In this document: piece by piece, positions 1 through 64,000 of the stretch
Layout of the letters: each line of letters starts with the position of its first letter
How positions within the stretch are numbered: position 1 is the first letter of the stretch
DNA from: Octopus sinensis
Taxonomy: Eukaryota
Direction of reading: 5' to 3'
Length of the DNA stretch: 64,000 bases
NCBI RefSeq assembly: GCF_006345805.1
Contig: NC_043014.1
Coordinates: 19,840,001 to 19,904,000, forward strand
Notes under the pieces: generated by a model
Database searches by the model: none
Told to the model about the DNA's origin: nothing
What the model saw: only the letters and a program-made list of their open reading frames with translations
Program-made: the position numbers and the translations under genes

Positions 1-729
1 TATGTTAGCAAGTGCTCAACTTACAGTTGAGAAAATGTAGATTTTCAGGTACCAGAGTAGAAGTACTCGAGAAACACGATTCATGCACGGAACAGATAAA
101 CAATGTTCTTTTGAAGTTTCACGTGTTGTTTTTAAAATGTCAGTTGCCTTCAAGATATGTACTTCTGTTTTAAAATCACCGAGAAAGAAAAATTTGCGGA
201 CAACAGCTTCGAATCTTACATTACGTATGTAAACTCACATTTGTACCAATAATTATTAGATCATTTGCTTATATTAGTGAAATCTTGACGCCAAGAATAT
301 GACCAGTTCGAAGGCATATTTCCAAATATAATATTTGTAAGAAGAATAGTAACACCATTTTCTAAACCAATACACAACACTCGGTCGTTGTTGTTGCTGT
401 GTAAACTCCAGCGATGGTGCTTGTTTGTTTGTTCGTTTGTTTTCTTTCTGTTGTTTGCTACAAAAGAAATTCTTATTACTGGGATACATGTATGTTGATG
501 CATACGTACTGAAATAGATATACATATGCATGTATATATTCATAGGTTTATATGTATGACGGCATGTTTGTATATACAAGATTACAGTGAACATAAGGAC
601 CAGTATTTGCAAGTGAACACTAAACAAGAAACCGCTGAAGTGAAACGATACAAATATGAAAATTTCTAGAGATAAAAACATTTGTTATCTCACTTCTGCC
701 GTTGCTGTACAGACGCATTTGGATTTGAT

Positions 730-986
730 CATCATATATATACAATGTGTGTGTGTGAGTGCTTGTATACATATATATGTACAAACATATATATATATAT
801 TATATATATATATATAATATATATATACATACATTTAAATATATACATATATAAATACTCACGCACACACACGCATATATATAATATATATATACACATA
901 CACACACACAAACATATATATATATAATATATCTATACACACATGTATACGTTTATGTTCTCTAGTTTTCTCTCGTTCACCCAGTA

Positions 987-1035
<49 letters not shown>

Positions 1036-1130
1036 GTGTGTATGTATTTATGTATGTATGTATGTATGTATGTATGTATGTATGTATATATGTATACACG
1101 CACACACACACATACACACACACACACGTA
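730..1130. repeat. Compound (TA)/(TG)/(TATG) microsatellite; representative of dozens of similar tracts across the window
   Basis: Seen directly; others at e.g. 6230-6495, 9710-9930, 11090-11340, 28150-28325, 42050-42480, 55080-55615, 56640-56730, 61050-61240. Confidence 0.97.
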
Positions 1131-1484
1131 CTGCCTCGTGACATAGAAATTATTTGAAACTCCAAAGTTAATTGAAATTTATCCATAAGCTAACCAAAGC
1201 AAATGGATTATGTTTTCCATAAACCACATCAGTATTGTTACTTCTAGTTGTTTACTTGCTTGCTGCTGCTGCTGCTGCTACTACTACTACTGCTGACAAC
1301 TATAATATTAACAGATGTAACAAGTGCTAATAACAGTCTGTGTAATAATGTAATGATATTTTATTCATAGTAATGGAGTGATAGCCATCAATGATCTATT
1401 AATGGCGGTTTCAATAATAATAGAATTGGTTGTATATGTGCAAATGAATGTGCTGTAATTATGATACTATAAAGACTAAATAAT

Positions 1485-1830
1485 GGTTTAAAATTTTGTC
1501 ACAGAACCCGCAGATTTTGGGAAAGGGGGAAATCGATTACATTACCCCAGTACTTGACTGGCACTTATTTTATCGATTGCGAAAGGATAAAAGGTCAAAT
1601 CAACCAAGGCGGAATTCGAACTCAGAACATATTGATTTCAAATTTTTGCACATGGCCAGCAACATCGGTAGTGTGGGTAAGTCGATAACATCGAGCTCCA
1701 GTGCCCAACTTGTACTTATTTTATCGACACCAAAAATGAAATGCAAAGTCAGCCACGGCGGCATTTGAATTCAAGACATTTTGACTGGCGAAATGCCGCT
1801 GAACCTTTTTCCTCGCATGCTAACTGTCCT
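1485..1830 (-). mobile_element. Degenerate tandem copies of tRNA-SINE family B
   Basis: Matches in-window family B motifs (ggcggaattcgaactcagaac, acttattttatcgac). Confidence 0.7.
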
Positions 1831-2428
1831 TCTAGATAACCATTTTCGTTTACAGAAGATAAAAGAAAAAAAAAACATGTAATAATGGAATTTATTTCAT
1901 GAGTATAAATATGTTAATTATCACTTCGATCTCATGTCATGTTCGTTTAGATGTAATACTAACACGTTTTGTGACAAACTTGATACTATTAGCGAGTACT
2001 GATCCCTTATAATCTGCGTTTACAGTCACAGCATTATCAACTTTGGGATTCATCCTTTTGAGGTTCAAACAAGAATGTATATCATCTTTCTGTTATTAAC
2101 GTTGTTGTTGTCGTAGTTGTTGTTTAAACAGAAGATATCTTTGATGAACAAACTGTCATCAGTTTCAACTTCTATCCCCCAGTTATGGCTTCAGTAGATG
2201 CGCATTATGCAAAGATTTATCCTTGCATATTCCTCGCCGGTACTTCTTAACATTGGAGAAATTCGATGAGAGCAATGATTGCAATGAGAACATGCACCGT
2301 CTGCTGTCAATAATGTCTTCAGGTGGAAGCTCGCTGTTAGCGTATTTATGTGTTACTATGTAGAGGGAAAGTTACTGCCAACCCAAACAGCCTAAACCCA
2401 AGAGTGCTCCAAAATATGATTGTGTCTA

Positions 2429-3669
2429 CACAGTAATGCAGGAAGTAAATAGACACCTTTAATTTTCGATATTTCCGATCTAAGCGTCTTAATATGTTTT
2501 CAGCGGTGTAGAATTTACAATGTAATTACTCTTTTTCATTCCAGGTGCCATTATATTAAACATTTACGAAGAGTAACCATGACATGCACAAAAAATTCAG
2601 CAGAACTGTTAGATTTTCGAAGAGGTCGTATTGTTGGGCAATCTGACGCTGGTCTTAGCCAGCGAAAAATTATCCGAAAATCTTCAAATTCCTCTTGCTA
2701 CGGTTGATAAAATTTAAGTGCAATTCAGTAGCTAAGGAAAAGAATCAAAATATTCTAGTCCCGGCCGACTTGAGCCCTCGGAAATGAAGCTTCACTGAAG
2801 AGAATTGTGGAAAACGAGCCCCTTTTGAAGGCTTCTGACATTGCAAAACAGCTAGAAATTAGTCTAAGAACATGTGTTACCTAGAAGAAAACCTCTCTTT
2901 CAACCAATTAATATCATGAAAAGAAAGAAATGGGCAAAGGAGATGTCAGAAAAATCCAGTTCATTTTCGGATAGAGTGATTTTCTCAAATGAACCCAGAT
3001 TTGCATTATTTTCGGACAGTGGACCTGTTAGGGTCTGGAGGCTTGCCAATCAAGAATTTGATTCGAAACGACTCTAACCAACTGTGAAACATGGCGGTAC
3101 CTCTGTAATGGTATGAGGAGCTGAAACCAGCAATGGTCGTTCTGAGCTGATCGAATGTGTTGGAACCATAAACTCTGAGAAATACATCGAAATAATTAAG
3201 CAAGGACTACTTCCGATGAATTCAAACGATAACATAACGAAAAATGAGTTTTTATTCATGGAAGATGGAGCTCTATGCTACACAGAGAAAAGGAATCAAC
3301 AATGGCTGACTGAAAATGAGATCAAAAAGCTTCCTTGGCCGAGCCAATCTCCTGACATGAACCCAATAGAAAATCTTTGGAGCATACTAGATAGAGCTAT
3401 ACGAAAAACCTAGACAGAAAACCTAAATCTAAAGATGAATTGTTTTGATTGTTGCATGAAAAGTGGGTAGAAATTCCACAAGACACAATCACAAAGCTCA
3501 TCAGTTCAATGCCAAAAAGAGTTTCTGAATTAAAAACTGCAAAAAGAATGTCAACTAAATACTAAAGTATGAAGTCCTGCCTATCGATTACATTTCAATT
3601 GTTCGCTTTGCGTATTAAATACCAGATTTTGAAAATTAAAGGTGTCTATTTACTTCCTGCATGTCTGTG
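2429..3669 (+). mobile_element. Tc1-family DNA transposon, full length, decayed
   Basis: ~39-bp terminal inverted repeats (CACAGTAATGCAGGAAGTAAATAGACACCTTTAATTTTC at 2429 / GAAAATTAAAGGTGTCTATTTACTTCCTGCATGTCTGTG ending 3669), flanked by TA at 2427-2428 and 3670-3671. Confidence 0.95.
2579..3565 (+). pseudogene. Tc1 DD34E transposase pseudogene
   Basis: Starts MTCTKNSAELLDFRRGRIVG; motifs VIFSNEPRF (first D changed to N), FMEDGA, WPSQSPDMNPIENLW with 34 residues between D and E; multiple stops and frameshifts. Confidence 0.93.
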
Positions 3670-3837
3670 TATGTGTGTGTGTGTGTCTATATGTGAGTTT
3701 GTGTTTGTTTGTGTGTGTGTATGTGTGTGTGTATGAGTGTGTGTGTGTATATTCTTTTATTCTTTTATATGTTTGAGCTCTAAGGCTGCGGCCATGCTGG
3801 GGCACCGCATATACATACACCTATATATATATTGCGA

Positions 3838-4020
3838 GAATTCACGAAAAAAACAAAAGATGAAGACAAGTGGTGTAGAAAACAAACAGATGTATTAGTA
3901 TAAAGCTCGGGTATTGAAAAAGTCTTTTACATTTCGAGCCTACGCTCTTCCACAGAAAGGAACACAAAAAGAAACAAGGAAAGAAAAAAATGTGTGTTGT
4001 GGCTACCGATGAATCATGGC
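3838..4020 (-). mobile_element. Penelope-like pLTR fragment with degenerate minimal hammerhead
   Basis: Minus strand 3925-3958 reads ttt-CTGTGGA-a-GAGC-gtag-GCTC-GAAA-tGTA-aaa; same layout as the motif at 58457. Confidence 0.55.
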
Positions 4021-4069
4021 GACTGATTTGTGCATATATATGGTCACCTTTAACACACACCTATAACTT

Positions 4070-4223
4070 GAAAATCTTTGGAGCATACTAGATAGATCTG
4101 TACGAAAAAGCTAGACAGAAAACCTAAATCTAAAGATGAATTGTTTTGATTGTTGCATGAAAAGTGGGTAGAAATTCCACAAGACACAATCACAAGGCTC
4201 ATCAGTTCAATGCCAAAAAGAGT
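4070..4223 (+). repeat. Local duplicate of Tc1 3' transposase segment (copy of ~3370-3522)
   Basis: Near-identical to 3370-3522; flanked by a duplicated ~29-bp sequence tggtcac(c/a)tttaacacacacctataactt. Confidence 0.9.
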
Positions 4224-4885
4224 ATACATTACAGGTATACGTGGTCACATTTAACACACACCTATAACTTTACATTTTCAACCACCTTTTATTTTTACCT
4301 TCATTTCATGTTAACCTTTACCCGATTACCTTTTTATTTTATTTTATTTTTTTTAATTATTTTTTTTTAATATTTTATTTCTTATTTTTATTTCTAATTC
4401 TTATTTTTACCCTTATTCTTACTTCTATTTTTACCCCTATTTTATCACTTTATATCTCTATATATGTCTATTTTTAGCTTTTTTTCCTTATTTACTTATC
4501 TATGTATCCGCTTTATGCTTATACGTGTGTCTGTGTATGTATGTATATGTATATATGTGTATGCGTATGTATGAGTATGTACCTGTGTTTATATGTGTAC
4601 CCCCTGTTATACTTTTTTAATAATTTTTTTTACATGCTTTTGTACATTTGTTTATATATTTTTTTAATACATTTTTTTAATACATCTTTTAATATCTTAT
4701 ATGTATACCTATATGTGTGTGTGTCTGTGTATGCAAGTGTATATGTACACGCACATATAGGCACACAGATGTGTGTGTGTGCGTGTGGATACGTGTGCGT
4801 GGGTCCGTGTGTATGTATGTACACGTGTGTGTGTATGTATGCACATATATATGTGCGTGTGCGGGTATGTGTGTGTATGTATATA

Positions 4886-4919
<34 letters not shown>

Positions 4920-6119
4920 CATATATGTGTATATATATATATATATGCGTATACATGTGTGTGTGTGTATATATATGTATATGTATATTGTCCGTGTATA
5001 TATATGTATATTCTGTTATAATTTTTTGCCCGCAAGTTTCTTACGTTCATGTCTACCTTCTGTACCCACTATAATTCCGTATCTTGCCCGTGTGCGAGAA
5101 TGGATCTTTTTGTTATACCTGTGTCTGTGCATATACATACTTTTGTGTATAGGCATAGGGATCTACTCCCCCATGTGCGTAGGTATGGGCGTGAGTGCAG
5201 GTGTATACATATTTTCTGCCCACACGCATAGATTCACTTCGTCTTGTGCATGCGTGTAAGTGCGAGTGTGCCTATATGAACGCATGTGCGTGTATGTATA
5301 TACGTACGTATGCGCGTCGGTTCGTGTACCCAACTAAATGCGCCTTTTTCCATATATAGCTGTATATGTTTACACGAGAGTACGTATGTATGCTTGTATG
5401 CGTGTAGTTGCGTATGCGTGCGTATATGTACGCGTGTATATGGGTGTATGTATCCATGCGTGTACGTATGTACATGATGACCACCTAATACGTTACGAGG
5501 AACTAGATAAGCGGTTTAACCAAACAACTCTAATTTACAATACACTAGGTCCCCAGACGCCCCGGTTGATTTATGACACCCACGGCTTCTACAACCAGAA
5601 TTTGTCATTTTCCTGACCACCATGTTGGTCCGTAACAACTTTATATCCCTTATCCTTATATTCTTTTACATTTCTATATTCTTATATCCTTTATATTTCT
5701 GATAATTTTAAAATATTTTTTTATAACTTTATATCTTTATATTCATTTATATTTTTTTATATCTCTTTATATCTTTATACTCTATATTTTTATATTTTTC
5801 TATACTTATATTCTTATTTTTCACATTTTTATATTTTTTTATCCTTCGTCCTGAATTCTCGCCCCTCCATCTTCATCCCTATTTACTCTTATTACCAGGT
5901 TCCTTCACGTCTGCCTGTATTTATATATGTATATATTTATTTATTCATTTATTTATATTACCTCAACATCCAAACTTCCTCATTCTACATTGAGAGAAGG
6001 ACGAGATGGACGCTTCATTTTTATGCTGTTGCCGCATTATGTCGTACGCGAATGAGAGGATTTGCATCCCCAACCTAGAATTTTTTATGTAATACATGTC
6101 CTTGAGGTAGTAATTGTGC

Positions 6120-6197
6120 GCGGCTGAAGAAGGCCATAGACACACATTATGCATTGTTATAAATCCGTCTAATAAAGGCCCGAAACATATGTACCGC
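6120..6197 (+). ncRNA. Minimal type-I hammerhead ribozyme, core intact
   Basis: GCGG-CTGAAGA-a-GGCC..TAGAC...GTCTA..GGCC-c-GAAA-CATATGTA-CCGC; stem I gcgg/ccgc, palindromic stem III ACATATGT, predicted cleavage after GUA at 6193. Confidence 0.8.
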
Positions 6198-6230
6198 TGA
6201 ATCCTTGGCATCATGTTTTTATTTTGATTA

Positions 6231-6263
<33 letters not shown>

Positions 6264-6272
6264 ATATATATA

Positions 6273-6314
<42 letters not shown>

Positions 6315-6575
6315 TATATATATACACATATATATATATATATTATATATATTATATATATATATATAATATATATATATATATATACATGTGTGTGTGT
6401 GTGTGCGTGTAAGCACAAACAAACATATATATATATATATATATATTTTACACACATACATATATATAATATATATATATATATATATGCATATATATGT
6501 TTTGTAGATGTATGTACGTATATATTATTCAACTACAAACACAATCAGTCACGCGCGTTCGCATACACACATATG

Positions 6576-7350
6576 TACAGTGTGCCGTTCTGATATTGGT
6601 AAGATCAACACAACAAATATTTCATCCAAAGAGAAATGAATATCGTTTGATAAACACAGGACTTAAACAAGCATGAAATATTGCGGCGTAGCACAGGAAA
6701 TGCCATAATAATTACTGCTGAGATTGCGAAACATCGATAGTATTTTACCAGGGTAACTATGTTGATACTAATTTAGAATAAAATTTAATTTAACCTTGTT
6801 TTTTAATACACATCGTTATGAAGCAGAGACCTCGGCCTATAGATTACGCTAATGGCTTTGTTTTAAATGTTTACCCTTGCGCATTTTGGCTCCCAAATTC
6901 AAGATGTATATTTTGGGAAACGAAAACAAAGAAAGGAAACTCCTTGCAATATCCTCGAAGCATTTGACCACTGAACTTTCAATCAGTATACACCTCAATA
7001 GTGATTCTTATGTTTTTTAGGTGAAGAGAACCTCGAAAAGAGGAACCTGAGGACGACTTATGGCATTTGATAACAAACTGGGAGCCGTTATAAAAACGTG
7101 TCTAAGTTAAAATCTACGTAAGGTGTTCCAGAAGAAATAAACATCGAACATTTAATTTGTACAACAATTAGAGCACAGCTAATGAGAAAGGCAAAAGCTT
7201 TTAACCAGCGTGAGCCGCAGTGGCTACAGAAAAATATCACTTTCACAAAAAAAGACTGCATCAGAGATGGTCATGCAAACAGTTCCGTGATCAGCAACTG
7301 AACATATTCACAGTTAGGCCTTGAATAAATTTTTTGGTCCAGCAGAGTGT
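6576..7350 (+). mobile_element. Possible very old Tc1-like remnant
   Basis: TA-CAGTGTGCC end-like motif at 6576 and weak transposase-like composition near 7200-7310; no second TIR found. Confidence 0.2.
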
Positions 7351-7364
7351 CTCATAACTATACT

Positions 7365-7742
7365 TATTTCTTTATTGTCCACAAGGGGCTAAACATAGGA
7401 TAGACAAAGACAGACAAACGGATTAAGTCGATTCCATCGACCCCAGTGAGTAACTGGTGGTTAATTTATCGACTCCGAAAGGCCGAAAGGCAAAGTCGCC
7501 CTCGGCGGAATTTGAACTCAAAACGTAACGGCAGACGAAATACATATTTCTTTACTACCCACAAGGGGCTAAACACAGAGGGGACAAACAAGGACAGACA
7601 AACAGATTAAGTCGATTATATCGACCCCAGTACGTAACTGGTACTTATTTAATCGGCGGAATTTTAACTTAGAACGTAACGGCCGACGCAATAACGCTAA
7701 GCATTTCGCCCGGCGGGCTAACGTTTCTGCCAGCACGCCGCT
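7365..7742 (-). mobile_element. tRNA-SINE family B, tandem dimer
   Basis: Head ggcgtgctggcagaaacgttagc at the right end; two units joined at gacgaaata-c-tatttctttactacccacaagggg. Confidence 0.9.
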
Positions 7743-7866
7743 AACTATACTATAACACAGTTTGTACTGGGTTGTGTATTGCTAGTAGCGTTCACAAGCA
7801 ACACATATATGTGTATGTGTACACACAAACACAAACACACACACACATCCACCCCACCCCATATAG

Positions 7867-7899
<33 letters not shown>

Positions 7900-7902
<3 letters not shown>

Positions 7903-8040
7903 CGGGCTTGTTTCAGGTTTCTGTCCACCAAATCCATTCACAAGGCTTTGGTCGGCTCGGCGCTAAAGTAGAAGGCACGAAGTAGGACTGAATCCGAAAT
8001 CCTGTGGCTGGGAAGCAAACTTGTTACCACTAAGCCAAGC
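7900..8040 (-). mobile_element. tRNA-SINE family A, partial
   Basis: Matches the full copy at 8263-8671. Confidence 0.75.
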
Positions 8041-8262
8041 ATGAATGATAACATTTTTCATAGATAATATATGTGCTTATAATGGTAAAAAAAATTTAAA
8101 GCAATACTTTTAGATCATGTGGTAAAATTACTTGTATGTGAATACGTTAGCCTAGGATTAACACAATGAATGTTTCTTAGTTGCATCCTGATGCTAGGTG
8201 ATGTTGAGTAGAGAGAAAATGAGCCTGAAAGGGCGTTTGAACCTTGCTTAATTCTCTTTGCT

Positions 8263-8671
8263 CTTTACTCTTTTACTTCTTTCAGTCATTTGACTGTGGC
8301 CATGACGGAGCACCGCCTTTAGTCAGTCAAATCGATCCCAAGACTTATTCTTTATAAGCCTAGTACTTATTCTATCGGTCTCTTTTACCGAACCGCTAAG
8401 TTACAGGGACGTAAACACACCAGCATCGGTTGTCAAGCGATGTTGGGAGGACAAACACAGACACACAAACATATACACGCATACATATATACATATATAT
8501 ACATATATACGACGGGCTTCTTTCAGTTTCCGTCTACCAAATCAACTCACAAGGCTTTGGTCGGCTCGAGGCTATAGTAGAAGAGATTTATCCAAAGTGC
8601 CACGCAGTGGAACTGAATCCGGAACCATGTGGTTCGTAAGCAAGCTACTACCACACAGCCACTCCTACGCC
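8263..8671 (-). mobile_element. tRNA-SINE family A (CORE-like), full length
   Basis: Head ggcgtaggagtggctgtgtggtag with B-box-like ggttccggattcagt, internal (TA/CA) tract, aagtaaaagagtaaa tail; resembles known octopus tRNA-derived SINEs. Confidence 0.9.
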
Positions 8672-9529
8672 TTACTAAAGAATATCATAAGAAATAGAAT
8701 CACAAGGTGATAATTCAAAGGTTGTAAAATCGTTACATATCAAGAAATAAACAGATCAGACGGACTGAATGTAAGAAAATTGCGCGTATACAAAATATAA
8801 TGTAATCATACAATATTACACATACATATGCAAAATAAAACTGACGATGAACTGAAATCTCGTAATTTATTGCCGTCTGCGATAATTTTGATGACTCTCA
8901 CTATAAATTCTCGATAAAATAGAATTTCAGTCTGCGGGGCAAGGCAAATGAAGCGTATTTGATTGAACCGATTCCCCACCCCCACCCACCAATCGACCCC
9001 CCCACACACATATATATACTGGAAATCTCTTCAAACGAAGGTGCAAGCGACCAGCAATAAAACAAGCCGCAAGCAAACTACTTACTACATTGGGAATTAC
9101 ACAATAAAAGCGAAGGAAAAAAAGTTCTATATATTCATTTACGTCTTTTTGATGAAGCACACCAACGCGTATGTATTTATCTGCACACAGATATGCTTAT
9201 CTATCAGCTACCAACCTATCTATCTTATCTACTTATATTCAGTTATTAGTTTTCAATCATAAGCCTAAACATTGTATGTGCGTGTGCGCGTGTTTGTTCA
9301 TCAAAAAGCATCAGGTTAATGACATGTACGCTATTAAGATATGCACAGAGTGCAACCTACATTCATGCATGCATTAAAACACAGATAATGACGTTAACGA
9401 TGTCGACGATGATAACGTTGATGATTTTTTTTTTTATCATGATGATAGGAGAATGATGGCGCACATACGATGATTCTTCCACACATACTCACAGACACAC
9501 ATTAGAGTACAGTTCATATAGTCTTTCAT

Positions 9530-9706
9530 TCTTTTATTCTTTTACTTGTTTCAGTCTGTTGGATCACCGCTTATAGTCGAAGAAATCTACCCCAGGACTT
9601 AGTCTTTGTAAGCGTAGTACTTATTCTATCGGTCTCTTTTTTGCCGAACCGCTAGTTAACGGGGACGTAAACATACCAACCTACGTTATCAAGCGATGGC
9701 ATTTGA

Positions 9707-9740
<34 letters not shown>
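9530..9740 (-). mobile_element. SINE family A, 3' half
   Basis: Matches 8263-8470. Confidence 0.8.
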
Positions 9741-9746
<6 letters not shown>

Positions 9747-10661
9747 TACATACATACATACATACATACATACATACATAAAAGTATACATACATTCTGT
9801 AAAACTTTCCAGAAAGTTATCATTTATATATATATGAACAATGTGCATGAGAATACATACATACATAAAGGATACAAATCTGCACATAGATACATACATA
9901 CATACATACATACATACATACATACATACATGCAAACAAAAATACCCTGTTGCGGATGTTGAAAGCCCAATGAAGAAACCTTGGATTTAGGTTAGAAACC
10001 GGTTCTTTCTCTATTGGCAAGAAATCTTGAAATAAACTGTATAATGACAAACATTTCTTTGTTTTTAAATTACGACGACACAAGCACTACTTTCTTGCTA
10101 CCGCTTTTATTTCCTTTCCAATTCCCTACTTTTATGGTAAATCAAACCTCATTCTAAATCAACACTTCAGTAAGAATTATTCCCTTTTCATTTTGTTAAA
10201 AGTAAGTGATAGCTTTTGAAATGACGAGGTCCTTTTGTCCATATATTACAATTAATGTGTTAAAGTAATTTCAAAATGGAAGGACTTCGACAAACAGCGG
10301 AAAGGTTTCATAGAAACGAACTCTTTGAACAATGTAAAATATAAAAGACGGACGCGAGAGGGATCAAAAGCGGAATACTCACTGGTTCTTTTTAAAATCT
10401 ACGTCATTGATACGTAGAAATATAACATTAAGTAGGAAGAAGCTCAGATACTCAGGATAGAATGTACGTACGTGCGTGCCTCTTTGTGTTTGTGGGTGTG
10501 AAAGATATCTACACCGTTGCAGTCAAACAAAACGTGCTCGCTCTACTATGGTTAACACCAAATGAGAACGAACCTGCAGCCATGGGATTTAACAACCGAG
10601 ACGTGCTCAGTTGCATACGCACACTCACACACATATGTACATATCATACGAACATATATGT

Positions 10662-10700
<39 letters not shown>

Positions 10701-11095
10701 CATTGGAGACGGCATCTACATGGCATGAGAGAATAAAAGGGAGTGAAGAAAAAAATGAGTGAGAAAAAATAGATCGGCAGACTGAAGGAATGGGGCCAGG
10801 GAAAGGGAGAGACCAACCTAATCTCGTACTGAAATGAAAAACCTGTTTCTTACAAGCGTAAAAAAAACTACTTTATTCCTGTGTCAATTGGTGAATCGAT
10901 AAAAAAAATACACTCACACACACACACGCACACACACACACACACACACATACGTACAATCATGCATACATATAGGTACATACACACATATCTATATACA
11001 TTCATGTAAATTATACATACACGCATATATATGAATGTATCTCGTATATTTATATATGTGTGTATTTAATATTTATTGACATATATACCTATATA

Positions 11096-11175
<80 letters not shown>

Positions 11176-11285
11176 ACATTATACATACATATACATATCT
11201 ATGTGTGTGCATATATATGCATACACATATATACGAATTCGTACACACACAGACACACGACACACCACACACACACCAACACACA

Positions 11286-11336
<51 letters not shown>

Positions 11337-11784
11337 GATACATATAAATAGTCAATAGACTATATACTAATTTTATACTAATTTTTCTACACGCTCGGCC
11401 ACAGGTAATAGAAATTTTAAAAATCTTTATTACCCTGATATTATTAATTATATACATATAAATATATAGGAATATATAGATAGATATATAGATAGATAGT
11501 TATACATTCACATTTGCGTATGTCTGCATTTGTGTACCTATGTGTTCCCATCCACATTTCGTGTTCAATATCGATTCCTAATGTGACACAGGAATGGAAC
11601 TTTTTCCTTTTATTTTTCCATTCACTTAGCAGGAAATGTGTAGTTAGATTTCAAGTGGAATTGCGTTCCATTTTCTGATTCTTTTCACTCCAAACATTCC
11701 TTTTTTTCCCTATTTCTTTCACTTTCATTTACCTCTTTTTCTCAGTTTCTGCGAAAGAGATGCACATACACACGCACAAACACG

Positions 11785-11822
<38 letters not shown>

Positions 11823-11845
11823 TCCTCTCCTCTCCCTCCTCTCCC

Positions 11846-11876
<31 letters not shown>

Positions 11877-11898
11877 CATATATCTCGATATATATATA

Positions 11899-11941
<43 letters not shown>

Positions 11942-12079
11942 TATAATACCCAGTGTGATATTCATGGAGATTTTAAGGTGGTAATAGTGTCTGTTGGCGT
12001 CTATTTTTTTCCAGCGCGTGGAGTGGCTTATAGTCAATCCCTTGTTATAATTATGTATATAATTATAATATATATATAC

Positions 12080-12114
<35 letters not shown>

Positions 12115-12141
12115 TGTGTGTGTGTGTGTGAGTGTGTGTGA

Positions 12142-12465
12142 AGGCACATGGTTTAGTGGTTAGAGCGTCGAGCTTACGATCGTGAGGTTGTGAGTTCGGA
12201 ACCCGGACCGAGCTGCGTGTTGTGTTCTTGAGAAAGACACTTTATTTCACGTTGCTCCAGTTAACTCAGCTGTAGAAATGAGCTGCGACGTCAGAGGTAC
12301 CAAGCTGTATCGGCCTTTGCCTTTCCCCTGGATAACATCGGTGGCGTAGAGAGGGGAAGCCGGTATGTATGGGCGACTGCTGGTCTTCCATAAACAACCG
12401 GACTTGTGCCTCGGAGTGTAACTTTCTAGGTGCAATCCCATGGTTATTCATGACCGAAAGGGGTT
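12142..12465 (+). mobile_element. tRNA-derived SINE family E
   Basis: A box tggtttagtggttaga, B box gagttcggaaccc, CORE-like gtgttcttgagaaagacactt; degraded relative near 49835-49990. Confidence 0.8.
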
Positions 12466-12724
12466 ACAATATATATATATATATATGCTGCTACACAGCA
12501 AGATAGATACATCATTATTGTTACTGCTAGTGCTAGATACATCTACATATGTTTTAGCTTTTTCCTGATTAATAGTTTGGAATGCGATCATGCTTGGGCA
12601 CCGATTGGAAAGTCGGACAAATTGACTCAGTAATATTTACATACATATAGTGATACATATATATACTTATATATGTGGTGTGGGCATTCTTTTATTTGTT
12701 GGTATTTGTATTAGTGATTTGTCG

Positions 12725-13510
12725 GAGGCCATGCTGAAGAACCGCCTTTAGTCGAACAAATCGACCCCAGGACTTATTCTTTGTAAGCCTAGTACTTAGA
12801 ATAAATAGTATCTACCTCTTTTGCCGAACCGCTACGTTACGGGGAGGTAAACACACCAACATCGGCTGTGAAGCGATGGTGGGGTGACAAATACAGACAC
12901 ACCATTATATTCATATATATATCTATGTATACGACAGTCTTCTTTCAGTTTCCATCTACCAAATCCATTTACAAGGCCTTCGGAGGCCTGAGGCTATAGT
13001 AGAAGACATTTGCCCAAGGTGCCACGTAGTGCGACTGTACCTGGAACCATGTGGTTGGGAAGTAAGCTACTTATTTTTTTATTGCCCACAGGGGCTAAAC
13101 ATGAAGGGGACAAACAAGGACAGACAAAGGAATTAAGTCAATTACATCAACCCCAGTGCTTAACTAGTACTTAATTTATAGACCCCGAAAGGATGAAAGG
13201 CAAAGTGACCTCGGCGAAATTTGAACTCAGAACGTAGCGGCAGACGAAATACCTATTTCTTTACTGCCCACAAAGGGCTAAACATAGAGAAGACAAACAA
13301 GGACAGACAAGCGGATTAAGTCGATCATATCGACCCCAGTGCGTAACTGGTATTTATTTAATCGACCTCGAAAGGATGAAAGGCAAAGTTGACCTCGGCG
13401 GAATTTGAACTCAGAACGTAACGGTAGACGAAATACCGCTAAGCATTTCGCTTGGCGTGCTAATGTTTCTGCCAGCTCGTCACCTTCCTACCACACAGTC
13501 ACGCCTGCGC
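12725..13510 (-). mobile_element. SINE family A interrupted by a family B dimer (13075-13487)
   Basis: Family A breaks after aagctactta (~13073) and resumes ctaccacacagtcacgcctgcgc (13488-13510). Confidence 0.88.
13075..13487 (-). mobile_element. SINE family B, tandem dimer
   Basis: Same two-unit structure and junction as 7365-7742. Confidence 0.9.
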
Positions 13511-13698
13511 TTATGGCCACAATCAACTAAGTGAAAGAACATATATATTTAGCTTACCTAAATTTTCGCTGATGCTTAAATATTGCTTCGCGCTAATACT
13601 TCTTTTTATAAACATGCTCAACACGTGCGCGTGCACGCACACACACATATGCATATACATACATATAAATTGATATGCTGTATATGGGTGTATGTATG

Positions 13699-13769
<71 letters not shown>

Positions 13770-15076
13770 ATATATTATGCATATACATAACAGGTTTCCA
13801 CACAGTTTCTTTCTCCAAGTTCAGATATAAAACGTTGGTCAGAATGGCATTTCTTTGGTTACACACACACACAAAGACACACATACACACGCTCACATAT
13901 ACACACGAATGCACATACATAGATATTGTAGTAGACCAAAGTTTTGCAATATTTTGGGTAACTTATTTGCTTTATTCGCAACAAAGGCAGCTTTGCCTTC
14001 AAAGTAGAGATCGTCGTGTTGCATTGTCTGAAGCCTCCTTTTTGCAGTTACCAGTTCTTGTCTTGTGATCTGCTTCACTGAAGCTTCCACCACTTCTTGG
14101 TCAATGAAGCGTCAAGGGTGGAGAAAGAGAGCAACTGATCGGAACAAGTAATAATCCAAGTAAGCTAGGTCTGGAATTCATGCTGGATATGGCACCAGTT
14201 CGATTCCCTCAAGTTCCTGAAGTTTATTCCGAGTCGTTCTAGCAGTGTAATGTTATGTGTTGTGTTGTTGAAGGAGAACTCGTTTTCTGTTAACCAAGGC
14301 CGGCTGCTTTTGCCGCTCAGTGGAATGTATCTCTGAGATGAACAGCTCACCTGATACTCTCCGAGTGCTACTCGCTGGATTTACTTATCTGGCTCGGAGC
14401 AAGGTCTCGGAATCCACAGTTTTAGGCCTAATCATCGAGGATTTCACAAACTGAACGAAATTTCCTGGTTGCCGTATTGTGATTACGCTGACGTTGACGA
14501 TGACGATGACGACGACGACGACAATGATGATTGTGATGATGATGGCTATTTTGATAACAGTAGATACGAAGTAAACAGCGCCAGATAAAATGTAATTCGT
14601 TGTTATGTTATGGTGCCTTTATACTCTGCGATCAAGACCCGTCGAAGTAAACTTAAATTTTTCACTCCTCTTGTATGGCTGAAACAAGTAGGCGTAATAT
14701 ATTGTGGGATCTTGAGTCGATTGCAGCTCTCCTTCACTTTATCCTTGTGCCAGAAATCTTTCACTTTAATCTGGTATCAGTAATAAGTAATTATTTCATT
14801 TAGCATTGTTATACCAATCTCAGTCAGCAAATAACAACGAGACTTTATTAATTTTAATCAATTTTAATTAAGTAAAGACACTCATGGCGACGAGAAAGAA
14901 GTATGATAATATTCAATTATGGTTAAGGAAAATCAGCGGCTGACAACTCTGAAATTCTAGTTAATTTGACGAGGAGAGAGATTCATCTAGGTACGAAGGC
15001 TGAAATGTGTCTGCTGTAGATATGCTTCAGTCTCTTTAGCTCTTCTCAGCAGTTTTGCCAGCCTAAGATGAATCGG

Positions 15077-15430
15077 TGCAGGTACGGGTGTGTGGTTAGA
15101 AGCATGCCTCTCAACCACATGGCTCCGGATTCAGGGTCACTGCGTAGCATCATGTGCGAGTGTCTTTCAACCCTCTTCTTTCTACAAGTCCCCCACACCC
15201 ATACACACACACGCGCACACACTGTACAGATAAACACAAACATATCTAACAGACGCTAGTCACACACGGCGCAACACATACACAAAAATATACCAGCTGC
15301 ACACGCAAGACACACACACATACACGAGGCGACCGTAACCTAGTGAGTGGATTTGTTTGACGGAAACTGAAAGAAGCCCGTCGTATATAAATGCATATAA
15401 GTGTGTGCTTGCGTGCGTGTGTGTGTTTAT
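15077..15430 (+). mobile_element. SINE family A 5' part carrying a ~160-bp foreign insert
   Basis: Head 15077-15165, resumes gtgagtggatttg at ~15343. Confidence 0.75.
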
Positions 15431-15470
15431 ACGTACACAGAGAAACAGGCAAATACATAGATATATAGAC

Positions 15471-15512
<42 letters not shown>

Positions 15513-16002
15513 GAGAGAGAGAGAGTTTCTTTTGTGAATATACACTGCGTGACAGGATTGTCTAAATATGGAACTAGGACAATGGAAATTTATCTATTTA
15601 TAGCATAAACCTGATATTTTATATAAAATTGTTATTGTTATCGTACCCCTTGCTGTTTATGTTAAACTTCAAATCTGCTCTGAATTAGTGGGGCAATGAT
15701 CAGTGCACTTCGTCCGTGGTTATTTAGTCTTTGGTTTCAGATATGGTTTATCTAGTACTATGTCATTCAACGTAACGGGAAAATAGTGGAATCCGTAGAA
15801 CGTCCAATAGAATATCTTGGAGTATTTGCTACAGCACTTCGACCGCTGTTTTCAAATGCCACTTAAGTACTCATTCACCTTTGTCTATCTCATGGTCTAT
15901 AAATAAAGTGTCAGTGAAGGGTGAGGGAACTGGAGATGATCTGCAGTGTTTCTTCCGATTCCGGAAGTTAAGGTCTGATAGCAACACCTCCGACCGTACA
16001 TC

Positions 16003-16205
16003 GACGGCACTGCGACGACATTCTGAAGCAACACATCACTGAGATGGCACTGTGACAACACAGCATTACGACGGTACTACGACGGCACAGCGACGGCACA
16101 GCGGCGGCACAGCGACTGTCCTGCGACGGTACTGCAACAACATCACGATGATACTGCGGCGATACTGCGGTGACTTTGGAGCGATACTGCAGCCACAGTA
16201 CGATG
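16003..16205. repeat. Imperfect 11-bp GC-rich minisatellite (consensus ~GACGGCACTGC)
   Basis: Units such as gacggtactac gacggcacagc gacggcacagc ggcggcacagc gactgtcctgc gacggtactgc. Confidence 0.85.
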
Positions 16206-17169
16206 ATTTCATACCGATCCGTGGCTTTGTAGACAGAAAAGATGCAAACATAGGCAACTTCTCATCTATAACAAAAATAAATAATAATGATAATAAGAAC
16301 AGCAACATGCAACCAAAGGAAAACTCTTTCGTTTGTCTGCCTCTTAGAAAGAATATTTCCAACCGTAGAAGCAGGGTTTTATGAAACTAACGGAAGTCTT
16401 GCATTTTAGGAAGGTCTTCTTAATTCATTAAATCCTGCCGATAATAACTCGGGGCAGCTTTAGCTTCTATTTCTAGACAAGGGTAGTGAATATGTAGTGA
16501 TTCAATTGTTGATTTGCTATTTGTTAATTATGTGTCGATGATGAGGGAAACGGTGGTGTTGTTGAGAATGTATTTTTAACAAAAAAATCAATTGTCTGTA
16601 ACAATGCATCTCATCAGCTTTGTTCATTCGGAGCAGTTTGTTGTAGCCAGTGGCAAACGTTTTTGTTTATGGGTGTACCATGCGCGCGCGCGAGTGTGTG
16701 TGTGTATGTGTGTCAGTCCTGTTTGCGTGTGTAGTCATGTGTGTATGTGTGCGTGTGATTGCGTATACGGAGTTGTGCACGCCACTTACATGCATGTGTT
16801 TCTATGTGTGTGTGCGGAGGAGCAGAGGAAGGCTGGTGTATTGTTCATACGCGTGTGCGTGTGAGTGATGTGTTTGTGTGTGTTTTGAGTGTGCAACTGG
16901 TATAGTTTATGTGTATGTGTTGTGCCGTGTGTGACTAGCGTATATATGTTTGTGTTTATACAGTGTGCGCGTGTATGTGTATGTGTGTGTGTGCGTGTAT
17001 GTGTGTGTGTGTGTATTTGGGTGTGGGTGGACTTGTAGGTAGAGGGGGTTGAAGGTATGTACACTTGTGTACGTATGTAAAGGGAAGTGGAGGGTGGGGA
17101 GATGGGGAAAGGAAGGTATGTTTTGTTTCAAGTACTGTCTAGAACGAGAACAGTGAAAGAAGGAGTGGA

Positions 17170-17285
17170 GAAGAAGACGAAGAAGAAGAAGAAGAAGAAG
17201 AAGAAGAAGAAGAAGAAGAAGAAGAAGAAGAAGAAGAAGAAGAAGAAGAAGAAGAAGAAGAAGAAGAAGAAGAAGAAGAAGAAGA
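17170..17285. repeat. (GAA)n microsatellite
   Basis: Seen directly. Confidence 0.98.
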
Positions 17286-17574
17286 CTGCGATGATGACGA
17301 TGCAGTTGATAAAAATAAAGAAAATTAGTTATAATTAAACCAAAATGGCACTGAATTAGGGGAAGTTGGGTCTTGGTCGATTATATCGACCCATAGCTGT
17401 TGATTAGTATCTATTTAAGTTCATCCCGCTGGAATAATGTGAAGGGGAGGGAGACATGCAGCAAATGCGTCGTTAGGTCGAAAAAATAACTCTTAGGAAT
17501 TGGTGGAAGAAAACAAACAACAACGACAATAACAACAGCAACGGAAACGACGAGGACAATAATATTAATAATAA

Positions 17575-17785
17575 ACATTTCTAATTAAGGTACAAGGACT
17601 GAAATTTTACAGGAGGGGAGTAGTCCATTACATCGACCCTGGTGTTTGGCTGGTAATTCATTTAATGACCTCACCCAAAATGACGAACGGCTAAGACGAC
17701 CTCAGCGGAATTTGAACTCAGAATGTTAAGACGGACCAAATGCCAATAACTGTTTACCCGATGTGCTAACGATTCTACCAGCTGG
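17575..17785 (-). mobile_element. SINE family B, degenerate monomer
   Basis: cggaatttgaactcagaatg ... gtgctaacgattctaccagct. Confidence 0.75.
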
Positions 17786-17841
17786 AATCACCAGCTGGAA
17801 ACAGAATAACAATAATAATAATAATAATAGTAGTAGTAGTG

Positions 17842-17914
<73 letters not shown>

Positions 17915-17916
<2 letters not shown>

Positions 17917-18450
17917 CCAAGCAGTGGCTCTCCCGGCTTTTGATCTTTACTGACTGGAAGTGTTATCAGGTACATGCTTTATCTTGGTGTAAAAGATGGG
18001 CCGCAGCAAATATTCTGCCTCATACCACAGCCAGTTGTCAGTTGCTTGACCTTCACCAGTGGACCATGTTCCTTCGTGGCTGACGACATGCGCATCTCTG
18101 ATCACGAGCAAAATTAGTGGAGGAGTATCATAGCCATGCGTTGAGATGAGTTCTTTAAGGTTTGAATAATTTACTTCAGGAAATACGGGTGTTTCGTTCA
18201 ACATCCTTAAGCAAACCTTGTTCGGGGACCTTTAGAGCGGGGTGGGATACTCGACCTGAAGACAATTCCAACTGGTTCACACCTGAAGGTTAATGCGCTG
18301 TTTATCTCGATATGAGCTCACCATGTCGTGCACATATGGTTGTAAAGTATATGTTTGGTGTACACTTATCAGATGAGTAGTCATTATGGGTATATTTGTA
18401 CCCTAGTGTCACTTTGATGGTATGCACTGCTCTCTCACTTAATGATAATA
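17915..18450 (+). mobile_element. Non-coding repeat family C, next to a trinucleotide tract
   Basis: Reverse complement of 22533-23010; follows (AAT)(AGT)n and ends tgcactgctctctcactt-aatgataataat. Confidence 0.85.
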
Positions 18451-19189
18451 ATAGTAATGACCATGAATTCAAATTTAGTCACAAGGCTACAAATTTGGGG
18501 CAGCAGATAAGTTGATTACGTCGACCCCCAGTGCTCAACTGCTACTTATTTTATCGAGAGAGAGAGAGAATGTGTGTGGGAGAGAGAGCATATAGTTCTT
18601 AGAAACAGAATTTGAGCAAAAAACAAACATACAGTCAGTACACAGAAGAAATAAATGTAACCCTCGCATATCAGTGTGAGAAGCTTCCCCCTGTTGGAGT
18701 TTAGGGTGCCCAAAGTTTCTAGCCAGTCTTTGTTGAACTTTAGTAAATTAGGTCATCTGAATCGCTCTTGGGCATGTTCCGCTATAGCTTGAAGAATGCT
18801 ACTAATTCAGGGCGGTGATCCATTTACGAGAGAATAGACTCCTGATGTGACTTTTAATGCCTTACCTTTCCTTTCCTGTCAATACTATTTTTTTATTCCA
18901 TGCGTTCGTCATAAATCGATCAAGTTCTTATTACTGCTCCGAATCTCTATGAAGCACAGTAAGCCCAGATATACTCCAATGTTCCTCACTTCGTGAAGAA
19001 CTTCTGCCTTATAGTATATTTTTGAGATTTTTGTTTCCCATTAATATCATTAAACGTTCACTGACTATTTCTCGACCATTTTTAATTCTCGTTCGCCTTT
19101 TCATCACTGCAAGACGACACGGTAAGAACACCTTACCTAGTCTCAAATCGACTCTGATCTTCACAGAAACCTCCAGCTTCTTGGCACCA

Positions 19190-19560
19190 AATCTATGATT
19201 CTGAAAGCGATACCGTTTGGGGTCTTAGACTCCTAGTAGAGCCACCCATGGCGGCAAGGTCAAGGATAAGATCCCGGACTAAGCAAGACCAAAAACCAAT
19301 ATCGAGACCCCAACGGCGAAGCAGGCGGCGGAGGACTATCTGAAGTCCCCAAAGATTGACTCCGGCCAAAGAGGGCAACGCCTGGCGGGTAGGCGCGACA
19401 AAGACGGATAGACTCCGGCAGCTCGCTGCAACCAGCCTCATCAAGACTGCATGTCTCAATTCTTGAGCAGCAATGGAAAAGTTCTTGGCCAAGTGAGTGC
19501 GCGTGGCCGTCGCGCAGCCTCGATCACCTCAAACAATTTATTCAGCGAATGGCTTCGTCT
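19190..19560 (+). mobile_element. Probable RTE-clade LINE 5' region
   Basis: GC-rich block ggggtcttagactcctagtagagccacccatggcggcaaggtc...ccggactaa resembles RTE/Rex3-type 5' UTRs, recognised from memory only. Confidence 0.4.
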
Positions 19561-19659
19561 TTCTTATCTGTCTCAAAAAGCTGGAACAAGTAAGACGTGT
19601 TCTTGTCTGTCTGCTGTCCAAGCTTGATTTACAAGTTCACCACCACAACCTCGTTTAGG

Positions 19660-19980
19660 CTTAGCAGCCCTTCCTGTTTGTTTTCAATGTCCTGTTTGTA
19701 TTACCAATTTTGACCCTCCGAAAAATCCCAAATTTTATTTTATTTGCTTTGTGTGAACAACTCTTTTATCGAAAGCGTTTATTGTTGTTAAATGCACGAA
19801 ATATGAAAGTAGAAAAACAGCCAATGACTGATGAAGGGTCGCTCTATGTGTTGCTTGTCTTGTTTTTTTGCATTTGTGTCTTTCGTTGTTCGAGAAAATA
19901 GTTAATATTCCACGTACTTGTACTTCGTATTTTTTGTTATACACCTTTCATGACGTCCTGTGCCCAGCCGACAATTGCAT
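19660..19980 (+). mobile_element. Probable Penelope-like pLTR fragment
   Basis: T-rich segment with an isolated CTGATGAAGG, ending in (TA)n like the other hammerhead elements. Confidence 0.35.
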
Positions 19981-20186
19981 ATATATATATATATTATATA
20001 TATTCGTTGTTAAAAAAAGTCCGATTCCTTGTTTGATTTTATGTTTTCGTTTCTCGCTGTGTTCTACGTTATTTGTGGTGTCCTGTACTCATATGTGCAT
20101 GTCTATATACATATAGATGTAGGTATGTACATATATGTATGTATGTATGTATGTGTGTATGCATATGTTTTATTTATTAAATTGTT

Positions 20187-20249
<63 letters not shown>

Positions 20250-21121
20250 GTAGAATATAATTCCAAAGAACGAACGTTATACATACTAGGTAATAAAATA
20301 AACGTTTACGTATTTCAGAACATTTGATGGTGAAAAATACCACTAAAAATTTTGCGTTCATTAAGTAATCTTAAACGCAATCGCCCTCCAAGCGGAGATC
20401 CATAAACGCATGCGACCACAGTAAACAACAGCAAGAAGAAATATCAACATCAGCAACAGCAGTAGTTATAACAAGATAATGGTGGCGATGGTAATATATG
20501 CCATAGTTTAAATAACAAAACACAGATTATTATGACATAATAGAATATATTAATCTTTATAGAATAATACATCATATATAAATATATGATATGGTTCAAT
20601 ACAATATAATGTAACATAATGATATATATATAACGTATAATTTATTATAATATTAAATATGTTATATAATGTAAAATAATATGAAGTTTTAGAATAGAAT
20701 ATACTATAAACACTATATCATTATACCAAATAATGAAATATATAATAATATACATTATTGAATAAAATATACAAATAAACACAAAATTAGATGAAAGAAA
20801 CTTGAAAGAAACACAAACTTACACATAAGAATATGAAAATTAATTAATGGTAGGAAAAATGGCAAAAATATAAACACTGTTGTTTGAAGACAAATGCAGA
20901 TCAAAGAACTTTCTAGACAAGAGAGAACTGGAAGAAAAATTAATGAATCTTATTGAAAGAAGAAAAAGCCAATGCAAATTTTATTATGGTCCTTGAGCAA
21001 ACGTCGTTAAAAAAGGGTATATTATGTTTTTAAACAGCTTAGTAACAACAGCAACAACAAAAACACCGATTACAAAACGAAATTATTATTATTATTGTTA
21101 TTCTTATTCTTCTTCTTCTTC

Positions 21122-21155
<34 letters not shown>

Positions 21156-21164
21156 TACTACTAC

Positions 21165-21239
<75 letters not shown>

Positions 21240-21240
<1 letters not shown>

Positions 21241-22150
21241 GTGTTATGTTCTGGTTACGCTTTAATTTAAACGAGTTGCATCGAAGTCTCCCAGGTACAA
21301 CAGAGTTTTGCATCAGGAGATGGTAACAAATGAGCTGCTATCCATGTAATCGAAACAGAATGTGTAAGGCTGCATTTGCATGGAATGAAATGTGCACCAT
21401 CTTTTAGAACTCGCTACTTTTGGAGCTGTCAGAGATTTGATCCAAACACTTGTTTGCTCCCCTTGTGATCATTCCAAGTGCCCCAGTAATAATAGGTAAT
21501 GTTGCTGTTTTGATACGCCACATTCTCCCAATTTCAAACACCAGGTTGTTATTGTTGTTGTTGTTGTTGTTGTCGTCGTCGTCGTCGTTGTTGTTGTTTT
21601 CAAACATTTTCAGAGACGTTTTTTTGTCGGCTGGGGTTGCAGCACCAATCAGAAGACAAGTCTTTTCAATATGATTTTTCACAATGATATCAGGGCGAGT
21701 TGCCTGCAGGTTTCCCGGTTTCCTTGGCGTATAGGTTCCCCACCTGGACGGGACGCCGGTCCGTCGCCGATGAGCTGCAAGATGCAGAAGGAAAGAGTGA
21801 GAGAATGTTGTGGCGAAAGAGTCAGCAAAAGTTCGCCATTACACGGAGCCGCGTGGAGCTTAGGTCTTTCGATCATAAACACACACATCGCCCGGTCTGA
21901 GATTCGAACCCCACGATCAGTCCGCACACTGGAATTCTAAATGATGATAATCTCGGCATTCTGAGCAACTTGTGGTGGCTTGTGTTCCTGTCAATTGTTA
22001 TCGTGAAGGAGGTTGTATCTGCAGCACGTTGTCCTGTGTATCTACAGAACTGCTTTCATGTAATGACATTCTGAGTATTCTTTTGGTGCTAGTCAACTGC
22101 AGGTATCCAGAGATTATGTGAAAGATTGGCTCTGAATGCTCTCTGCATAT
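21240..22150 (-). pseudogene. Decayed 3' fragment of R4/Dong LINE (zinc knuckle plus RLE endonuclease)
   Basis: CREHSEPIFHIISG; KTCLLIGAATPAD..EIGRMWRIKTATLPIITGALGMI, homologous to the C-termini of the two long LINEs; ends in (AAT)n; interrupted by SINE D and a microsatellite. Confidence 0.85.
21690..21920 (-). mobile_element. tRNA-SINE family D, partial
   Basis: Reverse complement of 23820-24045. Confidence 0.9.
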
Positions 22151-22532
22151 TATTATCATTATCATCATTATCATGATCAATGTTGTTGTTTTTGTTGTTA
22201 TTGCTGCTGTTTTACTTTTCAGAACGCTCGGCCTTGTTTGTTCTGGTAGATTTTGTGAGAGCGGACAGCTGCCTGCTGTCAGAGGTCTCAGAGGCTCTCT
22301 TTCAGCACATTATACGCTTTGATACTTGGTTGATGTTATTATTATTTCTGTTAATCTTTTTTACACTGGTTCTTCCAAGATTAAAAAATTGCAGTTTTAA
22401 CGTTCTACTGTATGTCTTGTTTACGAGTAAGAATGATATATTGTAAGAGAAGTATAGCAAGATTTCGTTGTTATTATCATTATTATTGTTGTTGTAGTTG
22501 TTGTTGTTATTATGATTATTATTATTATTATT

Positions 22533-23010
22533 ATTGAGTGAGAGAGCAGTTCATGCCATCAAAGTGACACTGGGGTAAAATATACGAAGCCCAATATACC
22601 CATCATGACTACCCGTCTGATAAGGGCACACCAGGCACATGCATCACAACCATATGTGTGCGACATGGTGATCTCATATCAAGATAAACAGCACATGACC
22701 TTGCAGGTGGGGCCCAGTTAGAATTTTCTTCAGGTTGAGTAGCCCATCCCGCTCAAATGGTCCCTGAATAAGGGTTGTTTAAGGATGTTGAAAGAACCAC
22801 CCATGTTTCCAGAGGTGAATTATTCAAACCCCAAAGAATCCCTCTCAACACATGGCTATGATGCTCCCCCACTACTTCTGCTCGTGATCAGAGATGCACA
22901 CATCGTCAGCCACTAAGGGACATGCTCAACTGGTTAAGCTCAAACAACTGACAAGCAAATCTGTGGTATTGAGCAGAATATTTGCTGTAGCCCATCTTTT
23001 ATACCAAGAC
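22533..23010 (-). mobile_element. Repeat family C
   Basis: Homologous to 17915-18450 and 33663-33920; (TTA)n on both sides. Confidence 0.88.
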
Positions 23011-23023
23011 ATTATTATTATTA

Positions 23024-23780
<757 letters not shown>

Positions 23781-23782
23781 GT

Positions 23783-24081
23783 GGAGGCACATGTCCTAGT
23801 GGTTAGAGCAGCGAACTCGCGGTCGAGGGATCGCGGGTTCGAATCTCAGACCGGGCGATGTGTGTGTTTATGAGCGAAACACCTAAGCTCCACGCGGCTC
23901 CGGCAGAAGGTAATGGCGAACTTCTGCTGACTCTTTCGCCACAACTTTCTCTCACTCTTTCCTCCTGCATCTTGCAGCTCATCTGCGATAGACCGGCGTC
24001 CCGTCCAGGTGGGGAACCTATACGCGAAGGAAACCGGAAAACCGGCCCTTATGAGCCAGGCGTGGCTCGAGAAGGAACAAA
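23783..24081 (+). mobile_element. tRNA-SINE family D, full length with 8-bp TSD
   Basis: A box tagtggttaga, B box ggttcgaatc, V-domain-like ctgcgatagaccggcgtcccgtccagg; TSD CAACTCGT at 23775-23782 and 24082-24089. Confidence 0.92.
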
Positions 24082-24708
24082 CAACTCGTTTAAAAAGTTG
24101 TCTTCGTCATGTTGAGGAATGTAGCCTTCGAAGCAATATGCGAAAACAGGAGTAACTGTAAAGGTTGGAAACGGCGATGGAGGAACAGAAACGAATACAC
24201 AATGAAGTTCTAAATAAGCAATCGATTTGTTAGTTGTATAGATACTTAACCAATTGACTAATGATACAGAAATGAAATTGAACTTGTGCGTGTGTTATTG
24301 GCGTAATGACTTCCCCAAGAAACAACAGAATAAGGTGGTCCTCCAGCATGGCCGCTGGCAAATGACTGAAACAAGTAAAATAATAAAAGAATATATATAC
24401 ACACACACACACTCACACATATACATAACTATATATATATGTATATAATTATATGTATGTATATGTATATATGTATATGTTTATATATATATATATAGAT
24501 ATATGTAAATATGTATGTATGTATGTATATGTTTATATATATAAATACATCAATATTTATATACACTCTTTTATTCATGTTAGAGTGTGAGCCTGGCTGA
24601 ATGTATGAACTGATGTTTGTGTTCAAATTCACACGCATACACACACGCATATACATGTATATACGTGCATAGCTAAATATAAATGTATATGTGTGTGCAT
24701 GTGTGTGT

Positions 24709-24761
<53 letters not shown>

Positions 24762-24977
24762 TGTGTGTGTGTGCGTGTGTGTGTGGTTGTGTATTCCTAT
24801 AATTCTTCTTCTTTCATCTGAGATGTGTTGTCTGATAATTTCTTATACACTTGAAAGTGATTATTTCCTGAAGTGTGTATTGGAAGGGCGAGAGAGAGAG
24901 GGAGAGAGGAGGGAGTGAGAGAGAGAGAGTGAGAGAGATAGAGACAAAGAGAGAGAAAGTGAGAAAGATTTACAAGC

Positions 24978-25011
<34 letters not shown>

Positions 25012-25359
25012 TGATAACCAGAGTGACACGATAGGCAAACAAGCAAGGAGAGAGTATGTAACAATGAGTAAGAGAACTTGAGGTAGACGATTAGCGCTCG
25101 TAGTCTCCTTCTCACGTTTTTGTAGCCTCATTTGTTTTCGATGTTCTGTTATATGCGTATTTTTATTTTTCCTAAAGTTTGGAGGTGGTGCCGTCATATT
25201 GTTGTCATTCATCTTCAGTCGTTTGTACTTGAGGAAGTAACTAAAATTCGTTGTTATCTAACAACATGATCGGGAAAAAAATAGGACAAAATATTTATAC
25301 TCACGTTTATACAGATATGTGAATATGTGTGAGTGTGCGTATGTATATATACATACATA

Positions 25360-25402
<43 letters not shown>

Positions 25403-25894
25403 GTACACACACACATATACACACATATTCATGTCTGTATACATGTATGTGAATATGAGTGGGTCTCAGAGGAAGTGTGTTTTAGAGATAGAGATCCTAA
25501 TTCTTTAATACACCATATAACATAGAAAGCTATAAGCAATTCCTTATAAGAATGTATTATTCTCCTGGCCTCGTTCTCATATACATTAAATCAGCAAATC
25601 AGCGCCATTTCAACCTAGTTCGGTATCGATCACCTTCGATGTAGTTTGTAATATTTGTGTCCACATATTTAACCAGACTACTTATCTGTATACAAATAAT
25701 GCTACAATCTTTAAACCGCTTTACGAAAGACAACAGTGTACGAATCACATTGTGTATTGTATCGATGATAAATATGATTACTTCTCTATGATTTCATAGT
25801 TATATCTAAATAAAATGTTTTACAAATGGATACGATTGGAATGAAAGTTCTTCTCTGAAATTAACCCCCTCCATCCGCTCTCTGTCTCAGTCTA

Positions 25895-26100
25895 CTCAAC
25901 TGGCAAAAATAAGTGATACCTGCATTTCAAAGAGCCAACCTTGTCTCATTCTCTGTCACGCTGAATCTTCTAATTAACTACACTAAGTGTACACGTGTCT
26001 GTGGAATGCTCATCCACTTGTAGGTTAATTTTACGAGCAAGCTGTTCCGTTGATTGGATCACCTGGAATCCTGGTCGTCGTAACTCACGGAGTGCCAGTT
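25895..26100 (+). mobile_element. Probable SINE 3' portion (another family)
   Basis: Complex block ...gtacacgtgtctgtggaatgctc...ttaattttacgagc...cggagtgcca resembling a cephalopod repeat from memory; single copy in the window. Confidence 0.4.
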
Positions 26101-26584
26101 TAAATGCCAGATTTATAGTAATTATCTCCACTTCAGATGACAATTGCGACTAACTCCAAAACGAGAAGAAATTCTTGAAAACCGACATACCATTAAAGAA
26201 TAGGTTATTAACCCTTCTAACTAGCAAAGTCAACGGCAGCAAAGTCCACATCAACAACGAGCATTTACAATTGTTTCTAATCTAAGCATAAGGACCGCAA
26301 TTTTGGGGTGTCGGTTTGAATTGACCCCAGAAGAGATTAAAGGGCAATAGAATATGAACTGAGAAGATATCACAAAGGGTTAATTAGGTCTATTCTCCTA
26401 ATCTACTACTAGTACTGATATTACAACCATCACAACTACTACTACTACTACTACTACTACTAATACTACTTCTACAACTATTATTACTACTGCTACTACT
26501 ACTTCTAGCGCTGCTGTTTCTGCTACTACTACCACTACTACCATCACTAATACCACTAGTATTTCTGAAAGCAAAAATAAGAAT

Positions 26585-27139
26585 GCTTTCAAATTTTAGC
26601 ACAAGCCCAGCAATATTTGCTTGGTGGAAGGGGTTGGACTATTAAATCAACTGCAGTATCTAATTGATATTTACTGTAAAAACCACGGAAAGGTGAAAGG
26701 GAAAGTCAACTTCAGCTGCTTTTGAACTCAGATCGTACAGAGCCGGAAGAATATATACATTTATAAAAAAAATTTATTGCGCACGGGACAAATAGGGAGA
26801 AACAAAAGGAATAAGCCAATTACATCGACCCCAGTACCTAACTAGCACTTAATTAATTGACCCCGAATGGGTCAAAGGCAAGGTCAACGTCGGCTGAATT
26901 TGAACTCAGAACATAACGGCAGACGAAATACCTATTTCTTTACTACCCACAAGGGGCTAAACACAGAGAGGACAAACAAAGACAGACAAACGGATTAAGT
27001 CGATTATATCGACCCCAGTGCGTAACTGGTACTTATTTAATCGACCCCGAAAGGATGAAAGCTAAAGTCAACCTCGGCGGAATTTGAACTCAGAAGTATT
27101 TCGCCCGGCGTGCTAAAGTTTCTGCCAGCTCGGCGCCTT
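26585..27139 (-). mobile_element. SINE family B: degenerate monomer plus tandem dimer (26775-27139)
   Basis: Same dimer junction as 7365-7742. Confidence 0.88.
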
Positions 27140-27154
27140 AAAAAAGAATATGTG

Positions 27155-27208
<54 letters not shown>

Positions 27209-27209
27209 C

Positions 27210-27265
<56 letters not shown>

Positions 27266-27454
27266 GTGTGTTTGTGTGTAAATTGAACCCTACGATTGAC
27301 AATCCGGCGTAGCTCTAAGGTGTTATTCTAGCACTCAGCTACGAGTTCACCACAAATAGCAATAAGCTAAGGAATTTTATAAGATAACCGTTTTCCCCCT
27401 CTGTCACATCTTTCTTTCTTATTAATACTGCGTTATACATTACAAATATATTCT

Positions 27455-27630
27455 TTTCTACTCTAGGCACTAGGCCCGAAATTTTTGGAGAGGGGGCCAG
27501 TCGATTGGACCAACCCCAGTACGCAACTGGTACTTAACATATCGACTTCGAAAGGATGAGAGGCAAAGTCGATCTTGGTGGAATTTGAACTCAGAACGTA
27601 AAGACAATCGAAATAGGGCTAGGCATTTCA
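27455..27630 (-). mobile_element. SINE family B monomer
   Basis: gaaaggatgagaggcaaagtcga...gaatttgaactcagaacg. Confidence 0.8.
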
Positions 27631-28172
27631 CTAAGCAGTTTGGTTCGGGTACATACGTCTTAATGTTTCACGGGCCTCTAACAGACATTCGTTCCTTTTA
27701 AATATTTCATATATCTTCTATTAACTGTGTTGAGAATCTTTTTATTTTGTTTGGCCACTCGCTCATGCATATATACATCCATCCACCCATACATACATAC
27801 ATTATACATACATACATACATACATACATACATACATACATACATACATACATACAAATATATACGTGAGTGTGTATGTGAGTAAAACGAGGCATTTAAA
27901 CAAGTTATATCATTGGCTGTCAAATATATAAGATATAACATTGCAAAGAACGTTTAGTATGGAATTTGACCCAACAGGAAATACATCATATTGATTGATC
28001 GTTTGGTACCGGTAGAAATAAACACCACGCATGCGCACAATTTGCAAATGAAGACAGAAAAAATTATATATGCATGTGGACACGAGTGCGCACACACATA
28101 CACAAAAAACACAAGTAGATAGATTGACAGACACAGTTATAGACAGATAAATAGATAGATAGATAGATAGAT

Positions 28173-28240
<68 letters not shown>

Positions 28241-28281
28241 GATAAGATATATACTGAAAAACATAAATACATACATTCATA

Positions 28282-28329
<48 letters not shown>

Positions 28330-28455
28330 TTAGGTGGTGAGTGAAAAGCAGCTCTTACTCGTTTCAACTTTGATTTCTAAATAACGACCATGAATACGTT
28401 TTTATATTTCTCCCTATCAATTCAAATATATATATATTTGTGTGTATATATATAT

Positions 28456-28487
<32 letters not shown>

Positions 28488-28498
28488 ATATATATAAA

Positions 28499-28833
28499 TT
28501 AACAGAATAGGATAAAAATCCAAGGCTGTGAAAGATTTTAGAACATTTATAAATAGGTCTTACAGCTGCTTCCGAGATATTTTATATATCCCTTTACCGG
28601 AGACGTTGTGAGAAGATGGTTAAACAATAGTTATTCTCAATAAGATATGAGATAGAGAGTGAAGTGGCGGAATGAAAATAGACGTGAGATATACAGGGAT
28701 ATTGCTTAACGATTTTCTCACACCGCCTCCGACGAAAGGATATATATAATATCCCGGAAACAGCTGTATGACCTTCTATTTATAAATGTTCTGAAATCTT
28801 TCACAGCCTTGGATTTTTATCTCATTCTGTTAA
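28499..28833. mobile_element. Fold-back element with two divergent degenerate hammerheads
   Basis: Arms 28499-28629 and 28699-28833 are inverted copies; plus arm CCGACGA..GAAACAGCTGTA (28729-28768), mirrored mutated copy at 28557-28605. Confidence 0.85.
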
Positions 28834-29285
28834 ACTTTTTTTATATATACTCATGCTGATACATGACCTACGTGGGACGACTCCTCATTCGCATAATCAC
28901 AGAACTCGGAGCTTAACGATAGTCCGTCCATAGCACTTACTCAGCATTACCCGACACCTTTGGGTCTTCTTGATGCCATTACCTCTCATAACCTCAATAC
29001 ATATATATATATCTTGATACTGCATGGAGTGAGATATTGACAGGCGCCTGATCTTATACAAAGTGTTAAACATGTACGGTACGCAAATTAGTAGCTGTAG
29101 TAGTTTGCTACTATTTGATTGGTTGAAGATATAAGCATATTGGCTGCTGATTCCTCTGGAATTGCTCAAATTGCTATATTCACCTCCAATGGGATCTCCA
29201 ATGGTTCGAAAATTGGTTAAGTTTCTTGCCCTCTTCAAAAATATAGGTAAAGTTGTCCTCTATATATACAGACACACACACACAG

Positions 29286-29346
<61 letters not shown>

Positions 29347-29419
29347 TATATACATACATACACACACATTCATATATTTACATGTGTGTATGTATGTATA
29401 TATGTGTGTGTGTGTGTTT

Positions 29420-29479
<60 letters not shown>

Positions 29480-31283
29480 GCTTATTTTCCCCCTTGCTAT
29501 TTTCGCTGCTGCTACCACTACTATAACTGAAATGAACTGTAAATGCAGATTGCCAAATTGTACTTCATTTTGACATTTCCTACGAAGTCACCTTTAACGA
29601 TAAAACACACCTGGCATTTTCTTTTCTGTTTTTTTTTACCTTTCCAACTAAGTACTTTCAGACGAAAAATGACAAAATGCTACAGCCGATCGTCAGATTG
29701 GACAAAACACAGATAGAAAAAAAGCAAGACGCACACCCAGCACACGGATGGACACGCACACACATTTGTATGCATACATATGTATATACACACACACATA
29801 TACATACACGCACATACACACACACATACACATACACACACACATATATATGCGTGTGTATATGCAAATGTATACAAGCGCACATACAGAGACATACATA
29901 CACACATGCACCCACTCACACATACGCACACATTCACTCACACACACACATAACGTATGATCTGGTAAAGGCAGAATTATATGCCAAGTTATTTTCGAGT
30001 GATAGTTAGCATTTAGCTCGTATTTCTCAATAATCTCAACAGTCACTTAATATTATTCGAAGCATCTCGTTTAAACGAGTCTCGTTTACTGTTTAATTTT
30101 TTTTTCCTTTTCACTAGCCTGTGAAGAAATACGTTTTTCTCTTTATATACATTAGCGGTAGTCGTAGTTGTAGAATAGCGCGGAATCAACATTGTCACAG
30201 AATTATGCTTATACATACGTATTTGCAGCATCCATATTCGTAAAATGAGAATTTCCCAGGAGACCGTATCTTTAATATTTACATATCCACTTATTTTCTT
30301 ATGTGATCAATCCCAGTAGATTTCGATGTAGGAAAACATATTTTAAAAATATTTTTGAAAAAATTTTTTTTTCAAAACATATTATAGGTCTTCATTTCGA
30401 ATTTATTATCACATGTAAAAATGAGTTTAATACTTCAAAACTTGTGACCTCCATTAACTGTAATCTATTTCACACACTACATTTTATATTTGTCTACGAA
30501 AGTATAGGTTAATGGTGGTTTCCTGAATTATGAATTATTCAGAGCTGTGCCGGATATAAAATCATTTTCACATTCATTTACATCGTTTTGCATTTGGAAT
30601 TCAGCTCCGGTAAAATTCTACTTGGGCTTAGCTTATTCTGTAGACTACAAAATAATGTGTAGAATAAATATACTCAACTCTTCTAAATATGTCGCTTTGT
30701 GCCGATTTAAGGAATTCTTTTTAACAATTACACATTTTTCAAACGTGGAAGAGGCATTTTAATGAATGTAGAACACGCAACGATAAATATATTTGGTTTT
30801 TCTTTGTTTCGTGAGTGCGATGAAAATGGTGACATCTCTAGAAATAAACGCAAAGAAAATTTAAGTTCTTGTATGTTTTAAAATACTAAAATAGCTGTTC
30901 AAGTTGTAATTATCTTCTCAGAAGAAAAGTTTTCCAGAAAAGTCTGGTACCAAAATTCGTTATTTCTTAAGTTAACTGAAGCAATATTGTATTGAGTGCG
31001 CTGGCCAGAAATAACTGCCCTGAGAACAAAGCTAAATGAATATCCCTCTGAATGCTAAAAATACGTCAATCTATTTCGGACAGCATTTTCAGAAATAATT
31101 CGTATCGATTTTATTCTATAATCACACAAGTATGATTTTCCTAAGGCTCTGTAGAATTAGATAATCATGCTCAGATACACGCACAACAGAAACAGCTGCA
31201 CTATGTATGTGTATGTTTGCACTCGCGCGCGCACGCATTCTCTCTATCTATCTCTCTATCTCTATCTATCTACCTATCTATAT

Positions 31284-31361
<78 letters not shown>

Positions 31362-32089
31362 CACAAGTACACACATATGGTTGATGTGTAGAATGGGAGA
31401 GATAGAGTGAGCAAAAGAAACTTTACTTTAGTTCCATAAATGAAACTAATTTGTGAAAAGTAAACTTAGCATAACATCCAGGTATTAATCAGTTTTCCGC
31501 GCAATCAGGTAAATGTAAGGGAGAACATAAAATGAATCTGGGACATCTGCTATAAAAAAGCAACCGATATATCGACAGAGACGTTAAGCAGTTAGTTTTG
31601 TTCTTAACTCAACTATTTTTGTTGGTATGTGTATTCAGGCTGGAGATTATCGTACGTATCTGAACATATCGTAAGATAAACTCGAGGCCCATTGATGTCA
31701 AACAACTACACAGCATTTCTTGTTATACAGCTCTTCTTAGTTATATACAGTTTTCGAAGGTATATCATATATTTGTCACCGACTGATGATTGATCCTGCA
31801 GTTTTGATAACATTTTTTCATTTCATATCGGAAACCATCACTTGTCTGACAAGATGCAATTGTTTTATTCTTTTATTCTTTTTTTTTTGTTGTTTTTTGG
31901 GGGTTTTTTTCCTTCATATGTTGTGTTCTTTTTGATAGTGTATTTGATACAGAAATTGATCTTGCTTAGAAATATTTTGTAGTTTAGCCGCAACGGAGCC
32001 TTTATTCAACAGACTTTGCCTCATAAAGACTGAAACTGCGACCTTCCTGTCAGACTTAGCATTTTTCATACAAATTTTAAAATTACTTA

Positions 32090-32290
32090 AGGTGGCGAAT
32101 CGTTAGCTCGTCAGGCAAAATGCGTAGCAGCATTTTCGTCCGTCTTTAAGTTCTGAGTTCAAATTCAGCCGGGGTCGACTCTGCCTTTCATCCCTCGGGA
32201 ATCGATGAAATAAGTACCAGTTATACACTGGGTCGATTTAATTGACTTACTCCCTCCCCCAAATTTGCTGGCCCTGTGCCAAAAATTAAA
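32090..32290 (+). mobile_element. SINE family B monomer
   Basis: gagttcaaattc..ggtcgactctgcctttcatcc..aataagtaccag (Meta-domain-like). Confidence 0.85.
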
Positions 32291-33394
32291 ACAGATATTA
32301 CTTAATACTGTTTGTAAGAATGGTTCTTTTTAAATGTCTGGCAGCATTATTTTACAAATTGGTCGATCAAATAATTTAAAATATTGTTTAGTGCTATAAG
32401 GAATAATATTTTTAATACAACATACGGCACTGTTACCCTTTTTTACATACTTAATAAAACATTTGAGATATTGTTTGATATTTTTCATATAAAATTTTAA
32501 TATTAATTCATTTTGTTTTGATGATATTTTACCATTGAGTGCGATCCAAATTCGTATTGTTTTTGATAACACGCTGCATTCTGGTAGTGTTTGATCACAC
32601 TAAATATGATAATACCATTACGACAGTAAACGAAACAAGAATGGAAGCTGGTCAAATGCCAAACGTTAACGTAGAATGTACGTCGTTACATTCAACTGGC
32701 GAAGATTCAAAAAGACAATGTTCTGCTGTGTAAATTCCCATTAGAAGATAACGGCCTGCTTGTTCAGGTTATAATGAGAACATGGTGTGAGGTCGTTTTC
32801 TTTTCCAAGGAGTTGCATCACGTTATCAACCACAAGTACTTTAACGGTATCTGTTACTAATTACAATGCACTGCGGATTGATATTACTTCAAGAGAGTCA
32901 TGCAGATCTGCCTTATGATTGTATTGAGGAATAGAAAACCATAAATCGACGGCCATAATAGACTAGCTCAACGGTTATAACTCTCTATGTTCAGTGTTTC
33001 AACTAAAATTTCTCCATTATTTTTCTTTCTCAAATTTAAAAGGCAGACATTCAGTTGTCAGTACACTGCTGCAAATTAGTCACTCCCAGCGTCATCCGAT
33101 ACCTAATTAATTTTAATTAATCAAAATTTCAAAGTTGGTAATTCCTGCCTCAGGCATTTAGATAATAATTTATTTTCCTAAGTTAACGTGTAATTTTGAA
33201 TAATTAAAATTAACTACATCAAATATATTTAACGCACTTAACTAACGATGAAATCAATTAAGTACTGCGTCAGTAGCATGGAGAATATGAATCCTTATTA
33301 TTACTATATTCCAACGGCGGTGAGCTATTATCCTTTATTTACCTTTATATCCTTTGCATACGTCCATTCTTTTTCAGTGTATACCGCGTATCAC

Positions 33395-33662
33395 TTTTAC
33401 TCTTTTACTTGTTTCACTCATTTGACTGTGGCCATGCTGCAATGCCACCTTTAGTCGACCAAATCGATCCCAGGACTTATTCATTATAAGCTTAGTATTT
33501 ATTCTATCGGTCTCTTTTGACGAACCGCTAAGTTACGGGGTCATAAACACACCAGTTGTTAAGCGAAGTTGGAGGGACAAATACAGACACACACACATAC
33601 ATATATATATATACATACATACGACGGGCTTCTTTCAGTTTCCGTCTACCAAATCCACTCAC
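33395..33662 (-). mobile_element. SINE family A, 5'-truncated
   Basis: Matches 8263-8550. Confidence 0.85.
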
Positions 33663-33920
33663 GCGTCTGATTAGGGTTCACCAGTCACATGCATCATAAC
33701 CATATGTGCGCAACATAGTGATCACATATCAAGACAAACAGCGCATGACTTTGCAGGTGGGGGTGCAGTTAGAATTTTCTTCAGGTCGAGTAGCCCATCC
33801 TGCTCAAAAGGTCCCACAATAAGGGTTATTTAAGGATAATAAACAAAACACCCATGCTTCCAGAGGTGAATTATTCAAACCTCAAATAATTCATTTCAAC
33901 ACATGGCTATGATGCTCAGA
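33663..33920 (-). mobile_element. Repeat family C, internal fragment
   Basis: Matches 22614-22866. Confidence 0.85.
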
Positions 33921-33939
33921 CAAGACTATGAGACTCCCC

Positions 33940-38203
<4,264 letters not shown>

Positions 38204-38220
38204 CATTATTATTATTATTA

Positions 38221-38262
<42 letters not shown>

Positions 38263-38263
<1 letters not shown>

Positions 38264-38660
38264 AGCGGCAATGTGGCAGAATCGGTAGCAAGCCAGGCAA
38301 AATGCTCAACGGCATTTCATCCGTCTTTACGTTTTGTGTTCAAATCTGCGGAGGTCCTCAGCCGTTTATCATTTTGGGGTTGATAAAATAAGTACCAGTT
38401 AAGCAGTGGGGTCCTTGTAATCAACTCTTCTCCTCCCAACCCATCAAAAATTCCTAGCCTTGTGCCTTAAACAGAAAGCATTATTACTATATTCCATGTT
38501 TAAGCGGCGAAATGGCAGAATCATTATCACACGTAAAATGTTTTGCGCCATTTTTTAGGTCCTGATATCAAATTTCCTCGTGGCCGACATTCCCTTTCTG
38601 CTTTCGGGGTCAATAAAATTAAGTACCAATTCAGACCTGGAGTTGGCGTAATTAACTTTC
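38263..38660 (+). mobile_element. Two SINE family B monomers
   Basis: Heads gcggcaatgtggcagaatcg (38264) and gcggcgaaatggcagaatc (38504). Confidence 0.75.
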
Positions 38661-38706
38661 TTTTCCCTGCTTAAGTATGCATATATACATTTCTATGTAT
38701 GTATCA

Positions 38707-38760
<54 letters not shown>

Positions 38761-38789
38761 ATTCTCTCTCTCTCGCTCTCTCTTTCTGT

Positions 38790-39197
38790 AGCTGTGTGAT
38801 AAGAAGCTTGCTTACCAACCACATGGTCCCGGATTCAGTCCCACTGTGTGGTACCTTGGGCAAATGTATCCTACTATATCTTCGGACCAATCAAAGCTTT
38901 GTGAGTGGACTTGGTAGACGGGAACTGAAAGAAGCCCATCGTATATGTTTGTGTGTGTGTGTGTGTGAATGTGGTGTGTGTATGTGTGTGTGTACTAGTG
39001 TGCCTGTGCTTGTCCCCCCAACATCGATTGACAACCAATGTTAGTGTGTTTACGTCCCCGTAACTTAGTGGCTCAGCAAAATAGACCGACAAAAAGTACC
39101 AGGAGTATAAAGAATAAGTCCTGCGGTCGATTTGTTCGACTAAAGGCATGCCCCAGCATGTTCAAAGTCAAATGACTAAAGCAGGGAAAAGAATAAA
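38790..39197 (+). mobile_element. SINE family A
   Basis: Reverse complement of 8263-8660. Confidence 0.88.
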
Positions 39198-39208
39198 AGC
39201 ATATGTGT

Positions 39209-39273
<65 letters not shown>

Positions 39274-39899
39274 TTCACGTGACCAGTACATATGATTATC
39301 GTATTTAAACTGTTACTGAATAATTTATAGATCTTTGTTTTTAATTTCGTGCGGAAAATACGGAACTATAATAAATATTTTAAATAACGATTAGAAGACG
39401 GTTACAGAGATAAAATAGCTGATACTTAGACAAACAAACAAATAGATGAAGAATGAACAAAAATAACTCATTGATAGAGATTTAGTAAATCTACATAGAT
39501 AATGGTTATCCCTGTAGATAGTTTATGTGCGTCTATGTATTTTTCTATGTGAGTAGCGACGGAGTGAGTAAGAAAGAGAAGGAATGGGAGACTTAATTTA
39601 AACATTTTAAAGAATAGTATCCGATGCAAACATTGTCTCAGTAAGATTTCACTGCATATACACATTACGAAACACAGATATTCACACATTCATACACATA
39701 GACACACACACACACACAGCAAAACTTATTGTATGTGAAAGCAGGTGTGTTCATCAGAGTATTTACGCATGTATCAATGTATCTAAACAACTATATATTT
39801 CACTCACTTCCTGTCTGAAGCTATTTAGCTTTCTTCTGTCTATCTTCTTTCTATAATTACAGTTTAACGGTACAGAAAATAATAATTATAGTTTTATAT

Positions 39900-40105
39900 C
39901 ATGTGGCTGTGCGGTAAGAGATAAGGAGCTTGCTTCCTAACCACATGGTTCCGGATTCAGTCCCACTCTGTGGCAAACATAAAAACATGTAAATTCTTTT
40001 GTTTTAGTCATTTGAATGTGACCATGCAGGAGCACCGCCTTTAGTCGAACGAATCGACCCCAGGACTTATTCTTTGTAAGCCTGGTACTTATTCTATCAG
40101 ACTCT
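39900..40105. mobile_element. SINE family A fragments (5' piece on +, 3' piece on -)
   Basis: gtggctgtgcggtaag..ggttccggattcagtccc; gtcatttgaatgtgaccatg. Confidence 0.7.
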
Positions 40106-40112
40106 TATATAT

Positions 40113-40612
40113 ATAAGAAGGAAAACAATCAGCCTCAAATCTCTGAGCGAGAAGTAAACAGTAACTGTACTACAGAGTAAAATCTATTTGCCAACATGAA
40201 TTGACAGTCCTGCTTAGGACGATGTTACTACCCTTTTTAGCCGCAGGAAAACATCTTTTCCAGCTGGCTACCGACGCACAACTGCGCCCGTATACCTCGA
40301 ACAAGGGAGCTAATGTCCCCACTCAAACTTAAACGGTACCTGCGGACCATTGTTTCTGAGTTATTTCTCTTCATCGGTACAGGATAATCTTGTTCGAAGT
40401 ATATACTTAGAGTGACACACAGTTACTGACCTCGTAAAGAGGAAAACAATCGGACCCAAATCTTTGAGCGAGAAGTTCTAACAGTGGTGCGTCGGTAGCC
40501 AGCTGGAAAAGATGTTTTCCTGGGGCTAAAAAAGGGTAGTAATGTTGTCCTAATTAGGACTGTCAATTCATGTTGTCAAATAGATTTTACTCTGTAGTAT
40601 TGTTACTATTTA
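40113..40612 (-). mobile_element. Non-coding hammerhead element: 321-bp monomer, terminal direct repeat and inverted partial copy
   Basis: gaaaacaatc...tgagcgagaagt at 40121 and 40442; 40485-40610 is an inverted copy of ~40160-40285. Confidence 0.85.
40339..40383 (-). ncRNA. Minimal hammerhead ribozyme (U4C variant)
   Basis: cctgta-CCGATGA-a-GAG-aaataa-CTC-a-GAAA-caatg-GTC-cgcagg. Confidence 0.65.
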
Positions 40613-40630
40613 CGTTGGCAAATAGGTTTT

Positions 40631-40717
<87 letters not shown>

Positions 40718-41740
40718 GCACATGCATAGGCCTCAGTCCCACTGTCTGATATCTTGGGCAAGTATCTTGTACTATAGCCTTGAGTCGACCAAAGCGTTGT
40801 GAGTCGATTTGGTAGATAGAAATTGAAAGAAACACATGAGTAGTTACCATACAGCGTACATTTAAAACAGTTCAATGTATATAAACGAATACATATATAA
40901 ATAAATAAAATGTTAAAAGTTAGCATAAGATGAAAAAGATATAAGATAAATATATTATATACTTGTTTATCCACTTGCTGCGCAGATGATAAAGTGGAAA
41001 CGTGCTGGGTCCATACCCCACTCTGCACGTAGATCGAAACTACGGTCTGCGAAAAAGATCTAAGTCTCGCAGCTGAGTTGTCTAAAAGTATATACATCAT
41101 ATACATGCTATATACAGGGGTAGGTAGTAATTATATTAAGCAAAAGAAATTTATAGAAGATCAAGGGACCACCAAATTAACTTGGTACACCAAACCCAGT
41201 GCGTGAGAGTGTGCATACATACACGCACATATATATATATTATATATATATGTATGTATATATACACACATATATATTATATGAATATATATATATATAT
41301 ATAATATATATATACATACACTAATATCGAAGTATCGAACAGTGAAAATGAGTGCTCAACGCCGCATAGCCATATGTGCTTTTTATTCGTTGTTTAATAA
41401 GGCTACCATTGGTTTAATTCGCCATTTATCTTCCCTGTGGCACTCGCCTTCACCATTGATGAGAATATTCCCCTCCAAGATGGTGACGAGTACCAAGTTT
41501 CCAGTGTGTCAGGCTTGTTAATTGCTGAGAATTCTTGGCATGAAAGCCAATGATAGTTTTTCTGTTAACCCCAAATATTGTGTGTATATATATATATATA
41601 CCGCTCAGGTTATTTTCTGTGAAGAACGTAGTAGAGTACAGTATAATGCCCGTCCACCTTCAGATTTCACCCAGTACTATCCAACAGTAATAGTGTACCT
41701 ACTGCCAGATTTGCGTTGGGGCTTCTGTAGTGTGTGAATG

Positions 41741-42049
41741 TATAATTGAAGTTGGAGTCAACAAGGAGTACAGAGGAGCATTTATTTGTAATCATTACTG
41801 CACATTTTGAAACAACAAGTGGTTACTACAACATCGTTCAACCACGACAGGCAGAAAGGATACGGTCGAAGTCAAATATTTGACTTTACGAAATATAAGC
41901 AATATTTATATATCACCTAACGAAACACAAGGGAAACGGTTACATAAACAAGTACCTACGAACCTGGAGAACGTCGTTGCGTGGAAACAATTGTAGTGAT
42001 TACAAACAAAGGTTCCCCTGTACTCCTTGTTGTTGACTCCAACTTATTC

Positions 42050-42056
<7 letters not shown>
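41741..42056. mobile_element. Fold-back (inverted repeat) element
   Basis: tataattgaagttggagtcaacaaggagtacag..tttgtaatcattac mirrored by gtagtgattacaaa..ctgtactccttgttgttgactccaacttattcaattata. Confidence 0.8.
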
Positions 42057-42121
<65 letters not shown>

Positions 42122-42369
42122 AAGTAATAACGTTAATATCTCTGTCCGGGTCGCGAATAGGCTGGTCAGTACATATGTATGTATGTTTTGTTGAGATATT
42201 AATAGTTTCATATGTTGAGAAATACCTCAAACATATTCATCAGGCACAAACCACATAACGAATTAAAATTTGAATGAGAGATGGAACGCGAGAAATTGAA
42301 AATGAAGTATATAGAAAACGTGGAAGGTTAAAAAATAGTGCATTATATACACATATATATGTATGTATG

Positions 42370-42401
<32 letters not shown>

Positions 42402-42769
42402 TGTATGTATGTATGTATGTATGTATGTATGTATGTATGTATGTATGTATGTATATGTATATACATACATACATGCATACATACATATATGCGAGTATAA
42501 GAGTAGTGTTCCCAGCATTAGTGCAAGGCATGCAATGCATGCTGAAGATATGTCAAGGAAAGCAAATAACAAATCAGATTTTAATAACTTCAATTTTAAT
42601 GAATGATAGTCAGAACTTGGAAACACATGTGTAATGTGTGCGCTATTTCTATTATACGGTATTCATTTTTGAAATTGCATGTTCTGACTTAATTAACAGA
42701 ACTCACTGCACGTTATTCTACTCCTCCTCCTTCGTATTCTTGCTCTTATTGTTGTTCTTTACTTGGTCT

Positions 42770-42888
42770 TCTTCTTTCTTCTTCTTCTTTTTCTTCTTCT
42801 TCTTCTTCTTCTTTTTCTTCTTCTTCTTCTTCTTCTTCTTCTTCTTCTCTTCTTCTTCTTCTTCTTCTTCTTCTTCTTCTTCTTCTTC
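42770..42888. repeat. (TTC)n microsatellite
   Basis: Seen directly. Confidence 0.97.
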
Positions 42889-43590
42889 TCTTTCAGTTCG
42901 ATCTTTTTTACCTGTCTTTTTGTAGCCTATTACTTTTACTTCTTCCGTCGTTATTTTTTCATTATTTTGTCAAATGTGATTTAATCAAGCCGTTTCATTT
43001 ATTCAATTGCAGTCAATAAAACCGAAGAGAATATTGTTTTCTTTAGACAAAGCATATAATGTGTGTAGGAGGATGGGAACAAAACAGGATAATTTTACCA
43101 TTATGCATCTTCCGAATATTTTTATTTTGAGAAATTGTGAAATTAATTCCACTACAAGGACTTGAAGATGTGTTTTCGCTCCATTATTTTTTCCTTTGCT
43201 GAGAGTCGAATTCTTGTCCCTCACCTATATACTAGATGCGGTGTTACATAACATAAAAAGGAAACGAATGCATCAATCACTTATACTTTTGAAATAAAAT
43301 CCAAAGACAATTTGTTGGTGTCATTAAGGTTGCTTATCGCGTGGATTTGAAAAGTATAACATTTCGTAGAACGTTTTTCCAAGTTAGCCCTGATACGTGG
43401 TTTATGGTATGCACTGCATTTCAATCGATTGAAAAACCGAGTTCCATGCATTTTTAATAACAAAATTAAACAGTTTTTTATATTCATATAATTGTTTCAA
43501 AATACGTTATTCTTATTTTCATTATATACATAGATAGAAATAATACACTTCTAAATCTTTCAGAGAGATTTATACAGTAGTGATACAAGA

Positions 43591-43793
43591 AAGTAGTTGT
43601 ATGCTGTCAACTTAATGTCACAGTCCCATGAAGAGTTAACTGGGTGGAGGTGCTTCTCTTGCCCTTGTAAACGTAAGGACACAGGAAATATGTCAAAGAT
43701 GACAGAAAGCGGTGGTGCTTCCTAGGGCTAAATAGCAGTAGTATTATTCCCTTCATGGGACTGTCACATTAAGTTGACAGCATACAATTACTT
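43591..43793. mobile_element. Fold-back element related to the 40.1 kb and 62.5 kb family, no hammerhead retained
   Basis: aagtagttgtatgctgtcaacttaatgtcacagtcccatgaag / cttcatgggactgtcacattaagttgacagcatacaattactt; shares caac..tg.cagtcc and ggggctaaa motifs. Confidence 0.8.
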
Positions 43794-43924
43794 CATTATA
43801 TACATGTTTGATTAATATAATTAGAAAACAATATTTTCCAATATATTTTTCTAAATTTTGTATTTGTTTTAATCTGCGCACGAATGTAATTATAGTCTTT
43901 TATTTGATCTCCAATCAAAAATAT

Positions 43925-44120
43925 TGGTTTCAAATTTTGACACAAGGCCTACAATTTCGGGGGAGGGGTAAGTCGATTGCATCGACCCCCATTGAACAAA
44001 CTAGTACTTACTTTATCGACCTCGAAAGGGGTGAAAAGCAGAATTTGAACTCAGGACTTAAAGACATGAAATACGGCTAAGCGGCTTGCCCAGCGTGCTA
44101 ATGAATCTGTCTGCTGCCAT
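43925..44120 (-). mobile_element. SINE family B monomer
   Basis: Family motifs present. Confidence 0.75.
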
Positions 44121-44239
44121 TTTACTCCAGTCAAAACTATAATCAAGCAAAAAGAAAAAAAAGGAGAGCGATCTACAGAACCTACCATCTAGATAAATCA
44201 TATCTCCATTTTGTGGAAGATTACATTCTCAGATAGATA

Positions 44240-44277
<38 letters not shown>

Positions 44278-44485
44278 AATGATGATGATGATCATGATGA
44301 CGATGGTGGTGTGTTGTTGTTTAGGCCCAACGGAAATCTGATTGAACAAAGCAATGATCACAAGCATTCACAAGCTGTATTGCTAAGTGCAAAATGTTTA
44401 GAATTTACCAAATAAATGCAGTGTCTATGAGAAATGGGCACTGTAATCTAATCTACATAATCTAACTTCTGTGCCATATGCTCAT

Positions 44486-44560
44486 GGGAATATGGCGTAG
44501 TGGTTAAGAGCGCGGGCTACTAACCCCAAGTTTCCGAGTTAGATTTCAGGCAATGGCCTG
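44486..44560 (+). promoter_or_regulatory. tRNA-like Pol III promoter module (not a functional tRNA)
   Basis: A box TGGCGTAGTGG and B-box-like GAGTTAGATTTC with tRNA-like spacing; no clear acceptor stem. Confidence 0.7.
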
Positions 44561-44562
44561 AC

Positions 44563-44674
<112 letters not shown>

Positions 44675-44699
44675 TAACAAAAAAACAAAAATAACAACA

Positions 44700-47600
44700 A
44701 TAAGATACTGCTGTGACTACACATAAAACAATATCATTGATGATGATGGTGATGGTGATGGTGATGATGATAATGATGATGGTAATGGTGGTGATAATGA
44801 TGATAGTGATGGTAATGGTGATGATAATAACAATAATAAGCCGACTACGGCTGCTATAATGGTACGATTATAATTGTAACGGCAATGATGGCCGTCTCCC
44901 CACGAGCCAATCAAAGCTAAAAAAATGATAACATTATCGTAGCACCAAAATGTTTTTGGAAACTAAAAGGAAAACTAAATCAGTATACCGAATCGCTTGT
45001 CCTATGGTTAATCTGGAAGCGCGTCCCCCAGGGAAGAGCCAGCCTGGGATCGAAAAGTCATCAACTGGCACAAATTCTTCTCCGAATACGGACATGGATG
45101 GTCACTTGAACGGGAAATCCCCCAACTCGAGCCCTCCAAGTTCACCACCACAACCACCACAGAAAGAAAAATGTAAGCGGAACAAATGGACCCGAGAAGA
45201 GTATAAAGAAGTAATATACGCTTATTACTATGCATTAGGTAGGCCATCTCAAGAGAGACACACCGCAAACTCTTACAGTATATGGAGAACACGGAATCAA
45301 GACAGTAGGCCCTATTTGGACGAGAACAAATTAGCAAATGTGAGGAGGGATATCCTTAGAAATAACAGACTCACAGACAGTGAAATAAGCGCGATCAAGC
45401 ACGCAACGGAAAATGACATAAATATAAGACACAAAGGAAATGAAGAATCAGATGAACAGTATAGCCCACCACAAGGCTTAATTGAAAGACTGCCATCTGA
45501 CCAAAGTACGCAAAGGCCTGAAGATACAAGAAATTCTATTGTACCTGTTAAAGATAGCCAGGAAAACGAAAAAACAACAGTAACTAAAGATCTCGCATTT
45601 GCTGAAGAACACAGAGAGTCTATGGCAGAAATGAGGCAGAAAATCCTGAATACGCTTGAAGTTGTAAGACATACAAGTATGAATGATAGAGAACCACTTC
45701 ATAAACTCTCAAATACAAACCAAAATAAAAAACAAATCCAAATTGGCAACTATGTAACAATGAAATAATACGAGAATTAAAACCTGATTTTACTGAGTTA
45801 AATGAAATTATTTACGCTTCTGCTAGGGCAATTGAAACCAGCTGTATGCCCCCTAAAAAACAAAGAAAACAAAACCTGGGAAGAAATCAAACCTGGAGAA
45901 GTAAAATTGAAAAAGAGATTGAATTTATGAGAGGGGAAATATCAATATTAAATGAACTAATATGTGGAAATGATGTAAGATCCAGAACAGGAAGAAAGAT
46001 GAAGAGAAAATTTGGATCCTCACCAAGAGAAGAACTGATATCAATAAAAGAAACGCTGAAACAAAAAGTCCAAGCAAAAGCCCAAAGAATACGAAGATTT
46101 GAGAAGAGAAACAAGTTTTACAAGCAAAATAAGCTGTTCACATCCAATGCCAAAAAATTTTACAGAGAAATAGGGAAGGAGAAAGTAACCGTTAAAGACC
46201 CCCCTCCCATGGAAGAAGTTCAAAACTTTTGGAAAAGGATTTGGAGTGACAAGAAGACGTACAACATAAATGCAGACTGGATTATACAAACTGAAGGATC
46301 CTACCAAAATTTACTACAACAGGCATGGGACGACATCACAATAGCAGACCTAAGAAAGGCACTCACGAAGGCCCATAATTGGAAATCCCCCGGTAAAGAT
46401 AGGGTGCCGAATTTCGGGCTCGCATCGCTCCCATGCGCACACGGTAAGCTAGTTCAGCTCTTACGGATGCAAAGATCAACTGCTAATCAATCGTATGATC
46501 CTTGAGAACTGTCACAACAAGCGCAGAAATCTCAGCACCGCATGGATTGACTACAAAAAGGCCTTCGACAGTATACCGCATCCATGGATCTTGAGATCGC
46601 TGGACATCTTCAAAATTTCCCCTGTGATTTCAAACTTCCTGAAGCACAATATGTCGTTGTGGAATACGAATCTCCAATTATACCACTCTAATGGAGTACT
46701 TGCCTCAGAAAATATAAACATCAACTGTGGAATTTTTCAAGGTGACTCACTTTCACCTTTAATATTCTGCATAGCCCTAATACCCCTTACAAGTGAATTA
46801 AACAGAACAGGGTATGGGTATAAAATTGCTAATAAAAAAATAAGCCATCTATTTTATATGGATGACTTAAAACTTTATGGTAAAGACAATAATGAACTTG
46901 AAGGCCTATTGCGCACCGTGAAGCATTCAGCGATGACATCGGGATGGAGTTTGGACTTGAGAAGTGTGCCAAGGCCACTTTCCAGAAAGGGAAGTGAAGA
47001 CCACAAATTCAGTCGTGTTAGATGTTGACACAGTCATAAGAGAGCTTGAGCAAGAACAAACATACAAATATTTAGGGATAAATGAAGGCTCTGGTATTCA
47101 GCATGCAAGCATGAAAGAGAAAATCAGGAAGGAATGTTATAGGAGAGTTCGTGCAGTCCTAAAATCTGAACTAAATGCACGTAACAAGGTGTTAGCTATA
47201 AATTCCTTAGCAGTTCCAGTTGTTACTTATAGCTACAATGTGTTGAACTGGAATATGAGTGAAGTAAAGAATATAGATAGAAAAATACGCAAGCTGCTGA
47301 GTTGTAATAGGATGCACCACCCAAAGGCAGACGTAGATCGCCTTTACCTTCCCAGAGCCCAATGAGGTCGAGGTCTGATCCAATTTGAACTAGCTTAAAA
47401 AACAACCACAATTGGACTGGCCAAATATCTCGAAATATCGAATGACTGGATGCTAAAGCTCGTGGAAAATCACGAGAGACGAAAGAAGCTTCATTCTATC
47501 ATAAAGGAAAGCAAAAAATTTGCTATTGATCTCGTGCAGGATACCCAAACTGAACAACCCGAGGGAAGTACAGCAACTATTGTTGCAAAGAAGGTGAAAA

Positions 47601-48576
47601 TGATGGCAATGAAAAAAGCGCACGAGCAATTGGCTGATAGGTGGGAGGAGAAACCTCTGCACGGCAAATATGTGACCCGCAGCAAACAAGCTGATGTTCA
47701 CCAGAAGCAAACCCATCAGTGGCTACGGAGCTCAGGGCTAAAAGCAGAGAGCGAAGGTTTCATCCTGGCTGCTCAAGATCAAAGCCTATTAACCCGGAAC
47801 TACCAGGCCAATGTGATGAAAAATGGAGTAGACCCAAAATGCCGATTCTGCAACGACATGATTGAAAAAGTGGACCACCTAATCTCTGGATGTAAAGTCT
47901 TAGCACCAGTGGAGTATAAATTAAGACATGACAGAGTTGGCCAATATCTCCACTGGCTAATAAGTCAGCATTACAATATCAAAACTGCCGACAAGTGGTA
48001 TAATCACCACCCTGAGGCTGTAACTGAAGGTGAAAATGTAACCATTCTGTGGGACTTTCCAGTACATACAGACCGAACCATCAAGGCCAATAAACCAGAT
48101 ATTGTTGTGAAAGACCAAAACAATAAAGTTTGCTTATTGATCGACATGAGCATCCCCTGTGATCATAATATCTCAGCGAAAGAGTTTGACAAGCTCAGAA
48201 AGTATAAAGACCTACTCATTGAAATTGAGAAAATGTGGCATCTCAAGGCGGTTACAATACCAGTGATCGTAGGAGCACTAGGAATGATCAAGAAGGGAAC
48301 CGAAAATTATATGAGAATGATCCCTGGCTTACCATCCCTGCAAGAAGTGCAAAAGATTGTCTTAACTGGTACATCACACGTATTGAGAAGAGCATTGTCG
48401 ATGTGAGAACTGTTGCTGCTCATGTATTTTAATTTAACTTAAAAAAAAAAAAAAAAATGAACGAACTACTGAGTTTGGTTTAATGGCCTACCAATGTATA
48501 CTATGATTTTCTTTGCCCTAGGAGTCGGGAAGACACTCGGCAAGAAATGGAAGCAAATTTGAAAGAAGAAAAAAAA

Positions 48577-48578
<2 letters not shown>
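44700..48578 (+). mobile_element. R4/Dong-clade non-LTR retrotransposon, second subfamily
   Basis: (AAT)n on both sides; broken RT-RLE ORF; 5' boundary approximate. Confidence 0.95.
44950..48406 (+). pseudogene. RT, CCHC and RLE ORF, frameshifted with an internal deletion
   Basis: KSPGKD, WIDYKKAFDS, GIFQGD, YMDD, CRFCNDMIEKVDHLISGC, RHD, KPDIVV..D..K. Confidence 0.95.
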
Positions 48579-48613
<35 letters not shown>

Positions 48614-48678
48614 TAACAACAACAACAACATCGAAAAATACCTTAGGAATGAGAGCCCCGGTTCGAAATTTCCCCAAG

Positions 48679-48722
48679 ACACTTGATGAAGGCTGGAGGG
48701 TATATCAGCCGAAGCGTTATGT
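48679..48722 (+). ncRNA. Minimal hammerhead, mutated core
   Basis: acac-TTGATGA-a-GGCTG-gagggtatat-CAGCC-GAAG-cGTT-atgt; two core substitutions relative to CUGAUGA/GAAA. Confidence 0.6.
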
Positions 48723-49517
48723 TAACAACAAACAAGATGAGGACAAAAATCCTTCATTTGTAAATAATGTAAATAAGGTACATAATTCCTCATCTCTTAA
48801 ATATAGAACTGTACAAGCATTCATGTTGTGATCATTCTTCTTACTCCTTTGCGGAATAGTTTATTGTTGACTGCATTTTGCCATTTGTTCTATTTTTAAG
48901 ATGATAGATTGAGTTTTAAGGGGCGAGTTGTTTGTTAAATGTAGATGATCAAACAAACACTTAGAAGAAGATACCTCAGATTATATAATCAGTATATGTG
49001 GAAGAGGTTAATGTAATTGCAACTGCATCTTTAAACGGATGTTTTGCTGGGCTTTTCATCTTCACTTGAAACAACTGTTTCGACCAGATGTTAACCTTGA
49101 AAGCTCAAAAAATTAATCTGTTCAACATTTTGGAGTTGGATTCGTGTGATAAAGTATGTATATAACACCACTTGATGAGAAATAAACGGCAAATATTATT
49201 ATTTATCAAGGAAGTGTGGGAAGAGGGCGCTGAGAATCAGTTCAGCAGTTATTGAGATGCTGAAGAAACTACAAGAAATACCAATATGAAAGTAAGCAGC
49301 TTCTAAAATATTTTGTTAAAATCAGTGATGTCTTATTGGCAACGATTTATGTAGCAAGCTCGTGCAGGGTCCTACACTGAGCAACTGCCCGCTGTCTAAT
49401 TCCATCAAGAAACACACGACGAGGGACACTATGCTAGAAATAACAGCGAAACCTGGAATAAGTCACAGCTTATCTTAAAAAGTATCTCATCACCAGATGC
49501 ACAAACACTGGCACATT

Positions 49518-49558
<41 letters not shown>

Positions 49559-50579
49559 CACACGGTATGATAGAATAAACAATCCTCAACGTAATGTGTA
49601 ATGAAATTTAAGCGAAACCCAAGTTGCGAAGCAAACTTTATAACCACAGAGATCTCTCTCTAAGCTTATATATATATAACTCAATTTTTATTGCCAACGT
49701 TTGATAACATTTTACGAATAATATATCAGATCGTATGTTAAACATCCCTCAATAATAATCAGCTACCATTATCTTCTTCTTTCTAAATGAATAGCTAAGC
49801 CGTTCAAATGAAAAGTAACTACCTAGGTTATAAAGATGCGTAGTCTAGCGATTACGATATTTGATTTATGATCATTAGTGTACGGGTTCGATTCTTGGAC
49901 GAGTTGTCTAAGTGTGTTTTTGCAAGGCAATTCAGTTCCCTTTATTCCAGTCCTCTCATTGTAAACAGCTACCATAGGTACCAGTGAATTGATTCAGCAA
50001 CGGACTAGGTGCAGTTTCGGGAGATGTCTTGAACTTTCGGTTGAAATGTTTTGAAAATCTTGATAAATTCTGACCTCTTTAGTTCGTAGGCACGAACCAG
50101 GCAGTAGCCAGACAGAATATCATATATAAGATATGCGCTGGGTGCGTAGATCTGTTCATGAAGGTGTTTTGTACTATCAACCATATAATAAATTTGAGCA
50201 CACTCACTAACCAACTTACTAATAAAAATAATACACAAAAAGAACAGTAAATAACACAGGTACTTGGCGACATGTGGTCGGTCTACAAGGAATGCCCTTA
50301 AGACATGAGCAAATTATTCAAATATTTCAATCAGCTAAAATTCTACTACAACTCATAGTTGATAATGAACATTCAAGCAGTTATAACAAGCAATTTAAAT
50401 CGGTCATCGTATATTACTGGAAATATAACCTGCAGGGAGATCGCTTCTGAATAATGTTCTTTGTCATATCCTGAAATCTGTCCTGCTGTTAACAGAACAG
50501 TAAATGTATACAGAAACATCTGACACCTTTTCTTATGTTCATGGCCCGAAGCTGTTTTGATCAAATACTAAGGTATCAA

Positions 50580-50666
50580 ATGTAGATTACATTACAGTGC
50601 CCATTTCTCACAAATATTGCATTTTTATTGGTAATTGTAAACATGTTGGACTTTGCAATACAGTTT
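50580..50666 (-). mobile_element. Fragment of the 44371 element leader
   Basis: Reverse complement aactgtattgcaaagtccaacatgtttacaattacc...gagaaatgggcactgtaatgtaatctaca matches 44374-44458. Confidence 0.85.
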
Positions 50667-52189
50667 CTTTATTTGGCTAAGAACAAGTTTCCTGGAATAA
50701 GTAATGGTATCAGATCCAACAGACCTATTAAGAGGACAAAAATAATTAATATCGTAATAAAGTAGGAAAAATAGGGCCGTCAGAATTCTCACCGTACAAC
50801 AAGCATATTGCTCAGAACAGCCTTACAGTACATATACCAGCACCGCCCTTTCTGAATTGATCACTGTAAAAACTCTAAAGGATCTAAGAACTGAAAAATT
50901 CAACATTAGTTGTGATGTAGACACTAAACAGTTCCCACTCAAAGAGGTTGGCCGTGATTTATATCTGTATTAAGCTCATACAAGTCCCGGGTTTTACCAC
51001 TGCGATAACATTTGCAGACAGAAAAAAATTCAGGGACTATTTCACTTAAATTTGCAAGCATTAAAATGCAAATGTCATTAACATATCAAATACATTTGTG
51101 TAGATACAAAATATAAGTTCACAGTGTTTTTTTAATTTTATTTTCAGGAACAATGATAAATGTTACACAAAAATAACAGAACACATAACAATTCAATGAA
51201 CACTGGTGTATTGACATTTGAAACGAAAAATACCTGCTTCAGAAAGAGCATAGTATTAAATCTTACATTGGATGTTGCTTCTATAGAAGGCAGGTGCAAG
51301 AAATTACATCAGGCACCTCTTACACACATGTATACACACACACGCACACGCACAGACACACACACACAGAAAATTGGAAGAGTGGGCCACTAACAAATAA
51401 AGAATAAGCCATTATGTTACAAGCCGTGAAAGGAAGTGCGTAAAATAATACTTTCCTATAAGTTATGATTTGGTTGCCGTAGCAATCCGGAAAGGGTGAG
51501 AAAGAAAATATAAGAAATACAACTGAATATATTGAGATTGACGGGCCAGAAGCATGGTTCTAGAACCTGAAAATGAAGACTGCGGTCATACTTAAACACA
51601 ACAGGAAAGATGAAATATCCAGAGTTGAAGAAGTCAGATGCACACTTGATGTCAATGTATCAATTGAATTACATGAGAAAAAGATACTTTTGTTTTATTG
51701 ACGAGATATTTCAAAATCCTGTGCCTGGAATATTTTTTTGTAACTTTATAACTTATATTTTTGAGACACAAGTATACATGTACCAGACCGCACGTTTCAT
51801 CGTATACTTGGGTATGGATTTCCGAGAAAGTACTCTTTGCTACATTTCAACCATTATAAATGGTCACGATATCTAGCACAATTGAAACCGTAAGATATTC
51901 TTAAAATGTAAAAGATGGATTATTGTGCGGACGAGGCAGAGAACAGTTTTTAATCTTTCAAAATTTACCGCAGAAGGGATGGCAGTAAAGATGACTCTAA
52001 AAGGTCAATCGATAGAGATAGATAGATATACATATATATGTATATATCTATACGTGTATACACACATATACACACTCATATATACTCATTCAAAATTAGA
52101 GGAAGCAAAAATAATTAGTGGAAGTAAACAATCCAGATACCAACTGGGTTTAACCAGTTATATATTGATAGAGAGTTCCTCAATATATA

Positions 52190-52975
52190 TATCCAAGTAG
52201 ACAATACAAAGAAAACAAGGACGGGTCATTCGGAGTTTTCTTTCTTCAGTTACGATTTGATCTCTTATATGTAGGTATATATTTATCTAAATCTTGTACG
52301 ACTCTCTTCTTTCTTTCTTTCAGCCCTTTCTCGCTTATTCGTTCATTCTGCTCTTCGTTCCTTCGTTCACCATCTCTCACATTTCCCTACCTTCCCTTCT
52401 TGCTCACTTTCCCTCCTCTTTTCAATTCACTGTGTCCCTGTTATTTTTTCTCGTCCCTCCTTAATTCTTCTGTATCCTGCCTCTACCTCTCTCTCTTCTC
52501 TTCTCACTTGACCGGTGTTCGGCCAAGCCTGATCTTTCTTTCTTGGTTTGGCCGTGTCCATGCAACATATATATTCCTCTCTGTGCTTGTGAAACTTTGT
52601 ATTCCTGCCGTAAGGCTTTGTTTTCACACACGTCAGCTTAATTTAATTCGTCCTTAGTCGAAAGTCACCTGTTGTTATGTCCTGTTATTTTGTGTAACAT
52701 TCACCGTTTTTTCCTCCTTGATTTCGTATACGTCGCTGTTTTCTTCCAAGGAATCTAATGCTCTTAGTTTAGTTTTTCCTTGGGGCTGGCCAGATTGGAG
52801 CAATCTCGAGTATAACCAGCCAAAATTGCAAAGATAATCTGGAACTAGGCTGTGGAAAGAAAACTCCGAAAGACCCGTCCTTCTTTTCTTTGTATCATCT
52901 ATCTGGAATGTTTTGTTTTCCCTTATTTGTATTACCTGTCTGGATGTTTTGCGTTCTTGTCCCATTTTGTATGTA
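52190..52975 (+). mobile_element. Penelope-like fragment: inverted partial pLTR, pyrimidine-rich body, pLTR
   Basis: 52192-52249 is an inverted copy of 52850-52908; both contain a decayed CTGANGA...ctccGAA motif. Confidence 0.6.
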
Positions 52976-53031
52976 TATCTATATATATATCACATCGAAA
53001 CTAACTATGACTTAATTTTTCCTCTCATACC

Positions 53032-53086
53032 GTCTCCGATGAAGGGATATTATTATTAATTAATATTCTAGAAACAGATGTAAGAC
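53032..53086 (+). ncRNA. Minimal hammerhead (U4C variant), same family as 28.5-28.8 kb
   Basis: GTCT-CCGATGA-a-gggatatta..taatattct-a-GAAA-CAGATGTA-AGAC. Confidence 0.7.
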
Positions 53087-53150
53087 CTATCTATAAATGC
53101 TTTAATATCTATACACCCATGGTTTTTTATATCATTACACAAAAAATTCA

Positions 53151-53192
<42 letters not shown>

Positions 53193-53335
53193 CCTGCGTG
53201 AATTGTTTTTGAGTATACATTGTCTGGGAGACTCTTCTTATAGTAGAGGAAATAGCTAAATTCTTTGGCTGCTATTTCTAAAAGTTCGGTGTGTGGTAAA
53301 GTAAATTATTTTGCTGAACCCTAATTATATAAAGT

Positions 53336-53404
<69 letters not shown>

Positions 53405-53411
<7 letters not shown>

Positions 53412-53431
53412 CGGCGTACATTTACTTTGGT

Positions 53432-53463
<32 letters not shown>

Positions 53464-53538
53464 TTCTCTCTCTTCATATATAGCGGCGTACATTTACTTT
53501 GGTCTCTCTCTCTATCTATCTATCTATCTTTCTCTCTC

Positions 53539-53545
<7 letters not shown>
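53405..53545. repeat. ~70-bp tandem duplication
   Basis: tagcggcgtacatttactttggtctctc...tctcttcata occurs twice. Confidence 0.9.
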
Positions 53546-53586
<41 letters not shown>

Positions 53587-53645
53587 TATATATAATCATA
53601 CATACGTACATATACAGATATATATCCGTATATAAACATACATAA

Positions 53646-53684
<39 letters not shown>

Positions 53685-55095
53685 TGTATATATGTGAGCA
53701 TGTGGTCGCTTGTGTGTGTGTGTGTGTGTGTGTGTGTATTTACAGCCATAATACACATTTCTGGAGACAAAATATTCCTAGCTGCAGTGATTTGACTTAG
53801 TTAATGGATGAAAACAACAACTCCGTTAGTTTAAGAGCTTCAGTAAAATAAAAAGCTAAGTGTGTATAAGGTAGCTGTTAACTCTTAAGCATAAAGGAGC
53901 GTAGCTAAACGCTCCATGGTATTTCGACTGCATCTCGGTCAATTACGCTATTCGCACATATATTTATGTATGTATATACATAGATACATGCACATATATG
54001 TATGTTTATATATATGTGTATACAGATATGTATGTATATATACATATATATCTATATACATATGTATATATACATATGTATATATACATTTTTATATATA
54101 TATATACATATATGTATATATATATATATGTGTGTGTGTGTGTATGTATGTGTATATATATATTCCATATGCATATATGTACATATCTACATGCATACAC
54201 GTAATTTTTGTCTGTGTGGGAGGTGTATACACTCGTTTACATACACACATAAATACGGGTGTATGCATATATGACCACGCAAAAGAAATGAGCACGACCG
54301 GCACTCAGCCATGCAAAAAGACACACAGCCAAACAGACGGTCAAAAAGAAATGAGAGAGAGGGGGGAGATAGGTGAAGACAGAGGGGAGAAAGAGGGAAA
54401 GAGAGAGCAGATGAGAAAGGGGAGAGAGAAAAAGATTGCGAGAGAGGAGTGCGGAGAGAGAGAGAGAGCCAATCACCTAAATCAACTGATTACTAATGAA
54501 AAAGACAGGACGGTGAAGCAAGGATTTATGTGAGCAATAATATATAATATAGGTGGTTGACATTAGTTATAGGAAGGAAAGGGGGGGGATGGGCAACTTG
54601 TACAATTGAGAACAAAGCGCTTTCATAATCACTGAAGCAGACGACAGATTCTCCAGGATTAGGAAAAAGGAAAAAAAAAGTAGGGAGTAATTGAAGTCGT
54701 AAGCAGAATTATTGTCAGTCTTCAAAGAATCTCAGCAAGCAAAAAGGAAGAGAGAAGAAGATAAAGACGGCATGAAAAAATGTATTGATGGTATTTAATA
54801 AAACACCGTTCCTCCACATGATTAACGTCAAATGCTTATGACGATGAAAAAAACATTCATACATTAGGGATAAGACGATAGTTAATATTTCTGTTGATCA
54901 TCATAATGATGATAGTATGATTCAAGAGTAGTTGTTATTGTTGTTAATGTTCTAGATTATTAATGGCTGTATGTTACGGTGGGGGTGATGGACCAGTTCT
55001 TGTATTGATGTTGGAATGTGTCTGTATAGTGATGGCTAATGCAGATTAAAGGAATATCTGTACAAACTGAAGATGTATATGGTATATATATATAT

Positions 55096-55148
<53 letters not shown>

Positions 55149-55229
55149 TGGGGGATTTGTGTGTGTACATATATATGTATATATACGCATATAAGCATGT
55201 GTGTGTATATACATGGATATATGTATGGG

Positions 55230-55317
<88 letters not shown>

Positions 55318-55556
55318 TATTTGCAAATATATACGTATATATATATATACATATATATTCATATATATAGATGTGTATGTATATACATATATATACATAA
55401 ATGTATATATATATATGTATATATACATACAAGTGTATGTATATACATATATTTATATATATACGCATATATATATATACGTACATATATAAACTCATGT
55501 ATACATACACATATACATAAATATATATATATACATACATACATATATATATACAC

Positions 55557-55616
<60 letters not shown>

Positions 55617-57529
55617 GCAGAATGCGGCCGTATCTCTGTAGGCGTCATCAGGATATAGCATGCATTTAATCATTTTAAGTTAGACTTCTTTTCTCTTTTC
55701 ATTTTTATTTTGTATATTTTTCTTTCAGTGATACGTATGAAAAGTGCCATGAACATATACATATATTATTACTGTACGATATAACTTATGTACGAATCCT
55801 TATATAATGGAACTTGTGTAAATATATATGCGTAAGTAACCAAAAGTGTCAGTCTACCCGCTTACCATCTACCGCAGCATACTATGTAACTCATATCTCA
55901 AATTATCTTTATGCCAGCAACCGCTCTGAAATATTAATGTAGGAAATGGAAGAAATAGCTATACTTCTGTCAGACAAGATTATCCTCACGAAAAATATAC
56001 ATCCATATGTACGCATGTGCGTCTTTGTGTGTATGTGTATATGTGTGCGTGCAACCTTGTGTGTGCATGCGAGTGTGTGTGTACATGTGTGTGTGTGTGT
56101 GTTTGTGTGCGTGTGAATGTATTGATATGTATGTATGTTGAAGGCATTTCTAGGCTGAGTTCTTTTCAAGTGAATTGAATTTCTCAGCACAAAATATGAG
56201 GTAAGAACCGATATTACTCTATGCATTTCTTATATAATTTGCATACCTGTAGGTGTGACTCGCTGTGTTTTTCTGTTTGTCTCGATTGTTTGGTCGCTGG
56301 TAGGCTTTTTGTTTCGTGGGGTTTTTTTAACATCATAATCCGAAGCTATGTTATTCATTGGTTGATTTTTAATGTTTTTAATATATTAAGGGGTGCTTTG
56401 GAGGCTTCAGGCATCGTATTGGTTGCGTATATTCTTATATATGTATGTTTATAATTTCATTGTCTTTGCTTTTAAAAGTTTGCTCCTGAATATCAATACT
56501 TTTCGTTTCCTCGATTAATGAATATACCTTAGTTTTTAAATTCACTTTTGTATCAAAATATTGTTTTCGTTTCGTTGAAATATAATTCTTGAAATCCAGG
56601 TTAGACAGTTCTAGTTAATAATTATGTATATATGCATGTGTGTATGTATGTATGTATGTATGTATGTATGGATGGATGGATGGATGGATGGATGGATGGA
56701 TGGATGGATGGATGGATGGATGGATGGATGGATATAGTATTCTAAGTCTTTATTGCTTGCACATTACATTGATATTTTTCATTTCTGTAACTACTTTTAT
56801 AGCGTTCTACCATTATAATGCAAGCGCATGAGCTATTTACAAAAGTGAGGAAAATATCACTGCGAACATATTTGCGAATGTACAAGGATTTATGATAAAC
56901 ACAAAAACTAATTACCGTAGATGATGTTATACAAATTGAGTTGTTTGCGTTTCGTTTAACGATTGGTATAATAGACTGATATTTAAAAAAGCGAAGACTA
57001 TTTTCTGTTTGTTTAGTTCTATATTGTTCGTATAGTATATTACTTTCACATTCATTTTATTCACTTTCAGTGTTTATTCATTCCTTATTTCCATATTTAT
57101 ATCTTGCCTTGATGCAGTCATACGTATAATACAATATGTAAACCGTAAGAGATAAAACATATCCGTTGTAGTTCCTGTGATCATTTCGTTTTGTTTCTCT
57201 CTATTTAAAGCTTAATTCTACTCTTTTTCTTTTACCCCACATCCTGACCATAATTAGGAATATGGTCAATACTATTTCAATATAAGTTTTTCTATATACT
57301 ATTTACTTGCAATATATAGAACAATTGCCAGTTGTAGTAAGAAAGATTCTGGTACTACCATCACAAGTTTTTATTCTTATTCCTTCTACTTTTTACATTG
57401 CACATTGCATGAGGCTTCGGCAGCATAACTCCTATTTAATTTGCAATTATATACATTATATTTATATTATCTCCTCGGCTTCATCGAGTTCTCTTATTAT
57501 TATTCATTTACCTCCCATGAGTATGTATG

Positions 57530-57593
<64 letters not shown>

Positions 57594-57673
57594 TACGCAC
57601 ATACAAATATAATATTATAAAATGATAAAAGGCCATTAAAGAAATATATATATACATATACATACATACATAA

Positions 57674-57708
<35 letters not shown>

Positions 57709-57911
57709 CTTGTAATTTTAGGTGTTTAATTTTTCAATTTTTTAAAATTTGTTTGATTTTTAATTTTTTTTAAATATATTCCTAATCTATATATTTTTAG
57801 TATATGTTTATTTTATTATATTAGTATTCATATTCTTATTTTTCTCTTAATATATCTTATAATATATATTTTTAACTTTGATCCGTTATTAATAATAACA
57901 ATAAGATAAAT

Positions 57912-57992
57912 AGCCTGAGGGCAAACTGGTAGATTTATGTATTAGCTATAGCTTTTATAAACTCCCTACCAGCGCAGAAACACGTGTAGCGT
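57912..57992 (+). ncRNA. Degenerate minimal hammerhead in an AT-rich pLTR-like element
   Basis: gc-CTGAGGG..CTGGTAG...CTACCAG..GAAA-CACGTGTA-gc; palindrome ACACGTGT; A9 mutated. Confidence 0.55.
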
Positions 57993-58294
57993 TGATTAAA
58001 AATATATTCTTGCCTCACAGTCTAATAACAGGTAAGTTATATAGATTTTTCAAATATTTTTCAAATAATTCTATTGGATTTTATAGCAGGTTTTCTAAAT
58101 GCTTATATTATTTTATTGGGTGTAACTTTCTATGTGTATTCCATACAATAAAGTTATCCTGAAATGGGAGTTGCGGTTCTAATGGCAAAATTCCAAATTT
58201 CCAGTAATATTATAAATGATACAGTTTACATTGCATTAGTAAAGTGTAAAATAGTAAATGTCCTGACAACCTGGAATACTTCTTATTCCCTAAG

Positions 58295-58373
<79 letters not shown>

Positions 58374-58452
58374 TGCGTGTGTATAACCGCGTGTGTATCG
58401 TTGGCGTTTTTTTCCCTCCGTCTTCCTTTCCTTGGATCTTTCCATTTCCTAT

Positions 58453-58490
58453 ATTTCTGACGAAGCGCTCCGCTCGAAACGTTATATTCT
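58453..58490 (+). ncRNA. Minimal hammerhead with 4-nt palindromic stem III
   Basis: CTGACGA-a-GCGC-tcc-GCTC-GAAA-CGTT; stem I weak. Confidence 0.55.
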
Positions 58491-58733
58491 CCTTCCTTCT
58501 TTCTTTTCTGATTGTCTAATAACACTATACTTGTTCCACGTCCTCGCGTTGCTGTATTTTCTCTTTGTGTTTTCATGTTTGGATTAACTATATATATATA
58601 TATATATTTTTTATATATATATTTTATATTTTTTATATATATATATATAAAATAATATTAGGGAGTAAATCCAAACTTATAGGGAAAAATTAGATTTAGG
58701 ATTAAATCCAATTTTATAGTATAAATATATATT

Positions 58734-59148
58734 ATATTAAATTAGAGATAAAACGACTATTAGGCAAATCAAACAATGAAAGTCATAAGCCAATACATAG
58801 AAAAAAAATTAATTAAAAAATATAAAATATAAATATAAAAAATGTAAAATATAAAATTACAAATTAAAATATTTAAATTAAAGTTAAAATTTTAAAAATT
58901 ATTTAAATAATTTAAATAATTTAAATAATTTATTCAAATAATTTAAATAATAATAAGTTTAAATTATTTAAATTATATAAATAATTTTTAAAATTTTAAC
59001 TTTAATTTAAATATTTTAATTTGGAATTTTATATTTATATTTTTTATATATATATTTTATATTTTTTTAATTAATTTTTTTCTATGTATTGGCTCTATGA
59101 TTTTCACTATTTGATTTGCCTAATAGTGGTTTATCTCTAATTTAATAT
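58734..59148. repeat. ~415-bp AT-rich palindrome (fold-back element)
   Basis: atattaaattagagataaaacgactattaggcaaatcaaa mirrored by tttgatttgcctaatagtggtttatctctaatttaatat; centre ~58930. Confidence 0.9.
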
Positions 59149-59179
<31 letters not shown>

Positions 59180-60164
59180 TATATATATAATATATATATA
59201 TATATATAAAATAATATATATATATATATAATCAGTTATAATAAATATAATTTTATATTTGACTGATGGGTTAGTCTATAATTTTGAAGAGTACAAATTT
59301 ATTATTCTTATACAAGAATATTGCTGATTGTGACTACGAAGCTTCGGCCAGCTGAACGTACATAAATACTTACGTACATACGTATTTATGTATGTATGTA
59401 TGTATGTATGTATGTATGTATGTATGTATGTATGTATGTATGTATGTATTATGTATGTATGCATGTATGTATGTTTCAACACCCACATGAAGATATGTAT
59501 ACAATTTCCCAGGATATGCGTCTGTGTTTCGAGCAGAGATATACATAGTGAAGTTTTCCATATACGTCACGGCTTAATCACAGAAGGACCTATACAATAC
59601 AAAACTACCTTCCTACTCATCCGATGACAAAAATGTGAGCCAGAAACTATCAAAGTTAGCCAAAAAATCGCAAATGACGGTGTTGTGAGCATGCATGGTA
59701 TATCTACATTAATACCATAGCAAAATGGATCCATATCTAGAGAAAAAATTATTGATTCATGCATATGGAGAATATGTTCATATGGTAAATGGAAGGGCTA
59801 CTTGAGATGTAGATTCAGTGCATATCCTTACCCATTCTCTTCGCTGTGTACAAATCCCACAGAATTTAACTTAATCTTTAATATTTCCGAGTCGATGAAT
59901 ACGTTACATATCTAGAACGGTTGTTAATGAAAGCTCAGTCAAGATATTGTGTTTCTTCTCTCCCGGGTTTTATGGTCTAAGTATAAATTCTGCCTAGAAG
60001 CCGGTGGTCAATAGCTATCTCCATTTTATGGGAATATCCAGCCCAGCCTGCACTGGCCAGCGTGAATAGGCAAGACTGCACCAAAAACAGATGAGCCGCC
60101 GATTCCACCTCCATATTTCATCTCCCATCAGATGGATCGTTGCCAAAGAGACCTATTTATCAGT

Positions 60165-60361
60165 CTCAATTTCTGGCACAAAGTAGAGCAATCTCGGGGG
60201 AAGACGCTAGTCGTTTATATCGACTCCAGTGTGTAACTGGTACTCATTTTATCGATACCGAAAGGATGAAAGGTGGTATTTGAACGCTGAGAATAACGAT
60301 GAATGAACTGCCGCTAAGCATTTTTCTCCGCGTGCTAACGGTTCTGCAAGGCCGCCGCCTT
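60165..60361 (-). mobile_element. SINE family B monomer
   Basis: Family motifs present. Confidence 0.75.
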
Positions 60362-60403
60362 AGAGATACTTATTTATTAATTGCACCTTCGTTCAAATTT
60401 ATA

Positions 60404-60672
60404 GGCGTAGAAGTGTCTGTGTGGTAAGTAGCTTGCTTACGAACCACATGGTTCCGGGTTCAGTCCCACTGCGTGGTACCTTCGGCAATTGTCTGCTACT
60501 ATAGCCTAGGGCCGACCAAACCTTGTGATTGGATTTGGCAGACGGAAACTGAAAGAAGCCCGCCTTATATATGTATATATTTGTATATGTGTGTATATGT
60601 TTGTGTGTCTGTATTTGTCCCTCCAACATCGCCTGACAACAGATGCTGGTGTGTTTACGTCCCCGTAACTTC
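60404..60672 (+). mobile_element. SINE family A, 3'-truncated
   Basis: ggcgtagaagtgtctgtgtggtaagtagc head. Confidence 0.88.
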
Positions 60673-61046
60673 AAGACATATTCACAAAATGTTTATTACT
60701 ATTACTATAAGTGTTAATGACTGTGCATGGATGTACGGATGCGTGTATGTTAACCTGAATGTTTCAAACAGTTGTGTGTGTGTGTGTGTATGTGTGCGTG
60801 TGTGTGCGTAAGTGTGTGTGATATTATAATGTAATAGTGATAAAGTTTAATATTCTTCTCGGAATCCGGTAGATTACGTTAGATAAGGAGATAAATAGGT
60901 AGGGTCAATTAATAAACAGACAGAGCTTACGATACCGGATGTTGAATAATAAAACATGGCGGATGGAAGCGATAGTTTGTTGATTTGCAAACTGACTCTT
61001 CGTACAACACTAACGTGTATCGCAGCTACTGCGATGTTTACCGTGA

Positions 61047-61104
<58 letters not shown>

Positions 61105-61143
61105 TATAATATATATATACATACATACATACATACATATATG

Positions 61144-61235
<92 letters not shown>

Positions 61236-62004
61236 ATATATGGATACCAGTCCATGTATAATAGTATTCGTACATGTATATTTACGTCCACGTTAGTATA
61301 TATTTTCCCCTGCCTGCATATGTATGTGGGAACAGAGTAATGTACACATGCATGCGTGTTTGTTTGTGTATATACACATTTCCGTGTGCAGTGCTTGTAT
61401 GTCTGCTCATGGTTTATGATAAAGGAAACAGAGGCGGAAGATGAGGATGAGAAAGAAAGTGAAGATAAGGAAGAAGGTGAGAAGGAGCAAAACAAAAACT
61501 ACACAAAAGCACAGCATGATCTCTAAAGAGATTGTCAGACAGACAGTGGATGATAGTCAGACAGATATTGTGTGGTTCGTAAAGAGAGAGATACGGAGTG
61601 AGAGTGGGAGAGGAGTGGCTAGAAAGGAAGAGAGAGACGCGGACTGACAAATATACATTGATGTGGTAATGCTATAGGCTATATGGTGTATATGTACAAC
61701 CATGTGTTGGTAGATGATATTCTAACTACTGTGAATACCTTTAAGAATAATTAGTGTGTTACGAGTTGAATTACTGCAAACACACACAGGACGCACACAC
61801 AGAGACAAGCACACATACAATAATGCACATACAGTCGAACACATATTGTGTGTGCAGACATTGACATACATATATACATAAAAATCTTGCAAGACAACCG
61901 AGAAGTTGAGACTCGTTTCTGCAATGGATAAAGGCGTTTTCGCTTTAGTGAAGAATTTGAAAAATAGATTCAAAACATAGATGTATATACACATAGACAT
62001 ATAC

Positions 62005-62193
62005 TCTTTTACTTACTTCAGTCATTTGACTGTGGTCATGCTGGAGCACTACCTTTAGTCGAGCCAATAGACCCCAGGACCTTTTATTTGTAAGCCTAGT
62101 ACTTGTTCTATCGGTCTCTTTTGCCGAACTGCTAAGTAACGGGGACGTAAATACACCAGCATCGGTTGTCAAGCGATGTTGGGGGACAAACAC

Positions 62194-62225
<32 letters not shown>

Positions 62226-62398
62226 GCATATATACGACGGGCTTCTTTCAGTTTCCGTCATCCAAATCCACTCATAAGGCTTTGGTCGGTCTGAGGCTAT
62301 AGTAGAAGACACTTGCCCAAGGTGCCACGCAGTGAGACTGAACCCGGAACTATGTGGTGGGTAAGCAAGACACTTACTACACAGCCACTCCTACGCCT
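62005..62398 (-). mobile_element. SINE family A, full length
   Basis: Matches 8263-8671. Confidence 0.9.
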
Positions 62399-62638
62399 AT
62401 ATATTTACACTAAAATTTATACACACTTACATTGAAATAATCAAAAGCATAGACATAGACATACGTAATTACAGTAATGTTTTTATAGCAACAGAATGTG
62501 GAAGTCCTATAAAGGACGATGTTACTGTTGATTTAGTCCCAGGAAAATACCTTTTCAAGCTGGCTATCAAAACACAGCTTGTGTCCGCATAGCATTTCCA
62601 AGTGAGGCTACCGCTCCCACCCCTAGCCTTTCGTGATA

Positions 62639-62682
62639 CACACAGACCTAGTTTTCTAGGTGTTATCTGTCTTCAGTGTGAG
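62639..62682 (-). ncRNA. Mirror-image hammerhead, partly decayed
   Basis: ctcaca-CTGAAGA-cagataacaccta-GAAA-actagGTC-tgtg. Confidence 0.6.
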
Positions 62683-62704
62683 AAAATCACTAGCTTATGG
62701 TTGT

Positions 62705-62748
62705 CTCACGCTGAGGATGGATACCTTCTAGAAACCTAGGTCTGTGAG
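62705..62748 (+). ncRNA. Minimal type-I hammerhead, core intact
   Basis: CTCACG-CTGAGGA-TGGA-tacct-TCTA-GAAA-CCTAGGTC-TGTGAG; 6-bp stem I, palindrome ACCTAGGT, GUC site at 62740-62742. Confidence 0.8.
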
Positions 62749-63503
62749 TATCACGTAAGGCTACAGATGGAAGCGATGACTTCCCTTGCAAATGCTATAC
62801 GGACAGAAACTCTGTGTCAATAGCCAGGAGGAATAGCTGTTTTCTTGGGGTTAAAACAACAGTAACATCGTTCTTTATAGGACTGCCACATTCTGTTGGC
62901 GTATAAATATTACTATTCGGTACTATTGCTCTATTTCTCTCGCTCAGAAATTTAAAACAAGTTGTTTTACTCTATACGTAATTACAGCCATATGAAAAAT
63001 ATTTCCTTCTGAATATCAACTCACATACTCGCTCGGAATGAAGCAAAAACACATACACATATACTCACACACGCGCACTCTCACAAAGTGGCAAACACAC
63101 ACACACACACACATGCACGCACACGTACAGACACTCACACATACACATACATATTATCTGTCGCACGTATATTGTGTATGTGTTTTGCGTATTCGCATAT
63201 TCGCTGCGTCTAGCACGCTGGGAAAACTCCTTAAACGACGCCGAGTGTTTAAGACCACGGAATGTCCCAGACCAGGTGAGACAACTCGCTGGTCTGGGAC
63301 GTATATATAGATAGTGTACATTCCTTTTGCTGATGTGCAGCGGCGTAGTTCGTGGAAAGGAAACTTAAATTACGAATTAAAAGCAGCTCTCACAATGTAG
63401 ACATTATCGATCACACATATATAGCGTAGGTGTTTCGTTAATACGCCTATTTGCTGCGGATAGCGTCCTAGGAAAGTTTCGTTTCGAGGTGTTTCGACGA
63501 CAT

Positions 63504-63542
63504 GGTACCGATGAGCCACGATAATGGCGAAATTTATCATTC
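63504..63542 (+). ncRNA. Candidate hammerhead core
   Basis: CCGATGA-GCCA-cgataa-TGGC-GAAA-tttatc; perfect stem II, poor stem I. Confidence 0.4.
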
Positions 63543-63774
63543 TCGATCATTCTCATTTAACATATTTATCATTCTCGATCATTTCCTTTCGAGTTGGAGC
63601 ATTCAGAATTCCTTAACATTCAGCGTCGTGCAGGGAGCTTCTCCAGGACGCTATCCTGGAACAAATAGACGTATAATCTAAACATATACACTATGCAGAG
63701 CGACCGGATAATGTTTACATTATGAGAACTGCTTTTAATTCGTAATGTATATTGTATATATATATATATATACA

Positions 63775-63822
<48 letters not shown>

Positions 63823-64000
63823 GTAGATCATGGTTTGTCGAGTTACGTAGTTATATATTAGTCAATCAGATTTCAACCTACTAGACTCCTGTTTTCGCAA
63901 TTTATTTCTGTATTTTCACAATTTGACACTATAATGTGTTACAATATTACAAGTAGTTTCATGTTTTATATCAAGCTTTAGGTAGATGTTTATATGGAAG

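What the first reader, a model, noticed from the sequence alone, without database searches (positions are those of the whole stretch)
62461..62987. Complete insertion: inverted copy plus direct copy, two hammerheads, 14-bp TSD
Seen: perfect TSD ATACGTAATTACAG. The direct arm has an intact hammerhead and the full 3' tail (matching 40113-40160), while the inverted arm lacks the tail and is noticeably diverged. Both arms begin just upstream of the ribozyme. Inference: a target-primed retro-insertion with inversion. A transcript from either strand would contain a ribozyme, but it could be sequestered in the long hairpin.
Basis: partly seen in the sequence, partly recalled or inferred. Interest (0 to 1): 0.75.

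Follow-up and report, generated by a model that had tools for sequence, protein, structure and literature searches.

The report
Old retrozyme copy, Penelope-style insertion
This is one old, decayed copy of a scattered 352-base non-coding repeat that carries a predicted self-cutting RNA motif, and its back-to-back arms, one-sided tail and 14-base target duplication match the known insertion pattern of Penelope-like retrotransposons, whose enzyme likely pasted it.

Summary
The anatomy is real: perfect 14-bp TSD, head-to-head arms 79% complementary, and a 59-nt tail on the direct arm only. The direct arm has an intact type I hammerhead. The inverted one keeps its core but has one broken pair in each helix. 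The unit is a dispersed, ORF-less 352-nt monomer, often tandem, so it is a likely non-LTR retrozyme; stem II covaries across copies. Copies end mostly at two fixed sites; 16 of 20 head-to-head loci have one short and one long end, but 0 of 7 in a second set. Inverted arm plus tail plus TSD is the published Penelope structure. Two refinements fail. The inverted arm is not significantly more diverged (31 vs 21 of 225 sites, p=0.18): both arms simply decayed. The junction beside the ribozyme is a local palindrome and does not recur. No editing signature, empty allele, RNA or cognate Penelope partner was shown. The scan had already noted this kind of element at least eight times on other DNA of this genome. 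Ordinary new member of a known kind.

The parts
62461..62474 (+). Left copy of 14-bp target-site duplication; its last four bases (ACAG) overlap the element's short end (family antisense ATAG), 3 of 4 matching
62471..62695 (-). Inverted arm, unit positions about 3-227 (position 1 = window 62690); ends at the short fixed site; 31 of 225 sites differ from the family majority
62638..62683 (-). Degraded type I hammerhead: core CTGAAGA, GAAA and TC intact; one broken pair each in stems I, II and III; stem III palindrome lost
62687..62695 (.). Inversion junction: about 9-nt overlap readable as either arm, inside a near-palindrome of the unit (part of extended stem I)
   Evidence: sequence
62687..62978 (+). 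Direct arm, unit positions about -2 to 286/289; ends at the long fixed site; 21 of 225 sites differ from the family majority over positions 3-227
62697..62754 (+). Type I hammerhead, core and helices intact (one of 6 of 56 such rows): stem I 62705-62710/62743-62748 with outer extension, CTGAGGA 62711-62717, stem II 62718-62730, GAAA 62731-62734, palindromic stem III, predicted cut after 62742
62917..62975 (+). 59-nt 'tail' between the two fixed end sites (positions 228-286), present on this arm only
62974..62987 (+). Right copy of TSD; its first five bases (ATACG) also match unit positions 285-289
40113..40612 (-). Second head-to-head insertion, from a diverged subfamily (about 65% to the direct arm; its own arms 116 of 127 identical); tail on the left arm
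43518..43812 (.). Third head-to-head insertion of a related subfamily, no hammerhead part, with a perfect 14-bp TSD; arms 45 of 50 identical; bounds approximate

Best explanation
This is an old copy of a protein-free 352-nt hammerhead repeat (a likely non-LTR retrozyme) that was likely pasted by a Penelope-like retrotransposon enzyme priming both strands of a staggered 14-bp cut. Shown: TSD, head-to-head arms, two fixed end sites 59 nt apart, tandem monomers elsewhere, conserved hammerhead fold, intact RT plus GIY-YIG ORFs in the genome. Inferred steps: (1) a tandem or circular unit RNA, not a cut linear monomer, was the template, because arms run through the predicted cut site and some exceed one unit; (2) the enzyme nicked both strands of AT-rich DNA about 14 bp apart; (3) one 3' end primed at the long site (position 286) and the other at the short site (227), each helped by 3-5 matching bases, since both sites end in CUAU; this would also explain the bias for TA repeats; (4) the two cDNAs joined through about 9 nt of a palindrome just upstream of the ribozyme; (5) the arms then decayed independently by about 9% and 14%. 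The copy is now likely inert: in a read-through RNA the long hairpin is predicted to suppress both hammerheads.
For: Family: 1,499 first-look candidates, 40 scored; period 352 in tandem loci; longest stop-free frame 72 codons. Ends: 16 of 20 head-to-head loci have one short and one long end, 0 have two long ends; single-orientation copies end at the short site in 11 of 24 and 6 of 12. Clean non-simple TSDs in 3 of 22 head-to-head loci vs 13 of 462 mismatched-flank controls. Opposite arms carry the same subfamily haplotype in 7 of 7 scorable loci; shared minor alleles within loci 46 vs 21.6 expected. Stem II pair 32-38 is A-U in 32, G-C in 11, G-U in 6 of 56 rows, linkage p about 1e-5. Substitutions are strand-symmetric, A>G 3.67% vs T>C 3.69%. 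Intact RT plus C-terminal GIY-YIG ORFs of 775-883 aa in G000. Published: inverted pLTR, one-sided tail, TSD and junction palindromes (PMC3846280, PMC8557442); both strands cut and extended, two internal start sites bounding the tail (PMC11167929).
Against: No cognate partner found: the unit's profile matched no Penelope terminal repeat in 30 GIY-YIG loci and 20 longer stretches; the three hits were separate retrozyme-like copies, and 4 Penelope proteins gave no tblastn hit in 67 family loci. The second locus set gave 0 of 7 short+long pairs by strict end calls (4 short+other, 2 long+other, 1 short+short). The end classes were drawn after seeing the data, and the first set is biased towards copies with a tail. 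The tail is 59 nt, against 30-40 in print. In vitro the Penelope start sites did not differ between strands and needed no target homology (PMC11167929). A perfect 14-bp TSD has only about 3% chance at 21.8% arm divergence. Cleavage, circular RNA and an empty site were not shown.
Confidence: 0.8

Rival explanations
1. Fold-back self-priming: one cDNA was made, its 3' end snapped back at the palindrome and copied itself to make the second arm, and the tail was then trimmed from one arm during resolution.
For: Here the junction is a near-palindrome with about 9 nt overlap. Arms share haplotype, 7 of 7 loci. Self-priming was proposed for Penelope inverted junctions (PMC3846280), and nuclease resolution for the tail (PMC8557442).
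Against: Both outer ends overlap the target like primers. Single-orientation copies, which have no second arm, end at the same two sites. The tail sits on the longer arm in some loci and on the shorter arm in others (piece tables). In vitro the two sites are start sites and both strands are extended.
Confidence: 0.2
2. The piece is the two terminal repeats of a heavily 5'-truncated autonomous Penelope element rather than a copy of a free retrozyme.
For: The structure is the same as inverted pLTRs with tail and TSD, and opposite-strand hammerhead pairs 100-700 bp apart from truncated elements are described (PMC4209133).
Against: Upstream of the ribozyme the sequence closes back onto the same 352-nt unit in many loci. 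No Penelope protein match in 67 loci. No long frame in the unit.
Confidence: 0.12
3. The insert is a functional ribozyme switch: the hairpin cages two ribozymes and editing or unwinding releases them.
For: The direct hammerhead is one of 6 of 56 fully intact rows. The hairpin abolishes its helices in prediction. The inverted arm has 8 of 66 A>G vs 1 of 58 T>C, the highest of 72 rows.
Against: That excess is p=0.0035 before and about 0.25 after allowing for 72 rows. Five of the 8 sites follow a G, which ADAR disfavours (recalled). No family-wide bias. Arms show no compensation: 1 shared derived site in 213. The second hammerhead is broken.
Confidence: 0.04
4. It is a fold-back DNA transposon (MITE) whose arms are terminal inverted repeats.
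For: Long inverted arms and a TSD.
Against: The two ends are unequal, junctions and lengths differ in every locus, and many copies are single or tandem.
Confidence: 0.02

Closest known systems
Metazoan non-LTR retrozymes (Cervera and de la Pena 2020, PMC7229834, passages seen; Li, Clavereau and Pollet 2026, bioRxiv 10.64898/2026.07.22.740005, parts 1-3 of 5 read)
   Same: Non-coding unit of about 350 nt, one type I hammerhead per unit, tandem copies, GC under 50%, TSD longer than 4 bp, Penelope elements present in the same genome.
   Different: The passages seen do not describe head-to-head arms or two fixed end sites ('inverted' occurs 0 times in PMC7229834). No cephalopod is named in those texts; supplements were not seen. 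Arrays here are short (up to about 2.5 units in the loci seen), and RNA circles were not shown.
Penelope-like element insertions with inverted pLTR and tail (Arkhipova et al. 2013, PMC3846280, passages; Craig et al. 2021, PMC8557442, passages)
   Same: Head-to-head 5'-truncated inverted copy, overlap or palindrome at the junction, tail on one arm at either end, TSD, microsatellite bias, hammerhead in the repeat.
   Different: No ORF; tail 59 nt vs 30-40; TSDs 13-14 bp (19 with overlap) vs 8-10 in the rotifer examples.
Poseidon element of the green anole in vitro (Frangieh et al. 2024, PMC11167929, parts 1-2 of 4 read)
   Same: Two internal start sites bounding the tail, both strands cut and extended, AT-rich targets, uncleaved RNA as template.
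   Different: There, no strand difference in start site and no target homology were seen; here genomic copies often pair one short with one long end and show 3-5 nt overlap with the target.
L1 twin priming (recalled, no call)
   Same: Inversion by priming from both target strands, with microhomology at the junction.
   Different: In L1 the two arms cover different parts of the RNA; here both arms cover the same positions 3-227, which needs a tandem or circular template, strand displacement, or two RNAs.

Membership tests
Non-LTR retrozyme | Type I hammerhead in each unit | tested here: met
   Core intact in 31 of 56 rows; stems I-III and extension paired; stem II covaries. Rfam gathering score not reached.
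Non-LTR retrozyme | Short unit (about 150-450 nt) in tandem | tested here: met
   Period 352 in L002, L003, L013, L033 and others. This locus itself holds no tandem repeat.
Non-LTR retrozyme | No protein coding, no LTR | tested here: met
   Longest stop-free frame 72 codons; no Penelope protein match in 67 loci.
Non-LTR retrozyme | Self-cleavage of the RNA | not testable with these tools
   Prediction only. In the 2026 preprint 1 of 9 predicted elements cleaved in vitro.
Non-LTR retrozyme | Accumulation of circular and linear monomer RNA | tested here: inconclusive
   Only contigs from runs guessed to be RNA were available.
Penelope-like insertion signature | Inverted 5'-truncated copy head-to-head with direct copy | tested here: met
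   This locus; 20 of 46 first-set loci and 7 of 19 second-set loci.
Penelope-like insertion signature | Optional tail at one end, bounded by two fixed sites | tested here: met
   Sites at about 227 and 286; length 59 rather than 30-40; 0 of 7 clean pairs in the second set.
Penelope-like insertion signature | Target-site duplication confirmed by an empty site | tested here: inconclusive
   TSD perfect; none of the 15 listed joints skips the insert, 329 joints not shown.
Autonomous Penelope-like element | RT plus GIY-YIG ORF | tested here: not met
   None in the insert or in the 67 family loci of about 3 kb.
Non-autonomous derivative of a named Penelope family | Homology to the terminal repeat of an autonomous partner | tested here: inconclusive
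   None in 30 GIY-YIG loci and 20 longer stretches, which cover mainly two families; other clades were not sampled.

The most novel reading that the evidence does not exclude
A Penelope enzyme pair primes both strands of one staggered cut on one retrozyme RNA (tandem or circular), with one strand assigned to the short start site and the other to the long one. The Penelope 'tail' and inverted repeat would then be a single two-site twin-priming event, guided by 3-5 bases of pairing to CUAU at both sites, which would also explain targeting of TA repeats.
Probability: 0.4. Interest if true: 0.55.

Novelty: new member of a known kind. Interest (0 to 1): 0.3.

Why it matters
The locus itself is a likely inert fossil. 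The family matters modestly. It adds a probable cephalopod retrozyme to a class known from corals, mussels and amphibians. It ties retrozymes to Penelope enzymes through insertion marks rather than sequence likeness alone. Its ORF-less 352-nt unit with two fixed ends would be a convenient minimal template for the open question of how Penelope elements make tails and inverted repeats. Younger families in the same genome, already noted by the scan, would serve that purpose better than this old one.

Tried and rejected
Rfam: 0 matches at gathering score in the window. ADAR editing before insertion: rejected family-wide; the inverted arm's A>G excess does not survive correction and sits in the wrong context. 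Two different subfamily RNAs for the two arms: not supported, haplotypes agree in 7 of 7 scorable loci; one same-direction pair (L013) and one compound locus (L053) disagreed. Junction fixed at the ribozyme: rejected, junctions are scattered. Cognate Penelope partner: not found. Empty allele: none among the joints listed; the table was swamped by flanking high-copy repeats and 329 rows were not shown. Expression: no RNA holder listed. Four runs guessed to be RNA gave 2-17 contigs each, mostly other family copies; one goes back from 62977 to 62731 with 106 letters between, which tandem DNA or a circle would both give. This is no evidence either way. Host gene context: no Pfam match for three nearby frames; not resolved. 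Rows dropped: 14 of 60 loci as duplicates, 11 of 30 as already seen, locus L036 from the alignment (internal 30-nt repeats), rows 20% or more from the majority (94 kept as core), and the two window copies from the end counts. Copy number: only 16 exact matches to a 32-nt degenerate hammerhead pattern, 0 for the reversed control, which suggests hundreds of ribozyme-bearing copies in this subfamily; not a measured number. Literature searches that found no paper on cephalopod retrozymes or on two-site head-to-head retrozyme insertion; subscription papers and supplements were not covered.

Full report
Observation. The 14-bp direct repeat is perfect at 62461-62474 and 62974-62987, and the enclosed DNA holds a 217-nt inverted repeat, 79% complementary. 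The insert folds as one long hairpin, z -21. A pattern scan of the window gave four hammerhead-like strings; two lie in this insert, one per strand. Rfam gave no match at gathering score, and the 56-nt motif alone folds no better than its shuffles, so the ribozyme call needed family evidence. Positions below are unit positions, with 1 = window 62690.

Family. A DNA search of the own genome G000 (2.72 Gb) gave 1,499 first-look candidates; the 40 scored are 80-87% identical at their best match. The inverted arm gave 989 candidates. In tandem loci the unit closes on itself with period 352. Its longest stop-free frame is 72 codons. Two more head-to-head copies of related subfamilies lie in this window, at 40113-40612 and 43531-43793; the latter has its own perfect 14-bp TSD. 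The host is probably an octopus: this is recalled from the flanking repeats and matches the earlier scan notes; it was not tested.

Ribozyme. In 56 aligned rows the core is intact in 31. Stem I pairs hold in 43 of 50 to 56 of 56 rows, and stem III pairs in 52 and 47 of 56. An outer extension of stem I holds in 39 of 48 to 47 of 49 rows. Stem II pair 32-38 is A-U in 32 rows, G-C in 11 and G-U in 6, with linkage p about 1e-5; relatedness contributes to that figure. Stem III is a short palindrome, the design described as working best in dimers (PMC4209133, part 1 of 4 read). The direct arm is one of 6 of 56 rows with core and helices intact. The inverted arm keeps the core but breaks one pair in each helix. 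Predicted pair probabilities for stems I and II fall from 0.97 and 0.84 in the direct arm alone to 0.00 in the whole insert. Cleavage is untested.

Divergence. Over positions 3-227 the direct arm differs from the family majority at 21 of 225 sites and the inverted arm at 31 of 225, p=0.18. The arms differ from each other at 21.8% and share 1 derived site in 213. Mean distance within loci (0.20, 51 pairs) is like that between loci (0.19, 3,369 pairs). Substitutions are strand-symmetric, as expected for mutation in DNA after insertion. The inverted arm has the highest A>G count of 72 rows, 8 of 66, but this is not significant after correction and 5 of the 8 follow a G. If the host is an octopus, the calibration quoted in PMC13282606 (passages; distance 0.09 about 25 My, 0.12 about 33 My) would put the insertion at roughly 25-40 My; this is an inference.

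Ends. Of 46 distinct first-set loci, 20 are head-to-head. Sixteen of these have one arm ending near 227 and the other near 260-290; none has two long ends; one compound locus has two short ends; three have an end elsewhere. Either arm can carry the tail. Single-orientation copies end at the short site in 11 of 24. A second set, fetched with the tail and linker as query, was less tidy: of 19 new loci, 7 are head-to-head and 0 of 7 give a clean short+long pair by strict end calls (4 short+other, 2 long+other, 1 short+short), while 6 of 12 single copies end at 227. The classes were set after seeing the data and the first set favours tailed copies, so the pairing rule is suggestive, not proven. 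Most ends run into TA-type microsatellites, where a TSD cannot be read. Clean TSDs were found in 3 of 22 head-to-head loci vs 13 of 462 mismatched-flank controls. At this locus the right TSD's first five bases match positions 285-289, and the left TSD's last four match the short end at 3 of 4. Both sites end in CTAT.

Junction and template. The two arms overlap by about 9 nt at 62687-62695, inside a near-palindrome of the unit. Junctions in other loci fall all over the unit, so the position next to the ribozyme is incidental. Arms pass through the predicted cut site (after 62742), and some exceed one unit (L013, L033, L004), so the template was a tandem or circular RNA, not a cut monomer (inferred). 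Opposite arms share the subfamily haplotype in 7 of 7 scorable loci, and share minor alleles 46 times against 21.6 expected. This fits one template lineage, under either twin priming or fold-back.

Partner. G000 holds many GIY-YIG frames, several in intact 775-883 aa ORFs with an RT domain, which is the Penelope layout. None of the 30 loci or 20 longer stretches examined has a terminal repeat homologous to this unit; the three hits were separate retrozyme-like copies nearby. Four proteins from these elements gave no tblastn hit in 67 family loci. The partner is therefore inferred from the signature, not identified.

Reads. Contigs from four public runs, labelled as four organisms, cross the left junction (2 runs, 0 differences), the right junction (3 runs, 0-2 differences) and the inversion junction (1 run, 4 differences). 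One of these may be the window's source. No empty allele was listed, but most joints were not shown. RNA evidence is inconclusive.

Comparison. Arkhipova et al. 2013 (PMC3846280, passages) describe the same arrangement: an inverted pLTR overlapping the direct one by 15 bp, a 31-bp tail on one of them, a 9-bp TSD and junction palindromes, and they propose self-priming. Craig et al. 2021 (PMC8557442, passages) list it as general for Penelope-like elements. Frangieh et al. 2024 (PMC11167929, parts 1-2 of 4) show that the tail lies between two internal start sites and that both strands are cut and extended. Cervera and de la Pena 2020 (PMC7229834, passages) define the retrozyme class, and a 2026 preprint (parts 1-3 of 5) derives it from Penelope repeats. 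Six searches found no paper on cephalopod retrozymes or on this two-site pattern in retrozymes; supplements were not seen and may list such motifs. The scan's own index holds 235 notes fitting the key words in this genome; all 8 shown describe this kind of element on other DNA. None was returned for this place or sequence.

Verdict. A real, complete, old insertion of a likely retrozyme with the known Penelope signature. It works like a Penelope-mobilised non-LTR retrozyme (confidence 0.8). Membership holds on sequence features; cleavage and circles are untested. New member of a known kind; interest 0.3. The two-site, strand-assigned priming model is the only part that goes beyond print (probability 0.4), and younger families would test it better.

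Noticed in passing
window 43531-43793 and 40113-40612: Two more head-to-head insertions of related subfamilies; the first has a perfect 14-bp TSD and the tail on its left arm. Three such insertions in 64 kb suggest the wider group is very abundant.
   Followed up: partly
L100 5741-6294 (G000:C13, about 21270740-21271294): A younger 360-nt tandem unit (95% between copies), weakly related to this family (E 2e-8), with a U3-A8 type hammerhead. The Penelope element beside it has a hammerhead string of the same core type and the same CATG loop at L100 5069: a candidate retrozyme-partner pair.
   Followed up: no
L093 6935-7283 and 7286-8228: A 65%-identical relative of this family sits in the TA microsatellite upstream of an intact 775-aa Penelope ORF, next to that element's own young inverted repeats (98% identical) with a hammerhead.
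   Followed up: partly
L095 1174-2610, L098, L097: The 781-aa Penelope family has a second frame of up to 479 aa upstream of and overlapping the RT frame; no Pfam family above cut-off. Penelope elements are described as single-ORF.
   Followed up: no
L003, L114, L125, L002: Four arms end at unit positions 119-130, mostly running into simple repeats: possibly a third, minor start site, or later erosion.
   Followed up: no
L036 1112-1350: About eight 30-nt tandem repeats of unit positions 204-237, spanning the short end site: repeated re-priming or later slippage.
   Followed up: no
window 63150-63730; L141 2471-2965 and 4525-4857 (minus strand): A CpG-rich non-repeat stretch just right of the insert (CpG o/e 1.25-1.6) and two exon-like minus-strand frames a few kb further on, with no Pfam match. 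The insert may lie in or just past a minus-strand gene.
   Followed up: partly
window 34313-37990 (minus) and 44932-48406 (plus): Two broken LINE-like elements with RT domain matches; not Penelope by tblastn.
   Followed up: partly
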